Positions 1-64,000 of a DNA stretch of 64,000 nt are shown here, one piece after another. Below the pieces are notes generated by a model. That model saw only the letters and a program-made list of their open reading frames with translations, was not told the origin of the DNA and did not search any database. The DNA is taken from positions 239 through 64,238 of IMG/VR virus record IMGVR_UViG_3300032018_000005; one strand, given 5' to 3'. Both the position numbers and the translations under genes were made by a program. The DNA comes from a virus (taxonomy: Duplodnaviria; Caudoviricetes). Numbering within the stretch: the first letter of the stretch is position 1; each line of letters opens with the position of its first letter.

Positions 1-262
1 AAAATTCTAATGCTACACCACTAAATTGTTCATGAAACCAATAATGATTAACTGATACATGGTCATTAGCAGCTAATATAGCATTTTTTGTTTTTGCAAT
101 TTCATTAAAATTATTAATGAAGTCTATATTTCCAGATTTAATATTCAAGGAAATTGACGAACGATCTCTAATACTTAAAGAAGTCTTAACCCCATATTTC
201 TTTGATATTTCTTTGATTAGAGGAGAAATCAATGCTTTCTTTTCTTGATTCATATGTGCCAT
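1..262 (-). CDS. Hypothetical phage protein, truncated by window edge (MAHMNQEKKALISPLIKEISKKYGVK...)
   Basis: ATG at 262 on the minus strand with GGAGG upstream; reading frame open to the window edge. Confidence 0.7.
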   Translation of the reverse strand, partial: MAHMNQEKKALISPLIKEISKKYGVKTSLSIRDRSSISLNIKSGNIDFINNFNEIAKTKNAILAANDHVSVNHYWFHEQFSGVALEF

Positions 263-263
263 T

Positions 264-407
264 TTAGCCTCCAATTCTTCCAATTTGCACGAATGTGGTT
301 TTGACGATAGGGGATTGATATACGGCAACATTTGCAAGTTTTAAAGTACATACCCAGCCTAAACCGTCATATTTGGCACATAAGGCATTAAATTTCTTTT
401 TGCTCAT
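264..407 (-). CDS. Small hypothetical protein
   Basis: ORF track 264..500; the ATG at 407 has a GGGAG RBS. Confidence 0.55.
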   Translation of the reverse strand: MSKKKFNALCAKYDGLGWVCTLKLANVAVYQSPIVKTTFVQIGRIGG

Positions 408-504
408 ATCTTTCTCCCTATAATTTAATTTTTGGTTGTAGACGGCTGCCAGCTTTACTATCTGCTTCCACCGATTTAACACTTTCATCACCTCAACCAA
501 CGAT

Positions 505-535
505 TGAATTATGACACGTCTAAATCAGAAGTCAA
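505..535 (-). promoter_or_regulatory. Sigma70-type early promoter
   Basis: Minus strand TTGACT-N16-CATAAT upstream of the leftward ORFs. Confidence 0.55.
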
Positions 536-693
536 GTATATAATTCACATAATTTACTTGAATCAATCCTTTAGCAGACTTTTTCATTCCGCTATCACAG
601 AACAAGGATAATTTGTTCGCTTTTACGCTCAAAGATAAATATGAATAATCACGACAAAATGTCGTGTTATTTGTCGGGATTAGGGAAAATATA

Positions 694-1227
694 ATGGTAA
701 CAATGAATTTAAGCGACATAAAAGGAACCGGTTCAGCTTCAATGCAGAATGGTGATTTTCTTACTTTTGATGGATTACCTAATAATCAATATTCGATGAT
801 TATACCTTCTTTACCGAACGTTCAATTCTTTCTTCAAAAGTTTTCGTTGCCTAGTGTTAGCGTAAAATCAATTGATTTATATTCAAGAATTGTTGATTAT
901 AATGAAATTGGAGAAAAAATAAATTATGAACCATTTACAGTTACGTTTCTAGTAGACAAATACTCAAGAAATTGGGCATCAGTTTTTAATTGGATGAAAT
1001 CTATGACTGCTGATGGTAGTAATATTGGTCATACTGATGATGTTGATCTATTAATCAATAATCAACCGTTGTGTAGATTTATGGGTTCTTGGCCGATGAT
1101 ACTATCTGGATTTGAATTTGATACTACTGTTGAAGGATTAGTATACATTAAATCAACATTAACAATGAATTATGATTATATGGATTATACTGGTACATTC
1201 CAAACAGTTGATTCTCAATATAGTTAA
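694..1227 (+). CDS. gp3: Tail completion / sheath stabilizer (T4 gp3-like)
   Basis: PNVQFFLQKFSLPSVS...YEPFTVTFLVD...NW motif pattern; late-promoter-like ATAAATA at about 635; lies before uvsY-uvsW as in T4-like phages. Confidence 0.8.
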   Translation: MVTMNLSDIKGTGSASMQNGDFLTFDGLPNNQYSMIIPSLPNVQFFLQKFSLPSVSVKSIDLYSRIVDYNEIGEKINYEPFTVTFLVDKYSRNWASVFNWMKSMTADGSNIGHTDDVDLLINNQPLCRFMGSWPMILSGFEFDTTVEGLVYIKSTLTMNYDYMDYTGTFQTVDSQYS

Positions 1228-1308
1228 CTGTTGAAAATATCTGACAAAGGAGGAGGGGTAGGCTGGCTTAGGTCAATATAAGATTGATTTAACGATGATT
1301 ATTTAACC

Positions 1309-1555
1309 AATATTAAATATCACCTTCGGTGAATACTGCTCCTTCAGAGCCGTAAAGATAAAGTTTCTATATTAGGTTTGATTAATTGATTCATACAAAG
1401 ACATAAAACAATATTAGTTCGATTATTGTTTAATTGATGAATATTAAATATCACCTTCGGTGAATACTGCTCCTTCAGAGCCGTATAAATAAAGTTTCTA
1501 TATTAGGTTTGATTAATTTATTAATTGATTAATACAAAGACATAAAACAATATTA
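1309..1555. repeat. Two direct repeats of about 108-116 bp (1309-1416, 1440-1555), each with a CACC-TTCG-GGTG-type hairpin, in a non-coding AT-rich region
   Basis: aatattaaatatcaccttcggtgaatactgctccttcagagccgta...caaagacataaaacaatatta occurs twice. Confidence 0.9.
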
Positions 1556-1852
1556 AACCCTCTCCCTTTAACGCAAGTGATTAATCTAAGCCCGTAGCGT
1601 GTCTAATATCAAGACAATATTTTAAGTAAAGGAGTCCTACAGTAGGAACCTATTTACTTATAGGATGGGAGAACCCCGTACGCATCGTGGATGTTTCTTC
1701 ATAGTCCACTCGGACGAAAATCGCTGATTATTCGTTGGATACCATTAACGTGGCTGACGTTGTCTGTAAGGCTTTTATAATTAGATAATCGCCCATGTAA
1801 TGTTGTTTTTGGATTTGTCGCAGACATCGAACATAATCTACATTACATTTAA

Positions 1853-2056
1853 TTACTTCTTTATTTTTCTCCTCTCCATCACTACTTCAAGAGCTTCTAT
1901 TATTGAAATATTTAGATTATTCGCTACTTTTTTAGCATGTTCCAACAGTTTTTCCCGTTGTTCTTTTTCTATTTGGTGTGCTTTATTTTTAGATATTCTT
2001 TTATCGGAAACATATTCTGTGTCTGATTTGAATTCTTTAAAAATTTTAGTAGTCAT
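1853..2056 (-). CDS. Small basic hypothetical protein
   Basis: 67-aa Lys/Glu-rich ORF with AGGTG RBS, downstream of a late-promoter-like AATAAATA. Confidence 0.55.
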   Translation of the reverse strand: MTTKIFKEFKSDTEYVSDKRISKNKAHQIEKEQREKLLEHAKKVANNLNISIIEALEVVMERRKIKK

Positions 2057-2087
2057 TCATACACCTATTATTGTTTGTTTTTGCTCT

Positions 2088-2095
2088 TATAAATA
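2088..2095 (+). promoter_or_regulatory. T4-type late promoter TATAAATA upstream of uvsY
   Basis: Exact gp55 consensus. Confidence 0.6.
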
Positions 2096-2243
2096 CTAAG
2101 TAAGGAGACAAGAGTGCAATACTCCTGAATTGTTTCTTCTTAAACGAACAATTCTAATCCTTACTTCTATTTATTATCATCCTATTAATGGTATTACAGA
2201 AATAGGATGTTGTCAAATCATACCTAAAGCGGATGAATATATT

Positions 2244-2699
2244 ATGAATACAAAAGTGACACCTACAATTGACGAAGTTCTGTCAGAATGGAAAAAAGAC
2301 GCAATAATTGATGAATCCAAATTATCTAATGAGATAGTTCGTGTTCCTATGCTCCATTCGAAATATCTTGAATATTTTATCTTTTTTAAACAAAGATTGT
2401 CTGCGGTAGAATCCAAGAAAAATAAGATGGGATGGCAAAAAAGGAAATATTTTCGAGGCGAAATGGCTTTGGACGACCTTCAGAAACATGGATGGTCGCA
2501 GTGGAATGGACTAAAACCAAGTACAACTGAGCTGAATCAACTATTGGAATTTGATACAGATATGAATGATCTAACTAGAATTGTTTCAGAATTGAAGACT
2601 TCTGTATCTGGATGTGAATATATTATGAATCAACTAAAAGGAAGAGAATATGCTCTCAAAACTCTTTTCGAGTATATGAAGTATATTGGTGGCAATTGA
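2244..2699 (+). CDS. uvsY: Recombination mediator UvsY
   Basis: WKKDAIID...PMLHSKYL...KYFRGE pattern; synteny gp3-uvsY-uvsW. Confidence 0.9.
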   Translation: MNTKVTPTIDEVLSEWKKDAIIDESKLSNEIVRVPMLHSKYLEYFIFFKQRLSAVESKKNKMGWQKRKYFRGEMALDDLQKHGWSQWNGLKPSTTELNQLLEFDTDMNDLTRIVSELKTSVSGCEYIMNQLKGREYALKTLFEYMKYIGGN

Positions 2700-2700
2700 A

Positions 2701-4203
2701 ATGGCTGATATAATAGTTTCAAAGAAAAACGAGACATCCTTATATATCGACTGTGAACTAGGTATTCTTTATGAACTTCAAGAGAAATTTTCATTTTTCG
2801 TTGAGGGGTATAAATTTATGCCAAAGTTCAAAGCAAAGATGTGGGATGGGACTGTCAAATTACTAGATGTAAGGTTCGGGACATTACCAGTTGGTTTATA
2901 TAATGAACTTGTAACACATTCCACATCTCTTGGGTATACTGTCGAATGTAAGAGCAATCAATATGGTGCATTAAATGATAAGGATGATGCTACATACGAT
3001 GATATTGAAAAGTATATAAACGGGCTGAATATTCACTCAAAGAATCAAAAGGTTGAGATAAGAGAATATCAAATAAAAGCGATATTCAACTGTATAAAAA
3101 ATCAAAGACAAATATCAGTGACTCCTACTGGTGGAGGAAAATCATTAATAGCATATTGTTTATATCGGTGGTACATAGATCATGGTAAATCGCATTTCAT
3201 GTTGGTCGTCCCAAATCTCGGACTTATCAAACAAATGTATAATGATTTTAAAGATTATTCTTCTCATAATAACTTTGACGTGGAAAAAGAAACTCAGATT
3301 ATCGCAGAAGGTGCAGATAAAACGATAACCAAATCTCTTATTATTTGTACATGGCAGAGCGTCTTTAAACAACAAAGTAAATGGTTTAATCAACTTGATG
3401 TCATATTGGCAGATGAGGCCCACCAATATAAAGCCGAAGCAGTGAAGGGTATATTCGAAAAGGCTGTGGAAGTTAAATATCGCTTTGGTATAACAGGATC
3501 ATTAGATAAGTCAACTACAAATAAAATGGTACTTCGAGGTCTTATTGGAGAAATATCCCAAGAAAAAACAACTAGAGACTTAATAGATGAAGGATTCTTG
3601 AGTGATATCAACATTAACTGTATACTATTAAAGTACGGGAAAGAATCGAAGAAATTAGTATCTCCAATGGAATACCACGAAGAATTAAATTTTATTTGTA
3701 CGCATACTGCGAGAAATAAATTTATCAGGAAATTAGCACTGTCATTAAAGGGCAATACATTTATACTCTTTAACTTCATTTCACATGGTGAAGAGTTATA
3801 TGCAGATATAAAAAAGAATGCTATTAATCAAGAGTGTTATTTGGTGTGTGGAAAGGTTGAGGCAGATGAACGAGAAGAAATTAGAAATCTTATCCAAAAT
3901 GCAACAACAGATACTATTGCTCTCGGTTCATACGGGACATGTAGCACTGGTATTAATATTCCCAAGATTCACAATATCATTTTCGCATCACCGTCTAAAT
4001 CAGTCATTAGAATTATGCAATCTGTTGGACGGGGTCTTAGAAAAGCAGATGGGAAAAATATATTGAAACTTTACGATATTTCTGATGCAATAAACACGTC
4101 AAAAACATCACCAAATTTTGCGTTTTCACATTTCACAGAAAGATTGAGAATTTATGTATCTGAAAAACACCATTATAAAATAATCGAGGTGAAAATTGAA
4201 TAG
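2701..4203 (+). CDS. uvsW: UvsW SF2 DNA helicase
   Basis: PTGGGKS Walker A, DEAH, QSVGRGLR motif VI. Confidence 0.95.
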   Translation: MADIIVSKKNETSLYIDCELGILYELQEKFSFFVEGYKFMPKFKAKMWDGTVKLLDVRFGTLPVGLYNELVTHSTSLGYTVECKSNQYGALNDKDDATYDDIEKYINGLNIHSKNQKVEIREYQIKAIFNCIKNQRQISVTPTGGGKSLIAYCLYRWYIDHGKSHFMLVVPNLGLIKQMYNDFKDYSSHNNFDVEKETQIIAEGADKTITKSLIICTWQSVFKQQSKWFNQLDVILADEAHQYKAEAVKGIFEKAVEVKYRFGITGSLDKSTTNKMVLRGLIGEISQEKTTRDLIDEGFLSDININCILLKYGKESKKLVSPMEYHEELNFICTHTARNKFIRKLALSLKGNTFILFNFISHGEELYADIKKNAINQECYLVCGKVEADEREEIRNLIQNATTDTIALGSYGTCSTGINIPKIHNIIFASPSKSVIRIMQSVGRGLRKADGKNILKLYDISDAINTSKTSPNFAFSHFTERLRIYVSEKHHYKIIEVKIE

Positions 4204-4630
4204 TGAATTAAAGATTCTAAAAATGATGGATGGACGCGATGTCATATGTGAAGTAAAAAGAACTACTTCTGATAATTGTTTAATTGTGCTAAATCCTATG
4301 ATTCTTGGAATGGTGAATGTTAAAGGCGCAGAAACCTATACCGCTATACCATATATTCAAGGTGCTGATGAAGCGGCATCTATCTATATTTATGGTCATG
4401 CAATATCCGCCATGGCCTCACCGACATCGTTTTATACCATGTTTTACGGGTCAGCTTTATATCAGCAAGAGACTAAAAAAATTATAGCAGAAGCTAATGG
4501 CGAATTAAATAATTTTCATAAATGTATATTGCAGGACATTAAAGCTAAAATAATCAAGAAATATGGTGTATTAGGGGATGCATTAAACGCAGAAGATTTA
4601 CCTGGTGATATTGAAAAGGTGATACATTAA
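4196..4630 (+). CDS. Conserved hypothetical protein (Sm-like fold) between uvsW and gp55
   Basis: LKILKMMDGRDVICEV N-terminus; conserved position. Confidence 0.6.
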   Translation: MNSELKILKMMDGRDVICEVKRTTSDNCLIVLNPMILGMVNVKGAETYTAIPYIQGADEAASIYIYGHAISAMASPTSFYTMFYGSALYQQETKKIIAEANGELNNFHKCILQDIKAKIIKKYGVLGDALNAEDLPGDIEKVIH

Positions 4631-5184
4631 TGGGAAAAAAAGAAAATACTTTTTATGTTAGTAATAAAGCACTATATCAGGAATATTTGGTTTGGTATGC
4701 TAATATAAAAGAGGCTGAAGAAGAAGGAATAGAACGGCCTCAAATACCAAATTTCATAATTGAAAGCATGTTGCGTATTGCTACCAGATTATCGTATAAA
4801 CCAAATTTTCTAAATTATACATTCAGGGATGATATGATAGGAGATGCATTGGTTGATTGTGTCAGGTTTGCAACCAAATTCAACCCAAATAAAAGTGAAA
4901 ATCCATTCAGTTATATTACTACTATCTGCTTTAATGCCTTTCTTAGAAGAATAGACCGCGAAAAGGTACAAAAATATATCAAAGCGAAAATAGTAACCGA
5001 CTTCCCGACTCATGAATTCTTGGATAATCAAGAACATGAAGAAGATGGTGCCTTCGTTAATCAGTATATAGATTTTTTGCGTGAAACAGGTTATTCAGAT
5101 GACTGTGTACCAATGAGCATAAAGAGAACCAAGAAAATAAAAGAATTAAATGCTGGGCCATTAGCGGAATTCTCTGGTGCCTAA
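4630..5184 (+). CDS. gp55: Late transcription sigma factor gp55
   Basis: YVSNK...IATRLSYKPNFLNYTFRDDMIGDA...NPFSYITTICFNAFLRRI. Confidence 0.95.
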   Translation: MGKKENTFYVSNKALYQEYLVWYANIKEAEEEGIERPQIPNFIIESMLRIATRLSYKPNFLNYTFRDDMIGDALVDCVRFATKFNPNKSENPFSYITTICFNAFLRRIDREKVQKYIKAKIVTDFPTHEFLDNQEHEEDGAFVNQYIDFLRETGYSDDCVPMSIKRTKKIKELNAGPLAEFSGA

Positions 5185-6226
5185 GTTTATCATTCTTGGA
5201 GATATGCATATTGGAGTAAAGAATGCATCCCCAGTATTATGTGAATATCAATTGCGATTTTTCGAGACACAACTTTTTCCTTACATGGAAAAGCATTGTA
5301 TCGATACTATATTGCAATTGGGGGATTTATTCGATACCCGCAAGTTTTCGAACCATGTTATTTTGCATATGTGGATGACAAGATTTTTTGATGTGATAGA
5401 AGCAAAAAAAATAAAATTTATCACGATATTAGGGAATCATGATTTAGCATACAAAAACACATTGGAAGTCAATTCTACCTCTCTATTTTTGAAATCATAT
5501 CCCTCAGTTAAGATAATAGATAAACCAACAAATGAATCTATATGTGGCGTGAGTTTTCTTCTGTTGCCGTGGATAGTGGAGGCTGATAGGTCGCACATAT
5601 CATCTTCCATCACTAATACAGAATCATTATTTTGTGCTGGGCATTTCGAGTTTTCTGGATTTGAGGTTCAAAAGGGAATTGATGCTCATGGTGGAGAAGA
5701 TTCAAAGAATTACGACCATTTCGATATTGTATTTTCTGGCCATTACCACACGAAACACAAAAAGAAAAATATTCTTTATACCGGTACTCCATATGAAATG
5801 AGCTGGGCTGATTATGGAGATCAAAAAGGATTTCATGTATTCGATACGAAAAAACATAAAGTAGATTTCGTAAAAAATAATATTGGGTTGTTTTATAGAT
5901 TAGAATATAACGATAAAAATAATTCACCTGATTTGGAATATGGTCTTGGTGGATCATATGTAAAGGTAGTTGTTATTAATAAAACTGATCCTCATCTATT
6001 CGAAAAATACATCAATCATATTCTTTTGCAGAATCCAACAGACTTGAAGATAACCGATATAGATCATGTGTTTGATTCCGTCGATGTGTCTGGTTCGTTA
6101 AAATTAGATGATACGAAAACTATAATGGATAATTTTATAGATAAAATAGAAACGGAATTAGACAAGAAGAAAATTAAAGATATGATGCATTCCTTATATA
6201 TGAATTCGCTTGAGAAAATAGAATGA
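5177..6226 (+). CDS. gp47: Recombination endonuclease gp47 (Mre11/SbcD-like)
   Basis: GDMHIG, GDLFD, GNHD, SGHYH phosphoesterase motifs. Confidence 0.95.
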   Translation: MPKFIILGDMHIGVKNASPVLCEYQLRFFETQLFPYMEKHCIDTILQLGDLFDTRKFSNHVILHMWMTRFFDVIEAKKIKFITILGNHDLAYKNTLEVNSTSLFLKSYPSVKIIDKPTNESICGVSFLLLPWIVEADRSHISSSITNTESLFCAGHFEFSGFEVQKGIDAHGGEDSKNYDHFDIVFSGHYHTKHKKKNILYTGTPYEMSWADYGDQKGFHVFDTKKHKVDFVKNNIGLFYRLEYNDKNNSPDLEYGLGGSYVKVVVINKTDPHLFEKYINHILLQNPTDLKITDIDHVFDSVDVSGSLKLDDTKTIMDNFIDKIETELDKKKIKDMMHSLYMNSLEKIE

Positions 6227-7938
6227 AGATAATATTTAAACATTTGGAGTTTAAGAATTTTCGTTCTGTTGGTAATATACCAATTAAAATTGATATGAAT
6301 ACCCACAGAACGACTTTGATATCTGGAGAAAATGGTCATGGTAAAAGTACAGTATTGTATGCCCTTTGTTTTGTTCTTTTTGGTCGTGGATATGGGCAAG
6401 TAACAAAACCTTCTCTAATCAATTCAATCAACCAAAAAGATTTACTTGTTAACGTAGAATTCTCAATTGGCAAAAAAGAATATAAAATAAATCGTGGGAT
6501 GAAACCTAATATTTTTGAAATATTATGCGATGGTAAATTGGTGAATCAAGACCCCTCGATAAAAGACTATCAGAAATATTTGGAACAACAGATACTCAAA
6601 TTCAATTATAGAGCGTTCTCACAGGTTATTGTTGTTGGTGGTGGTACTGATTATACTCCATTTATGAAATTACCGGCAAAAGATCGCAGAGAATTTGTTG
6701 AAGACCTTTTGGATATTAGAGTATTCTCTACCATGGGCAATATGATAAAAGAACACTATAAGGATTCAAAAGATCAACTGAAAGAACTAGCAGTATTAAT
6801 GAAATCACAAAAGGAAAAGATAGTTCTACAGGAATCCTTTATCAAAAAATTACGGAAAGAAAAGGAAGATTCAGCAGATAAAATACTGAACAATATAAAA
6901 GCATTGGCTGTCTTAAATGCCGATTTGGAAGCAACATTATCATCCACAATGGATTCTCTAGAGTTCCATAAAAAAACGGTCGATATACTTGACATTAAAA
7001 CAACAGAAATTTCTTCTATTAGATTAAAAGGAAAGAGTATTCAGTCCGATATTGATAAAAAGAATTCATATACCGAGAAATATAAAGAAATGATCGTTTG
7101 TCCAACATGCCATCAAGACGTTGGAGATAAACACAAACAACTCATAATCGATGGGGTGAATTCGGATATCGATGCACTCGAAAAGGATATGTTCGATGTC
7201 GTTGTAGCAGAGGCAGCCTTGAAGATTCAAATGGAAAAATATTCTGGTGCTCTTGATGCATTTAACAAAACACAGAAAATTGTTTCATCGTTAAGCCAGG
7301 ACATTTTCTCCAATAATGTCTCTATAAAGAATATGAATTCTCAAATTGTTGAGATCCAATCAGACACCATAAGTGTTGATGATGAACAATTGAAATTGAA
7401 GACATTCGCAAAAGAATTTCTTTCATTGGATACAAAAAAGAAAGAAATTTTGGTTATACAACAATATCAAGAATGTATGCAGCAGATTCTTTCAGATTCA
7501 GGTATAAAATCCAAAATAATAAAACAATACATCCCTACTATCAATAAACTGATAAACAAATATCTAGCCGACTTGGATTTTTTCTGTTCCTTCTTTTTGG
7601 ATGAAGAATTCAATGAAAGTATAAAATCGAGACATCGGGATTCTTTCACATATGATAATTTTAGTGATGGTCAAAAACGTAGAATAGATTTGGCTATCCT
7701 TTTAGCATGGATGGATATTGCCAAAGCAAAAAACGCATTACATTGTAATGTAGTATTCTTTGATGAAATAGACGCTCCTTTGGACTCTACTGGTTCTGAA
7801 TTGCTTCATGCTACTTTGAGATCGTGTTCTGCTGACCATATCTTTATTATTAGTCATAAAGGAGATTTATTGGCTGACAAAGCAGATAACACCATAAAAT
7901 TTAAACTCCATAACAATTTTACACAAATAGCAGATTGA
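6223..7938 (+). CDS. gp46: Recombination ATPase gp46 (Rad50/SbcC-like)
   Basis: GENGHGKST, CPTC zinc hook, FSDGQK signature, FFDE Walker B. Confidence 0.95.
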   Translation: MKIIFKHLEFKNFRSVGNIPIKIDMNTHRTTLISGENGHGKSTVLYALCFVLFGRGYGQVTKPSLINSINQKDLLVNVEFSIGKKEYKINRGMKPNIFEILCDGKLVNQDPSIKDYQKYLEQQILKFNYRAFSQVIVVGGGTDYTPFMKLPAKDRREFVEDLLDIRVFSTMGNMIKEHYKDSKDQLKELAVLMKSQKEKIVLQESFIKKLRKEKEDSADKILNNIKALAVLNADLEATLSSTMDSLEFHKKTVDILDIKTTEISSIRLKGKSIQSDIDKKNSYTEKYKEMIVCPTCHQDVGDKHKQLIIDGVNSDIDALEKDMFDVVVAEAALKIQMEKYSGALDAFNKTQKIVSSLSQDIFSNNVSIKNMNSQIVEIQSDTISVDDEQLKLKTFAKEFLSLDTKKKEILVIQQYQECMQQILSDSGIKSKIIKQYIPTINKLINKYLADLDFFCSFFLDEEFNESIKSRHRDSFTYDNFSDGQKRRIDLAILLAWMDIAKAKNALHCNVVFFDEIDAPLDSTGSELLHATLRSCSADHIFIISHKGDLLADKADNTIKFKLHNNFTQIAD

Positions 7939-8116
7939 TATGGGAAATTCGGATGTCATATTTCATTTGACATTTAAATAAGATTCTATATAATGTGTTG
8001 TAGTAAATGTGAAGTTTAATTTTGATATGGAATTTGGATGTCATATTTCATTTGACATTTAAATAAGATTCTATATAATGTGTTGTAGTAAATGTGAAGT
8101 TTAATTTTGATATGGA
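7938..8116 (+). repeat. Tandem 85-bp duplication of an early promoter (TTGACA-N16-TATAAT twice)
   Basis: 7951-8031 is repeated at 8036-8116. Confidence 0.9.
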
Positions 8117-8123
8117 GATTATT

Positions 8124-8273
8124 ATGAATAACACACCTCGCTTTGACCAACGTTTTGTTGTGGATTTGTCTTCCGGTAAACGCGCTTCTCGCCGCACAGT
8201 AACAACAATTAAATCTGGGAGAGCTGCTTTTGGTAATGCAGAAATGCGCACCATCTTCAAAGGAGCGAAATAA
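8124..8273 (+). CDS. 49-aa hypothetical protein (MNNTPRFDQRFVVDL...)
   Basis: GGAG RBS after the promoter; stop overlaps the rIIA start (TAATG). Confidence 0.6.
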   Translation: MNNTPRFDQRFVVDLSSGKRASRRTVTTIKSGRAAFGNAEMRTIFKGAK

Positions 8274-10324
8274 TGATTCTGGAAAAAACACATAACATAT
8301 CGACAAACCTGAAAGGGTCTGTTGAATTCGGAGTGACTGATGATTCATCAAAAATCTTCGCATTCTTGTCTAATTTTTTATATACTGACAAAGAACGAGC
8401 AGTCATGACCGAATTGTGTAGCAATGCGCTTGATGCCCATGTTATGTTAGGGAAGGAAGAAGTCCCAATTTTGGTGCATTTACCAACTGAATTACAAAAA
8501 GAATTTCGTGTTCGTGATTATGGCCCAGGATTGTCAGAAGAACAAGTATATCTATTTCTTACAAAATACGGATCCACATCTAAAGGAGACTCTAATGAGA
8601 TGATTGGTGGTTTTGGTATCGGTTCTAAATCACCTGCTGCCGTAACTGATACATGGACAATCAATTCACACTTTGATGGTGCTGCAACCTCATATTTGAT
8701 CCATGTGAATGAACGTGGTATTCCAAGTATCAATAAACTATGGACTTTACCAACAGACGAAAGTGGTATTGAAGTTATTGTTCCCACAAAAAACACCCAT
8801 ATGTGGCATACAGCAGCGAAAAAAGTATTTGCTTATTATGATGTTATGCCTATTATAAAAGGAACAACTGACAAACCAAATAAAGTAGATTTCACTAGTT
8901 CTTTTTTCGGATTAATTAAATTTTCTAAAAAGGTCGATTCAGGTAGTAGTATTGTCAAAATTTTGATGAATCGTCGAGCATATAACCTTGATTTGTCGAA
9001 GATAGGATCTGACAATTGGTTTCTTTGTGGAGGCCATATTGAATTCGACACAAGTTCATTGAGTGTCGGCCTCTCAAGAGAAGATTTGCAATATGATTCT
9101 AGAACAATCGCCTCAATTAAGACGAGATTTTCTGAAATAGAAAACAAATTGATTTCTGAATGGGATTGGGATGTAAGCTACTACACAAATTTATATGCAT
9201 ATAAACAAGCAGCAAATGAATTCAAAACGAAGCATAACATTACCACCAAAGCATGTGTGTTTCTATCCACGAAAAACGCAGATATTTTTGCAAAAAATGT
9301 TGATTTTAGTAATCTAGCATTTTTTAACATAGATTTAACAGCGGCAGATTTAAAAATACAATTGATTGAGAATGGAGTAGTTAAACAAGTTAAATACCGT
9401 ACTGGTGGTATAAGTAGAATCAGTATATCCACTAAATCTATTACTAATCCGACGAAAATTTTAAAAGGGCATTCATCTAATAGAGATGATTTGGTGTTTG
9501 TATTGCGAGACAATACAACTTCATCTGCCAGAATTAAAAAGGCACAAGAAGAAAAGAAAATACCAAATGCAATTCTCTTGGATAAAGAATGGTTTGATTG
9601 TATCCCAGATGCTTTCAATAAGATTAAAGCATCTTCATTGGGAAAAGTAATACGGGTTAAAAAACCAAAAAAAGAAATTGTTGATTCTGAGTTGTTCAAA
9701 AAAACCGGAAATTCGTTTACTCGGATTCTTGAAAAAGACCTTGATAAAACCGCCCCTATAATTTATATACTCATGACAAATGCAGGGTCAGTAAAATCTA
9801 TTCTCAATCCAGATGATGTTTCTTTTATTGATAATTTTAAAGCAAGAGACTTAGGTGATGCTCAAATTATTTTTGTTAAACCAAATACAACAATCCCTAA
9901 ATATGCTATCACTCCTGTTGAATGGATGACATCTACTTATGATAAGTTGTTTAAACAAAAACAACAATTGATTGATGAAAATAATGCTAGGCATGTCCCA
10001 AGCATTTCATCGTTATATTCATATGGATGGATTTTATCTTCTCCAGGAAGGTTTGCTCATATTCGAGCAGATTCAACAATTAATCATATATTGTCTTATG
10101 TTACAAGCATAAAAAATTGTAAAAACGACACTAAGGCTAATGATGCGCTTGATTTATTAAATAAATGTGGCAAAATGTTAAATAGACAAACAATCAACAT
10201 TCCAGAAAAATTCTTCATTACCCAATTGTGTGCAGCATATCCCATGCTGAAATACATAACAGGAATTTGCAATAATGATATGTTTAATGATATAATTTCG
10301 TATATCGAAAAGTGTGAGAAGTAA
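8273..10324 (+). CDS. rIIA: rIIA protein (N-terminal GHKL/HATPase)
   Basis: ELCSNALDAH, RDYGPGL, IGGFGIGSKSP; followed by rIIB. Confidence 0.9.
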   Translation: MILEKTHNISTNLKGSVEFGVTDDSSKIFAFLSNFLYTDKERAVMTELCSNALDAHVMLGKEEVPILVHLPTELQKEFRVRDYGPGLSEEQVYLFLTKYGSTSKGDSNEMIGGFGIGSKSPAAVTDTWTINSHFDGAATSYLIHVNERGIPSINKLWTLPTDESGIEVIVPTKNTHMWHTAAKKVFAYYDVMPIIKGTTDKPNKVDFTSSFFGLIKFSKKVDSGSSIVKILMNRRAYNLDLSKIGSDNWFLCGGHIEFDTSSLSVGLSREDLQYDSRTIASIKTRFSEIENKLISEWDWDVSYYTNLYAYKQAANEFKTKHNITTKACVFLSTKNADIFAKNVDFSNLAFFNIDLTAADLKIQLIENGVVKQVKYRTGGISRISISTKSITNPTKILKGHSSNRDDLVFVLRDNTTSSARIKKAQEEKKIPNAILLDKEWFDCIPDAFNKIKASSLGKVIRVKKPKKEIVDSELFKKTGNSFTRILEKDLDKTAPIIYILMTNAGSVKSILNPDDVSFIDNFKARDLGDAQIIFVKPNTTIPKYAITPVEWMTSTYDKLFKQKQQLIDENNARHVPSISSLYSYGWILSSPGRFAHIRADSTINHILSYVTSIKNCKNDTKANDALDLLNKCGKMLNRQTINIPEKFFITQLCAAYPMLKYITGICNNDMFNDIISYIEKCEK

Positions 10325-10351
10325 ATTTATCGTATAAAAAGGAGAAATGAA

Positions 10352-11356
10352 ATGGAATTGGTGCATGTAATTACAGACACGTCGGTAATGGTGATGGATG
10401 CCACTAATGGTAGAACGGTAACGTTTTTCAGTGATGATCCGAGGTATATTGAAGCTACTTCTCTTATTAAAGAAGGTAATGTTATTTCCGTATTTAAATT
10501 GGATACAAAATCGAAAATAGAATCATTCATTGAAGATAGCGATGATTATGCTATATCCATATCCATTGAGGATGGTATTGGTGTTATTATACTACATGAA
10601 TTTAATGATATGAGAGTAGAATTACAATCGGCAATTACTGATAGAATTATTAAAATGTCTTCTCAGGGGTTTGATACTTACCCCTTGACGAATTTTATTT
10701 CTAATCTTTATCGTAATCCATCTCCAACAGCTATTTCGGAATTGTATATGTTCCTAAATTCTTGTGAATTGCCAATTACCGATGACGGTTGTTTTATCGC
10801 GTATAAAATGGTGAAGTATGATTACTGTGATATTTACTCTGGTACAATTATCAATACAGTAGGTGAAGTAGTATCTATGCCACGTTCAATGGTTGATGAT
10901 AATAGAGACAATACTTGCTCCAAAGGATTGCATTTCTGCTCTAAAGATTATCTTCCTTATTATGGCCAAACACAAGGTACTCGTTGTATGTTGGTTAAAA
11001 TCGACCCAGCAGATGTTGTGTCGATCCCATCAGATTACAATAACGCTAAAGGTCGCACATGGCGATATGAAGTAGTTGGTGAAGTTGCTGATATGTGGCG
11101 AGACAAACTGAAAGACGCAGATTACACCAATTCTGCTGTTGTTTCGCCAAACAGATTCGTAATCGATGAATGTGATGACAGCAATGAATGTGATGAAAGT
11201 GGTGTTCTTGCATTCGAAGAGGGATATGCCGACGGATATAAGGACGGGAAAAATAAAATCCCATTTATTCCAGCTTCTAATATGTCTAATTACGATCGTG
11301 GATATGATATCGGGTATAAAGATGGTCGAAATAAACGTAAAAAGCAATATAATTAA
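10352..11356 (+). CDS. rIIB: rIIB protein
   Basis: LPITDDGCFIAYK, CSKGLHFCS, DVVSIPSDYNNAKGRTWRYEV. Confidence 0.92.
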   Translation: MELVHVITDTSVMVMDATNGRTVTFFSDDPRYIEATSLIKEGNVISVFKLDTKSKIESFIEDSDDYAISISIEDGIGVIILHEFNDMRVELQSAITDRIIKMSSQGFDTYPLTNFISNLYRNPSPTAISELYMFLNSCELPITDDGCFIAYKMVKYDYCDIYSGTIINTVGEVVSMPRSMVDDNRDNTCSKGLHFCSKDYLPYYGQTQGTRCMLVKIDPADVVSIPSDYNNAKGRTWRYEVVGEVADMWRDKLKDADYTNSAVVSPNRFVIDECDDSNECDESGVLAFEEGYADGYKDGKNKIPFIPASNMSNYDRGYDIGYKDGRNKRKKQYN

Positions 11357-11365
11357 GGAGAAGAT

Positions 11366-11560
11366 ATGAAGCTAGTATTTATTTTCCTGTCAGCGATTAT
11401 GCTGGCAGGGTGTGGTAAGCATGGTAAGCAGTATCAAGCTGATGCTGCCTTCGCTGGAGCAAGTGAAATTTGTTATCAAGGTGTATCTTATATACAATTT
11501 ACATCCGGGACTTCCGTGAAGTATCTGCCTGATGGCAAAATCTCAACATGCGTAAAATAG
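11366..11560 (+). CDS. Small lipoprotein
   Basis: Signal peptide with LAGC lipobox. Confidence 0.65.
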   Translation: MKLVFIFLSAIMLAGCGKHGKQYQADAAFAGASEICYQGVSYIQFTSGTSVKYLPDGKISTCVK

Positions 11561-11572
11561 TTAGGGGGTATT

Positions 11573-11878
11573 ATGGCTAAGACAGGTGGCGGTAAAAACG
11601 GTGGTAAACAGAAGTTCTGGCGCAAATGTGCTAAGAAAATGTTTGATGGTAGTACAGCAATAAGAACAGGAAGAAATCTGAAAAATGCAATGAATGGGAC
11701 AAATCATCCAGGATTCCTTCTTCCTATTCATGTTTGGTTATTCAAGAGTGCAGGAATTTCCACACCCGTTCTTGATTCTAGTATCATTCAAAAGTATAAT
11801 AGTAATATAGCAGAAGATCAATCTGTTGTAGATGCTGAAATAATTACTAGTGAAAGGAATGAAATTGCAACTATCTAA
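11573..11878 (+). CDS. Hypothetical protein
   Basis: ORF with RBS, in operon. Confidence 0.6.
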   Translation: MAKTGGGKNGGKQKFWRKCAKKMFDGSTAIRTGRNLKNAMNGTNHPGFLLPIHVWLFKSAGISTPVLDSSIIQKYNSNIAEDQSVVDAEIITSERNEIATI

Positions 11879-12533
11879 AATAACTAGAGACATCCTCTCT
11901 AACTTTTCAAAAATAAATTCTAATCTTGTTATTCGTAAAGGTAAGAAAGTAGCAACTATTTCATCTGGGAAAGATATCATTGCATATTTTGATGGGGATG
12001 ATGAATTCACTGCACAAATGTCAATATTCAACTTGAATGAATTTTTGGGAGTATTGAGTGCGTTTGATAATCCAGACTTGGAACTACAAACCAAGTATGT
12101 GACTATTACACAAGGTAAACAAAAAGTATCTTACATTTATGCAGATGAGAGTTTGCTTATTCTGCCACCCGAAAAAGAAATCAAATTTCCAGTTTCGGAT
12201 ATATCTTTTTCGTTGGATGATGATATAATTAATAAGCTTCAAAAGATGTCAGGTATCTTAGCTGCTGAAGATTTGGCCGTTGTTGGTAATAGTAAAAAGA
12301 TTGTTTTAAAAGTATTCAATAAAAGCAATCCATCTGCAACTTCTTTTGAACTTGAAACCGATGTAGATACCGATGAAGAATTTCAGGTCAATTTCAAAAT
12401 CGAAAAATTGAAATTATATCCTGGAAATTATACCGTTGATATCTCAAATAAAAAGATTTCAAGGTTTGCTCACGATAGCGGTAAACTTGTATATTTTATT
12501 GCTATTGAAGCAGATTCTGTATTTTCGGTATAG
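11859..12533 (+). CDS. gp45: Sliding clamp gp45
   Basis: LSKITRDILSNFSKINSNL...IFNLNEFLGVLS...YFIAIE. Confidence 0.93.
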   Translation: MKLQLSKITRDILSNFSKINSNLVIRKGKKVATISSGKDIIAYFDGDDEFTAQMSIFNLNEFLGVLSAFDNPDLELQTKYVTITQGKQKVSYIYADESLLILPPEKEIKFPVSDISFSLDDDIINKLQKMSGILAAEDLAVVGNSKKIVLKVFNKSNPSATSFELETDVDTDEEFQVNFKIEKLKLYPGNYTVDISNKKISRFAHDSGKLVYFIAIEADSVFSV

Positions 12534-12584
12534 TCTTGTCCTTGAGCAAGGCAATATGTAATCTAAATGCAGCAAATAATGTCC

Positions 12585-12765
12585 TTCGTATTGGTCAATT
12601 TGACTGCTACGGTGACAATAAAGTCGCACGCAATAGGCGACTTGGGAGAAATCCCATTGGCCCTACAGAAAATGACTAGTAAAATCGAGAGGTCTGGCAT
12701 ATTATTGTCAGTTGGTCATGGGAGTGGGCAAGCTGCACGATCTTTAGTCTCGTGCAGTAGTTGAC
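12585..12765 (+). ncRNA. Unassigned structured RNA of about 180 nt, copy 1
   Basis: Multiple helices; near-identical copy at 58741-58923. Confidence 0.7.
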
Positions 12766-12777
12766 GGAGACACACAA

Positions 12778-12990
12778 ATGACACAGGAGAATCAAATGAC
12801 ACAGGAGAATCAAATGACACAAAAGACACAAAAGCATGGCGCAAATGACACACGATATTTTTGGGTTGTTTCAGTTAAAGGCGAAGGAAAAAAGGCATAT
12901 CGTAGCCGCCACGCTACTTCTACAGGTGTTAGATCACAATTTCGTCGGATGGGTAAGACGGTAATTGGTATTAGCACTCTAAAGATGTAA
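12778..12990 (+). CDS. Hypothetical protein with N-terminal MTQENQ repeats
   Basis: ORF; 18-bp tandem repeat caaatgacacaggagaat. Confidence 0.55.
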   Translation: MTQENQMTQENQMTQKTQKHGANDTRYFWVVSVKGEGKKAYRSRHATSTGVRSQFRRMGKTVIGISTLKM

Positions 12991-13069
12991 CTATCAACGA
13001 AGTTGAGGTTGTAGGTCAGTGATAGACACCACTATAAAAGGTCTTCCCTCATTTATACGATAAAATATT

Positions 13070-13996
13070 ATGATCTTAAGTGAAAAATACCGCCCAAAAC
13101 TAATAGATGATTGTATATTGCCAGAATCGACAAAAGAAATAATCAAAGGTCTGATATCTACTGGTAATGTTCCGACTATGATGTTTGTTGGTGGTGCCGG
13201 ATGCGGAAAAACTACATTAGCAAGAGCCATTGCAAATGAATTAAATGCAGATTTGATGTTCGTTAATGCTTCATTAGAAGGCATTGATGCTATCAGAACA
13301 AAAATAACACAATTTGCATCTACCGTATCATTTACGGATGCAAAAAAGATAACTATTCTGGATGAGGCTGATGGTCTTCATCAAGGAGCACAACAAGCCC
13401 TTCGTGGATTTATTGAAGAGTTTAGTGGCAACCATAGCATAATTTTTACTGCTAATTTTTCTGCTAAAATTATACCTGCAATTCATAGCAGATGTAAAGT
13501 GATTGATTTTAAAATAAGCAATAAAGAGAAGCCAACAATAGCATTGAAGTTCCTTAAACGGCTTATAATGATTCTTGATAAAGAAGATATCAAATACGAA
13601 AAGGAAGCTGTTGCAGCCCTTGTGATGAAGAAATTTCCAGACTTTCGATCAGTGCTGAATGAAATACAAGGATATGCTGCTGGTGGTAAAATAGATTCTG
13701 GGATATTGCTTAATTTATCTGAGGAATCCTTTAATGCTCTGATAACTTCGTTGAAGGCTAAAAAGTTCAGTGAGGTTCGTAAATGGGTAGCAGAACATTC
13801 AGATTTAGAATCTACACATTTATTTCGGATGTTTTATGATACTGCTTTACCATTACTTGAACAAAAATCAGTAGCAGAATTGATTTTACATTTATGGGAT
13901 TTTTCTTACAAAGATTATTTCGTCGCAGACAAAGAAATCAGTCGTATGGCATTTTTGACTACTATAATGATATCTAATGGGATTATTTGGAAATGA
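13070..13996 (+). CDS. gp44: Clamp loader large subunit gp44
   Basis: EKYRP, GGAGCGKTT, LDEAD, SRC motifs. Confidence 0.95.
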   Translation: MILSEKYRPKLIDDCILPESTKEIIKGLISTGNVPTMMFVGGAGCGKTTLARAIANELNADLMFVNASLEGIDAIRTKITQFASTVSFTDAKKITILDEADGLHQGAQQALRGFIEEFSGNHSIIFTANFSAKIIPAIHSRCKVIDFKISNKEKPTIALKFLKRLIMILDKEDIKYEKEAVAALVMKKFPDFRSVLNEIQGYAAGGKIDSGILLNLSEESFNALITSLKAKKFSEVRKWVAEHSDLESTHLFRMFYDTALPLLEQKSVAELILHLWDFSYKDYFVADKEISRMAFLTTIMISNGIIWK

Positions 13997-14205
13997 GTAT
14001 GTTTAATAAGAAATGGCGTATTGTCACTGACTTTTATTTGGGGTATGAAATACAATGCAAATTATGGTATTGGCCATTTTGGGTGATGCCCGCATTGAAT
14101 ACTTCAGCAACATTAGAATCTGCTAAAAAGAAGCTCGAAGGATATAAACATCCTGCTAAAAAGAAGCTTGAAAGATATAAACAGACTGTAGTATATACCG
14201 AATGA
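13987..14205 (+). CDS. Hypothetical protein
   Basis: ORF overlapping its neighbours. Confidence 0.55.
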   Translation: MEMSMFNKKWRIVTDFYLGYEIQCKLWYWPFWVMPALNTSATLESAKKKLEGYKHPAKKKLERYKQTVVYTE

Positions 14206-14711
14206 AAACATTTTTAATTAGTGACCATCATTGGGGACATTCCAATATTCTCACATTCAAACGACACGATGGATCGCCGTTAAGACAATTCGGATCATGT
14301 GTTGAAATGGACGAATATATGATAGAATGTTGGAATAAAACAATATCACCAATTGATAAAGTTTACCATTTGGGAGATGTCTGTTTCCATAACAGAGTAT
14401 TAGATGCAATTCTACCAAGACTTAATGGTAGTAAAATTTTGATAAAAGGCAATCACGATAATTTAGAAGTTTCTCAATATATGAAATACTTTAAAGACAT
14501 TCGCGCATATGATAGATTAGATACTTTTGTCCTCAGTCATATACCGATTCATCAAGAAAGTATAAGTAATAAAACGACTGCAAATATCCATGGACATACC
14601 CATTATCGGTGTTTAGACGATACACGATATTTTAATGTTTCAGTTGAGGCTCGTGATTATTTCCCAGTAGATTTTGAGAGTATTCGGTCATATTATAAAA
14701 ATGGCAACTAA
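14202..14711 (+). CDS. Calcineurin-like metallophosphoesterase
   Basis: SDHHWGH, HLGD, GNHD, HGHTH. Confidence 0.88.
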   Translation: MKTFLISDHHWGHSNILTFKRHDGSPLRQFGSCVEMDEYMIECWNKTISPIDKVYHLGDVCFHNRVLDAILPRLNGSKILIKGNHDNLEVSQYMKYFKDIRAYDRLDTFVLSHIPIHQESISNKTTANIHGHTHYRCLDDTRYFNVSVEARDYFPVDFESIRSYYKNGN

Positions 14712-15072
14712 ACCGTTCGATATAGTTAAATCGTTATCAAATAAAACTGATTTAGAATACCCAATCGCTGATTATGATCCTTGGATAATTAATCGGGCAT
14801 TTTCTAATACAATTGATACTATTTTCTTCGCAGAAATATGCAATAGATATTACGAATCACCAAAAGATATCCAAAGAGACTTCTATAAATATGCAGTACC
14901 AAAAGGGAAAAGATTTGGTACTTGGTATAAAGCAGATATAAATACCACAGTAGACTTGATAATGAATCACTATCAAGTAAACAGAAAAGTGGCTGAAGGA
15001 TACCTCAAAATTATGAGTAGCCGCGCCGTTGAAGAATTAAAAGAAAAAACCAACACAGGCGGAAGAAAATGA
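14701..15072 (+). CDS. gp62: Clamp loader small subunit gp62
   Basis: KPFDIVKS...YDPWIINRAFS...DTIFFA...GG end; precedes regA. Confidence 0.88.
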   Translation: MATKPFDIVKSLSNKTDLEYPIADYDPWIINRAFSNTIDTIFFAEICNRYYESPKDIQRDFYKYAVPKGKRFGTWYKADINTTVDLIMNHYQVNRKVAEGYLKIMSSRAVEELKEKTNTGGRK

Positions 15073-15491
15073 ACGATGAATTTGCAATTGGTATAAAGAT
15101 AGAACTTAAAGACCCAGAATCGTTTTTGTTGGTGAAAGAAACTCTCACCCGGATAGGAGTAGCATCGAATAAAACAAAATCTTTATACCAGAGTGTAAAT
15201 ATTCTACATAAACGAGGAGAATATTATCTGGTGCATTTCAAAGAACTGTTTATATTGGATGGTAAAGAATCCAATATATCAGAAGATGACTTGAATCGAC
15301 GCAATTTAATTGCTAAACTATTAGAAGATTGGGGATTGGTTATGATAGTAGAAAAGGAAGATATTGCTACTGTTGCTCCACTTTCCTCAGTCAAAATAAT
15401 CAGCTATAAAGACAAAGATAGCTGGAATTTGGTGTCGAAATACACCGTGGGTAGTAAATTAACTAAAGGAGAAGTAAATGGAAACAAGTAA
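15069..15491 (+). CDS. regA: Translational repressor RegA
   Basis: FLLVKETLTRIGVAS...LYQSVNILHKRGEYYLVHFKELF. Confidence 0.95.
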   Translation: MNDEFAIGIKIELKDPESFLLVKETLTRIGVASNKTKSLYQSVNILHKRGEYYLVHFKELFILDGKESNISEDDLNRRNLIAKLLEDWGLVMIVEKEDIATVAPLSSVKIISYKDKDSWNLVSKYTVGSKLTKGEVNGNK

Positions 15492-15675
15492 GAATGTGGT
15501 GTTCAGTCTCGAAGAAGTAAACAATATCTTGACTTATCTAGGTGATGTACCTGCTAAGTTTTCTCTTGACTTGATTACGTTTATTCGTACCAAGGCACAG
15601 GAGCAAGTAGGAGATGAAAGCACCAGCACCGCAGATGCGTCTCCTGTATCAGATGCAGAAGTAGTACCCTCTTAA
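15478..15675 (+). CDS. Hypothetical protein
   Basis: ORF with GGAG RBS. Confidence 0.6.
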   Translation: METSKNVVFSLEEVNNILTYLGDVPAKFSLDLITFIRTKAQEQVGDESTSTADASPVSDAEVVPS

Positions 15676-15690
15676 TTAAGGAATCAACCC

Positions 15691-16155
15691 ATGGCATTCA
15701 TAGCAAATTATACCGATAGCGAAAATACGTTCAACGATGTCACAATAAGATTGGGTAGAATTTGGGGGTCAAAAACCGAAAATTGGAATGCATGGGTTGA
15801 TGTATTTGAAAATGCTACAAGTGAAGCAAAAATCGCTACATTTGCAGTAAATGTCAAATATGTAGAAGGAGAAAATCCATATCCAGTTTTATATAAAGCT
15901 GCTAGTGAGCTATTACATTTTACGAATGTTGTACACGATGATTCGACCAACAAATTAGATATCGATAATACAATGAAATTCGATGTGTCGGCTCATAGTA
16001 CGGTTGTACCAACTATTCCTGTTATTTCTGATGCACCTGTTATTTCTGATGTCCCATTAACTGTGACCAAAACACCGGAACTTACAGAGAATATTCTGCG
16101 TGAAGCTTCGTCTCCAGTACATAAAAAAAAGAAATCTAAAAAAACAAGTGGATGA
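15691..16155 (+). CDS. Hypothetical protein
   Basis: ORF with AAGGA RBS. Confidence 0.6.
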   Translation: MAFIANYTDSENTFNDVTIRLGRIWGSKTENWNAWVDVFENATSEAKIATFAVNVKYVEGENPYPVLYKAASELLHFTNVVHDDSTNKLDIDNTMKFDVSAHSTVVPTIPVISDAPVISDVPLTVTKTPELTENILREASSPVHKKKKSKKTSG

Positions 16156-16375
16156 TTTCAAAATATTCTCTCTTGATGTGAAAGAGAGATGTGGATATGA
16201 ATTTAAAATAAGTTCCAATAATTTTGATGGTGGAGTGATTGTTATTTCTAAAAATGATTTTCATCGATATTTCACCATCAAGTCTTTTCCAGATGCTAAA
16301 TCAGCAAGAGAATGGATTGATGATCTGGTATCTTCAACGAGAAATATATACAAAGTTATTCTGTCTAACAAATAG
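16148..16375 (+). CDS. Hypothetical protein
   Basis: ORF track 16100..16375; likely GTG start overlapping the upstream stop. Confidence 0.5.
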   Translation: MDDFKIFSLDVKERCGYEFKISSNNFDGGVIVISKNDFHRYFTIKSFPDAKSAREWIDDLVSSTRNIYKVILSNK

Positions 16376-16393
16376 TGAAAGTGGTGATTGATT

Positions 16394-17266
16394 ATGATAA
16401 GACTAGCGCAGAAACCATTCCTTTCGGTTCAAGGTGAAGGTCCACGTACTGGCAAATTGACCATATTTGTTAGATTCTTTGGGTGTAATTTGCGATGTCC
16501 TGGGTTTTTTCAATCAGACCCAACAAATCCAGAATCGTATATAATACCAATCAAAGCAGACCCAAAATCATTTAACACATTGAATGATTTCCATACTGTT
16601 GAGTATGGCTGCGATACACTTTATGCTATCGACCCAAATTACAAACACCTAGCTATAACATACGAAACCACACGGGCATTGGTAGAGGAGATAGAATCTC
16701 TTTTACCGAAAAACAGCAGTGGATATCCTACTTGGACACACCCAGTAACATATAACGAATATGATATCTGTTTTACTGGTGGTGAGCCGTTACTTCATCA
16801 GCAAGTAATTGAAGATATTCTTTCTGTGTTACATGAGGACACACGTTTCACTTATCCTGATTATGTACAATTCGAGACAAATGGGACTAAAGAATTGACT
16901 GCTGAATTGGCAAAAGAATTGAGAAGTTGGTTTGTGTTATTTAATGTATCACCAAAGCTTTTTTCTGTTTCTGGTGAGCCTTCTGATAAAGCGTGGTTTC
17001 CAGATATTATTAAAAGATATCATCAATATGGTAAAGTGTCCCTTAAATTCGTTGTGAATAATACAGACATAGCGTTCATTGAGTTATATGAAAAAACAAA
17101 ATCTATGGGAGGAATCCCCATATATATCATGCCAGTAGGAAGTTCATTTACACAACAAACCGATTATGCTACAATAAGCGCAATTGCTACTAAAGCGATT
17201 GAGCGAGGTTATCATGTCAGTGGTAGACTTCATTGTATTTTATTTGGAAATGATATTGAGAGATAA
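16394..17266 (+). CDS. queE: 7-carboxy-7-deazaguanine synthase QueE (radical SAM)
   Basis: FLSVQGEG...FVRFFGCNLRC...GCDT, TGGEPL, ETNGT, VSPKL, RLH. Confidence 0.9.
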   Translation: MIRLAQKPFLSVQGEGPRTGKLTIFVRFFGCNLRCPGFFQSDPTNPESYIIPIKADPKSFNTLNDFHTVEYGCDTLYAIDPNYKHLAITYETTRALVEEIESLLPKNSSGYPTWTHPVTYNEYDICFTGGEPLLHQQVIEDILSVLHEDTRFTYPDYVQFETNGTKELTAELAKELRSWFVLFNVSPKLFSVSGEPSDKAWFPDIIKRYHQYGKVSLKFVVNNTDIAFIELYEKTKSMGGIPIYIMPVGSSFTQQTDYATISAIATKAIERGYHVSGRLHCILFGNDIER

Positions 17267-17267
17267 T

Positions 17268-17525
17268 ATGAAATTGAATACTGGTACGGAAGTTGATATA
17301 TGTGGATCAATTCAAGTTGAAAATAATAATTATCTGGTAGTCAAATTACCTAATGCAGTATATATCAATGGTTTATTGGCCAGACATGTATTGGTTAGAC
17401 AATATGAATTCGAGGAATATTGCGATCAAGTAAAAAAAGAATCGAATGAGCTTACTACCATACCACACACAGAAGAAGTAGTGGTATGCGAAGAACAGAA
17501 AGAATCAAATGAGTCTATGGATTGA
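17268..17525 (+). CDS. Hypothetical protein
   Basis: ORF between queE and the primase. Confidence 0.55.
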   Translation: MKLNTGTEVDICGSIQVENNNYLVVKLPNAVYINGLLARHVLVRQYEFEEYCDQVKKESNELTTIPHTEEVVVCEEQKESNESMD

Positions 17526-18516
17526 AGAGACATATCTTAAACTTATTGGTCATAGATTAACAAGATTTTCGCAGATTGATACACATCGGTGGAAATGTTC
17601 TTGTCCAATATGTGGAGATTCTGCGAAAAAGAAAAATAAAACCAGATGTTATTTTGGTGTGAAAACTGGAAAGTTGATGCTCCATTGTTTCAATTGTAAT
17701 GCAGGTAAACAATTCTCAACATTTTTGCGAGAATTCGATAATAATTTATATCAACAGTTTATACTTGAAACATTTAAAGACAATCTCAATACTGATAGCA
17801 GAAATCTTGAGAATATTATGAAACATATCCCAGAAACAAAAAAATATATACCGGATATTTTTGCTGATTTACCTTTAGTTAGTAGCATGGATAGTAAAAG
17901 TCTTGTTTATATATTCAGCGAACAGAGAAAATTGCCAATCGACACATTCGAATTTCACTTTGCTGTAAATTTTGTGGACTGGGCAAAAGGACATACCGAA
18001 AAATTTAATTCATGGAGAGGCAAAGATCATTCTAGGTTGATAATTCCTTGGAGAGACAGGGAAGCAAAAATTATAGGATATTCTGCTAGAGCATTGGATA
18101 ACTCACAAGAGCAAAAGTATTATCGTATTTTCTTAGACGATTCATCCAAAGAGAAATATTTTGGTATTGATAGATTTGATGCATCCGAACAGGTATATGT
18201 ACTAGAAGGTGAAATTGACAGTTTGATGATACCAAATGCAATTGCTGTAGGTAATGGTAAATTACATTCTTATATGAATAAAGATGCGATTTACATACCG
18301 GATTCAGATACCAGAAATCCACATATTATGCGAGGAGTCCGCGAAATGATAGATGTTGGGCTGAGAGTATGTTTGTTACCGACAGATTTACCAAAAGACC
18401 TAAACGAAATGGCTCAAAATGGTTTTACTTGTGACGAAATAATTGATATAATTAATGGCAACACAGTACAAGGACTTGCGGCAAAAATGAAATTTTCAAC
18501 ATGGAAGGGGTGCTGA
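17509..18516 (+). CDS. gp61: DNA primase gp61
   Basis: CPICGDS...HCFNC zinc finger, EGEIDS TOPRIM, KDLNEM. Confidence 0.93.
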   Translation: MSLWIEETYLKLIGHRLTRFSQIDTHRWKCSCPICGDSAKKKNKTRCYFGVKTGKLMLHCFNCNAGKQFSTFLREFDNNLYQQFILETFKDNLNTDSRNLENIMKHIPETKKYIPDIFADLPLVSSMDSKSLVYIFSEQRKLPIDTFEFHFAVNFVDWAKGHTEKFNSWRGKDHSRLIIPWRDREAKIIGYSARALDNSQEQKYYRIFLDDSSKEKYFGIDRFDASEQVYVLEGEIDSLMIPNAIAVGNGKLHSYMNKDAIYIPDSDTRNPHIMRGVREMIDVGLRVCLLPTDLPKDLNEMAQNGFTCDEIIDIINGNTVQGLAAKMKFSTWKGC

Positions 18517-18710
18517 TGGACAACGCTTTATATTTTATTAAATATATTATTGGTGCTATATTTTTACTTATTGGTATATTGGTTGGTGTCCCAGTAATTG
18601 TCCTGACGATACCTACCGTAGTGACTTTTGCTATAACTGTTGGTTTGGCGTATTTGATACCCATGTCATTTATTATCGTTGGTTTGAGTTTACTGGAAAT
18701 TAAAGTATGA
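18516..18710 (+). CDS. Small membrane protein
   Basis: Two hydrophobic stretches. Confidence 0.55.
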   Translation: MDNALYFIKYIIGAIFLLIGILVGVPVIVLTIPTVVTFAITVGLAYLIPMSFIIVGLSLLEIKV

Positions 18711-19015
18711 AACCCGAACTGATAGAAATAGTAAAAGAAATAAAGCGGCGCACCAATCTAAATAATGCATATCTCGATACGGTACCATCTGAATTTATTG
18801 GATGCGTATATGATAATGATTATGCCAATAATAACGGAGTTATTGCCGATATTATGGCCAAGGCATTGTTTGGTGATATGTATGATGAAATTGGATGGTT
18901 TTGGTATGAATGGAAACCAAATAATGCAACAACACCACATTTAATATTAGTAGACGGTACTGAATATATTTTTAACACAGAAGAACAATATTACGTTTAT
19001 TTGAGAGGGCAATAA
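18707..19015 (+). CDS. Hypothetical protein
   Basis: Translationally coupled ORF. Confidence 0.6.
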   Translation: MKPELIEIVKEIKRRTNLNNAYLDTVPSEFIGCVYDNDYANNNGVIADIMAKALFGDMYDEIGWFWYEWKPNNATTPHLILVDGTEYIFNTEEQYYVYLRGQ

Positions 19016-19272
19016 TGAGTACAGTAAAATTTAAGGTCACAGATGTTAGTCATCCATATGAATCATCATATATCACAATTGACACAGATAATTGGGAAAC
19101 ACAAGCTGATTGTTTCTTTCGATTTCTTTTATCGCAAGGGTTTATTCTTAGCGAAAAAGATATGAGCGATTTTTTCTTAACACGGGCAAGTGAAATGTCT
19201 GATTTGCGGAGCAATTATAGAGATCCTGTACAGAATTATTCGAATTCCTCAGTTAGCGAGTGTGGGATTTAA
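19015..19272 (+). CDS. Hypothetical protein
   Basis: Translationally coupled ORF. Confidence 0.6.
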   Translation: MSTVKFKVTDVSHPYESSYITIDTDNWETQADCFFRFLLSQGFILSEKDMSDFFLTRASEMSDLRSNYRDPVQNYSNSSVSECGI

Positions 19273-19935
19273 ATGAAAATAATTAAACCATCTTTTGAGA
19301 TATTGGGATATACTCCAAATATAACTAAGATTATTGAAATGGGCATCCGTACCGCATATAAATCAGAAGATAAAATAAAAGACGGTAGTGATGTTGAAAT
19401 AATCGAAAGAATTAAGAATTTTAAACACGAAAGCACATTAGAACATGGTAGCATAACAGTTAAGTTTGTTACTGATCGTGGAGTGACTCATGAATTGGTT
19501 AGACATCGTATAGCATCGTTCACCCAAGAGAGCACTAGGTACTGTAATTATGGGAAAGATAAATTCGATAATCAAGTAACTTTTATCGAACCATTCTTCT
19601 TTAACGATAGACCATTACTAATGAAAGCATGGGAATGTACATGTGGTTTTGCAGAAGAAATTTATCTTGATATGATCGAACAAAAGGCAAAACCACAGGA
19701 AGCGCGTTCAATCTTACCGAATTCACTGAAGACAGAGATTGTAGTTACTGCTAATCCAAGAGAATGGCGCCATATATTCGAGTTGCGTACTAATCAAGCA
19801 GCACATCCACAGATTAGGCAACTTATGTGTCCTCTTTTGAACGAATTCAGGCAATTGTGGCCGGTACTTTTTGATGATGTTGGTTCCACAGACCACGAGT
19901 GTCCTGCAATTAAAATAATTGGAGATATTGAATAA
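19273..19935 (+). CDS. thyX: Flavin-dependent thymidylate synthase ThyX
   Basis: HESTLEH, ELVRHRIASFTQESTRY (RHRx7S), ARSILP. Confidence 0.95.
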   Translation: MKIIKPSFEILGYTPNITKIIEMGIRTAYKSEDKIKDGSDVEIIERIKNFKHESTLEHGSITVKFVTDRGVTHELVRHRIASFTQESTRYCNYGKDKFDNQVTFIEPFFFNDRPLLMKAWECTCGFAEEIYLDMIEQKAKPQEARSILPNSLKTEIVVTANPREWRHIFELRTNQAAHPQIRQLMCPLLNEFRQLWPVLFDDVGSTDHECPAIKIIGDIE

Positions 19936-20156
19936 TGTGCAAATACCATCTTAATCACTTAGAACGAGGTATTGTATGCTCAGATACAGGAGAGATAGTT
20001 AGACCATCTTGTTGGGTGGATTTGGTGCCATATTATTCTTACTTGGTTGGTCTTAAAGGACACAAAAAAGATGCTAATTGTCTTTTGAAGAGAGTATTCA
20101 AGGGAGAAAAAGTCATTTCAGATATGATAATTGCATCGCATCAATTACATAGGTAA
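19935..20156 (+). CDS. Hypothetical protein
   Basis: Translationally coupled ORF. Confidence 0.5.
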   Translation: MCKYHLNHLERGIVCSDTGEIVRPSCWVDLVPYYSYLVGLKGHKKDANCLLKRVFKGEKVISDMIIASHQLHR

Positions 20157-20161
20157 ACAAA

Positions 20162-20683
20162 ATGAATACATGGGATTTACAAAAGACACTAATGGAGATT
20201 TCTGGACAGAAAATCTCCGATGCTCCAGCATTAACTAATACTTCTGTTCTTTATGCTGCTCTAATTCTTGAGGAAGTAGCAGAATTGATGGTTGGTATTA
20301 ATAATGTTCTTATCGAAGAAAAAGATACAGATTTGCTACCGATATCGCTAACTACGTCATGTATAGCAGAACAAGCGTATTTGGCATCAACAAGAATAAG
20401 AAAACACCTCACAACCACCAAAGATTTTTGTCTTACTTTGTCTGAAAATACCGCTATAGAAATTGCAGACGCCACCACTGATATTGCTGTAGTCAATTGC
20501 GGATTTGCTGTTGCCTCTGGTATAGATGGTGATGCATGTTATCAAGATACAGTAGGTTCTAATCTATCAAAAGCAAATCCAGTAACCGGTATGATCGACA
20601 AAGACTCATCTGGTAAATGGATTAAAGGCAGTGAGTATCGTATGCCTAATTTGGGGCAAATCTTATTCAAGTTGAATAAATAA
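20162..20683 (+). CDS. MazG/HisE-superfamily nucleoside triphosphate pyrophosphohydrolase
   Basis: LILEEVAEL...EIADATTDIAVV...SNLSK...GKWIKG. Confidence 0.75.
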   Translation: MNTWDLQKTLMEISGQKISDAPALTNTSVLYAALILEEVAELMVGINNVLIEEKDTDLLPISLTTSCIAEQAYLASTRIRKHLTTTKDFCLTLSENTAIEIADATTDIAVVNCGFAVASGIDGDACYQDTVGSNLSKANPVTGMIDKDSSGKWIKGSEYRMPNLGQILFKLNK

Positions 20684-20720
20684 AATCTCACAGTCACAAT
20701 CACAATAAGAAAGATAACAA

Positions 20721-22601
20721 GTGATAACACAAGAAGAATTTTTAGCAGCAACATTAGAGAAGGCAAAAGAAATAAAAATTGATCTTTGTCGTGATTCTTT
20801 ATTTGATACAATAAGTATGGATCGAATTACAGATTCATATTTTATGGCGGGAGAGTCTTCTCCTCAACATAGATATGCATTTGTTTCTACTGCATTCGGT
20901 TCAAATAAAGAACATTCTCAACGATTATATGAATACTCATCAAAACATTGGTTTGGGTATTCTACTCCTATTTTATCCTTTGGGCGAAATAAACGAGGCC
21001 TACCAATTTCTTGTTTTTTACCTTTTGTACCTGATACCAGTTCGGGTCTGGTAGATACTCTATCAGAAGCTAATTGGATGTCTATGCTTGGTGGTGGAGT
21101 CGGTCTTTATTTCGGTATCCGTGGTCAAGACGATAAATCTGCTGGTGTTATTCCACATATGAAAACTTATGATGTGTCTTCATTAGCATATAAACAAGGA
21201 ACCACGCGTAGAGGATCATATGCTGTTTACATGGATATTAGCCACCCAGAAGTTGTAGAATTTTTGGATATGCGTAAAGTATCAGGCGACCCTAACCGCA
21301 AATGTCTGAATTTGCATAATGGTATCAATATACCAGACAAGTTTATGCAAATAATCGAAAGATGTATGGCAGACGATAAGGCAGACGATTCTTGGGAATT
21401 GATAGACCCAATTACTAATATTGTTAGAGATACTGTGTCTGCTAAAGAGTTGTGGACTAAGGTGATTGAGTTGCGTTCCGGTGCAGGTCGAGGAGAACCA
21501 TATATTTTCTTTTCTGATAATGTCAATAATGCTGCACCAGAATCATATAAAAAGAACAATATTAAAATTCATCATTCAAATTTATGTAGCGAAATTACTC
21601 TTGGTACAGATGCCAATAATTCTGCTGTATGTTGTTTGAGTTCTATTAATTTAGAATATTGGGATTCTTATAAAGACAATTATCAATTCTTCAAAGACAT
21701 TGCTGAAATGATGGATAATGTGATGCAGTATTTTATCGATTATGCACCCAAAACAATTCAACGTGCAATTAATTCAGCTATAAGAGAACGGAGTATTGGA
21801 TTAGGGGTAATGGGGTTCCATTCGTATCTTCAATCTAAAAACTTACCTTTTGAATGTGCTATATCAAAGTCTGCCAATATCAATATATTTAAAACATATC
21901 GGTCATTTTTAGATAAAGCGAATAAAGAACTAGGTACAGAAAGAGGATCCCCTCCATTATTAGAAGGGACAGGTCTCAGATTTGCTCATGTAATGGCGTT
22001 AGCACCAACGGCATCAAATAGTCTAATCTGCGGTAATACATCACCTAGCATCGAACCTATAAGAGCAAATGCATTTAGACAAGACACATTAAGTGGTTCA
22101 TATACACAAAAGAATAAATGGCTAGATAATACATTTAGGAATGAAGCATATAAAAAGTGGCCCACTATTTTACGCGGTGACATTGATGTTCATGCAATGG
22201 ATAGGGCTACGTGGGTAGGAGACCAATGGCAAGAAGTTGTAAATTCAGCAGGATCAATAAAATCGTTAAAATGGATGAGTGAGGATTTAAAGAATGTATT
22301 CAAGACTGCTGCTGAAATTGATAATCTTTGGGTAATAGAACATGCAGCAGATAGACAAACGTATGTAGACCAGGCACAATCATTGAATATTTTTATCGAA
22401 CCTACTATTTCTATTCCAAGATTACATGCGATTCATTTTGCTGCTTGGAAAAAAGGACTAAAAACCCTTTACTATTGCCGCAGTGAAAAATTGCATAATA
22501 CATCTGTATCTAAAAAAGTCGAAAAACAACGATTAGATGATGATATTAAATTGATGAAAGATATTGCTGCTGGCGAAACTTGTTTAGCATGTGAGGGATA
22601 A
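20721..22601 (+). CDS. nrdA: Ribonucleotide reductase class Ia alpha subunit (no ATP cone)
   Basis: PISCF, SNLCSEI, APTASNS, KTLYYCR, C-terminal CLACEG. Confidence 0.95.
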   Translation: MITQEEFLAATLEKAKEIKIDLCRDSLFDTISMDRITDSYFMAGESSPQHRYAFVSTAFGSNKEHSQRLYEYSSKHWFGYSTPILSFGRNKRGLPISCFLPFVPDTSSGLVDTLSEANWMSMLGGGVGLYFGIRGQDDKSAGVIPHMKTYDVSSLAYKQGTTRRGSYAVYMDISHPEVVEFLDMRKVSGDPNRKCLNLHNGINIPDKFMQIIERCMADDKADDSWELIDPITNIVRDTVSAKELWTKVIELRSGAGRGEPYIFFSDNVNNAAPESYKKNNIKIHHSNLCSEITLGTDANNSAVCCLSSINLEYWDSYKDNYQFFKDIAEMMDNVMQYFIDYAPKTIQRAINSAIRERSIGLGVMGFHSYLQSKNLPFECAISKSANINIFKTYRSFLDKANKELGTERGSPPLLEGTGLRFAHVMALAPTASNSLICGNTSPSIEPIRANAFRQDTLSGSYTQKNKWLDNTFRNEAYKKWPTILRGDIDVHAMDRATWVGDQWQEVVNSAGSIKSLKWMSEDLKNVFKTAAEIDNLWVIEHAADRQTYVDQAQSLNIFIEPTISIPRLHAIHFAAWKKGLKTLYYCRSEKLHNTSVSKKVEKQRLDDDIKLMKDIAAGETCLACEG

Positions 22602-22602
22602 T

Positions 22603-23586
22603 ATGGGCACAAAATTAAAATTGACTGATAGCCGTACCACATATAAACCAATGCAATATCCATGGGCATTAGAGATATGGAAAAAACACGAATCAATGCA
22701 CTGGATAGCAGACGAAGTACCAATGCAAACAGATATTTCAGATTGGAATAATAAATTGTCTAAAGGACAAAAGGATTTTCTTTTGCAGATATTCCGGTTA
22801 TTTACTCAAGGCGATATAAATGTTGCAGGGGCATATGTTAAAAACTATTTGCCTGTTTTGAGCGGCCACCCTGAGGTTAGAATGATGTTGCTTGGGTTTT
22901 CTGCTAGAGAAGCAACTCATGTGCATGCATATTCTCATCTTATAGAAACCTTAGGTCTTCCAGATAAACTTTTTAACGAGTTTATGGAATATGAGGCGAT
23001 GGCAAATAAACAGAAATACTTTGAGGTTATAGGTGATTTGGATGAAAATCATATCATTCAACAAATGACTGCCGTTAGTGCGTTCACTGAAGGTATGGTA
23101 TTGTTCAGTTCGTTTGCAATGCTGCTAAATTTCGGTCGTCAAGGACTAATGCCAGGTATGGTAAAGATCGTAACTTGGAGTATTTTAGATGAAGACCTAC
23201 ATTGTGAGGGTATGACTAAATTATTTAAGACATTCGTGAAAGAAAATCCAGAGGTGTGGAATGACGATCTTAAATCTCAGTTGTATTGTATAGCAGAGAA
23301 TATGGTCGAATTGGAAGATAAGTTTATCGATTTGGCATATGAACAAGGTGGTATGATTGGATTAGATAAAGCAGATATGCACCAATATATTCGTTATATT
23401 TCTGATAGACGATTAATTGGATTGGGATTAAAGGGAATTTTCAAAGTAAAGAAAAACCCCTTGCCGTGGGTCGATGAAATGACCGTGTTACAAAGTCATT
23501 CCAATTTCTTCGAACAACAAGAAAGCTCATATGCAAAGGGTGCATTGAGCGGTAGTTGGGCAGATGTGTGGGGAAGTACACTATGA
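22603..23586 (+). CDS. nrdB: Ribonucleotide reductase beta subunit
   Basis: FTQGD, EATHVHAY, TEGMVLFSSF, DEDLH, NFFE. Confidence 0.95.
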   Translation: MGTKLKLTDSRTTYKPMQYPWALEIWKKHESMHWIADEVPMQTDISDWNNKLSKGQKDFLLQIFRLFTQGDINVAGAYVKNYLPVLSGHPEVRMMLLGFSAREATHVHAYSHLIETLGLPDKLFNEFMEYEAMANKQKYFEVIGDLDENHIIQQMTAVSAFTEGMVLFSSFAMLLNFGRQGLMPGMVKIVTWSILDEDLHCEGMTKLFKTFVKENPEVWNDDLKSQLYCIAENMVELEDKFIDLAYEQGGMIGLDKADMHQYIRYISDRRLIGLGLKGIFKVKKNPLPWVDEMTVLQSHSNFFEQQESSYAKGALSGSWADVWGSTL

Positions 23587-23617
23587 TACAGAAGTATATG
23601 GGCGCATAATCACCTTT

Positions 23618-23926
23618 TCAATTTACTATTTTGAGGTATGACGAAATTCTACCATCTGCAAGAACAATAAATTTATCAGAAATTTTCTCGTTTAGGTATG
23701 TTATTAGTTCTGGAGTTGGTATTATCCATTCACCATTCTCTCTTACCTTTTGATATGAGTTGTGGATTTCTTTTTCTAATTTGAACCCACCAGAAAAGAA
23801 ACCCAAAAGAATTAATTTTTTTGCATTTCCTGTTGATAATGTTTTTATTCTTTGTAATGGATTCTTAGCGACACCAATCTTAATAGATGTCCCATCAGAT
23901 ATTGCGTAGACATATGATTCTGTCAT
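23618..23926 (-). CDS. GIY-YIG nuclease (T5orf172/MUG113-like)
   Basis: YVYAI...IKIG...RIKTLSTGN...E...H...GEW. Confidence 0.75.
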   Translation of the reverse strand: MTESYVYAISDGTSIKIGVAKNPLQRIKTLSTGNAKKLILLGFFSGGFKLEKEIHNSYQKVRENGEWIIPTPELITYLNEKISDKFIVLADGRISSYLKIVN

Positions 23927-24381
23927 AGTCTCATTGTTGTCAATTGACTATGGAGATTTGGTGTTTTATTGAACCAAGATCGTTGAATGCGGCTTCTAAT
24001 ATTTCCATTATAGCAGTGTTGGTCGAATAATGCACCAGTGCTAAATAAAATATATTCTTCGGAATACACAAGTGCTGCTTTAGTAGTAACGAATAATAAA
24101 ATTTCACGCTTAAATTTGTCTTTACCAAGTTTGGTTATTTCTTCTTTTAATGCTGGGGATGAACTCCAATAGTCTACCCAATCGCTTGGTTTTCTTATCT
24201 TTTTCTTTTTACCATTAATTGTTTTTGTCGCTGCTTTAGTGAGGAGTTTTCTACCATAATAAAATTTACCAGAATCTATATGTGTTATCCGATAAATAAA
24301 CCCAATATAACCATCTAAAATATCTTCTTGTTTCAATAAGTTACCATTATACATCCACATTAATATGCTTTCATTTGACAT
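23923..24381 (-). CDS. GIY-YIG (Seg-like) endonuclease
   Basis: GFIYRIT...YYGRK...YWSSS...FKREIL...YN. Confidence 0.8.
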   Translation of the reverse strand: MSNESILMWMYNGNLLKQEDILDGYIGFIYRITHIDSGKFYYGRKLLTKAATKTINGKKKKIRKPSDWVDYWSSSPALKEEITKLGKDKFKREILLFVTTKAALVYSEEYILFSTGALFDQHCYNGNIRSRIQRSWFNKTPNLHSQLTTMRL

Positions 24382-24402
24382 TTAATTATAACTATTTATA
24401 AT
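24375..24402. promoter_or_regulatory. Early promoter (+) overlapping a late promoter TATAAATA (-)
   Basis: TTGACA-N16-TATAAT on +; tatttata at 24393-24400 reads TATAAATA on -. Confidence 0.65.
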
Positions 24403-24441
24403 TGAAACATCAGAGCTACACAATAAACATTGGAGATAATC

Positions 24442-24669
24442 ATGAGACTTATTACTACTGATAATAATACCACTAAATCTTACAAAACAATCGCAAATGC
24501 AATGGACGCAGTTATTAAGATGGAAAAGTTGATTGGTGAGGAGTTTACTGTTGTTATGTCTATCTGCAAAGATAACAGAGTGTCACCAGTCTTCTTGTTA
24601 AAAGAGACCCAACTGTCATCTTGTATGATGTGTTTGGCTACTAATGGATTCATGACTGTCCGGACATAA
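24442..24669 (+). CDS. Hypothetical early protein
   Basis: GGAG RBS after the promoter. Confidence 0.65.
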   Translation: MRLITTDNNTTKSYKTIANAMDAVIKMEKLIGEEFTVVMSICKDNRVSPVFLLKETQLSSCMMCLATNGFMTVRT

Positions 24670-24726
24670 TCAATATTATGATACACTTTAACGTATTCTA
24701 CGATAGCAGTATTAGATTGTGGATTT

Positions 24727-25032
24727 GTGTTATATTTAAAGATACGTGGATATTTGGGGTTGGGGGATATGGTACATCAAAAGAAGAATCAATTGAAGAT
24801 TGTAAATACCAAAATAATATTACTACTTGATATCATTGCAGTCATTGGTTCTATGCTTGGTGCATCAATTTTAGCATCAAATATAGGATATAATAAAACA
24901 GCATATTTTTTTTATTTGGTTGGTGGTTGCTCTACCTTGTTATTGTTGCACTCGGAAGACAATAGAAAATCGATTATTTTTATAACGTGGTTTTTTGTTT
25001 GTATTAATGTAGTAGGTATTATGCGGTATTAA
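24727..25032 (+). CDS. Small membrane protein (start uncertain)
   Basis: Hydrophobic helices. Confidence 0.5.
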   Translation: MLYLKIRGYLGLGDMVHQKKNQLKIVNTKIILLLDIIAVIGSMLGASILASNIGYNKTAYFFYLVGGCSTLLLLHSEDNRKSIIFITWFFVCINVVGIMRY

Positions 25033-25047
25033 TGTGGGAGACACTAT

Positions 25048-26019
25048 ATGAAAACTTTTAAAGGCTTTAATCAAAATCTCTCTTGTAGGGATTTTCAATT
25101 CAATATAGGCGAGACATACACTCATACAGGAAAAGTAGAAGCTTGCGCTTCGGGGTTTCATGCTTGTGTAAATCCTCTTGATGTATTTACATATTATTCA
25201 CCTGATACTTCGCGCTTCTGTTTGACTGAATCTAGTGGTGATATTGAAACACACAAAGATGATTCGAAAATCGCATCATCGATATTAACTGTTGTTAAAG
25301 AATTATCATTGGATGAATTATGTAATGCAGGGGCCGATTATATCCTGAATAATGTAACTAATACTAATACTGAAACTAATACCGGTTACCGATCTGCTGC
25401 TATTAATACAGGGGATAAATCTGCTGCTACTAATACAGGTCGCCAATCTGTTGCTACTAATACCGGGGATTATTCTGCTGTTACTAATACCGGTTACCAA
25501 TCGGCTGCTACTAATACTGGGGCTTATTCTGCTGCTACTAATACTGGAGATCAATCTACTGCTACTAATACAGGTTATCAATCTGTTGCTACTAATACAG
25601 GAGATCATTCGGCTGCTACTAATACCGGTGGCCGATCTGTTGCTACTAATACAGGTTACCGATCTGCTGTTACTAATACTGGTTACCGATCTGTTGCTAC
25701 TAATACCGGGGATTATTCTGCTGTTACTAATACTGGTTACCGATCTGTTGCTACTAATACCGGGGATTATTCTGCTGCTACTAATACCGGTTACGAATCG
25801 ACTTCTAGTGTCGAAGGAGTAAATTCGGTTGCAATGTCGACTGGTAAGAATGGCAAAGCTAAAGCTTCTCTAGGGTCAGCAATAGTGCTTTGTTATTATA
25901 ATGATGATATGGTCTTGTTGGATTTGAAAACAGGGGTTGTAGGGAGGAATGGGATTCTCCCAGATATTTGGTATACTTTGGACAAAAACGGTAATTTTAC
26001 AGAGGCTGAAAATGTTTAA
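25048..26019 (+). CDS. Repeat protein copy 1: KGFNxxLxCRxFQF...GFHAC N-domain plus 16 x 9-aa SAATNTGxx repeats (DUF7666-like)
   Basis: 27-bp in-frame repeats at 25378-25797; paralog at 52123. Confidence 0.85.
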   Translation: MKTFKGFNQNLSCRDFQFNIGETYTHTGKVEACASGFHACVNPLDVFTYYSPDTSRFCLTESSGDIETHKDDSKIASSILTVVKELSLDELCNAGADYILNNVTNTNTETNTGYRSAAINTGDKSAATNTGRQSVATNTGDYSAVTNTGYQSAATNTGAYSAATNTGDQSTATNTGYQSVATNTGDHSAATNTGGRSVATNTGYRSAVTNTGYRSVATNTGDYSAVTNTGYRSVATNTGDYSAATNTGYESTSSVEGVNSVAMSTGKNGKAKASLGSAIVLCYYNDDMVLLDLKTGVVGRNGILPDIWYTLDKNGNFTEAENV

Positions 26020-26401
26020 ATATCATAAAGATGGTGATTTACCAATAGGCAGCGAGATTTTTGTATATGGGTCAAATTTGGCTGGTATTCATGGTGCAGG
26101 GGCAGCTAAAGTAGCAATGAATTTATTCGGCGCAAAATGGGGAAATGGCAAACCTGGAATTGTCGGATTGAGTTATGCAATACCTACTAAAGATGAAAGA
26201 ATAGAATCATTAAGTTTGGATAGGATTTCTCCATTCGTTTATGATTTTGTGTCATTCACGAAGAGCCACCCTTGTATAGAGTTTTTCTTGACAAGAGTGG
26301 GATGCGGTTTGGCAGGATTTGCAAATAATGATATCGCCCCATTATTTAAGGGTGTTGGAGAGAATTGTAATATACCAGAAGAATGGAAAAGGTGGTTATA
26401 A
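26012..26401 (+). CDS. Macro-domain-related phage protein (A1S_2505-like)
   Basis: EIFVYGSNLAGIHGAGAA...SYAIPT...VGCGLAG. Confidence 0.65.
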   Translation: MFKYHKDGDLPIGSEIFVYGSNLAGIHGAGAAKVAMNLFGAKWGNGKPGIVGLSYAIPTKDERIESLSLDRISPFVYDFVSFTKSHPCIEFFLTRVGCGLAGFANNDIAPLFKGVGENCNIPEEWKRWL

Positions 26402-26458
26402 ATTTGATTTGATTAGAAATAACAAATATAATATATTGTAATTAATAAGGAGAGAAAA

Positions 26459-26725
26459 TTGACAAAAGAAATTATTGTACCAACATCACCAGCAGATCAA
26501 AAGAAGATTCTTGATGCAGTAAAAGAGGCTGATAATTCATTGGTTCGTATTGATGCAGAAAAAGACCAAATCAAAGCTATTATCGAAGACATAGCGGAAT
26601 CGTTTGAGGGGTTAAATAAAAAATATATCCGGAAATTAATTACAACATATCACAAACAGAACATTGATAAGTTGTCTGTAGAAAACGATGACTTTCAAGA
26701 ATTATATCAAGCAATCGTAAAGTAA
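26459..26725 (+). CDS. dsbA: dsDNA-binding protein (T4 DsbA-like)
   Basis: KKILDAVKEA...RIDAEKD...KKYIRKL...YHKQN...ELY; near rnh. Confidence 0.75.
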   Translation: MTKEIIVPTSPADQKKILDAVKEADNSLVRIDAEKDQIKAIIEDIAESFEGLNKKYIRKLITTYHKQNIDKLSVENDDFQELYQAIVK

Positions 26726-26729
26726 TATT

Positions 26730-27818
26730 ATGGATAAAGCATCTACTGAAAAAGGCAGAGAGAGGTTAAACACAAAGGAGAAGTTTCCCGAGTTTAATCT
26801 TATCGACTACAATATATCTTTGCTCAGGAATCTCAATTTCTATTCTATAGAGATCGAAGACAACAAACGGAAAAAAGAATGGGCAATTGCATATTGGAAA
26901 TCAGAAAATAAAAACGTTACTGGCTTTGCTAGAATATCAGATGGGTATTTTTCTACTGTAGGTGCGGTCTCTCATATGATTAAATATCGTGAGCTACCGT
27001 TAGAGATTAAAGAAGTATCTTTCTTAGACAAGAAATATACCGAATTTAAACGGATAGTAGAAGCATTAAAAACCGAAGAAATAGATTCTGTTGTGCATGA
27101 AAAGTCTAAAGAGGAAAAGATTAACGATGAATTCAATACCCATATTGCCGAATTTGAGGCTGGATTGGATATGTTTTTTTCTGGTAAACAATTCGATTCT
27201 AAATCTTATCTTATTAAGAATAATGTTAAACCAGGAATGACCAAGGCAATTGCTGAGTTTTTTAAACCAGAATTAAAATTAATTAAGTCAATACCAACCA
27301 GTAAAGACGAACAATTAATAGAAGGTTATTCGTTTCTCAGCCGCAGGCAATTAGATAAATATGCAACATATATTCAGAACCTAATTAGTTCATGCGAAGT
27401 TGCATCCGCTATTAATAAAGCATCACGCAAACCAAGAGCAACTAAGGTAAAATCTCCTATTGAATTGGTGAAGAACGCTAAATACATGGTTAGTGAAGAA
27501 CATACTAAATTGAAATCAGAACATCCATCAAAAATAGTGAATGCGACAGAAGTTTGGTTATATAACGCAAAAACTCGCAGATTATTCAAATATGTTGCAT
27601 TGCCAGGATTAACATTGTCGGTTAAGGGAACGACTATCATTAACATGGATGCTGAAAAATCAGGAGGTAAAATTATCAGAAAACCTGATTCACAATTGGA
27701 TGGTATTCAAAGTATGACCAGTAGACCAATCACTAAGATATACAATGAAATAAAAGGTACCGAAAGTTCAGCAGTCGGTAGATTAAACGAAGATACTATT
27801 ATCGTGAAGTGTTTCTAA
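26730..27818 (+). CDS. Conserved T4-like hypothetical protein
   Basis: 362-aa ORF; C-terminal VKGTTI...RKP...GRLNEDTII. Confidence 0.7.
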   Translation: MDKASTEKGRERLNTKEKFPEFNLIDYNISLLRNLNFYSIEIEDNKRKKEWAIAYWKSENKNVTGFARISDGYFSTVGAVSHMIKYRELPLEIKEVSFLDKKYTEFKRIVEALKTEEIDSVVHEKSKEEKINDEFNTHIAEFEAGLDMFFSGKQFDSKSYLIKNNVKPGMTKAIAEFFKPELKLIKSIPTSKDEQLIEGYSFLSRRQLDKYATYIQNLISSCEVASAINKASRKPRATKVKSPIELVKNAKYMVSEEHTKLKSEHPSKIVNATEVWLYNAKTRRLFKYVALPGLTLSVKGTTIINMDAEKSGGKIIRKPDSQLDGIQSMTSRPITKIYNEIKGTESSAVGRLNEDTIIVKCF

Positions 27819-27833
27819 AAAGGAGAAGTTAAT

Positions 27834-28100
27834 ATGGCATTTAATGCAGAAACAAGAGCAAAAGCACAAGCGACCATTGAGGCAAATAAAGCAGCTAAAA
27901 AGGCAGCATTATTAAATCAACAGGCCACACAAAACCCCACATGTGGAGATATCCCTGCCAAGCTGTCTGATGAGAATGTATGGATGCAGGGGCTAATTGC
28001 TGGAATGCGTAGTCGGGAATGTAAACATGCTTCAGATGTTAAAGATTCAGTGGATATTGCAGATGAAGTTCTCGCCCAATACAAGGCAAAATTCAAGTGA
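27834..28100 (+). CDS. Hypothetical protein
   Basis: AGGAG RBS. Confidence 0.6.
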   Translation: MAFNAETRAKAQATIEANKAAKKAALLNQQATQNPTCGDIPAKLSDENVWMQGLIAGMRSRECKHASDVKDSVDIADEVLAQYKAKFK

Positions 28101-28987
28101 AAATCTTAGTAGATTTCTCCCAGCTAATAATTTCATCAGTAGCAGTCCATGCAGATGAACTTAAAGGTGGGGACGCTAAAGATTTCATCAGACATATAAC
28201 ATTGAATCAGCTTTTAGCACTGAAAAAGAGGTTTTCAGGCCAATTGATTCTTTGTTGTGATTCTAGGTGGTATTGGAGAAAAGACGAATTTCCTGCATAT
28301 AAAGGGCATCGCAAACATAGAAAAGATACCGGTTTCCTAGATTGGAAAATGGTATATGAGTGCATCAATGATATCAAAGCGGAAATGAAAGAAAGTTTCC
28401 CATATACTCTTCTCGAAGTAGAAGGTGCTGAGGCCGATGATATTATTGCTACTTTGATAAAATATTTTGATACGAATGATTTGGTTATTAATGGATTGAT
28501 CGAAGAATCAGAGAAGATAATTATTGCATCTACTGATGGTGACTTTGCTCAATTATTGAAATACAAAAACGTTCAACAATGGAATAATGTCAAGAAGTCA
28601 ATGGTAAACTGCATCAATCCAAATCATTATCTGATAGAACATATCTGCTCGGGTGATGATGGGGATAATGTACCGAATATAATGACTGGTGATTGGTGGG
28701 CCATCGATCGAGCTAATAATGTGAAGACAAGAGCAAATGCATTCAAGAAATCAAGAATGCTTAGTTTTTTGTCCCTAGGTTATGGTGCATGTGCAAATGA
28801 AGAAGAACAGCGAAATTATAAGCGGAATGAGAAATTAATAGATTTATCTTTGATACCACAAAAAATCTCAGATAAAATATTAAAAGAATATATCGATTAT
28901 AAAATTTGTGGAAATAAACAAACAGTATTTAATTATCTAAATGCTCATAGGATGAAACTTCTTATGGCATCATCGCAAGACTTTTAA
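28097..28987 (+). CDS. rnh: T4-type RNase H (5'-3' exonuclease)
   Basis: ILVDFSQ, YWRK...YKGHRK, EADDII, DGDFAQL, GDDGDNVPN. Confidence 0.93.
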   Translation: MKILVDFSQLIISSVAVHADELKGGDAKDFIRHITLNQLLALKKRFSGQLILCCDSRWYWRKDEFPAYKGHRKHRKDTGFLDWKMVYECINDIKAEMKESFPYTLLEVEGAEADDIIATLIKYFDTNDLVINGLIEESEKIIIASTDGDFAQLLKYKNVQQWNNVKKSMVNCINPNHYLIEHICSGDDGDNVPNIMTGDWWAIDRANNVKTRANAFKKSRMLSFLSLGYGACANEEEQRNYKRNEKLIDLSLIPQKISDKILKEYIDYKICGNKQTVFNYLNAHRMKLLMASSQDF

Positions 28988-28996
28988 GGAGATAAA

Positions 28997-29440
28997 ATGG
29001 CAACGTTAAGAAAGATTCATGCGTTTGAACAATTGGCAGAAATCGAGGCCGAGCAGAATGTATTCAAGAAGCAAGAATTGTTAAAAGAGTATGGGGCAAA
29101 GTCCCCATTAAACTATCTGCTGTCTTTGAATTTCCGAGATGATATTAAGTTGGACGTTCCGGAAGGGATGCCTCCTATGGATGTAAAAGATATGGATTCA
29201 CATACTCATCCAGATTTTCAAGGATTGTTGGGTGCTGGTATTAGTAGACTTCAACACTGTACATTTCAAAGTGATTTGAAGAAATTTAAAAAAGAACAAT
29301 TATTTTATGAGGTGTTGATTAATTGCCCATTGAAAGATGCTGAAATTTTGTGTTCTGCTAAAGACAAATCTTTGGTAGAATTGTTCCCTTCGATCACCGC
29401 AGAATTGGTCAAAAGTTGTTTCCCTGTGTATGTTAGCTAA
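28997..29440 (+). CDS. Conserved hypothetical protein downstream of rnh
   Basis: VPEGMPP...KKEQLF...DAEIL...KDK pattern typical of this locus. Confidence 0.65.
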   Translation: MATLRKIHAFEQLAEIEAEQNVFKKQELLKEYGAKSPLNYLLSLNFRDDIKLDVPEGMPPMDVKDMDSHTHPDFQGLLGAGISRLQHCTFQSDLKKFKKEQLFYEVLINCPLKDAEILCSAKDKSLVELFPSITAELVKSCFPVYVS

Positions 29441-29639
29441 CATGTCACCTGAAGACTTTTTGGTGTGGTTAGATGGATTTCTTTTTCTTAGTAATATATC
29501 TGATAATGAGAAATGTATTATTAGAGATAAAATGAAATGTATTACATATCTCTATCCGCCACAATCAATATATATAACAGAAAAACCATCAGAAAAAACA
29601 TATCCTCATTGGGTATTGGGAGCATTCATTGAAAAGTAA
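29430..29639 (+). CDS. Hypothetical protein
   Basis: MSPEDFLVWLDGF ORF. Confidence 0.55.
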   Translation: MLANMSPEDFLVWLDGFLFLSNISDNEKCIIRDKMKCITYLYPPQSIYITEKPSEKTYPHWVLGAFIEK

Positions 29640-30144
29640 ATGGATAAAAATGTATCTGGATATTGCTCAACGTATATCAGAAGAATCTCATGCCATCCGT
29701 CTGAAGGTGGGAGCTGTCTTCGTATCAGAAGATGGAGTGATGTCTACTGGTATAAATGGATTACCTCCAGATGGATCAAATGAATGCGAACATAAGATAT
29801 ATGATAAATTCGCTAAATCGACATTAGACCACTATGATTTTATTCGGTTATTGCCATATGAAGACGAACATGGTAGGTATAGATTAGTAACAAAAGACGA
29901 AACCTCTCATGCTGAGGAGAATCTTTTTTCGAAATTAATGCGCCAAGGAGTATCTACATATGGTGGTTCTATTTTCTTGACCCACTCGCCATGTATAAAT
30001 TGTGCAAAAATAATTATTGGTGCAGGCATCAAAAGCGTTTATTTCTCGAATAATTATGGTACACAAGCCGGGCCTGCTTGGTTGTCTGCTAATGGTGTTT
30101 TTGTTAGACATTTTAATATGGAGGTTAACAGTGCCGACTTATGA
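29629..30144 (+). CDS. cd: dCMP deaminase
   Basis: KVGAV, HAEEN, SPCINC. Confidence 0.9.
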   Translation: MKSKWIKMYLDIAQRISEESHAIRLKVGAVFVSEDGVMSTGINGLPPDGSNECEHKIYDKFAKSTLDHYDFIRLLPYEDEHGRYRLVTKDETSHAEENLFSKLMRQGVSTYGGSIFLTHSPCINCAKIIIGAGIKSVYFSNNYGTQAGPAWLSANGVFVRHFNMEVNSADL

Positions 30145-30418
30145 TTATTTTTGTAGTTCATGCGAAAAGGTATGGGAGGCATTCCATACTATAGCAAATA
30201 GGAAAACACCCGAGGATATTCCATGCCCACATTGTATGTGTGATACAGTTAAACAGACTATAGTACACACCAATTTATCAGTTAGCCATGTAAGCGAGAC
30301 ATCAAGGGCATTCAAAAAATTAAACAACAGTAAATTTTCTGAGAAGATGAATCAAATACATCAAAGCACGCCAGGATCACAAATGGACAAAACATCAAGT
30401 ATAGTACACGTCAAATAA
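30131..30418 (+). CDS. FmdB-family zinc-ribbon protein
   Basis: PTYDYFCSSC...CPHC...TPGS. Confidence 0.8.
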   Translation: MPTYDYFCSSCEKVWEAFHTIANRKTPEDIPCPHCMCDTVKQTIVHTNLSVSHVSETSRAFKKLNNSKFSEKMNQIHQSTPGSQMDKTSSIVHVK

Positions 30419-31086
30419 TGTTTACCCATAATCCATTACCAAGATTAAACATTGATCGTTTGGATTATGATACTGGTAGGAGATATCTAACCCCTGAAGG
30501 ATATCAGTACGAAAGCGTTACTACATGGCTTGGTAGAATATCGGATGATACATGGTTAAAAGAATGGTATGCAAGAGTAGGAGAAAAAGAGGCAACAAAG
30601 ATATCAACTAGAGCCGCTGAAAGAGGCACTAGGCTACACGAAAATGTAGAACGGTACTTAAACAATACCGAAGTTGATATTTCAACATTGAATATGCTAG
30701 ATAAGAGCTTATTCTTACCGTTTAAATCCCATTTAGATGGTCATGTAGATAATATACGATGTATAGAATATCCATTATATTCTGATATATTGAAGCTTGG
30801 TGGTTCCATAGACTTATGTGCTGACTACGATGGTGTTATTTCCACAATAGATTTTAAGACATCCAAAGATCGGAAAAATAAAGCAGATATAACAAATTAC
30901 TTTCTTCAGACTACAATTTATACCGTTATGTTAGCCGAGAGATACAAAATCACAACTAATAAATTAGTAATAATCATAGCATTGGACTGGGAAAATAAAG
31001 TTCAAGTATTTGAGGAAGACCCCAAAAAATGGATTCGACCACTTATGGAATTAATCAAAAAACATCCACCGAAAGTAATAACATGA
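30418..31086 (+). CDS. PD-(D/E)XK exonuclease
   Basis: YESVTT, RGTRLH, GSID...IDFKTS, YFLQTTIY. Confidence 0.85.
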   Translation: MFTHNPLPRLNIDRLDYDTGRRYLTPEGYQYESVTTWLGRISDDTWLKEWYARVGEKEATKISTRAAERGTRLHENVERYLNNTEVDISTLNMLDKSLFLPFKSHLDGHVDNIRCIEYPLYSDILKLGGSIDLCADYDGVISTIDFKTSKDRKNKADITNYFLQTTIYTVMLAERYKITTNKLVIIIALDWENKVQVFEEDPKKWIRPLMELIKKHPPKVIT

Positions 31087-31643
31087 CTAGACTAGAAAAA
31101 GAAAAAGAAAAAGGGTTTGATGATTCTCCCACTTTAAGTATAGAACTATTATTTGGCGAAGTGAACGACGAAAATGCTGAAGATATTTGTAGGTGGATAT
31201 TGGCTTGTAATTTTGGGCAGAATAAACCACAGATGATGAATCTTATTATCAATAGCGAAGGTGGCTCTTTGACATCTGCATTTTCCATTATAGATTGCAT
31301 GAATAGTTCGATTATACCTATTAGGACTATTGGGCTTGGTCAAATATGCAGTGCAGGACTTATGATATTTTTAGCAGGTACAAAAGGAGAACGGATTCTT
31401 ACTCCTAATACATGTATTCTAAGTCATCAATATCATTATGGGTCATCTGGTAAACATCATGAACTTGTAGCAATACAAAAAGAATTTGGTTTCACTTTCG
31501 AAAGACAATTGAATCATTATGTAAAACGTACTGGATTGAAGGCTGCCGATGTCAAGAAATATTTGCTCCCACCAGAAGATGTTTTCTTGAACGCAGAAGA
31601 AGCACTTAAATATGGTATTTGTGATAAAGTTGCATTAATTTGA
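31083..31643 (+). CDS. clpP: ClpP protease subunit
   Basis: INSEGG, CSAG (catalytic Ser), SHQ (His), AEEALKYGICDKV. Confidence 0.88.
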   Translation: MTRLEKEKEKGFDDSPTLSIELLFGEVNDENAEDICRWILACNFGQNKPQMMNLIINSEGGSLTSAFSIIDCMNSSIIPIRTIGLGQICSAGLMIFLAGTKGERILTPNTCILSHQYHYGSSGKHHELVAIQKEFGFTFERQLNHYVKRTGLKAADVKKYLLPPEDVFLNAEEALKYGICDKVALI

Positions 31644-31695
31644 CTTTTAATTTGCTCCCTGTATAATAACGATATCGATTAATCAGGAGCAAAAC

Positions 31696-31872
31696 ATGAC
31701 AACAAGAGAACTTATTGAAAACGATGTCGCAAATGGAGTATACGATAACCAATATGCTCAATTTATTATTGAAAACTGTGGTGGTGATCGTATCATCTGC
31801 AATGGTTCAACTTTAACTGAAGCACAAGAATCAGGCTATTTACTTGATGCTTTTGTCGATTCCCTGATGTAA
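31696..31872 (+). CDS. Small acidic early protein
   Basis: AGGAG RBS behind TTGACT-N16-TATAAT (31640-31667). Confidence 0.55.
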   Translation: MTTRELIENDVANGVYDNQYAQFIIENCGGDRIICNGSTLTEAQESGYLLDAFVDSLM

Positions 31873-31933
31873 TTTCAACAACGATTAATAGTTGACTTTG
31901 AAGCGGTTGATTATGGTATAATTGGAGATTGTA

Positions 31934-33202
31934 ATGAGTAAAACTATATTGTCTATATTGGGGGAATTGGGCGCCACATCCTCTATCACGGAAAAAGTCG
32001 CAATCTTGGGAAACGAAAAGAATAATGCTACATTGAAACAGGTGTTCCAAGCAGCATATAATCCGATGATTTCTTATTACATTAAGAAAATCCCCAATAA
32101 TATTCCTAAAGGACTACCATCGACGGTTCTGTTATCACAAGCGATAACATCTTTGTCTGTATTATCATCAAGAGAACTTACTGGTAATGCCGGTATACAA
32201 TATCTCACCAACATTTTAAATCAGTTACATCAAGATGATGCTACCGTTATAGAACGTATTATTGAACGTGACCTCCGATGTGGGACATCAGATACCTTGG
32301 CATCGCGGGTTTGGCCAGGTCTTGTACCAACATTCGATGTTATGCTTGCTCATAAAGACATTTCAGGTATCAAATATCCTGCATTTGCCCAAATAAAATC
32401 GGATGGCGCTCGTTGTCATATGAGTTTACAGGCTGGTAAAGCTGTTGCATTCTCTCGAAGCGGTAAGGAAATTGTTTTGCGTGGTGTATTCGATTATGCT
32501 TTGCGAAAAATGGTAAATGAAGGCGAGACCTTGGATGGCGAGTTGATCGCAGTTAAAGATGGTAAAGTTCTTGATAGGAAAACTGGCAATGGTATTATAA
32601 ACAAGGCGATCAAAGGTACTATTTCAGAAGATGAAGCAAAAATGCTGGTGTTTGCATCATGGGATATTGTCGATTTTACTTCCACTATTCCATATAACAA
32701 ACGGATAGAACGGCTGACTAAAATGGCAGATTCGAAAAATAGCAATATTTGGGTTTTACAAACATCTATAGTTAATAATGAATTAGAAGCAACATCATTT
32801 TTCGAACAGTGTTTGGCTGCCTGTGAAGAAGGTGCTATGATTAAGAACACAAATTCTTTTTGGGTACCAAAACGCAGTAAAGATATAGGTAAAATGAAAG
32901 CAGAAGAAGTAGCCGATTTGAAGATTGTCGGATTGAAAGAAGGTACAGGTAAATTTGTTGGGATGCTTGGTGCATTCGAATGCGAAACCTCAGATGGTAA
33001 ACTTCAAGTGAATGTTGCTGGGATGTCCGATGCATTGCGTAAAGAATTCTGGGATGTTAAAATGATTGGTAGAGTGATTGAGGTAATTTACAACCAACTT
33101 ATAACAGATAAAAAGACCGGTATGAGTAGTTTGTTTCTTCCTAGATTTCATGGGCTACGCGAAGATAAATTTGTAGCTAATACTATCGGTGAGTTGAAAT
33201 GA
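31934..33202 (+). CDS. gp30: ATP-dependent DNA ligase gp30
   Basis: KSDGAR, LDGEL, EGAMIK, LFLPRF. Confidence 0.93.
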   Translation: MSKTILSILGELGATSSITEKVAILGNEKNNATLKQVFQAAYNPMISYYIKKIPNNIPKGLPSTVLLSQAITSLSVLSSRELTGNAGIQYLTNILNQLHQDDATVIERIIERDLRCGTSDTLASRVWPGLVPTFDVMLAHKDISGIKYPAFAQIKSDGARCHMSLQAGKAVAFSRSGKEIVLRGVFDYALRKMVNEGETLDGELIAVKDGKVLDRKTGNGIINKAIKGTISEDEAKMLVFASWDIVDFTSTIPYNKRIERLTKMADSKNSNIWVLQTSIVNNELEATSFFEQCLAACEEGAMIKNTNSFWVPKRSKDIGKMKAEEVADLKIVGLKEGTGKFVGMLGAFECETSDGKLQVNVAGMSDALRKEFWDVKMIGRVIEVIYNQLITDKKTGMSSLFLPRFHGLREDKFVANTIGELK

Positions 33203-33606
33203 CATTTGGTCTAACTTACGATGATTTTTTGTACTGTGAATCCATAGGGATAATTATGCCAAACACACAACCCCATAAAGAAGGTTCTTGTAATAATGAA
33301 ACTGCTAAAATTGGCATGAAATTCGATACCGGTAAAATTGAATGGGATTTGATGCCAATAGAGGCGATGGAGGAAGTAATTCAGGTAATGATGTATGGGT
33401 CTAAGAAATACGCCAAGAATAATTGGAAGTTTGTAGAAGACCATAAAGTACGATATTACAATGCAGCTATGCGACATTTATTTGCATGGCAAAATGGGCA
33501 AACATCAGACCCAGAAACTGGATTTAATCATCTTGCACATGCTATGTGTTGCATATTATTTTTGTTGGCTAGGAAAAATGAAGATCAACTTAAAGACCCA
33601 CTATAA
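33199..33606 (+). CDS. dATP/dGTP diphosphohydrolase-domain protein (DUF5664)
   Basis: KFDTGK...YGSKKY...NW...AAMRH...DPETGFNHLAHA. Confidence 0.85.
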   Translation: MTFGLTYDDFLYCESIGIIMPNTQPHKEGSCNNETAKIGMKFDTGKIEWDLMPIEAMEEVIQVMMYGSKKYAKNNWKFVEDHKVRYYNAAMRHLFAWQNGQTSDPETGFNHLAHAMCCILFLLARKNEDQLKDPL

Positions 33607-33672
33607 TCGAGATTAAAATGGATATAATTTCAAATGATGCATCTTTAAGATTTACAGAACAAGGATAAGGAT

Positions 33673-33852
33673 ATGGTGAGTAAAAACGACATAACCGGAG
33701 ATGATATTAAATCAAAACATAATACAGATGAATATTCTTCTGGTTGGGATTTGATCTGGGGTGATAGACAAGGAAAAACGACATCTTCACGCGAACCAGA
33801 CATCGAATTAGAAATTTCTAATCCTAATAAAGAGGATTTGAATACACAATAG
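33673..33852 (+). CDS. Small hypothetical protein (SKNDITGD...Y..GWD.IW)
   Basis: AAGGA RBS; 59-aa ORF. Confidence 0.5.
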   Translation: MVSKNDITGDDIKSKHNTDEYSSGWDLIWGDRQGKTTSSREPDIELEISNPNKEDLNTQ

Positions 33853-33888
33853 ATACGATTTACAATATATGACAAATACGAGGTAATC

Positions 33889-36408
33889 ATGAGCAATTTT
33901 TACATATATAGTAAAGTCTTAGGCAACTCTATCTTATACCGAGGATATGAGGGTGAGAAACAGATATGCGAAAAACGCGAATTCTCCCCTACTCTTTTCG
34001 TTCCAAGCAAAACCCCATCATCTGAATGGAATTCTCTTTATGATAATATCCCATTGGATCCTGTTGTTTTTGGTGATATAAAAGAAGCAAAAGAATTCAT
34101 AAAAACATATGAAGATGTGCAAGGCATCGAAGTACATGGATTTCAGAAATTCGAATATGCATATATCAATCAGGAATTCCCAAAAGAAGTCGAATATGAC
34201 ATATCAAAGGTCAATATTTTAACATTGGATATTGAGGTCGTTTCTGATGGGGAAGAAGGAGACGATGAATCATTTCCTGATATTCAATCTGCATCGACTC
34301 CAATAGTATTGATTTCTTATCATTCATCCAAAACAAATAAAACTGTTGTTCTTGGATTGAAGCCATACGAGAATCAAAAAGAAGATGATTTCCAGTATAT
34401 AGAATTCACTTCTGAAAAGGAACTTCTAAAACATTTTATTTGTTTTATTCAATCGTCTAAACCAGACATTGTTACAGGGTGGAACATAGACCAATTTGAC
34501 ATACCATATATCATCAATCGGATTATTCGGTTGTTCGATGAAAACATGGCAAAGAAGCTCTCTCCATTCAATTATATTAGAGAAAAGCCTCTTCTTATTA
34601 GAGGAAAAACGGTTCAGACATATGAAGTATATGGGCTGATAACTCTTGATTTACTTGAGTGTTATAGAAAATTTGGGTCTTATAACAAAAAAGAATCATA
34701 TGCTCTTGGTTTTATTGCTCAGGAAGAACTTGGGAAAACAAAATCTGAACTTCCGGGGCTGTCATTCCGCGATAATTACAACAATTTTTTTCAGAAATTT
34801 GTCCAATATTCTGCAATTGATACTATTCTTGTAAAGAAACTAGACGAAAAACTGAAACTAATCGAATTGATGTTCACTATTGCATTTATGTATAAGTGTA
34901 ATCTAAATGATGTTTACAAAACAGTAGTACCATGGGAAGTATTCATATTTAACCATTTGCATTCTAAGAAGATACCAATACCACCAAGACGCAATGGTAT
35001 GGTCGGTGAAGTAGAAGGAGCATGGGTTAAAACTCCTATTGTAGGTATGCATGGTTGGACTATGTCCTTCGACTTCAATGCTTTGTATCCAAACATAATT
35101 TTCCAATGGAATATCTCCCCTGAGACATTTGTACCAGCCGAATTTGATGTCAAAGTTGCCGATTTTTTGAATATTACTACAGATGGTATGTTGGCTGGCG
35201 GACATGCAAGAAAAAACGATTTTTCCATTGCAGCAAACGGTTCTTTATATCGGAAAGATAAATTTGGTTTCTTGGCTGAACTAGTTAATATCTGTATGAG
35301 TAGCAGAAAAATAGCAAAAAAAGAAATGATTAATTTGGAAAAAGAATTTGCAATGTCTGGTAATAAAGCATTGCTTCCTAAAATATCTTCACTTGATGCT
35401 AAACAGAAAGCATTAAAGGTGGCAGCTAATTCTGTCTATGGTGCAATCGGAAACGAAGGTTTCATGTTCTACGAATATCGTATAGCTGAAGCAATTACAT
35501 TGACAGGACAATTGTCAGATTTGCACCTTGCTAAGACGTTCAATATAAAGATTAATAAGATCATGAAAACAGTGAATACCGATTATGTGCTATATGGTGA
35601 CACTGATAGTCTTCTTATTGATTGCCAGCCAATTGTAGACAAATTCATGCCTGGAAAAACAAGAGACGAGATTGTTAAATTCCTCGATAAGTTCGGTGAA
35701 GATGTGGCTCAACCAATAATAAATGACTCTGTTGATACAATTTTTAATCAAATGAATTGTAAGACTAAAGTGATGAATAGTAAAAGGGAAGCAATTGCAT
35801 CAAAGGCTATTTTCATCGCAAAAAAGAAATATGCAATGTACGTTCATAATTCAGAAGGAATTGCGTATAACCCACCCAAAATAAAGGCTATGGGATTAGA
35901 GATAGTAAGATCATCAACCCCTCAATGGTGTAGAAAGAAATTGAAAGATAGTCTACAGATGATATTTGAGACATCAGAAGAAGAATTTAGGGAGAATTTT
36001 AAGAAGATAGAATTAGAGTTTAAAGAGCAACCGCCCGATGTTATAGCATTTCCAAGAGGCATAAGCGATATAGACAAATATGTTGAAAACGGTAAACTCA
36101 AAAAGGGTGCTCCTATTAATGTTAGAGCAGCGTTTTTATATAATGAACATACTAAGAAACTTATTGGGTGCCCTCAAATACAGAATGGTGATAGAATAAA
36201 ATTTCTTTACATGAAATTACCAAATCCCATTAGAGAAAATATATTTGGTTTCCCAGTTGGACAAACAATACCTAAGGAATTAAAGTTAGAGAAATACGTT
36301 GATTATGATACTCAATTTTTCAAAACATTTGAATCTCCATTGAAGGCATTAACAGATGCCGCTGGGTGGAAATTACGTGAAGTTAGCACATTAGAAGGAT
36401 TTTTCTAA
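33889..36408 (+). CDS. gp43: Family B DNA polymerase gp43
   Basis: DIEV exonuclease, SFDFNALYP, KVAANSVYG, YGDTDS, C-terminal clamp-binding LEGFF. Confidence 0.97.
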   Translation: MSNFYIYSKVLGNSILYRGYEGEKQICEKREFSPTLFVPSKTPSSEWNSLYDNIPLDPVVFGDIKEAKEFIKTYEDVQGIEVHGFQKFEYAYINQEFPKEVEYDISKVNILTLDIEVVSDGEEGDDESFPDIQSASTPIVLISYHSSKTNKTVVLGLKPYENQKEDDFQYIEFTSEKELLKHFICFIQSSKPDIVTGWNIDQFDIPYIINRIIRLFDENMAKKLSPFNYIREKPLLIRGKTVQTYEVYGLITLDLLECYRKFGSYNKKESYALGFIAQEELGKTKSELPGLSFRDNYNNFFQKFVQYSAIDTILVKKLDEKLKLIELMFTIAFMYKCNLNDVYKTVVPWEVFIFNHLHSKKIPIPPRRNGMVGEVEGAWVKTPIVGMHGWTMSFDFNALYPNIIFQWNISPETFVPAEFDVKVADFLNITTDGMLAGGHARKNDFSIAANGSLYRKDKFGFLAELVNICMSSRKIAKKEMINLEKEFAMSGNKALLPKISSLDAKQKALKVAANSVYGAIGNEGFMFYEYRIAEAITLTGQLSDLHLAKTFNIKINKIMKTVNTDYVLYGDTDSLLIDCQPIVDKFMPGKTRDEIVKFLDKFGEDVAQPIINDSVDTIFNQMNCKTKVMNSKREAIASKAIFIAKKKYAMYVHNSEGIAYNPPKIKAMGLEIVRSSTPQWCRKKLKDSLQMIFETSEEEFRENFKKIELEFKEQPPDVIAFPRGISDIDKYVENGKLKKGAPINVRAAFLYNEHTKKLIGCPQIQNGDRIKFLYMKLPNPIRENIFGFPVGQTIPKELKLEKYVDYDTQFFKTFESPLKALTDAAGWKLREVSTLEGFF

Positions 36409-36501
36409 TGACCAAAACAATGATACACTAGAAGAAAACTAATAAATAAAATATGGCACGGATACCATGTACAAATCAACCGGAATAAAATAGGAGTAAA
36501 T

Positions 36502-36876
36502 ATGTCAAAAACAATCAAAGCATGGGAGCCACAAAGCGTATGTGGTGTGACCATTGAACTGGCGTTAATCGATGATGAATTTTATAATGTTGGCCTAGTA
36601 GTATTCCTTGATGGTGGTAAAGAAAATAACAAAGGCACATATGATAAAACATTTTGTGTTATCACTGGTATATGCGAAGAAGATAAAGATTATGCTATCG
36701 CAATGTCTATTCAGGCTGTTCACATTCTATTTCCAGGTATGCTTAATAATATAGCATTCGTTATATCTACAGAAGGAAAAATCGAAGAGGAAATCGATTT
36801 AGATAATTGGATAAACGACCATAAAGTAGAAGATAAACCAAAAGCAATAGTCGAACCAAAACCAACAATACACTAA
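36502..36876 (+). CDS. Hypothetical protein
   Basis: AGGAG RBS. Confidence 0.65.
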   Translation: MSKTIKAWEPQSVCGVTIELALIDDEFYNVGLVVFLDGGKENNKGTYDKTFCVITGICEEDKDYAIAMSIQAVHILFPGMLNNIAFVISTEGKIEEEIDLDNWINDHKVEDKPKAIVEPKPTIH

Positions 36877-36884
36877 GGATTATA

Positions 36885-37922
36885 ATGAGCTTATTAGACA
36901 AATTAAAAGCTGCTGGTTCTATTAAAGCAGAAACCATTGCGGAATCTAGTTTCTTTGTACCAAAAGCAATAGTACAAACACTAATACCGATTATCAATGT
37001 AGCATTCACAGGTACACTCGATGGTGGGCTTGTATCTGGACTTACTTGTATTGCTGGCCCATCTAAACACTTCAAATCTAATCTAGGTCTCGTGGCTATT
37101 AAAGCATACATGAACAAATTCCCAGAGGCAATTTGCCTGTTCTATGATTCTGAATTCGGTATTACTCCCGAATATCTTGCTGCTCATGGTATAGACACAA
37201 CCAGAGTGGTGCACCTTCCGATAGAACATATCGAACAACTTAAATTTGATATTGTCAAAAAACTTGATGAGATAAAAAAATCCGATAAAGTTATTATTTT
37301 TATTGATTCTATTGGCAACTTAGCGAGTAAAAAAGAAGTAGAAGATGCTGCCGATGGTAAAAGTGTTGGGGATATGACACGAGCAAAAACACTGAAAAGT
37401 CTTTTTAGAATTATCACTCCTCATCTCACTCTAAAGGATATTCCTTGTATTGCAGTTAACCACACATATGAAACTCAGGAAATGTATAGCAAACAAGTAG
37501 TTAGTGGTGGTACTGGTATAATGTATTCGAGTAATAACGTTTGGATTATTGGCCGTTCTCAAGAGAAAGAGGATAAGGATATTGTTGGATATAATTTCAC
37601 TATAAATGTAGAGAAGTCGAGATTTGTTAAAGAGAAAAGTAAATTGGTATTTCAGGTTAGGTTCGATGGTGGAATTGACAAATATTCGGGTCTTCTTGAT
37701 CTCGCTTTGGAATCTGGACACGTCAAAAAACCAAGCAATGGGTGGTATGCTAAGGTTGACACAGATACTGGTGAAATCTCGGTAGATAAATTTCGAGAAG
37801 CTGATACTCATAATAGAGAATTTTGGTCATCTATTTTGAAAGACCAAAAATTCTATGATTTTGTTAAAGACAAATATAAATTAGCTGTACATCAAATTCA
37901 ACCAGATAATGAAAATGATTAG
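36885..37922 (+). CDS. uvsX: RecA-like recombinase UvsX
   Basis: AGPSKHFKS, YDSEFG, DSIGNLASKKE, VNHTY. Confidence 0.96.
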   Translation: MSLLDKLKAAGSIKAETIAESSFFVPKAIVQTLIPIINVAFTGTLDGGLVSGLTCIAGPSKHFKSNLGLVAIKAYMNKFPEAICLFYDSEFGITPEYLAAHGIDTTRVVHLPIEHIEQLKFDIVKKLDEIKKSDKVIIFIDSIGNLASKKEVEDAADGKSVGDMTRAKTLKSLFRIITPHLTLKDIPCIAVNHTYETQEMYSKQVVSGGTGIMYSSNNVWIIGRSQEKEDKDIVGYNFTINVEKSRFVKEKSKLVFQVRFDGGIDKYSGLLDLALESGHVKKPSNGWYAKVDTDTGEISVDKFREADTHNREFWSSILKDQKFYDFVKDKYKLAVHQIQPDNEND

Positions 37923-37980
37923 AATTTAGCAATCACAAAAGAAACATAACTACAACCATAAACACAAATATAGGAAAACC

Positions 37981-38283
37981 ATGATTAAGTTAAATGAATG
38001 GGTAGAAATACTACCAAACGAAATTAAAGGATTTCAAACTATTAAAATAATCAAAGGGGAGTTTATTGATATCGAGTTTGTATATGGTAGTGTTGCATTT
38101 GAGGAATCTAATACAGACGAAGCGCACATGAAATTTGAATTTGATGTCCTTAAAGGAGACCCATCAAATAATATGGCAGGTTTCGAAAAATTGACTGGTG
38201 ATATATTACTCTCTATTATAGATGACCAACTTGCAAACAATGAAGTTGTTTATTCTGGAGGAGTTGATGGGTCTAAACAATAA
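37981..38283 (+). CDS. gp40: gp40-like protein
   Basis: IIKGEF..IEFVYGSV..E; lies between uvsX and gp41. Confidence 0.65.
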   Translation: MIKLNEWVEILPNEIKGFQTIKIIKGEFIDIEFVYGSVAFEESNTDEAHMKFEFDVLKGDPSNNMAGFEKLTGDILLSIIDDQLANNEVVYSGGVDGSKQ

Positions 38284-38364
38284 AGATACTATCGTTATAC
38301 AGTCTGGTTTGGATGTGAGTTTTCATGGGACAGTATTAAATGTTGATATCTCAGGGAGTGCTGA

Positions 38365-39738
38365 TTGAAAGTAGAACGCATTATTATGGAGAATTTACTT
38401 CACTCGGAAGTTTACTTTCGTGCTGTAGTTCCACATCTACACGAAGAATATTTTGATAGTAGAGTAGAAAAGGTATTATTGAAATTCATCAAAGCGTTTG
38501 GTGATAAACATAATAAATCACCAAATCAAAAAATTCTCAATTTGATGTGTAAAGAATATACTGGATTTTCTCAAGATGAATATGAGGAAGCAAAGGAATA
38601 TGTCGATGGATTGACTGGTAAGGAAGAAAACAACGATTGGTTGATTGAACGAACAGAGAAATTTTGCAAAGATAAAGCAGTTTACAATTCGATAATGCAA
38701 GCGATTAATATCATCGAGGGGAAAGACGATAAACTCAATAAAGAAGCAATACCATCTATTCTTCAAGAAGCATTATCTGTCTCATTTGATAAATCTGTTG
38801 GCCATAGTTTCTTCGACGATGCTGAATCGAGGCATGATTTTTATCATTTGAAAGAAGATAGAATACCCTTTAGGCTAACTTATTTCAATAAAATAACAAA
38901 AGGTGGTATACCCAGAAAAACACTTAATTGTGTTTTGGCTGGGGTCAATGTCGGCAAATCTCTTTTTCTTTGTGATTACGCTGCCAGTTCCCTATATCAA
39001 GGATTTAACGTTCTTTATATAACCTTGGAAATGGCAGAAGAGAAGATTGCAGAACGAATAGATTGTAATTTACTTGATTGTGAAATAGATCAACTATTCA
39101 AATTGAATAAGGGCGATTTTATTGATGGTATAAAGAGCATTGAAGCAAAAACTCATGGTAAATTGGTAATCAAAGAATATCCCACAGCAGGCGCCCATGT
39201 TGGTCATTTCAGAGCATTATTGGAAGAGTTGAAAATAAAACAAAATTTTACCCCTGATGTTATATGTGTAGATTATGTTAATATTTGTGCCTCACAAAAA
39301 TTGAAAATGAGTGGTGGGGTTAATTCATATCAATACGTCAAATCGATCGCTGAAGAATTGCGTGGTCTGATGGTAGAATACAACTGTGTCGGCTTCACTG
39401 CTACACAAGTAACACGCGGTGGATTCGGGGATTCGGATTTCGATATGACCGCAACATCAGAAAGTTTTGGTTTGCCTGCAACATTAGATTTTCTATTTGG
39501 TCTTATCAGAACAGAAGAGTTGGATGGTATGGGCCAACTCATGATAAAACAATTAAAGTCTAGGTATAATGATCCGAATTATTTTAAAAAATTCCTAATC
39601 GGTATAGAGATTAAAAAATTTAAATTATATAATGTTGAAGAAGCGCAACAGGGACAGTTATATGATGCAGGTACTACAGATAAAGACACTAGTTCTATTG
39701 ATATCGGTAGAAATTTCGATGGGTTAGATTTTAGTTGA
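38365..39738 (+). CDS. gp41: Replicative helicase gp41
   Basis: AGVNVGKS, LEMAEE, IKEYPT, SESFGLPATLD, KQLKSRY. Confidence 0.96.
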   Translation: MKVERIIMENLLHSEVYFRAVVPHLHEEYFDSRVEKVLLKFIKAFGDKHNKSPNQKILNLMCKEYTGFSQDEYEEAKEYVDGLTGKEENNDWLIERTEKFCKDKAVYNSIMQAINIIEGKDDKLNKEAIPSILQEALSVSFDKSVGHSFFDDAESRHDFYHLKEDRIPFRLTYFNKITKGGIPRKTLNCVLAGVNVGKSLFLCDYAASSLYQGFNVLYITLEMAEEKIAERIDCNLLDCEIDQLFKLNKGDFIDGIKSIEAKTHGKLVIKEYPTAGAHVGHFRALLEELKIKQNFTPDVICVDYVNICASQKLKMSGGVNSYQYVKSIAEELRGLMVEYNCVGFTATQVTRGGFGDSDFDMTATSESFGLPATLDFLFGLIRTEELDGMGQLMIKQLKSRYNDPNYFKKFLIGIEIKKFKLYNVEEAQQGQLYDAGTTDKDTSSIDIGRNFDGLDFS

Positions 39739-39762
39739 CATTTAATTTTTCTTCAGTATAAT
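39735..39762 (+). promoter_or_regulatory. Early promoter heading cassette array A
   Basis: TTGACATTTAAT-type -35, N16 spacer, TATAAT. Confidence 0.75.
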
Positions 39763-39796
39763 TCAACTTATCTGATTAAAACAAGGAGAACATGAT

Positions 39797-39937
39797 ATGA
39801 TTGACCAATACGATTACGACGATTACTGCGACAAGGATCCAATTGAACATATTAGTGATGACGATTTTGGTGATTTTTATGTTGAGCAAGAAGATTTGCG
39901 CTCACGGGCGGCTAACGTTCAAATTGAGCTTGAATGA
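39797..39937 (+). CDS. 46-aa acidic ORF ending inside an attC-like site
   Basis: AGGAG upstream; MIDQYDYDDYCDK...ANVQIELE. Confidence 0.5.
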   Translation: MIDQYDYDDYCDKDPIEHISDDDFGDFYVEQEDLRSRAANVQIELE

Positions 39938-39947
39938 TAGGTTGTGC
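39910..39947 (+). mobile_element. Collapsed attC-like site
   Basis: GGCTAAC gttcaa ATTGAG / CTTGAAT gatag GTTGTGC: R'', L'', L' with extra G, R'. Confidence 0.65.
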
Positions 39948-39966
39948 GGCACGGACTACGGAGGGA

Positions 39967-40314
39967 ATGATGACAGAATTAGACTATTGGGAAGAATGTT
40001 TATCGGACGGTGCTTACGAATGTGAGCTTGTGATTTCAAGCGAACAGCTAACCGCGCTTGCAGAAAGCGTAAAGATAGGGCATGAACATTACGGGATGGC
40101 GTTTTACTCTCCACCTTCCAGTGACCGTTTTAAAGATATTGAACGCGAATGGAAAACGAAATTAGCGGCACTCCAAGGTGAACTTGATACTTATCAAAGA
40201 AACGCTGAGATTGCCATTAAGAAAGCATTAGGGCAGCGTAGCAATGATTCTGTTTCGATTGGCGCTTACGGAGAAGTGTTTTTGAATGGAGGTAGGACTG
40301 AGCAAATTCAGTGA
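39967..40314 (+). CDS. Hypothetical protein in a gene-cassette-like unit
   Basis: GGAGG RBS; GC-richer codons; flanked by attC-like sites. Confidence 0.75.
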   Translation: MMTELDYWEECLSDGAYECELVISSEQLTALAESVKIGHEHYGMAFYSPPSSDRFKDIEREWKTKLAALQGELDTYQRNAEIAIKKALGQRSNDSVSIGAYGEVFLNGGRTEQIQ

Positions 40315-40315
40315 C

Positions 40316-40404
40316 TCACAACGTGGAGTTGAGCGGGCGCATAAATGATTGTTGAGAAAACATATCACGCTTCAGGCGCGTCCTGCTTGAGCGAAAGGTT
40401 ATAA
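40316..40404 (+). mobile_element. Full-length attC-like site (89 bp)
   Basis: TCACAAC gtgga GTTGAG cgggcgc...gcgcgtcctg CTTGAGC gaaag GTTATAA directly after a stop codon. Confidence 0.8.
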
Positions 40405-40409
40405 CACAC

Positions 40410-40672
40410 ATGAGTTACACACTGACAGAAACAGGCAAGACGCTGACCGAAACGCGAGAAGGCGTAACGATGCCAGCTGATTATAGCTTTGCGAACGTGA
40501 ACGAGTTTGTGCATGGGTGGGGGACACGCATTACGAAGATTTGCAGTATCTGTGCCTCGGCATGGTGACCCACATTGAGAAGATGCAACGTGGGGAATTT
40601 ATATGCCAGAAATGTGGGCTGAGAAAAGACAGCGTGCATGATGGTGATTTTTATGTTTATCAAGAAGATTGA
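40410..40672 (+). pseudogene. Frameshifted cassette-like ORF
   Basis: First frame stops at 40568; a second frame continues HYEDLQYLCLG...GEFICQKCGLRKD to 40672. Confidence 0.5.
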
Positions 40673-40682
40673 GGCAAGACTG

Positions 40683-41549
40683 ATGAAGATTAGAGCATAT
40701 TCTGATATGCATTTGGATCATTATGCATATGCGTTCACCCAAACAAGAAAGATAAACCTAGGAGAAATGATTCGGCCAAATTTTTGGTATCCAGAAATCC
40801 TTCCTGATGAAAAGGATACTATTCTTATCCTTGCAGGAGACCTTTGGATTGGTACTAAGTTCATAGAATTCGCTGGCTTCTCGTGGATTCAAGAAATGAG
40901 CAATAGATTTAAACAAGTATTAATAGTCCTTGGAAACCACGACTATTGGCCTCAAGGCGATCTATCTATTTTAAACGGAGCTGACAAATGCAATGGTCTC
41001 CTCCAAGATATGTGTATTTTTAATGTCCAAGTATTAGATTGTGATACTGTGGAAATTGATGATGTGTTATTTATTGGTGCGACCCTTTGGACTGATATGT
41101 ATAAATCTGATCCACTGTCTATGCATAATATGCCTCAATTTATGAATTATGATGGTAAAATTGCGTATTCTACTGGAGCAAATGGCGCATGGGAAAGATT
41201 CACAAGTATTAAATGGGTATCAATTCATTGTAGACACCGTGACTATATTCGATTAGTGTCAGAACAGAATCCGAATAAGAAGATAGTGGTTGTGACACAT
41301 CATATTCCATTGAGATTTTTGGGAGACCCACTATATGCAAATGACAATACTACTTCGTATTATGTTAGTGATTTATCTGAATTGATTTTGGATAATCCAC
41401 AGATTAAATTATGGGTGTGTGGACATTCTCATGTCGATAATGACGAAATGTTTGGTGAGTGTCGCATGTATATGAATCCGGTTGGATATCAAGGAGAATA
41501 TAGAGAACAAAATAATTTAGTAAAACATGAAATATTGGAATTGACATGA
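40683..41549 (+). CDS. Metallophosphoesterase
   Basis: SDMHLD, AGD, GNHD, THH, GHSH. Confidence 0.88.
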   Translation: MKIRAYSDMHLDHYAYAFTQTRKINLGEMIRPNFWYPEILPDEKDTILILAGDLWIGTKFIEFAGFSWIQEMSNRFKQVLIVLGNHDYWPQGDLSILNGADKCNGLLQDMCIFNVQVLDCDTVEIDDVLFIGATLWTDMYKSDPLSMHNMPQFMNYDGKIAYSTGANGAWERFTSIKWVSIHCRHRDYIRLVSEQNPNKKIVVVTHHIPLRFLGDPLYANDNTTSYYVSDLSELILDNPQIKLWVCGHSHVDNDEMFGECRMYMNPVGYQGEYREQNNLVKHEILELT

Positions 41550-42046
41550 AGTCTGTTATCTACCTAGATATGGATGGCGTCCTGGCAGACTTCGAAGGTT
41601 GGGCCAATAATGAATTTAGTGATTGGAAGGCTGAAATTAATAAACCTGGATGGGGGGCATTCGATAATTGCCAAAATTTATTTCTTGAATTGCCCCTCAT
41701 GTGTGGTGCGTTGGAATTATATGATGCATGTGTTAATATTACGCAAGATATTAACCAAGTACAAATTTTAACAGCGTTACCAAAAAGTGGAATCATTCCA
41801 CTTGCGGCGCAACATAAAATCGAATGGGCTAGAAAGAATATACACCCAAACATCAGAGTAAATTTCGGGCCACATGCTCAACATAAACAATATCACCAGA
41901 GACATGAAGACGATTTGTTGATTGATGATATGGAAATTAATATTTCTCAGTGGCTCGGTGTAGGTGGATATGGTATTTTGCATACAGATTGGTATAGTAC
42001 ACAGAAACAATTATATAAGTATGAAAATAAAACTAGGAGATTATAA
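41546..42046 (+). CDS. HAD-family 5'(3')-deoxyribonucleotidase
   Basis: YLDMDGVLADF, LTA, LIDD. Confidence 0.85.
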   Translation: MKSVIYLDMDGVLADFEGWANNEFSDWKAEINKPGWGAFDNCQNLFLELPLMCGALELYDACVNITQDINQVQILTALPKSGIIPLAAQHKIEWARKNIHPNIRVNFGPHAQHKQYHQRHEDDLLIDDMEINISQWLGVGGYGILHTDWYSTQKQLYKYENKTRRL

Positions 42047-42717
42047 TGAATATTGAGAAAATGCTTTTATTGCATACCGAATTTGCCCGTATATGTGCGA
42101 TGGCTAAAGAGAAAAATGTGCCAATATCACGGTTATGCCGCTGGCGCAAAGAGGCATTAGATGTTTGGCAAGAAAAAGTTACTGATATCGGCAACTTTTT
42201 CCATATTGATGAGACGGTGTATGCATTCGCGGTTAATGTTTTGAATGATAACCCATTATTCCCTGGGGACGAATTATTTTCTCCTTTGGTATCTGATGTA
42301 TCTAGGCGGCTTATTGTCGCTGAAAAACAAACTGCTCCTAGTCATGTGACAATGACAGATGGTGGAATGTTTAGATTAGAAAATCTCACTTGGGAGAGAC
42401 TGCTACCAAAAGTCCCAGCAGGATTCTATCTATGGGAAGGGGTATTACCTAAAAACGTTAATTCTCTCAATGATCTTGAGTTGTTATACCACGGCGATAA
42501 AATATTTGCATATACGCAGTTGCCGAAGAAAAGTCACCTTAAAATACTCAATTCTGTTAATGGTACACAAGTGTACTGTGATGAATTTGAGATTTGTTAT
42601 AATGTTGGTCTGTGTCTTTGGGAGGTATATATGTATTACAATAATACATATAAATTCATTGGTTCATATCCTTCTTTACATGAGGCAATACTACAAGGGA
42701 GAAGAATCTGTGAGTAA
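42046..42717 (+). CDS. Hypothetical protein
   Basis: AGGAG RBS; translationally coupled. Confidence 0.65.
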   Translation: MNIEKMLLLHTEFARICAMAKEKNVPISRLCRWRKEALDVWQEKVTDIGNFFHIDETVYAFAVNVLNDNPLFPGDELFSPLVSDVSRRLIVAEKQTAPSHVTMTDGGMFRLENLTWERLLPKVPAGFYLWEGVLPKNVNSLNDLELLYHGDKIFAYTQLPKKSHLKILNSVNGTQVYCDEFEICYNVGLCLWEVYMYYNNTYKFIGSYPSLHEAILQGRRICE

Positions 42718-43252
42718 TGATTTGGCGATATTCAATAGGCAACATATAATGATTGATATAGAGACCATTTCGACTGCACCCAATGCGGCTATTCTATCAA
42801 TCGGTGCTGTTAAGTTCACATTTGAAAATGGTCTAGGCGATGAATTCCTTGTCAACATTGACCCGAAATCATCAGTATCGAGAGGATTACATGTCGATAA
42901 GGATACGGTTGAATGGTGGAAAACTCAACCAAAAGAAGCAAGAGACGCATGGAAGATAGACCCACAACCATTAGAGGTTGCCATTAATAGATTGATTGAT
43001 TTCGTTGGTAAAGATAAAAAGCAATTGCTTTGGTGCCAGGGATTATCATTTGACTTCCCAATTATCAAATCGTCATGCAAATCGTGTGATATTGCATGGC
43101 CAACACCATATTGGCAAGAAATGGATTCCCGTACTATTTTCACTTTGCTTGGCATCCGCAATGATAAAATCAGAAAGACACAAGACGGCAATCATACTGC
43201 ATTGGCAGACGCAAAATCACAGACGTTGAGTTTAATAAAAGCATTTACGTAG
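42710..43252 (+). CDS. DEDD 3'-5' exonuclease (DexA-like)
   Basis: MIDIET, ILSIGAV, FDFPI, HTALADA. Confidence 0.85.
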   Translation: MSNDLAIFNRQHIMIDIETISTAPNAAILSIGAVKFTFENGLGDEFLVNIDPKSSVSRGLHVDKDTVEWWKTQPKEARDAWKIDPQPLEVAINRLIDFVGKDKKQLLWCQGLSFDFPIIKSSCKSCDIAWPTPYWQEMDSRTIFTLLGIRNDKIRKTQDGNHTALADAKSQTLSLIKAFT

Positions 43253-43310
43253 GGTATTTGACTGGTGGTATTCCTACCAGTATAATTATCATATTACATA
43301 AAGGAACCAC

Positions 43311-43976
43311 ATGAAAACAGATAAAGAATTGGGCAAAAAAATACATAATTATTTGATATCTTTAGGAATAGAAACACCTATGGATAAAAAATCGACATAT
43401 CCTGTTGATGATGATTATAAAATAGGACAAATAACACATCATATTAGTAAGATTATGGGCGTTTTAGAATTGGACTTGTCTGATGATTCTTTGAGTGATA
43501 CTCCAAATAGAGTGGCGAAAATGTACGTGAATGAGATATATCGTGGACTCAATTATAACAATTTCCCTAAAATAACTACCATCGAAAATAAAATGGATGC
43601 TGGTATGGTCGTAGAAAAGAACATAAAATCAATGAGTTCCTGTGAACATCATCTAATCACAATAGATGGTTCTGCATGTGTTGCATATATTCCAAACAAA
43701 AAAGTTATTGGTCTTAGTAAATTAAATCGTATAGTGGACTTTTTCTCTCGTAGACCACAAGTTCAAGAAAGATTAACTAATCAGATTTGGTACACTCTTT
43801 CATATCTTCTCGGCACAGAAGATATAGCTGTATATTTGGATGCTGTCCATTACTGCGTTCGTTCTCGTGGGATAGAAGATGCTAATAGTTCAACCATAAC
43901 AAATAAATTGGGTGGGTCATTTAAAACAGATCCTGCATGCCGAGCAGAATTTATGTCTATTGCGAGGTCAATGTAA
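43311..43976 (+). CDS. folE: GTP cyclohydrolase I
   Basis: TPNRVAKM, CEHH, IGLSKLNR, QVQERLT, HYCVRSRG. Confidence 0.95.
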   Translation: MKTDKELGKKIHNYLISLGIETPMDKKSTYPVDDDYKIGQITHHISKIMGVLELDLSDDSLSDTPNRVAKMYVNEIYRGLNYNNFPKITTIENKMDAGMVVEKNIKSMSSCEHHLITIDGSACVAYIPNKKVIGLSKLNRIVDFFSRRPQVQERLTNQIWYTLSYLLGTEDIAVYLDAVHYCVRSRGIEDANSSTITNKLGGSFKTDPACRAEFMSIARSM

Positions 43977-45142
43977 TGAAGCCTCCAATTTATTTCCCGG
44001 CAATTTCTTGTACAACTACCGGATATCTTACCGATGCTGATGATATTCTTATTGGTGGTGTAAATAGACCATGTTCACCAAGGTTTTTTAACTCCAATGA
44101 AGAATCATATTATAAACACCCATATCTTTTGATATCTGCTGCGCATCATTTCAAGAAATGTCCTAATATCAGGGAAGAACTTCGTATTAGCAAAGACACA
44201 AAAGTGTTTATAGATTCTGGTGGACATCAATTGGCGACCGGTGTTGTGTCTCATAAAAATTACAATAGCAAAATTGCATTGGAGTGGTCAGAGAAAAACG
44301 GTGATATTTTTCCTATTTTAGACCACCCAGTTACTCCTGGATGTAATGTACAAGAACGATTGGAAATATCTGGGAAATCCGCCACATATTATTCTGATAA
44401 TAGAAGCGTAAAAGGAACACAAATTTTAAATGTGGTATCATCGTCAAATATTGGGGGGAGTGAAGTTTGGTATGATGGTATGAAGCATTTCCCTCTTGAT
44501 GGTTGGGCGCATGGTGGACATCGAGGAAATATAACTCCTATTATACAAACGTTTCTTCATCTTGGAAATAATGGTGAATTTAATCGTGGATATACCGTAC
44601 CATATCATATTTTTGGTGTATCTTCACAGATTGCATTTATCTATTTTGCGGTGATGCAATTAGAAGCAAATAGATTGGGTTGGGATGTTCAGATAATGAG
44701 CGATAGTTCATCATTCCAGATTACCTTAGGACACGGTGGCTTTATGTTGTTTGCTTCTTATACAGGTATTCAAGCTATCAGGATGTCAAACAAATTCGAC
44801 TATACTAAATTGACATCGGGTGCCAAATTACCTTGCGATTGTAAGGTATGCGAAGGTGTAACAGATATAGCAGCATTCGTGAATGATCCCAAACAATTTT
44901 ATTTGCTTGGTGCTATTCATAATTTAGCAGTTGTCTTGCGTTATAAAAAGGCAATTGATAATATGATTACATGTGGGGTATATGAAATCGCAGAAGAATC
45001 GTTCCCTGCGGCGATAGTATCTAACATCAAAGCAATAAAGGAAGCAATGAAAGACCCTATTAAAGGGATAGCCCTTATTGGATATACATTTAAGCATAAA
45101 GATATTGTCGATAATGCAAATTCGTTAGAAGGATTTTTTTGA
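43976..45142 (+). CDS. dpdA: TGT-family DNA-guanine transglycosylase (DpdA-like)
   Basis: DSGGHQ, ILD, HIFG, DSSS and CxCxxC...HN zinc site; adjacent to folE. Confidence 0.75.
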   Translation: MKPPIYFPAISCTTTGYLTDADDILIGGVNRPCSPRFFNSNEESYYKHPYLLISAAHHFKKCPNIREELRISKDTKVFIDSGGHQLATGVVSHKNYNSKIALEWSEKNGDIFPILDHPVTPGCNVQERLEISGKSATYYSDNRSVKGTQILNVVSSSNIGGSEVWYDGMKHFPLDGWAHGGHRGNITPIIQTFLHLGNNGEFNRGYTVPYHIFGVSSQIAFIYFAVMQLEANRLGWDVQIMSDSSSFQITLGHGGFMLFASYTGIQAIRMSNKFDYTKLTSGAKLPCDCKVCEGVTDIAAFVNDPKQFYLLGAIHNLAVVLRYKKAIDNMITCGVYEIAEESFPAAIVSNIKAIKEAMKDPIKGIALIGYTFKHKDIVDNANSLEGFF

Positions 45143-45496
45143 ATGAAGAAACAAATATTCGTTAGATTTGAGTTTGAAGGGTTTCACAAATATCCAAATG
45201 CCCCAGAAGAAGTATCCTTTCTTAGGAATTTGCATCGGCATATTTTCAAGTGTAAAGTGACTGTAGATGTTTTTCACGATGATAGAGAACTTGAGTTTTT
45301 TATGGTTAAGCATTATCTTGAGAGCAAATTTAAAAGTGGGGAGGATGTTAACAACAAATCCTGTGAAATGATATGCTCTGATATCTATGATGCGATGAAG
45401 AAATATGGAGACCCATATTATGGCCACGCAAGAGAAATAGAAATAGAAGTATCTGAGGACGACGAAAATGGCGCAATTATGAGATCAACAATATGA
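45143..45496 (+). CDS. dpdL: QueD-like T-fold protein, DpdL-like (putative CDG decarboxylase)
   Basis: LRNLHRHIF matches LxxxHRHxF; EGFH, SCEMI, VSEDDENGA. Confidence 0.65.
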   Translation: MKKQIFVRFEFEGFHKYPNAPEEVSFLRNLHRHIFKCKVTVDVFHDDRELEFFMVKHYLESKFKSGEDVNNKSCEMICSDIYDAMKKYGDPYYGHAREIEIEVSEDDENGAIMRSTI

Positions 45497-46569
45497 AGAA
45501 TATAATCATTTTTTCTCTTGAGCCAATAGACACAAGATATACAGGAGAATGGCATAAACATATCCCAGGTTTATTGGATTACTCTTGTGCTGACAGATAT
45601 AATATTGTACAGATAGATGGAGATACTAATAGCGGTGCCACGACTGAAGGTGCATTTTTAGATTTTATCTCGACCAATCAATGGAAGAACGAGCAGGCGA
45701 ATAAATTCTTTGAAATGGTCAAACAAGGTAAAGTTGGACGTGATGATATTCTTCTATTTCCTGATGGGTGGAATCCAATAATCACTGAAATAAAATATGT
45801 TAGCGATTTAATGGATATGCAATGGAAAATCCATGCTTTGTTTCATGCTGGCAGTTGGGACGAGAATGATTTTTTAGGTAGAATAATTGGGGCAAAAGAT
45901 TGGGTTAGAGACTTTGAAAAATCTTTATATTGGGCCATAGATTATTGTTATTTTGCAACATACTACCATGCTAATTTGTTTTTCAATGCGCTATTTAATC
46001 GTGATATAGATTCCTTTGATGAAAAGATAATCGTTACTGGTTGGCCAATGGAATATGTGCATGAAATGCTAGAACCATATACCAATATTGTTAAGGAGAA
46101 TTTGATTGTCTTTCCTCATAGAATAGCACCAGAAAAACAAGTAGCTATTTTTAGAGATTTAGCAGATTCTTTACCAGAATATGAATTTGTAGTATGCCAA
46201 GACACGAAATTAACTAAGGCAGAATATCATACATTGTTAGCTAAGGCTAAAATCGTATTCAGCGCCTCACTGCAAGAAACCCTTGGTATCGGTTGTTATG
46301 AAGGGGCTGTTCTTGGAGCATTTCCGCTTGTGCCTGATAGGCTGTCATACCAAGAAATGTATTCTGATGAGGTTAAATATCCTAGTGAATGGACAGAGTC
46401 ATGGGAATTGTATTTGGTATATAAAGAGGATTTGATAAACAGAATCAGATTTGAAATGGCTTCCTTTTATAATTCGACAGACATAATTAACCAGCAGGTA
46501 CATAGATTAGAAAATGTTTTTTTTAATTCAGACGTATTAATTACAAATATAATAACATCAGATGAATGA
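45493..46569 (+). CDS. GT-B glycosyltransferase
   Basis: FPHRIAPEKQ...QETLGIGCYEG...VPDRLSY (Ex7E). Confidence 0.75.
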   Translation: MKNIIIFSLEPIDTRYTGEWHKHIPGLLDYSCADRYNIVQIDGDTNSGATTEGAFLDFISTNQWKNEQANKFFEMVKQGKVGRDDILLFPDGWNPIITEIKYVSDLMDMQWKIHALFHAGSWDENDFLGRIIGAKDWVRDFEKSLYWAIDYCYFATYYHANLFFNALFNRDIDSFDEKIIVTGWPMEYVHEMLEPYTNIVKENLIVFPHRIAPEKQVAIFRDLADSLPEYEFVVCQDTKLTKAEYHTLLAKAKIVFSASLQETLGIGCYEGAVLGAFPLVPDRLSYQEMYSDEVKYPSEWTESWELYLVYKEDLINRIRFEMASFYNSTDIINQQVHRLENVFFNSDVLITNIITSDE

Positions 46570-47539
46570 CCATTATTTTAAAGATCCAAATGTCATGGAA
46601 TTTATGCGAGACATGGAAAGTGTCCCATATATTTCCAAGATAGAATTGACAGAAGATTGCCAGTTATCTTGCCCAGGTTGTCCTACCGGTAAAATAACAC
46701 CAAATGGCAAATCTGATATATCGTTATCGTTACTCCAGAAGATAGTAGATAATAATTGGTTACGGAATACTCCTTATGTCGAATTGATGATGTCTGGTGA
46801 GCCTACTCTACATAAGAATTTTGCGGCCGCCATTGACATTATTAAATCCTCAGGAGTTATGGTTGGTTTGTCAACCAATCTTGTCGATAGGAAGAAAATA
46901 CCAACATTAGCTAAACTCGATTCCATAACGGTATCCATGGATGTGTTTAATAAAGAAGGGTATGAGCTTTCACGACCACCAATGAAATTCGATAGGCTAA
47001 TAGATAATATTAGAGAACTTGTTAATAGTTGTCCTTCTAGCACCATGATTTATTTGCAACTTTTACGCACAGAATTCACGGAAAAGTATTTTCTTGCATC
47101 TATCTCTGATGCCAAGAAATTTGTAGAGGAATTGAACTTAGCCTCTATCAATGCTGGCAGGAAACCTAATGTTGTATTGCGGTATGTATCAGATTGTTTC
47201 AGTGAAGTGATGGGTAGAAGCGTAATATCAATGTCAAGTAAGATGTGTACTACACCTTTCACCTCAGTTGTTATTAAATCTTCTGGTACAGTTCTCCAAT
47301 GCGGGTTTTGTTTTACTGGAAAAGAAGAAGGCCTTATACTAGGCGATATCAATACTTCTACATTAGAAGAGATATGGTCAGGAGACGAAGTTAGTGCAGT
47401 AAGATTAGCACACAGGTCGCAGAAGAATTTACCACCAAGATGTGTTGCCTGTGCAGATAAGAATAGAAGCATCCATGTCTTCCAAACTAATATTACAGTG
47501 GATATTATGCGCCACCGCAATGGTATTTTAATTACATAA
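46562..47539 (+). CDS. Radical SAM / SPASM-domain protein
   Basis: CQLSCPGC, GEPTLH, C-terminal CTTPF...G.V..C...LGDI...EEIW...CxxC. Confidence 0.88.
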   Translation: MNDHYFKDPNVMEFMRDMESVPYISKIELTEDCQLSCPGCPTGKITPNGKSDISLSLLQKIVDNNWLRNTPYVELMMSGEPTLHKNFAAAIDIIKSSGVMVGLSTNLVDRKKIPTLAKLDSITVSMDVFNKEGYELSRPPMKFDRLIDNIRELVNSCPSSTMIYLQLLRTEFTEKYFLASISDAKKFVEELNLASINAGRKPNVVLRYVSDCFSEVMGRSVISMSSKMCTTPFTSVVIKSSGTVLQCGFCFTGKEEGLILGDINTSTLEEIWSGDEVSAVRLAHRSQKNLPPRCVACADKNRSIHVFQTNITVDIMRHRNGILIT

Positions 47540-47766
47540 TGAAAGGAAATAAAATGGAACACAAAGTTAATGAAAGTCGTGGATTGCATGAGTTTGTTCG
47601 AGTAGGTCGTCCGGACGTGTTGTTTGATTGTCGTACAAAATATTCAATTGATAAAAAAGAATTCGAGAAATCAATGAATGATCGTAAACGTATTGCTTTT
47701 GATGATACTCATACCGAAGTTATTGGTGGGTTTGCAATTACTGAACAATTATCTCCGGAAGTATAA
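47539..47766 (+). CDS. Hypothetical protein
   Basis: Translationally coupled ORF. Confidence 0.55.
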   Translation: MKGNKMEHKVNESRGLHEFVRVGRPDVLFDCRTKYSIDKKEFEKSMNDRKRIAFDDTHTEVIGGFAITEQLSPEV

Positions 47767-47831
47767 TTTGACATTTAATTCTTCTTCTGTATAATTCAAA
47801 TCATCGAAACATAATTAAACAGGAGAAGAAA

Positions 47832-48053
47832 ATGCGTATCAAAATGCTTCCAGTAAATTCAGTAGCAATCAAGTCTATCGGATATCTTGCTGATAGTGGT
47901 CGATTGGGTGTTCGTTTTTATAATGGTAAACGATACACGTTCATCAACGTACCAGAGAAAACGGCTAATGAGTTTTTCAATGCGGCTTCTGTTGGTGCTT
48001 ATTTCGTAAAGAATATCAAAAATAAGTTTACTTTACTCAGAAAAGACTTATAA
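47832..48053 (+). CDS. KTSC-domain protein
   Basis: VNSVAIKSIGY...F..G.RY....VP......F.NAASVG.YF. Confidence 0.85.
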   Translation: MRIKMLPVNSVAIKSIGYLADSGRLGVRFYNGKRYTFINVPEKTANEFFNAASVGAYFVKNIKNKFTLLRKDL

Positions 48054-48278
48054 TTGACTTCTTAAGAAAACGATTGCAACATATTTAGGAGATTATGATG
48101 AATGCTAATAGTGTTTATAATGATATTGTAACAGAATTGTCATCAATGAATGTCCTGGAGTTGTTCAATGTCGCCGAATCTGAATTTTTGTTGCAAAATT
48201 TCGACCACATGAGCGATTTGGAAATCATTCATACTTGTGCTTTGATTGAATCAAACAACTTTTGCAGTTGAGAATATT

Positions 48279-48641
48279 ATGCGCAAAGAAATGATAGAGA
48301 TAATCCGTGAGACAGACGACGGATATGAGATAGTAACAAATAGACAAGTTATTAGGATGGGTATCGACCAAAATCGGCGTTGTTGTGAGGATTTTGGGTA
48401 TTTAATGTCCAATGACAATATTAGCGAATTTGAGGGACATTATCTCATTGATATAAAGGTAGTAGATGAATTTTTAAATGTAAAAGACATCAAGCATTAT
48501 GTTAATGCAAATACTATGTTCGTTAATTTCGAGACATCTAATGGTACTCTGCAATTCGTATCATATAATGAGCATAATGGATATTATGCTCATGCGGCAT
48601 ATATCTGCTGCTTGGCGTTCAATGAACATACTTTTTTGTGA
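48279..48641 (+). CDS. Hypothetical protein
   Basis: CCE...YNEHNGYY motif ORF. Confidence 0.65.
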   Translation: MRKEMIEIIRETDDGYEIVTNRQVIRMGIDQNRRCCEDFGYLMSNDNISEFEGHYLIDIKVVDEFLNVKDIKHYVNANTMFVNFETSNGTLQFVSYNEHNGYYAHAAYICCLAFNEHTFL

Positions 48642-48648
48642 GTGAAAC

Positions 48649-49776
48649 ATGTTTGAAATACAAAAGATATATAAGTTTTATCATTGTACCGATTCAACAA
48701 TCCATACCCCGTTTATTGATGCATTGCAGCAGTTGGGTATTGATGTGAAAGATTACCCTGAACATAAGATGTGGCTTTTGGATTATAACCAAATCACATG
48801 CATAAAGAATCATCCAGTAGTAAATGAATGCCGTGGTCTTCTTATGGGGTATGATGGTACTATTATTCGTAAGGGATTCGATAGGTTCTATAATTTGGGC
48901 GAAAATGGAGTATCAGAATTTGATTTTGAAAACTCTGTAGCATTTGAAAAGGCAGATGGTTCCCTTATGTTTGTATACTGGTGCCCACCAACTAATCGTT
49001 GGGAAATTGGCACTCGTGGGACAGCATTCGCGGAAGGACCAAACGAATTCCACGGAACATTCCGTAAGTTTATGCTTTCTGCTATGGGTCGTTCAGAAGA
49101 TCAATTCCAACTTGATTGTTTTGGTATGGATAGAGGTGTAACTCGCTTATATGAAGCCACGGGGCCTGATAATAGGATAGTGACTCCATATAAAGAAAAT
49201 GGGCTAGTCGCGTTGTCTTATGTTAATAATAAGACAGGTGAAGAAGTTGTTGCTCCAGCTGCCACATTTGAAAAGAAAGCATGTGGGTGGAATGTGCGTG
49301 AAGTTCGACAATATAAATTCAACACAAAAGAAGATTGTATGATTGCGTTAGCTGAATTGACTGGTCTTGAAGAAGGATATGTTGTCAGGAATACGAAAAC
49401 CGGTGAACGGGTAAAAATCAAGAATGCAGTGTATCTGGCTGCACATCGGTTGCGTGGTAATGGATTGACTAAAAATTCTATATTCGAATTAGTTGCAATG
49501 GGTGAAGTAGATGAATATTTAGCTACATTCCCGGAGGATACTGAAAAGTTTAATGATGCTCTTATTCAATTTGCTGCCATGAAAAATGAACTTTTTATTC
49601 TGTATGAGGAATATAAAGGAATAGATAATCAAAAAGAATTTGCATTGAAAGTTAAAGATTCTCGGCTGTCTTGTGTAATGTTCAAAGCTAAAAAGAACGG
49701 TACCGCAGTTATGGCCGAATTTAATTTGTTCCCTGTAAATAAACGAGCAGAATGGATAAAAGAAATGCTAGTATGA
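48649..49776 (+). CDS. rnlA: RNA ligase 1
   Basis: ECRGL, FDRFYN, EKADGSL, EGYVV, RVKIK..Y...H. Confidence 0.88.
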   Translation: MFEIQKIYKFYHCTDSTIHTPFIDALQQLGIDVKDYPEHKMWLLDYNQITCIKNHPVVNECRGLLMGYDGTIIRKGFDRFYNLGENGVSEFDFENSVAFEKADGSLMFVYWCPPTNRWEIGTRGTAFAEGPNEFHGTFRKFMLSAMGRSEDQFQLDCFGMDRGVTRLYEATGPDNRIVTPYKENGLVALSYVNNKTGEEVVAPAATFEKKACGWNVREVRQYKFNTKEDCMIALAELTGLEEGYVVRNTKTGERVKIKNAVYLAAHRLRGNGLTKNSIFELVAMGEVDEYLATFPEDTEKFNDALIQFAAMKNELFILYEEYKGIDNQKEFALKVKDSRLSCVMFKAKKNGTAVMAEFNLFPVNKRAEWIKEMLV

Positions 49777-50003
49777 GATTTCAAAAATCAATTAATAGAC
49801 AAAGGAAGAGAATGCAGTGTAAAGAGCCGACCCATTTTCATATCGACCAATCAGGTAAGTTGGTCGGATGTTATAAAGCATGTATCAGTTTACTAACCAG
49901 TTGGCAATTTTGGATTGGTGTTACTATAAGTTTCCCATTGGAACATTTTCTTTGGGAGCATGTATGGCCATTTTACATTCTAACAAATGCATTTGGTTTA
50001 TAA
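49773..50003 (+). CDS. Small membrane protein
   Basis: Hydrophobic C-terminus. Confidence 0.5.
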   Translation: MRFQKSINRQRKRMQCKEPTHFHIDQSGKLVGCYKACISLLTSWQFWIGVTISFPLEHFLWEHVWPFYILTNAFGL

Positions 50004-50062
50004 TTTGACATTTAATTGTTGATCTGTATAATTCAATTTTGATAAATTCGACGGATTGAGAA

Positions 50063-50950
50063 ATGAAAGCAATTATAACTGTAGGTATTTCAGCATCTGG
50101 TAAATCAATGTTTGCCAATGAATTTCTATCAAAAGACCTTCTTGGTAGAGGAGAAGTAAACCGTGATAATATCCGCAAATATCTTATGGAGAAAGATGGT
50201 AACACTTTCTCGTGGGATAAGTGGAACTGGAAACGCGAAAAAGAAGTCACTATCATAGTGGATGCTGCAATTGAATCACATGCCATGTTGAAGAATGATA
50301 TTATTATTTCTGATACAAATTTGAATGGTGGTCGTCGGGATGCGCTTGAATTGAAACTAAAACAACTTGGATACCATGTAGAAATAATGCCCTTTCCAGT
50401 TTCTCTCGAAGAAGCATGGAAGCGAGATTCTAAACGAGCAAATGGTGTCGGTCATTCAGTGATAGCAAAGCAATATCAGGAATGGTTGAAGTATATAGAG
50501 AGAAAAACTTATATCCCTAATACAACTAAACCAAATTGTATTGTCGTAGATATTGATGGTACTCTTGCACATATGAATGGTGGTCGTGGCGCATTTGAGT
50601 GGTCAAAAGTAGGACAAGATACTGTCGATGAATCAGTTAAACAAATAATCGAAGCAATGTATACCACGTTTAAGTGTAAAATTGTACTTCTTTCAGGACG
50701 TGATGCTTGTTGTATGTCAGAAACATGCTCCTGGCTGTCGGATAATGGTGTATATTTCCATGAACTTCATATGCGGCAAGAAGGAGACATGAGAAAAGAT
50801 ACAATCGTAAAAGAAGAAATATTTTGGGAAAAAGTTGCCCCTTTCTTTAATGTTATATTTGCAATTGATGATCGTCCATCTGTTGCTAGGCTTTGGAGAG
50901 AACTTGGACTGAAAGTGTTCCAAGTAGGAGATCCACATATCGAATTTTGA
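50063..50950 (+). CDS. pseT: Polynucleotide 5'-kinase / 3'-phosphatase
   Basis: GISASGKS, NRDNIR, SDTNLN; DIDGTLA, SGR, DDR. Confidence 0.93.
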   Translation: MKAIITVGISASGKSMFANEFLSKDLLGRGEVNRDNIRKYLMEKDGNTFSWDKWNWKREKEVTIIVDAAIESHAMLKNDIIISDTNLNGGRRDALELKLKQLGYHVEIMPFPVSLEEAWKRDSKRANGVGHSVIAKQYQEWLKYIERKTYIPNTTKPNCIVVDIDGTLAHMNGGRGAFEWSKVGQDTVDESVKQIIEAMYTTFKCKIVLLSGRDACCMSETCSWLSDNGVYFHELHMRQEGDMRKDTIVKEEIFWEKVAPFFNVIFAIDDRPSVARLWRELGLKVFQVGDPHIEF

Positions 50951-50963
50951 TGGAGTCAACATA

Positions 50964-52064
50964 ATGGCTAAACATATGAAATATATACCAATGTCGAAAT
51001 TACGAAAAGACCGAACCGGAATGAACCGCATGACAACCAAATTCGACACATCTGCTGGGGATTATATTATGAACAACAACAATGACATTTTAATGGGTGC
51101 GAATGATTATAGGGATATGTTCTTAGCAACATTCATCAAAACTCGTTTGGAAATACAGAAATCAACCATTACAGAAAAAGTTATAGTTAGAGGAAATTCT
51201 AAGAAGGCACTCGAATTCATCAAAAATAATTATTTGGGGTATAGAACTTTCAGTTCAGGTACCGATAATATGTTAATCGATATGAGTGATGCACTCATTG
51301 AAATTGATTCTTCTCATAATACAATAAATTTTCGTTTTCATTCCACATTTGAGATAAATGCTAAACTGAAGGAAAAGGTTTTATCGTCATTCGAAGAAAT
51401 TAGAGTATCTATTCGTTGGATTTATGATGGGGATGGTAATTATATTAATATACCATTGGATTCTGCGCTATCTCCAATTGATGAAATGTACCCATTTTTG
51501 AATGGAGATACATTAGATTCTTATTATCAGCGTTATCTTGATTCATCTGCATCCATTATTATATTGATTGGGCCACCAGGTACAGGAAAAACAAGCTTTA
51601 TTCGTGGATTCTTGGCCAGTACACAATCCTCTGCTATTGTTACATATGATGCTAAAATCCTAAACGGAGATTCTCTATTCAGCGATTTTATTGATTCGGA
51701 CATATCCACTTTAGTTATAGAAGATGCTGACTTATTCCTCGGTTCAAGAACATCTGGTAATGATATGATGTCGCGTTTCTTGAATATTGGGGATGGTTTA
51801 GTTACAGTGAAAGGAAAGAAAATCATTTTTTCAACAAATCTACCAACAATTAACGATATAGACCCTGCCCTATTGCGCCCAGGTAGATGTTTTGATGTTG
51901 TTAAATTCGATGAATTGAAATATGAGCATGCATATGCTCTTGTCGATAAATTAGGAATTGATGTTACTTTGGATGAAAATAAATCATATACAATTGGTGA
52001 AATTTTCTCTGGTACTAGAAATTCTGATGTAAAGAAACATAAAAATGGATTCGGTTTCTGTTGA
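50964..52064 (+). CDS. AAA+ ATPase (start may be downstream)
   Basis: GPPGTGKT, IEDAD, STN, ALLRPGR. Confidence 0.88.
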   Translation: MAKHMKYIPMSKLRKDRTGMNRMTTKFDTSAGDYIMNNNNDILMGANDYRDMFLATFIKTRLEIQKSTITEKVIVRGNSKKALEFIKNNYLGYRTFSSGTDNMLIDMSDALIEIDSSHNTINFRFHSTFEINAKLKEKVLSSFEEIRVSIRWIYDGDGNYINIPLDSALSPIDEMYPFLNGDTLDSYYQRYLDSSASIIILIGPPGTGKTSFIRGFLASTQSSAIVTYDAKILNGDSLFSDFIDSDISTLVIEDADLFLGSRTSGNDMMSRFLNIGDGLVTVKGKKIIFSTNLPTINDIDPALLRPGRCFDVVKFDELKYEHAYALVDKLGIDVTLDENKSYTIGEIFSGTRNSDVKKHKNGFGFC

Positions 52065-52122
52065 CATTTAATTATTGCTCTGTATAATTCAAATCATTGA
52101 ACAACAACTGAGGAGCAACTAA

Positions 52123-53340
52123 ATGAAAACTTTTAAAGGCTTTAATCGAAATCTCTCTTGTAGGGATTTTCAATTCAATATCGGCGAGACATTCACTCAT
52201 ACAGGAAATGTAGAAGCTTGCGCTTCTGGGTTTCATGCTTGCGAAAATCCTCTCGATATATTTACATATTATCCCCCTGCTAATTCGCGCTTCTGTTTGA
52301 CTGAATCTAGTGGCGATATTGAAACGCACAAAGATGATTCGAAAATCGCATCATCGATATTGGATATTGTTAAAGAATTATCATTGGCCGAATTGTGTAA
52401 TTATGGTGCAGAGTATATCCTGAATAATGTAATTGATACAGAAACTAATACCGGTTACCGATCTGCTGCTACTAATACAGGTCTCCGATCTGCTGCTACT
52501 AATACCGGGGATTATTCTGTTGCTACTAATACAGGGAATAATTCTGCTGCTACTAATACAGGTTATCAATCTGTTGCTACTAATACCGGTAGCCGATCTG
52601 CTGCTACTAATACAGGTTATCAATCTGTTGCTACTAATACAGGGTATTATTCTGCTGCTACTAATACCGGGAATTATTCTGCTGCTACTAATACCGGAGA
52701 TCATTCTGCTGCTACTAATACCGGTGGCCGATCTGCTGCTACTAATACCGGGAATAATTCGGCTGCTACTAATACAGGGTATTATTCTGCTGCTACTAAT
52801 ACCGGGGATAATTCTGCTGCTACTAATACCGGGGATAATTCTGCTGCTACTAATACAGGTAGCCGATCTGCTGCTACTAATACAGGGTATTTTTCTGCTG
52901 CTACTAATACCGGTATCCGATCTGCTGCTACTAATACAGGGGAGTATTCTGCTGCTACTAATACAGGGTATTTTTCTGCTGCTACTAATACAGGGGAGTA
53001 TTCTGCTGCTACTAATACAGGTCTCCGATCTGCTGCTACTAATACCGGGGCTTATTCTGCTGCTGCTAATACCGGGAATAAATCGGCTGCTACTAATACC
53101 GGGGCTTATTCTGTTGCTGCTAATACCGGGGATTATTCTGCTGCATCAGTAAAAGGTAAACATTCTGTAGCTATTGCTACTGGTAAGAATGGCAAAGCTA
53201 AAGCTGCTTTAGGTAGCGCAATAGTGCTTTGTTTCTATCAGGGAGATAATGTTATAGTTAAATCGGCAACGGCTGGTGTTGATATATGTGCTGATGTTTG
53301 GTATACACTCAATGATGCAGGCGATATAATCGAAGCGTAA
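52123..53340 (+). CDS. Repeat protein copy 2: same N-domain plus 26 x 9-aa SAATNTGxx repeats
   Basis: 27-bp repeats at 52447-53136; own early promoter at 52061-52088 and GAGGAG RBS. Confidence 0.88.
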   Translation: MKTFKGFNRNLSCRDFQFNIGETFTHTGNVEACASGFHACENPLDIFTYYPPANSRFCLTESSGDIETHKDDSKIASSILDIVKELSLAELCNYGAEYILNNVIDTETNTGYRSAATNTGLRSAATNTGDYSVATNTGNNSAATNTGYQSVATNTGSRSAATNTGYQSVATNTGYYSAATNTGNYSAATNTGDHSAATNTGGRSAATNTGNNSAATNTGYYSAATNTGDNSAATNTGDNSAATNTGSRSAATNTGYFSAATNTGIRSAATNTGEYSAATNTGYFSAATNTGEYSAATNTGLRSAATNTGAYSAAANTGNKSAATNTGAYSVAANTGDYSAASVKGKHSVAIATGKNGKAKAALGSAIVLCFYQGDNVIVKSATAGVDICADVWYTLNDAGDIIEA

Positions 53341-53367
53341 TACATATTCTTTTACTGTGGGAATAAC

Positions 53368-53937
53368 ATGACTAAAATCCATAGCATTATATATCTACCA
53401 AAAATAGGATTTGTTGCTAAATCATTGATAATGAAAATATGTCTAATACCATTGATAATTTCGTTGTTTTTTGTTGGTATTAAATCTATAAATATCCAAT
53501 CAGTGCCAGATACAGAAAGCAAAGAAGATAAAATTATTGATTATATTTTTTCTGTTAATAAAAATATCGATCTTGGTACTGCCAAATCATTGACCGATTC
53601 TATAATTAACGAGAGCATTAATAAGGAAATACCAGTGGAACTTATTCTTGGAGTTATCACGGTAGAAAGCAGATTTAAACAATATGCAATGAGTGGTTCG
53701 GGTGCCATGGGATTTATGCAAGTTATTCCAAAATGGCACATGGATAAGTTAGCCAAACAGAACAATAAAAATATATATGACCCTGTTACAAATATTTCTA
53801 TAGGGTCTCAGATTTTATTTGATTGCATAAAGAACAATAAATCCTTAAATAAAGCACTTGGATGTTTTAATGGTAGCAAAAATGACCAACATGATAAGTA
53901 CGCTAAATTAGTTCTAAATTCGGTACCGACAATTTGA
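53368..53937 (+). CDS. Membrane-anchored SLT lytic transglycosylase
   Basis: VESRF...S.SGAMGFMQV...NI..G; N-terminal TM segment. Confidence 0.88.
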   Translation: MTKIHSIIYLPKIGFVAKSLIMKICLIPLIISLFFVGIKSINIQSVPDTESKEDKIIDYIFSVNKNIDLGTAKSLTDSIINESINKEIPVELILGVITVESRFKQYAMSGSGAMGFMQVIPKWHMDKLAKQNNKNIYDPVTNISIGSQILFDCIKNNKSLNKALGCFNGSKNDQHDKYAKLVLNSVPTI

Positions 53938-53976
53938 CATTAAATATGTGGTTTTTGTTATGATAAGGAATTATAA

Positions 53977-54543
53977 ATGGTATATGAAATAAGTAAAGAA
54001 TTTTCATTTTGTTATGGGCATCGGGTATATTCGCAAAAACTAAATGAAGAATATTGTGCTAAGGGAGATACTTTATGTAAATGTAGACATCTCCACGGTC
54101 ATGAGGGACTAGTGAGAGTTCATATTGAATCTAATAACGTAGATTCTCGTGGGATGATAGTAGACTTCAAAGAGTTGGGTTGGTTAAAAGATTTCATTGA
54201 TACAGTAATCGACCATAAATTTATTATAGATAAAAATGACCCAATGTTTACTTCATTGGTCGAGAATATCCATAACGCCCCAACTTGTCTTGAAGTCGTA
54301 TGGGTTGATGATACTAAAACCATGAAGGTTGGGGAAAAAGTTGTTTTGGATAACATTCAAAATAATACCCCTGAATATGAAGTATTAGAAGGATATTTTA
54401 TAGTAGACTTCGTACCAACCAGCGAAAATCTTGTTAAATGGATGTATAAAATAGTAGAACATAAAATGGAGAAAATAGGAGCAAAAGTGTCATTTGTAGA
54501 ATGGCACGAAACTCCTAAGACATGTGCTAGGTATGCCGAATGA
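53977..54543 (+). CDS. queD: 6-carboxytetrahydropterin synthase QueD
   Basis: GHR, CRHLHGH, VDF, DH, PTSEN, ETP. Confidence 0.9.
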   Translation: MVYEISKEFSFCYGHRVYSQKLNEEYCAKGDTLCKCRHLHGHEGLVRVHIESNNVDSRGMIVDFKELGWLKDFIDTVIDHKFIIDKNDPMFTSLVENIHNAPTCLEVVWVDDTKTMKVGEKVVLDNIQNNTPEYEVLEGYFIVDFVPTSENLVKWMYKIVEHKMEKIGAKVSFVEWHETPKTCARYAE

Positions 54544-54728
54544 AACCATCGGATTTTATATTGTCTGTCATGTTTGGAATATTCCATATTATAATCTATA
54601 GTTTTATTTGGAATAAAGTAGTCGGTGTACCAGGAACATTTACCGATTGGTTTTGTTTTGTAATTATCTGGTTTACCACAAACGAGATACATTATTTTGT
54701 TGTTAATGATTTTTTAAAATGGGAGTAG
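54540..54728 (+). CDS. Small membrane protein
   Basis: Two hydrophobic helices. Confidence 0.55.
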   Translation: MKPSDFILSVMFGIFHIIIYSFIWNKVVGVPGTFTDWFCFVIIWFTTNEIHYFVVNDFLKWE

Positions 54729-54730
54729 AT

Positions 54731-54955
54731 ATGGTAGCCAGAGCAAGAAAGACATCAGAAACATTTCAAGAATATCGTAATAGTTTAGTTTCTGAAGAAA
54801 GAAATACAAAAGAATCACTTCGTTCTAAGGTTATCTGGGAGACCAGCAGAACAGTTAAAAATAAACCATATAGTGTAAAAACGCATCAATTCCCGATTGG
54901 TTATACTATCGTTACTGGTTCACAGAAACGAGCATCTAAGAGGACAACAGTATGA
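54731..54955 (+). CDS. Hypothetical basic protein
   Basis: GGAG RBS. Confidence 0.55.
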   Translation: MVARARKTSETFQEYRNSLVSEERNTKESLRSKVIWETSRTVKNKPYSVKTHQFPIGYTIVTGSQKRASKRTTV

Positions 54956-55224
54956 GTGAAATTAAAGTAATCAAGCTTATCACATCAGAAGAAATTCTAG
55001 GCGAATTTGTATCATCAAATATTGATACTATTACTGTTAATCGCCCGAGAGTTATCCAAGTCATGAATACTCAAGGTGCCGCAGGTCTGATGCCTTATTT
55101 GGTGAGCGATCCGGATATTAAAAATGTCTCTTTTCCTCGTGCTCACATCATTACATCATTTGATGCATCTAAAGAATTAACTGATGCATATTTGAGAGCA
55201 ACTACTGGATTGCTTCTTGGATAA
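54952..55224 (+). CDS. Sm-like hypothetical protein
   Basis: IKLITSEEILG...Y...TTG. Confidence 0.7.
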   Translation: MSEIKVIKLITSEEILGEFVSSNIDTITVNRPRVIQVMNTQGAAGLMPYLVSDPDIKNVSFPRAHIITSFDASKELTDAYLRATTGLLLG

Positions 55225-55442
55225 AATATATTTCCATAACCACAACATTTCTGGATTTTTGTCAATAAATAGAACATGAACAACAGAAAGATTAAAATGC
55301 AACTCTCGTTTAGAACACAATTAAATAGTATTGAATGGTATATGGATGAGACTCCGACCATATCCTCTATTGTGTGTTTGTTCTGTAAAGAGTATAATGA
55401 GGTATGTATTGGTTAAGTAGGGCTTAAACGTAATAGATTTCT

Positions 55443-55472
55443 AAGCCCTAGTCGAAAGATTTAGGGTTTTTT
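55443..55472 (+). terminator. Intrinsic terminator
   Basis: aagccctagtc-gaaa-gatttagggttt followed by a T-run. Confidence 0.7.
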
Positions 55473-55481
55473 GTTTTACAC

Positions 55482-55509
55482 TTGACATTAAATGTAATTG
55501 CTGTAGAAT
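55482..55509 (+). promoter_or_regulatory. Promoter of the tRNA array
   Basis: TTGACA-N16-TAGAAT. Confidence 0.65.
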
Positions 55510-55735
55510 AGATTGTGTAGTGAAGAGGGAAGCAACGGCAGCATATCAAACCTCTATAATATCGAATACTGTCGGAGCTGCGGAATGGATGACCTAATGC
55601 GGTCTGATAGATGCAGATAATTATTAAGTTGCTTTGATCTCCAACGGAATAACCCACCGGAGTCAAGTAAAGGCAACTTAATAATACATCTTCGAAGAGG
55701 ATGTTAATCAAGATTAACATAAAGTGTATTTAGAA

Positions 55736-55807
55736 GAACATTTGGCCGAATGGTAAGGCAATCGTCTGCAAAACGATTATTCATGGGTTCGATTCCCATA
55801 GTGTTCT
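55736..55807 (+). tRNA. tRNA-Cys(GCA), CCA not encoded (CCT)
   Basis: Cloverleaf; atcgt-ctGCAaa-acgat. Confidence 0.85.
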
Positions 55808-55829
55808 CCTAAGTGTATTTAAAAGATAT

Positions 55830-55916
55830 GGATGTCGACCGGCATTGGCGACTGGAGAGGGCTGTAACCCCTTTGCTCTTAGGAGCAGCTTGGTTCGAAT
55901 CCAAGGACATCCACCA
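55830..55916 (+). tRNA. tRNA-Tyr(GTA)
   Basis: gaggg-ctGTAac-ccctt, long variable arm, CCA. Confidence 0.85.
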
Positions 55917-55959
55917 AATTACGTAGTATGGTAAAGTGACGTTATATACATATATCAAC

Positions 55960-56035
55960 GCCTGTGTAACTCAGTGGTAGAGTGCCAACCTTGTAAGTTG
56001 GAAGTCGAGTGTTCACTCCATCTCCACCGGCACCA
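55960..56035 (+). tRNA. tRNA-Thr(TGT), irregular T arm
   Basis: ccaac-ctTGTaa-gttgg, CCA. Confidence 0.75.
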
Positions 56036-56042
56036 AATTCAC

Positions 56043-56116
56043 ATCGCATTAGAATATGGGTAATTCAATGGAACTTCACTCCATAGAAACGAGTCCGAGT
56101 CTCGTATGCGATACCA
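56043..56116 (+). tRNA. Atypical tRNA-Glu(TTC) with A32/C33
   Basis: Perfect acceptor atcgcat/atgcgat; atgga-acTTCac-tccat; CCA. Confidence 0.65.
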
Positions 56117-56137
56117 ATTTAAAGTAGTATTCAATGT

Positions 56138-56210
56138 CAGTTTGTGGTGCAATCTGGTAGCATGGCGGATCTGGAATCCGGCGATCTTGGTTCAAATCCA
56201 AGCAGACTGA
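56138..56210 (+). tRNA. Atypical tRNA-Pro(TGG) with C33, no CCA
   Basis: C1-G72, A73; cgga-tcTGGaa-tccg; TTCAAAT T loop. Confidence 0.65.
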
Positions 56211-56234
56211 CATTGAGTATTACTAAGTTTCTGA

Positions 56235-56307
56235 TGCGGCTTTCAATGGTGGACTCCGGGCTCATAACCCGTGATGGGAGTGGGATCGTTACCCACGGCC
56301 GCTACCA
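56235..56307 (+). tRNA. tRNA-fMet-like (CAT), reduced D arm
   Basis: GGG/CCC anticodon stem, 1:72 mismatch, CCA. Confidence 0.65.
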
Positions 56308-56334
56308 AATTTACGCCAGTTATATAATGGCTAT

Positions 56335-56410
56335 GCCTCTGGTGGGCGAGGGACGCCCAGCGCACTTCTAATGCGCCATACTACTGGTTCGAATCCAGTC
56401 GGGGGCACCA
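56335..56410 (+). tRNA. tRNA-Arg(TCT)
   Basis: gcgca-ctTCTaa-tgcgc, CCA. Confidence 0.85.
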
Positions 56411-56437
56411 AACTATAAATAATCTTTTAGAGATAAC

Positions 56438-56605
56438 ATGACAACACTCAAAGAATTAACAAGAAATATAAGTAATGTAAGAACACAACATCATTATGTT
56501 CAAGATAAGAAAACATTGAAATGGTATAATCCATCTGAACAATTCAATTTTTTGCTACAAAAGCCAGAAGTGGCTGCGGTAATGAATCGTATCAAAAACA
56601 GATAA
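56438..56605 (+). CDS. 55-aa hypothetical protein inside the tRNA array
   Basis: Preceded by TATAAATA at 56414-56421. Confidence 0.5.
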   Translation: MTTLKELTRNISNVRTQHHYVQDKKTLKWYNPSEQFNFLLQKPEVAAVMNRIKNR

Positions 56606-56807
56606 TGTACCTCCAGAGGTACACCATGAACAGCCATCTAATCAATGGATAGTAGGAGAGACTCCACTCCTATGATTGTAAGTGATGTGATAATCACAAA
56701 AATCGGGTCTATGTGCTATCCAGTTAGCATGAATGTAAGCAAACACAGATGACGTTAGGGAGCATTTCTTAGCGGATGATATCTGATATGCATCTGGAAG
56801 ATTTTAG

Positions 56808-56882
56808 GCGGCTGTGGTATATTGGGTGTGCGCTAGCCTTCCAAGCTAGTTTAAGGGAGTTCGATCCTCCCCGGCCGCACCA
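56808..56882 (+). tRNA. tRNA-Gly(TCC)
   Basis: ctagc-ctTCCaa-gctag, CCA. Confidence 0.85.
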
Positions 56883-56929
56883 GTTTTTATGTGGAAAGCC
56901 CCGTGAGGCATAACACATAAATTAACAAC

Positions 56930-57026
56930 GGAAGAATGGCAGAGTCTGGCTTATTGCACTAGTCTTGAAAACTAGCAGACCAATTAACCGTTGGTTTCGT
57001 GGGTTCGAATCCCACTTCTTCTTCCA
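56930..57026 (+). tRNA. tRNA-Ser(TGA)
   Basis: ctagt-ctTGAaa-actag, long variable arm, CCA. Confidence 0.88.
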
Positions 57027-57035
57027 AATTACAAT

Positions 57036-57109
57036 ACCAGCTAAGTGTTATGGCAGCACAGGGCACTCCAAACGCCTTGGTGGGGGTTCGATTCCCTCAG
57101 TTGGTACCA
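57036..57109 (+). tRNA. tRNA-Trp(CCA)
   Basis: ctCCAaa loop, imperfect anticodon stem, CCA end. Confidence 0.75.
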
Positions 57110-57115
57110 AAATAT

Positions 57116-57160
57116 GCCCCGATGATGGAATGGTATACATGCCAGTTTTAGAAACTGGAT
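57116..57160 (+). pseudogene. 5' half of tRNA-Leu(TAG)
   Basis: D arm and ccagt-ttTAGaa-actgg present, T arm and 3' acceptor strand missing. Confidence 0.7.
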
Positions 57161-57162
57161 TT

Positions 57163-57246
57163 CCGGCGGTGGGGGAATTGGTAGACCCAGCGGACTTAAA
57201 ATCCGCCGCTTATTGCGTATGGGTTCGAGCCCCATTCGCCGGACCA
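57163..57246 (+). tRNA. tRNA-Leu(TAA)
   Basis: gcgga-ctTAAaa-tccgc, CCA. Confidence 0.88.
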
Positions 57247-57272
57247 GATAATGTAAGTGTACTTCGGTGTTC

Positions 57273-57347
57273 AGTTGTGTAGCTCAGATGAAGAGCAATC
57301 GGTCGAAGACTGATAGACGAGATTTTCGAAAATCTCCACGACGACCA
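57273..57347 (+). tRNA. Atypical tRNA-Phe(GAA) with C33
   Basis: atcgg-tcGAAga-ctgat, CCA. Confidence 0.65.
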
Positions 57348-57355
57348 AACAATAC

Positions 57356-57432
57356 GGGTCGTTAGCTCAGTTGGTTAGAGCAGGAAACTCATAATTTCTT
57401 GGTCAGGGGTTCGAGTCCCTTACGACCCACCA
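57356..57432 (+). tRNA. tRNA(CAT), probably Ile2
   Basis: Canonical cloverleaf; ctCATaa; Ile2-like D arm; CCA. Confidence 0.85.
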
Positions 57433-57552
57433 AAATTCACAGGCACACTAATAATCTTTTCAGATCAAATGGTGCAAAAGATATCCTGAATTGACAGGTG
57501 AGAAATATAGACGTATATTTGTACTGTGTTCTAATTAACATGAGGAGGAAAT

Positions 57553-57828
57553 ATGAGATATTGGATGTATCAAATCGACAATAAAAATAAAGGCGATTCC
57601 GGTGGTATGTCTCTTGCAATCACCGTTGCAGCAGATGGCACCCAAACTGTTGAAGATGATGCTACACCAAAAGTTGGGGTATATATGAGAGTTGGGTCAC
57701 TATATGCTAGATCATTTCAATCACAAGATTGGTGGCAAACCAACATAATCACAGAGATTATCGAAGACACTACCAATTATGTAAAGTTCAAAACTGCTAG
57801 CGGATCAATATATGAATGGAAATGCTGA
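57553..57828 (+). CDS. Hypothetical protein
   Basis: GAGGAGG RBS. Confidence 0.7.
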   Translation: MRYWMYQIDNKNKGDSGGMSLAITVAADGTQTVEDDATPKVGVYMRVGSLYARSFQSQDWWQTNIITEIIEDTTNYVKFKTASGSIYEWKC

Positions 57829-57866
57829 TAAATATTCTTGTTCTCATAACAACCAAAGGATAACTA

Positions 57867-58616
57867 ATGGCAACTCGTAAGGTCATAGAAAAGAATTCAA
57901 CTGAGCAACAAAATAGGATGACTAAGCCAACAGAAAGTCTAAAATTAAAATTAGATAATCTAAAAACATTTGACCCATTGACAGAGAACCAAAGAAAGTT
58001 TTTTGAAGCATATAAGTTAGGTGATTATTTTATTGCATTACATGGTGTGGCTGGTACTGGTAAAAGCTTCTGTGCATTATACAAAGCACTTGAAGAGGTA
58101 ATGGACAGAGGAAATCCTTTCAATAAAGTAATAGTAGTAAGATCAGCAGTCCAGTCAAGAGATATGGGACACATGCCAGGTGACGTTGACGAAAAAATGA
58201 GCTTATATGAACTTCCGTATGTTCAAATATGCGACACATTATTTGGACGCAAGGATGCTTGGCAAAGACTGAAAGAACAACATATGGTAGAATTTGTTTC
58301 AACCTCTTTCATTCGCGGATTATCATTCGACAATGCTATTATCGTAGTGGATGAGTATCAGAACTTGACATACGCAGAATTATCCACGGTCATGACGAGA
58401 GTAGGATATATGTCTAAAATTATGTTCTGTGGTGATTACAGACAAACAGATTTAGATAAAAAGAAAAACGATTTATCAGGTATCAGACAATTTATGCATG
58501 TGGCTGATAGAATGCAATCATTCACAAGGATAGAATTTGGAGTGGAAGACATTGTTCGCAGTAGCCTCGTAAAAGATTTTATCTTAGCGGAAATCGAATA
58601 TAACGATTCAATTTAA
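57867..58616 (+). CDS. phoH: PhoH-family ATPase
   Basis: GVAGTGKS, FIRGLSF, VDEYQN, GDYRQTD, DIVRS. Confidence 0.95.
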   Translation: MATRKVIEKNSTEQQNRMTKPTESLKLKLDNLKTFDPLTENQRKFFEAYKLGDYFIALHGVAGTGKSFCALYKALEEVMDRGNPFNKVIVVRSAVQSRDMGHMPGDVDEKMSLYELPYVQICDTLFGRKDAWQRLKEQHMVEFVSTSFIRGLSFDNAIIVVDEYQNLTYAELSTVMTRVGYMSKIMFCGDYRQTDLDKKKNDLSGIRQFMHVADRMQSFTRIEFGVEDIVRSSLVKDFILAEIEYNDSI

Positions 58617-58992
58617 GGAGAAGTGAGAATGAGCAAAGCAAAAGATTATCCTTGTTCGGCTATGTATTTAGCTATTGTTTCAGTTGATGCCTCTCAGTAG
58701 AACAAACAAAGTAACCAAAAGAATTACATAAATAATATCATTCGTATTGGTCAATTTGACTGCTACGGAGAAGAAATAAAGTCGCATGCAATAGGCGACT
58801 TGGGAGAAATCCCATTGGCCCTACAGAAAATGACTAATAAAATCGAGAGGTCTGGCATATTATTGTCAGTTGGTCATGGGAGTGGGCAAGCTGCACGATC
58901 TTTAGTCGCGTGCAGTAGTTGACCGTTGCGGAAATCGAATATAACGATTCAATTTAAGGAGAAGTGAGAATGAGCAAAGCAAAAGATTATCC
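58587..58992. repeat. 65-bp direct repeat (58587-58651, 58928-58992) flanking ncRNA copy 2
   Basis: gcggaaatcgaatataacg...gcaaaagattatcc occurs twice. Confidence 0.92.
58741..58934 (+). ncRNA. Unassigned structured RNA, copy 2
   Basis: Near-identical to 12585-12765; CATAAATA late-promoter-like motif just upstream. Confidence 0.7.
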
Positions 58993-59330
58993 ATCATCGC
59001 AACCATTTAATGTAAATCCTCGTCGTAATTTGACGAAGCATAATAGTTGGTGGGCGTCTCCACCATACAATAATAATAAAAAACAAACAAAGGCATAATA
59101 TGCTTGTTATAATTGGCATACAAATAGCATTGTGTATTTGTTGTTTTATTGCTGGTATTTTTCTACTTTACAACGAAAAAGCATAGAGGAATAATATGAA
59201 AACCAAAGACCTTATGTCGATGTTAATTATCGCATGTATCAATCGTGATAAGGTGGCAGAGAAAGAGATTTGGTTGGAAATATTGAAGAAATCGTTAAAA
59301 CGTAAAAAGACTTATGCGGTAAAATAAAGA

Positions 59331-59604
59331 ATTGTCGTAATCCCACGAATGTAAGGCTTGTAAGACGCGGGTTCGATTCCCGCCGGCTCCACCAAAAGCA
59401 TTTTAGTTTTCTGTATAAAATAATTATAATGCTTTTGATGGGGCCGACCAGGCTTCGATTGCGAGAGATAGAATAGTGGCGGCAGGTGAGTTGACTGACC
59501 TAATCAGCAAAAAAACGTAAATGCAAACGATACTGCATGGGCTCTTCAAGCGTAAGCTAAAGACCTGAGGTTCTTCTAGTCGTCCTTATCACCCAATCGA
59601 CTAG
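59331..59604 (+). ncRNA. ssrA: Circularly permuted (two-piece) tmRNA; tag ANDTAWALQA
   Basis: 3' end gacgcgggttcgattcccgccggctccacca (to 59394) precedes 5' end ggggccga (59440); intervening inverted repeat; tag ORF at 59523-59555. Confidence 0.9.
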
Positions 59605-59788
59605 ATTTACAATATCGGAGTCCGAGGTTAAGCCGATTAATAAATTCCTCGGGCCAATTTATGCCAAGTTGACGTGTGAAGATTATACTGGTTCTAGTCA
59701 AATACTTGGTGCCAAATTAAATGCGTGGGTTTTAGTACCAACAGGAGTTCAACTCCAGCTATCACTACCGTTATATAAGGGAGTAATT

Positions 59789-60382
59789 ATGGAGAAGATT
59801 CTAATATGTGATAGAGGTGGTATGCCTCATCATTGGGCATCATGGGAAGATGCTGTAGTTCTCAAATATAAAAATCTCCTATCGTATGAACAAGGAGAGC
59901 CATCAGTGTTCCGTGGTGGCACTTCTCGCATAACTGGCAATCGTACAGCGATTGATATTGGGAAAATTGTATTCTTGAAAGAGACATTAAAATACGATTG
60001 TAGAATACCACCATTGACTAACCAAAATCTATTTGCTAGAGATAGAAACATATGTGCATATTGTGGCAGACATTTCAGAGAAGATAAATTGAGTAGAGAC
60101 CATATTATTCCTGTTTCATGTAACGGAGAAAATACGTGGATGAATTGCGTTACCGCATGTAGACCATGTAATCACATCAAAGCAAATTTACCAATCGGGA
60201 AAGCCAAAGATGAAAATGGAGATAAGATGGTATTATTATATGTCCCATATGTACCATCACATGCTGAACGGCTTATTCTGCAAAGTAGACATCTGCTAGC
60301 AGATCAAATGGAATACCTTAGAGCATTTTTGCCTGACCATAGTAGAATATTAACTGGTGATATTATACTAGGACTGCAATAA
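59789..60382 (+). CDS. HNH endonuclease (tRNA-array-associated type)
   Basis: LFARDRNICAYCG...DHIIP...GENTWMNCVTACRPCNHIK. Confidence 0.9.
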   Translation: MEKILICDRGGMPHHWASWEDAVVLKYKNLLSYEQGEPSVFRGGTSRITGNRTAIDIGKIVFLKETLKYDCRIPPLTNQNLFARDRNICAYCGRHFREDKLSRDHIIPVSCNGENTWMNCVTACRPCNHIKANLPIGKAKDENGDKMVLLYVPYVPSHAERLILQSRHLLADQMEYLRAFLPDHSRILTGDIILGLQ

Positions 60383-60507
60383 TTCAACCCTGTAAGTCTT
60401 AGGATTTACAGGGTTTTTCTTTTCCTGGAAAATATAGTTGACATTAAATCCTAAATCATTATAATAGCTGATATCGAGGCACTAATGACTTAGGAGAATA
60501 AAATGAT
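60351..60507 (+). repeat. Terminator + early promoter + RBS repeat, copy 1
   Basis: aaccctgtaagtcttaggatttacagggttttt...ttgaca-N16-tataat...ttaggagaa; repeated at 61849-62000. Confidence 0.9.
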
Positions 60508-60727
60508 TGTTGCAGATTTTATCGAATGGCTTAACGCCCAAGATCAAGGCGCGACAGTTGAAGTGCTTGTTGGGGAACGGTCGAGAGGTTATGATGGAGA
60601 CACATACCATAAGGTTGACTTTGATCCAGAAAAGCATATTGACTATATAGACATGCGCGGAAATCCGTTTGGTGTAGGAAAGCCATACGAGAACGACAGG
60701 ACGCTTTTTCTTGGCTATTCGGATTGA
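60503..60727 (+). CDS. Cassette-like hypothetical protein
   Basis: RBS; followed by TCATAAC. Confidence 0.7.
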   Translation: MIVADFIEWLNAQDQGATVEVLVGERSRGYDGDTYHKVDFDPEKHIDYIDMRGNPFGVGKPYENDRTLFLGYSD

Positions 60728-60728
60728 C

Positions 60729-60806
60729 TCATAACGTAGAAGTGAAACGGAGAACGAAATGAACATAACTGAACCAAACAATACCGCTTCGACTGTAGGA
60801 TTAGGC
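60729..60806 (+). mobile_element. attC-like site containing the RBS and ATG of the next gene
   Basis: TCATAAC gtaga AGTGAA ... TTCGACT gtagg ATTAGGC. Confidence 0.65.
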
Positions 60807-61061
60807 GTTGAACCTGATGCATGGGCTACAAAAATAATGTGTATAGGGCCTGAGTATGGCAAGACTTTTTATGGTAAATTACCAATGCAAAGTCTAAACC
60901 CATTGTTTTACTCGCATGAAAGGCTCTACTCTGAAAAGGCTGTGATTGGCTTAATGAAGGCTGCTTACTCTGATGGATACGCGGAAAGAGAGCAGGAATT
61001 GAGAGCGCAGCATAACGTGCCGCTCGAACGCAGGGTTAGTGGTTTAACAACAAGGAGATGA
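60759..61061 (+). CDS. Cassette-like hypothetical protein
   Basis: GGAG RBS; both ends run through attC-like sequence. Confidence 0.65.
   Translation: MNITEPNNTASTVGLGVEPDAWATKIMCIGPEYGKTFYGKLPMQSLNPLFYSHERLYSEKAVIGLMKAAYSDGYAEREQELRAQHNVPLERRVSGLTTRR
61010..61041 (+). mobile_element. Collapsed attC-like site
   Basis: GCATAAC gtg ccgCTCGAAC gcagg GTTAGTG. Confidence 0.7.
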
Positions 61062-61064
61062 ACT

Positions 61065-61268
61065 ATGGGATATAAAACGCCAGAAGAGGCAATTGAGGCC
61101 GAGCAGCCGGGGCCAGAATGCTATATTGATTTTGATGGGAATAACTGCGATGACTGCGTTGGATGGGATGGGCGGTCGAGACGTTGCGAATGCGGAAATC
61201 GCAGAGTTTCATGGACGTCATCAAAAAATGATGACGGAACTTTTGAAGCAATCGCGGAGGCATGGTGA
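61065..61268 (+). CDS. Cys-rich cassette-like protein
   Basis: AGGAG RBS; CDDC.GWDG.SRRCECGNRRV. Confidence 0.7.
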   Translation: MGYKTPEEAIEAEQPGPECYIDFDGNNCDDCVGWDGRSRRCECGNRRVSWTSSKNDDGTFEAIAEAW

Positions 61269-61269
61269 C

Positions 61270-61305
61270 ACCTAACGTGTAATTGCCTCAAATGCAGGGT
61301 TGTGC
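61270..61305 (+). mobile_element. Collapsed attC-like site
   Basis: ACCTAAC gtgtaattg cctcaaat gcagg GTTGTGC. Confidence 0.7.
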
Positions 61306-61327
61306 GTCAATTTTACGGAGATATGGC

Positions 61328-61633
61328 ATGGATAAAAGAATACTAACTTGCGTTTATTGTGGGCACGAATACCCGCAAGATACCCAGGCTCACGGCAGCG
61401 AAGTGCTGACAGATCACATTAAGATTTGTGAACAGCACCCGATGCGAAAAGCAGAGAGCGATATTGTATTGCTGCGGTCGGCGCTGGCTGGGCTGGTCGG
61501 CGCTGATACTGAGCAGGAATTGCAAGAGATGGCAGCTGCGGTGCGGGTAATACCCGACCCGGACGGCAACGCGACAGTTGCTCTCAATGCGATTCACGCG
61601 CTACTTTCGACCATGACGCACAACGTGATATAG
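61328..61633 (+). CDS. Cassette-like zinc-finger protein (CxxC...H...C..HP)
   Basis: GGAG RBS; ends in GCACAAC R'' site. Confidence 0.75.
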   Translation: MDKRILTCVYCGHEYPQDTQAHGSEVLTDHIKICEQHPMRKAESDIVLLRSALAGLVGADTEQELQEMAAAVRVIPDPDGNATVALNAIHALLSTMTHNVI

Positions 61634-61848
61634 GCAGCCTAACTAAAAATAACGATGACGCGTGTTGAGGCAAATGGAATCGGAGCGCAGAGAAATGAAT
61701 ACATAACAGGCACTGCGCCATGCAGACGAAAGCGCAGAAGGACTTTACATACTGCTGGATGCATTGAACACGGCGTATCCTGTGCCCCTAACGTAAACGT
61801 TCAAATTGAGCAAGGTTAACCACAGAGAAGGGTAACTACCCTCTAATG

Positions 61849-62000
61849 TAACTGGTGATATTATATTGCAATAATTCAACCCTGTAAGTCTTAGGATTTA
61901 CAGGGTTTTTCTTTTCCTGGAAAATATAGTTGACATTAAATCCTAAATCATTATAATAGCGGACATCGAGGCACTAATTATTTAGGAGAAATCAAATGAT
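61849..62000 (+). repeat. Terminator + early promoter + RBS repeat, copy 2
   Basis: Matches 60351-60507 including the last codons of the HNH gene. Confidence 0.9.
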
Positions 62001-62868
62001 CGTATTAAACAAAAAGACAAACGACTTCGAATATCATATAAATGGTAAAATGATTCGTAGATCAAAGAATCGTTCTAAGTTGGAACAAACTGTCATTGGT
62101 CTCGGATACAAATTAGATCAAGTAACAGCAACACACAATATCGGAGAAGTCATTGTTAAGAAGTCCGAATTTACAGTTTCTGAACGGTTTGAGTTCATTA
62201 CACAATTCACAAAATTAGCTGCTAAAGGAGTTATCCCAGGATTAGTAATCACTGGTGATGGTGGCTTGGGAAAAACTCATACTGTATTGGAGACAATGCA
62301 TTCTTTGAAATTGAAAGAGGACACTATTGGTACTGTTGATGGTGATTTCGTATTCATCAAGGGATATTCTACTCCACGCAATTTGTATACTAGTCTTTAC
62401 CATAACAACGGCAAAATTATCATATTCGATGATTGTGATTCTAGTTTTAAAGACCCAATTGGTGCTAATATTTTCAAAGCTGCATTGGATTCATATGCGA
62501 AGCGTATAATTAGTTGGGGCGCCGAATCTAAAGATGATTCTGTACCAAGTAGGTTTGAATTCACAGGCAAAGTTATCTTTATTAGCAATCTTACATTGGA
62601 CAAGTTCCCACAAGCGATTCTGAGCAGGTCAATGCTGGTCGATTTGACATTGAATCAAGAAGAAAAACTTGATAGGATTGAAGATGTATTCATGAACGAA
62701 ACACATTATGAGAAAGAAGACAAGATGGAAGTTCTTGCTTTCATTAAGAAAAATGTAGCAAAAGCCAAGGATTTAAACATCCGTAGCGCATTCAACATTA
62801 TCAAGATAAAGATGGCAATTGGTGAAGGTTGGGAAAAGCCAGCACTTTACAACTTTATGGTTAATTGA
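61996..62868 (+). CDS. P-loop (AAA-like) ATPase
   Basis: GDGGLGKT, IFDDCD, IFISN, SR. Confidence 0.85.
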   Translation: MIVLNKKTNDFEYHINGKMIRRSKNRSKLEQTVIGLGYKLDQVTATHNIGEVIVKKSEFTVSERFEFITQFTKLAAKGVIPGLVITGDGGLGKTHTVLETMHSLKLKEDTIGTVDGDFVFIKGYSTPRNLYTSLYHNNGKIIIFDDCDSSFKDPIGANIFKAALDSYAKRIISWGAESKDDSVPSRFEFTGKVIFISNLTLDKFPQAILSRSMLVDLTLNQEEKLDRIEDVFMNETHYEKEDKMEVLAFIKKNVAKAKDLNIRSAFNIIKIKMAIGEGWEKPALYNFMVN

Positions 62869-63258
62869 TTTGACATTTAATCCTAAATCATTATAATAGC
62901 GGCATCAGATCGAAACACAAACAACTTAGGAGAATAAAATGCAAGAATTACCTACAAACGAAGAATTAGAATCCTTGCAGATGTTTGCCAATAAATATGG
63001 CAGAACATGGAAGCGCAAGCTTGTCACAGCGTGGGAAACGGGTAGAGACACAAATGAGGATGGGTCGTACTTGTTGCGCCGTGTAAGAAACAGGTTTGGT
63101 GGGCATTGGTTGTTTTCAAAACACAATACAGTTCGCCCGCTGTCTCCTGCTTAACCCACAGGGGTTCGTCATGGTTAATTGATTTGACATTTAATTTTAA
63201 ATCATTATAATAGCTACATCAGATCGAAACACAAACAACTTAGGAGAATAAAATGCAA
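62857..63258 (+). repeat. 88-bp promoter/RBS direct repeat (62857-62944, 63171-63258) flanking one gene
   Basis: atggttaattgatttgacatttaat...tataatagc...ttaggagaataaaatgcaa occurs twice. Confidence 0.9.
62939..63154 (+). CDS. Hypothetical early protein
   Basis: Promoter plus RBS; YGRTWKRKL...W. Confidence 0.7.
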   Translation: MQELPTNEELESLQMFANKYGRTWKRKLVTAWETGRDTNEDGSYLLRRVRNRFGGHWLFSKHNTVRPLSPA

Positions 63259-63810
63259 ATGACACAATCAGAAATAATTCGTAAATTTCACGCATTCACT
63301 CCATCAACCCCATTCGGGCAGATGTTGTCTCAAGAGTTTGGTGTTGATGTTCCTCATTCAGCTCCTAAATATATGCAAGAATATTTGTATAAACATTGTG
63401 TAGTGGAACGCAACAAAGGTACGGTCGATGTAGTTAAAGTAGCAGCAGAAAAGGTAGAGGAATTTCTTAAAAAATTTCCATGGGTATCTGCTAAGTATGA
63501 TGAAACTGAAGCTGTTGTCTCCGCTTCAAAAAACGATTCACCGAGCAAAGTAAGTTATGTAATGAAAGAAGCTGCACAAATCGGACGTGGACGTGGCCGT
63601 GGTCTCCGAGTACCAAAAGATATAGCAGACGGCACTATCGAATTTTATGAAGTTAAATCAGTTTTTCAGTTGTATATCGGCGGCAAGCCAATAACAATCA
63701 GCAAATCTATTGAATCATTGAAAGATATAGCAAAACGCAAACACGGTATCACAGTGTTTGGTGGGATATACACCTTCTCAGGTTGTGTTGCAACTGCATA
63801 CAAAGGATAA
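63253..63810 (+). CDS. Hypothetical early protein
   Basis: Promoter plus AGGAG RBS. Confidence 0.7.
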   Translation: MQMTQSEIIRKFHAFTPSTPFGQMLSQEFGVDVPHSAPKYMQEYLYKHCVVERNKGTVDVVKVAAEKVEEFLKKFPWVSAKYDETEAVVSASKNDSPSKVSYVMKEAAQIGRGRGRGLRVPKDIADGTIEFYEVKSVFQLYIGGKPITISKSIESLKDIAKRKHGITVFGGIYTFSGCVATAYKG

Positions 63811-63813
63811 ATC

Positions 63814-64000
63814 ATGAAAACAAATGACATTAAAAAAGGCACCCGTGTACTATTACGCAATGGTTGGTTTGGTACGATGATGGACAATTTGAAAGGAAAT
63901 ACCCGTATGGTCGATGTTGAAGGATATTCAAGGGAAATTGGCTCAGTTTATTCTTGGGATATTGTCGAAGCATATACAGAATCGGGGGACCCTGTATCAG
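63814..64000 (+). CDS. Hypothetical protein, truncated by window end (MKTNDIKKGTRVLLRNGW...)
   Basis: AAGGA RBS; open to the window edge. Confidence 0.65.
   Translation, partial: MKTNDIKKGTRVLLRNGWFGTMMDNLKGNTRMVDVEGYSREIGSVYSWDIVEAYTESGDPVS

Follow-up and report, generated by a model that had tools for sequence, protein, structure and literature searches.

Organization of the locus

The stretch of DNA considered here (the window, 64,000 nucleotides) carries a compact row of small genes, B1–B5, between a gene for an HNH endonuclease and a native gene of the AAA type (Table 1). This row is called block B, and a second series of small genes, A0–A3, situated at lower coordinates, is called array A. 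The contig has a T4-like gene set, including gp43-, gp41-, UvsX- and RIIA-like genes and an SbcC-like gp46. The phage had been described as lytic in the original prediction, which this gene set makes plausible.

Table 1. Positions in the window of block B, its junctions and flanks, and of the attC sites of array A.
Feature	Position	Strand	Description
Array A, collapsed attC	39910–39947	+	attC model 25.9 bits, E 2e-4
Array A, full-length attC	40316–40404	+	89 nt; the window's best-preserved site (attC model 21.2 bits, E 0.003)
HNH endonuclease gene	59789–60382	+	Pfam HNH_5 (4.4e-12) and HNH (2.5e-11); PHROG HNH endonuclease families
Left repeat copy	60351–60507	+	3' end of HNH gene, terminator (60386–60415), early promoter (60438–60465), RBS, ATGAT
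B1	60503–60727	+	74 aa; start codon is the left junction
Junction 1	60729–60758	+	R''-like TCATAAC and L''-like stretch running directly into the B2 leader (ACGGAG); R' box absent
B2	60759–61061	+	100 aa; conserved core at about residues 15–85
Junction 2	61010–61041	+	32-nt attC remnant, GCATAAC ... GTTAGTG (61035), within the 3' end of B2
B3	61065–61268	+	67 aa; cysteine-rich; small family
Junction 3	61270–61305	+	36-nt attC remnant, ACCTAAC ... CAAATGCAGG GTTGTGC (61299)
B4 cassette	61299–61624	+	cassette bounded by its own R' and R'' boxes; ORF 61328–61633, 101 aa
Junction 4	61618–61670	+	R'' GCACAAC, second R'' GCCTAAC (61637), R' GTTGAGG (61664)
B5	61655–61819	+	doubtful 54-aa ORF, or leftover of a truncated cassette
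Junction 5	61786–61821	+	5' half of attC, CCCTAAC GTAAACGTTCAAATTGAGC, joined nearly directly to GTTAACC (61815)
Right repeat copy	61849–62000	+	3' end of HNH gene with a 6-nt deletion, terminator (61878–61907), promoter (61930–61957), RBS, ATGAT
AAA-type gene, native	61996–62868	+	nrdC.10-like, phrog_1250; right promoter copy in front

Block B is foreign DNA in this AT-rich T4-like phage, because its GC content is raised, as had been claimed (0.473 in 60503–61847 vs. 0.355 in the whole window), the GC3 value of B4 (0.57) is above that of adjoining genes (0.25–0.34), and the block genes are present in 0 of 7 related phage loci. GC3 of B1–B3 (0.40–0.43) is well under that of the donor-type arrays described below. 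The genes between the HNH and AAA genes vary from relative to relative. Relatives of the AAA gene, with 61–62% identity, were found in seven viral loci. Both near and distant searches gave no match to the block DNA among 50,697 phage records, and a distant search gave none in E. coli genomes.

No family was assigned to B1–B5 in Pfam, PHROGs and NCBIfam, nor to A0 in Pfam or A1–A3 in Pfam and NCBIfam. Across B1–B5 and A0–A3 there are in total two weak sub-threshold family matches, among them that of B3 to DUF5854. B1 has homologues in four viral loci, in one of which (L065) attC sites on the strand of the gene precede it by ~670 nt, and B3 has 11 homologues besides itself. Relatives of B2 did not appear in pattern scans of viral or metagenome contigs, and it took the full HMMER search to recover them (at E<=0.001, 90 representative clusters); none of ten scanned belongs to a Pfam family. 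B5 has no relative in any fetched locus. B4 has 384 homologues, and its product has a zinc-finger-like N-terminus followed by helices; the AF2 model of B4 (pLDDT 85) has no significant match in PDB or BFVD, and a profile search of PDB gave a single match with E 0.91.

Flanking repeats and early promoters

Block B is bracketed by a direct repeat of 152–157 nt, with 124 nt at 97% identity (repeat family D7), and the last ~32 nt of the HNH gene are part of the left copy. Both promoters are of the type TTGACA-16-TATAAT, agreeing with the consensus in 12 of 12 positions, and both terminators consist of a 13-pair stem and then a T run. The promoter module is present in four copies within 3 kb, at 60438, 61930, 62870 and 63184. 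The left joint of the block is at a start codon, where ATGATyGT is common to the starts of B1 and the AAA gene, and the right joint falls within the copied 3' end of the HNH gene. Neither end coincides with the G/TT crossover point, both being in duplicated native sequence, which argues for homologous or illegitimate recombination and not for the action of an integron integrase (IntI). Array A also has both its ends away from any G/TT crossover point and is flanked by duplicated native phage sequence.

A repeat-flanked block is a classic site of mis-assembly. Nevertheless, block B is not an assembly artefact, since an independent contig obtained by a second assembler (run X1, probably from the source sample) extends over both junctions (60439–61896) with a depth of 23.6 vs. 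21.9 and 24 in the flanks. In this one run, stored as contigs with rare variants dropped, block depth equals flank depth and no recombination joints were seen in the contigs.

Junctions between the genes

Classical integrons have the boxes R'' (RYYYAAC) and R' (GTTRRRY). All six AAC-ending heptamers reported for block B in the original prediction are in place (Table 1), with an exact fit to RYYYAAC in two of them (ACCTAAC and GCCTAAC). The GTT heptamers also claimed there exist at four junctions but not at the first one, which has no GTT box ahead of the next start codon. The strings assigned to L boxes were found as well: agtgaa at 60741, ttcgact at 60788 and ctcgaac at 61023. The 11/11 complementarity of GTTGTGCGTCA (61299–61309) to TGACGCACAAC (61614–61624) was confirmed, but it was rejected as significant by itself, since shuffling of the block gave rise to some 11-nt inverted repeat in 101 of 1000 cases. 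Four matches to CAYAACGTR were likewise reached in 8 of 100 shuffles.

The R'' box of B4 is complementary to the R' box preceding the cassette in 7 of 7 positions (11/11 when extended), and that of A1 in 6 of 7; for B3 and B5 only 5 of 7 positions pair, a level given by the R/Y constraint alone. The junctions of block B extend over 26–53 nt from R'' to R', and genuine sites found in this analysis have a length of 54–123 nt.

These short junctions can be compared with an intact attC of another viral locus, L099 (47.9 bits under the model described below). By alignment, this site equals the window site 39910–39947 with 23 additional central nucleotides, so that the proposed collapse of sites by internal deletion is directly visible. 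Its two halves recur in block B: the 3' half of junction 3 aligns with its 3' half, and the 16-mer of junction 5 is present in it and in the intact attC of L103. This 16-mer, reported earlier to be common to arrays A and B, occurs in the window only at 39914 and 61796; it was found in 17 viral loci, 15 of which are chance matches inside unrelated sequence. Arrays A and B belong to the same attC subtype. The idea that they were contiguous in a donor was dropped, since the 16-mer is the 5' half of an attC subtype intact in L099 and L103. The full-length site of array A (40316–40404) aligns with the attC that follows an A1 homologue in L059.

Cassette arrays with related genes

Relatives of B4 occur in real attC arrays, in both viral and genome loci, and the proposed check of homologue context gave attC matches for 11 of 34 loci of the former kind and 5 of 12 of the latter. 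The leader of B4, from GTTGTGC to ATG, and its terminal ...ACGCACAACG align with those of cassettes preceding genuine attCs. Together with the 7/7 pairing of R' and R'', this conservation supports the interpretation of B4 as a former mobile cassette. In L074, the gap between a cassette of the B4 family and an integron integrase gene (443.6 bits, cut-off 265) is 125 nt. Another array with a B4-family gene belongs to a complete phage, G005 (36.9 kb, CheckV 100%), with terminase, portal, tail fibre and primase genes and 11 attCs; no IntI was found in this complete genome.

These donor arrays are genuine IntI products. Compensatory changes affect 11 of the 15 pairs in their attC consensus structure; all 51 matches of the model in 467 kb are on the gene strand; in 32 of 43 cassettes R'' pairs perfectly with the R' in front of the cassette (and in 6 of 43 with its own R'); and an integrase gene is close to a B4-family cassette in L074. 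A recurring CAYAACGTG was considered as a donor promoter or processing site and rejected, because it is the R'' box with the first bases of attC.

The remaining 23 of the 34 viral B4 loci gave no attC at E<=0.01 with our home-made model, and in the three loci inspected (L017, L018 and L023) the B4-family gene belongs to tightly packed prophage-like operons free of attC-like flanks; thus, the donor could be an ordinary phage for some genes. Matches to attC were found near A1 relatives in 2 of 17 loci and near B1 relatives in 1 of 4, not adjacent to the gene. A cassette context elsewhere is thus demonstrated for B4 and A1 only and is marginal for B1.

Model matches and folding

The attC covariance model was made by us from 18 genuine sites; it is not the model of IntegronFinder, and its E-values are rough. 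When it was run unfiltered on both strands of the whole window, the five best matches were all inside the two GC-rich blocks and on the plus strand. The matches in block B have 15.4, 14.4, 10.2 and 9.3 bits (E 0.09–2.8), each alone below significance, and genuine sites score 23–63 bits under the same model. Three of these matches correspond to junction 3 (14.4 bits, E 0.15), junction 2 (10.2 bits and E 1.7, the alignment deleting 33 positions of the model) and junction 1 (9.3 bits, E 2.8, for 60729–60806), and the model gave no match whatever for the junctions 61618–61670 and 61786–61821. The match of 15.4 bits (60529–60594) is inside the coding sequence of B1 and is probably due to chance, which shows that matches of such strength can mislead; it was dropped as a cassette boundary, and the B1 homologue in L065 has no such match.

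The best match outside both GC-rich blocks of the window has 9.4 bits. In a control of 85,416 bases of GC-rich DNA free of arrays, the best match reached 13.0 bits and three had at least 10 bits, a rate from which ~0.05 such matches would be expected in block B (1.34 kb) vs. the three observed. The check with an attC model thus favours the block through its enrichment over controls, but not through any single site of block B. Two adjacent significant attC sites, the criterion for clusters of attC sites lacking integrase (CALINs), were not found in block B by the home-made model; both sites of array A listed in Table 1 are significant under it.

Taken together, the enrichment, the homology of the B4 flanks and the L099 alignment support the junction motifs as remnants of integron attCs, as had been proposed. 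It is highly improbable that the motifs are a chance resemblance in a foreign operon or that the block is a chimera assembled through the repeats. It is true that the single motifs are short and that both CAYAACGTR and an 11-nt inverted repeat come up in shuffled sequences, but chance leaves unexplained the flanks homologous to genuine attC cassettes and the enrichment of model matches, and a chimera disagrees with the second assembler's contig.

The DNA of the five block-B junctions folds no better than that of shuffles (z from +0.1 to +1.1; junction 2, +1.1; junction 3, +0.8; junction 4, +0.1), and by these scores none of them forms the single-strand hairpin with R and L boxes. The z-scores are −3.5 and −2.4 for the genuine sites L059:3347–3406 and L021:4291–4360 and −1.6 for the site of array A (40313–40409). 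Integron integrases need a folded single-strand attC as substrate. With the attC cores lost, such a substrate is missing, so that the cassettes of block B are fixed with respect to IntI, and its sites are very probably dead.

Capture system or decayed array

In the original prediction, block B was an array free of integrase in the window and a working system of gene capture with a borrowed IntI. The first point agrees with a search of the 64,238-nt contig for tyrosine recombinases (PF00589), in which nothing matched at E<=1; as this contig represents an estimated 39% of a genome, a recombinase may lie elsewhere. The second point is not supported, because the junctions do not fold, reach 9–15 bits vs. 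23–63 and are enclosed by block ends away from G/TT. In our reading, block B is not an active integrase-driven capture system at its present locus.

An active platform, in which a host or unlinked IntI would still add, excise and shuffle cassettes, seems very unlikely to us. It would agree with the full-length 89-nt and the 38-nt sites kept by array A, with the perfect R'/R'' pair of B4, with the incomplete contig and with the reported recombination by IntI1 of 5 of 6 phage-borne attCs tested (Qi, Rajabal, Ghaly, Tetu and Gillings 2023, PMC9892861). However, the block-B junctions are short and unfolded and score far under genuine sites, the block ends are in duplicated native sequence, the contig has no recombinase, and block depth equals that of the flanks in run X1.

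The system can hardly be called undescribed either, as had been suggested, since CALINs in temperate and virulent phages have already been described in PMC9892861. As in the CALINs described there, the attC-type cassettes of block B belong to a phage genome and have no integron integrase in their vicinity, and its small genes of unknown function all have the same direction; G005 and the other donor-type arrays are exactly of this kind. Unlike them, block B has attCs reduced to remnants of 26–53 nt, which neither fold nor pass the model, and the fragment is enclosed by two copies of a promoter module native to a T4-like phage. The terms "T4-like" and "degenerate" are absent from the main text of PMC9892861.

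With classical integron arrays, block B shares, in part, the R'' and R' boxes, one ORF per unit in a single orientation and, for B4, the cassette's own R' at the 5' end, seen as the offset complementarity. It differs from them in lacking IntI and attI, in the loss of hairpin cores, in boundaries that are not at the crossover point and in its predicted expression from a phage early promoter instead of Pc.

The repeats resemble PeSLs, the promoter-early stem-loop modules of T4-type phages (Arbiol et al. 2010, PMC2839356; Comeau et al. 2014, PMC4122927), the shuffling and mini-circles of which were documented for RB49 and phi1 (PMC2839356). As far as these modules are outlined in PMC2839356, the likeness includes a sigma-70 early promoter that agrees with the consensus and has a stem-loop beside it, extending from the upstream stop codon to the downstream RBS and start codon, recurrence over ~100 nt in several places of the variable region of a T4-type genome, upstream of orphan genes, and direct copies flanking an accessory insert. 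In contrast to the PeSLs so outlined, the -35 box here is preceded by a stem-loop of the classical terminator type, a part of the gene in front is contained in the flanking copies, and a fragment of several genes, derived from an integron, forms the cargo.

This likeness raises the question whether block B arrived already collapsed from another T4-like phage through PeSL-like repeats, its link with integrons being ancient and indirect. The four copies of the promoter module, the 97% identity of the flanking ones, the documented PeSL shuffling and the GC3 of B1–B3, suggesting a long stay in AT-rich genomes, are compatible with such a transfer. We nevertheless find it unlikely, because the repeat contains ~32 nt of the local HNH gene end, better explained by local duplication than by a generic PeSL, and no T4-like contig with block genes was found among the seven relatives and the 50,697 phage records.

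Probable origin of block B

In our opinion, block B (~60508–61848) is probably a horizontally acquired and decayed fragment of an integron-type cassette array, which would be part of an early operon and would be movable only by homologous recombination. The cassettes would have been first assembled by an integron integrase elsewhere; arrays of the same attC type, in integrase-free form, are present in small GC-rich phages and in contigs of uncultured bacteria. A fragment of such an array may have entered the early variable region by recombination away from the attC crossover point, being left between two 152–157-nt copies of the native module (gene end, terminator, promoter and RBS). The observed layout could have arisen in two ways, by an illegitimate join at both ends or by a circle integrating through the native module.

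Judging from the sequence, the left promoter (60438) may drive B1–B4 as an early operon up to the terminator at 61878, and the right promoter copy would keep the AAA gene expressed. The GC-rich palindromic attC cores were apparently deleted. At present, whatever mobility the block retains would be provided by homologous recombination between the repeat copies, by analogy with that proposed for PeSL mini-circles. Position in an early operon and the company of such genes in arrays of phage early regions make accessory roles in host takeover or counter-defence the best guess for their functions.

Conclusions

Block B ties together two systems of gene shuffling that are usually handled apart, integron cassettes and T4-type promoter-terminator modules. 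It also gives a concrete picture of the decay of attCs in cassettes that have moved out of the reach of integrase, since a collapsed site can be aligned with the intact form from which it derives. As a single case, it is of modest weight, because attC clusters in virulent phages are already on record (PMC9892861) and the sites of block B are very probably dead.

A broader view, possible but in our opinion rather doubtful, is that the integron cassette pool and the pool of T4-type orphan genes are connected. Cassettes built by IntI in hosts and in small phages with CALINs would be repeatedly moved into PeSL-like brackets of large virulent phages, fixed there by loss of the attC palindromes, possibly with the participation of SbcCD-like gp46/47, and then shuffled by homologous recombination, with early counter-defence or takeover genes as cargo. 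If so, the two independent inserts in the window, arrays A and B with their common attC subtype, would represent two such events. If this is general, some of the vast number of orphan early genes carried by large virulent phages may go back to integron cassettes, and remnants of this kind may be used as markers of gene flow among temperate phages, their hosts and virulent phages.

The phage contig and its cassette-like block

The uncultured viral contig (64,238 nt, nearly all of it covered by the window) is estimated to represent 39% of a genome. Its gene content is that of a distant T4-like phage and includes a gp43-type DNA polymerase, a gp41-type helicase, UvsX, RIIA, an SbcC-like gp46, NrdA and a ligase, as well as PhoH, an nrdC.10-like AAA protein and ten tRNA genes. 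A permuted tmRNA-like gene (59302-59646, tag ANDTAWALQA) was found with ARAGORN between the PhoH region and the HNH gene. Two genes contain long arrays of 27-nt tandem repeats, corresponding to 9-residue protein repeats (25242-25919 and 52338-53200), and upstream of each array lies a 300-nt stretch (25037 and 52112, 90% identical). Immediately ahead of the RIIA-like gene, an 85-nt promoter-bearing unit occurs as a tandem duplication of 99% identity (7946-8115), and near the window start a 99-nt unit recurs at a distance of 131 nt (1296-1525).

Block B, the cassette-like stretch considered here, has a G+C content of 47.3% (60503-61847) versus 35.5% in the window and carries four convincing ORFs and a doubtful one on the plus strand, none of which has an above-threshold family match in Pfam, PHROG or NCBIfam. 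The original prediction of small genes separated by attC-like sites describes a real feature; all of its sequence strings and positions were recovered, except the GTT box at the first junction, which is missing.

Genes of block B and attC-like sites of the window (array A is the second GC-rich block)
Feature	Position	Strand	Type	attC-model match
B1	60503-60727	+	ORF	
B2	60759-61061	+	ORF	
B3	61065-61268	+	ORF	
B4	61328-61633	+	ORF	
B5	61655-61819	+	doubtful ORF	
Site within B1	60529-60594			15.4 bits
Junction 1	60729-60758			
Junction 2	61010-61041			10.2 bits
Junction 3	61270-61305			14.4 bits
Junction 4	61618-61670			
Junction 5	61786-61821			
Array A, first site	39910-39947			25.9 bits, E 2e-4
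Array A, second site	40316-40404			21.2 bits, E 0.003

The B4 family and genuine attC arrays

The B4 family comprises 384 proteins, 34 viral loci and 12 genome loci. At many of these loci, GTTGGGC or GTTGTGC and a conserved leader ending in ACGGAG precede the gene, and downstream of it come an RYYYAAC box and an imperfect palindrome of 55-75 nt. A covariance model of attC was built from the alignment of 18 such sites, whose consensus structure has 15 pairs, with compensatory changes in 11. Applied to 467 kb of retrieved loci, the model detected 51 sites (23-63 bits), all on the gene strand; matches occurred in 11 of 34 loci of B4, 2 of 17 of the array A gene A1 and 1 of 4 of B1, and in none of the 7 relatives of this phage. 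Of 43 cassettes in these donor-type arrays, 32 have an R'' that pairs perfectly with the R' ahead of the cassette, and 6 have one that pairs perfectly with its own R'; this pattern is the footprint of G/TT crossovers made by integron integrase.

One of these arrays, with 11 attC sites of single orientation in 4.1 kb (L069:5179-9279), follows immediately after a divergent promoter region in a complete 36.9-kb phage (G005, CheckV 100%) that carries genes for the terminase, portal, tail fibre and primase; no integron integrase was found on this record. Some larger ORFs of the array resemble, by eye, DNA methyltransferases. In a betaproteobacterial contig (L074:1040-2521), the R' and R'' boxes of a B4-family cassette are complementary at 7/7 positions (GTTAAAT/ATTTAAC). 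This cassette lies 125 nt ahead of an integron integrase gene (443.6 bits) and shares its orientation, a placement unusual in comparison with classical integrons, and no attC-model match was found in the locus.

The leader motif ACGGAG(A/G) is common to cassettes of this attC type (window 39958, 60747 and 61315; loci L021, L014 and L022); it lies 5-9 nt ahead of the start codon and follows the R' box at about 10-20 nt. The 16-nt leader AACGGAGAACGAAATG is identical in B2 and an unrelated L021 cassette.

Collapsed attC sites in block B

The model was run over both strands of the window with filters off, and outside the two GC-rich blocks no match exceeded 9.4 bits. Control DNA, 85.4 kb of GC-rich prophage-like sequence without arrays, gave a top match of 13.0 bits and three matches of at least 10 bits. 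Because three such matches were seen in block B against about 0.05 expected by our arithmetic, the block is enriched in attC-like signal; no site in it would pass singly as attC. The match within B1 lies wholly in coding sequence, the B1 homologue in locus L065 has no such match, and it is probably due to chance. Junctions 4 and 5 were not detected by the model, and all five junctions fold no better than shuffled sequence (z +0.1 to +1.1), compared with -3.5 and -2.4 for two genuine attC sites and -1.6 for the window site 40313-40409.

A 16-mer common to arrays A and B was found in 17 viral loci, and in two of them (L099 and L103) it forms the 5' half of an intact attC (47.9 and 53.4 bits). 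Alignment with intact attC indicated that the first array A site lacks the 23 central bases, that the 5' half and the R' box survive at junction 5, and that the 3' half survives at junction 3. The leader and terminal box of B4 align base for base with cassettes of genuine arrays, and complementarity between its own R' and R'' boxes is 7/7 (11/11 when extended). On the strength of these alignments and of this complementarity, B4 is a former mobile cassette and the junctions are attC remnants; the integron ancestry originally proposed is right. The offset complement of B3 and B5 (5/7) carries no evidential weight. The palindrome cores may have been lost through the instability of long hairpins in a phage encoding an SbcCD-like nuclease.

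In record 3 of a public sequencing run (X1), a 79-nt contig of low depth (3.8) matches the B4 leader (61287-61320) with 3 differences, and the 45 nt ahead of its leader are GC-rich, palindrome-like and unlike the window; the contig may come from another genome of the same sample in which a B4-type cassette has an intact attC.

Repeat bracket and proposed route of entry

Direct copies of native phage sequence, a feature not stressed in the original prediction, flank block B (60351-60507 and 61849-62000; 157 and 152 nt overall, 124 nt ungapped at 97% identity). Each contains, in this order, the HNH endonuclease gene end, an intrinsic terminator (13-pair stem and T run), a perfect TTGACA-16-TATAAT promoter and an RBS with ATGAT; the promoter-leader part has two further copies (62870 and 63184). 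This layout is that of the PeSL modules of T4-type phages, for which insertion and excision of orphan genes via mini-circles were proposed (Arbiol et al., PMC2839356). Seven related loci were found (AAA protein identity 61-62%). The gene set ahead of the AAA gene is different in these, none has block-B genes, and in four an HNH homologue is encoded some 2.8 kb before the AAA gene.

The foreign DNA begins at the B1 start codon, ATGATyGT being common to the starts of B1 and the AAA gene, and on the right adjoins TAACTGGTGAT of the HNH gene end; neither end falls at a G/TT. Array A, whose insertion point lies within the 3' end of a small native ORF, is flanked by a 28-nt duplication of that end (39869-39896 and 40643-40670, 26/28 identical), which rebuilds the last residues (DFYVEQED/DFYVYQED). 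The same signature of an insert plus a duplicated gene junction is seen in a third insert of about 245 nt (58659-58902), flanked by a 97-nt direct repeat of 86% identity (repeat span 58562-58999) made of the PhoH gene end, RBS and first codons; part of the insert (58775-58923) has a second copy at 12617-12765 (98% identity).

That native sequence was duplicated on insertion speaks for homologous or microhomology-mediated recombination and against IntI. Block B would have entered in this manner, perhaps by two-ended joining to sister genomes or by circle integration. B1-B4 would then be transcribed early from the promoter at 60438 as far as the terminator at 61878, and the sole remaining route of movement predicted from the sequence would be recombination between the two flanking repeats, which are 97% identical. 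A contig assembled independently from the only public run that contains the sequence (X1, probably the source sample) spans both junctions at the depth of the flanks, which argues against a chimera; contigs cannot reveal rare excised forms.

Comparison with known systems

Integrons, attC sites and integrase-less attC clusters are known from temperate and virulent phages, and IntI1 recombined 5 of the 6 phage sites tested (Qi et al. 2023, PMC9892861). The kind of system put forward in the original prediction as a candidate for an undescribed one has thus already been described, and active capture with a borrowed IntI is unsupported at this locus, as the junctions do not fold and the ends lie away from G/TT. 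The terms 'T4-like' and 'degenerate' are absent from the article text of Qi et al., and a full-text literature search found no report of attC remnants in T4-like phages or of a link between attC and PeSL. What is new here is that a T4-like phage has taken up a decayed cassette fragment within a promoter-terminator bracket of its own, and part of this novelty is that intact and collapsed attC can be compared directly, side by side.
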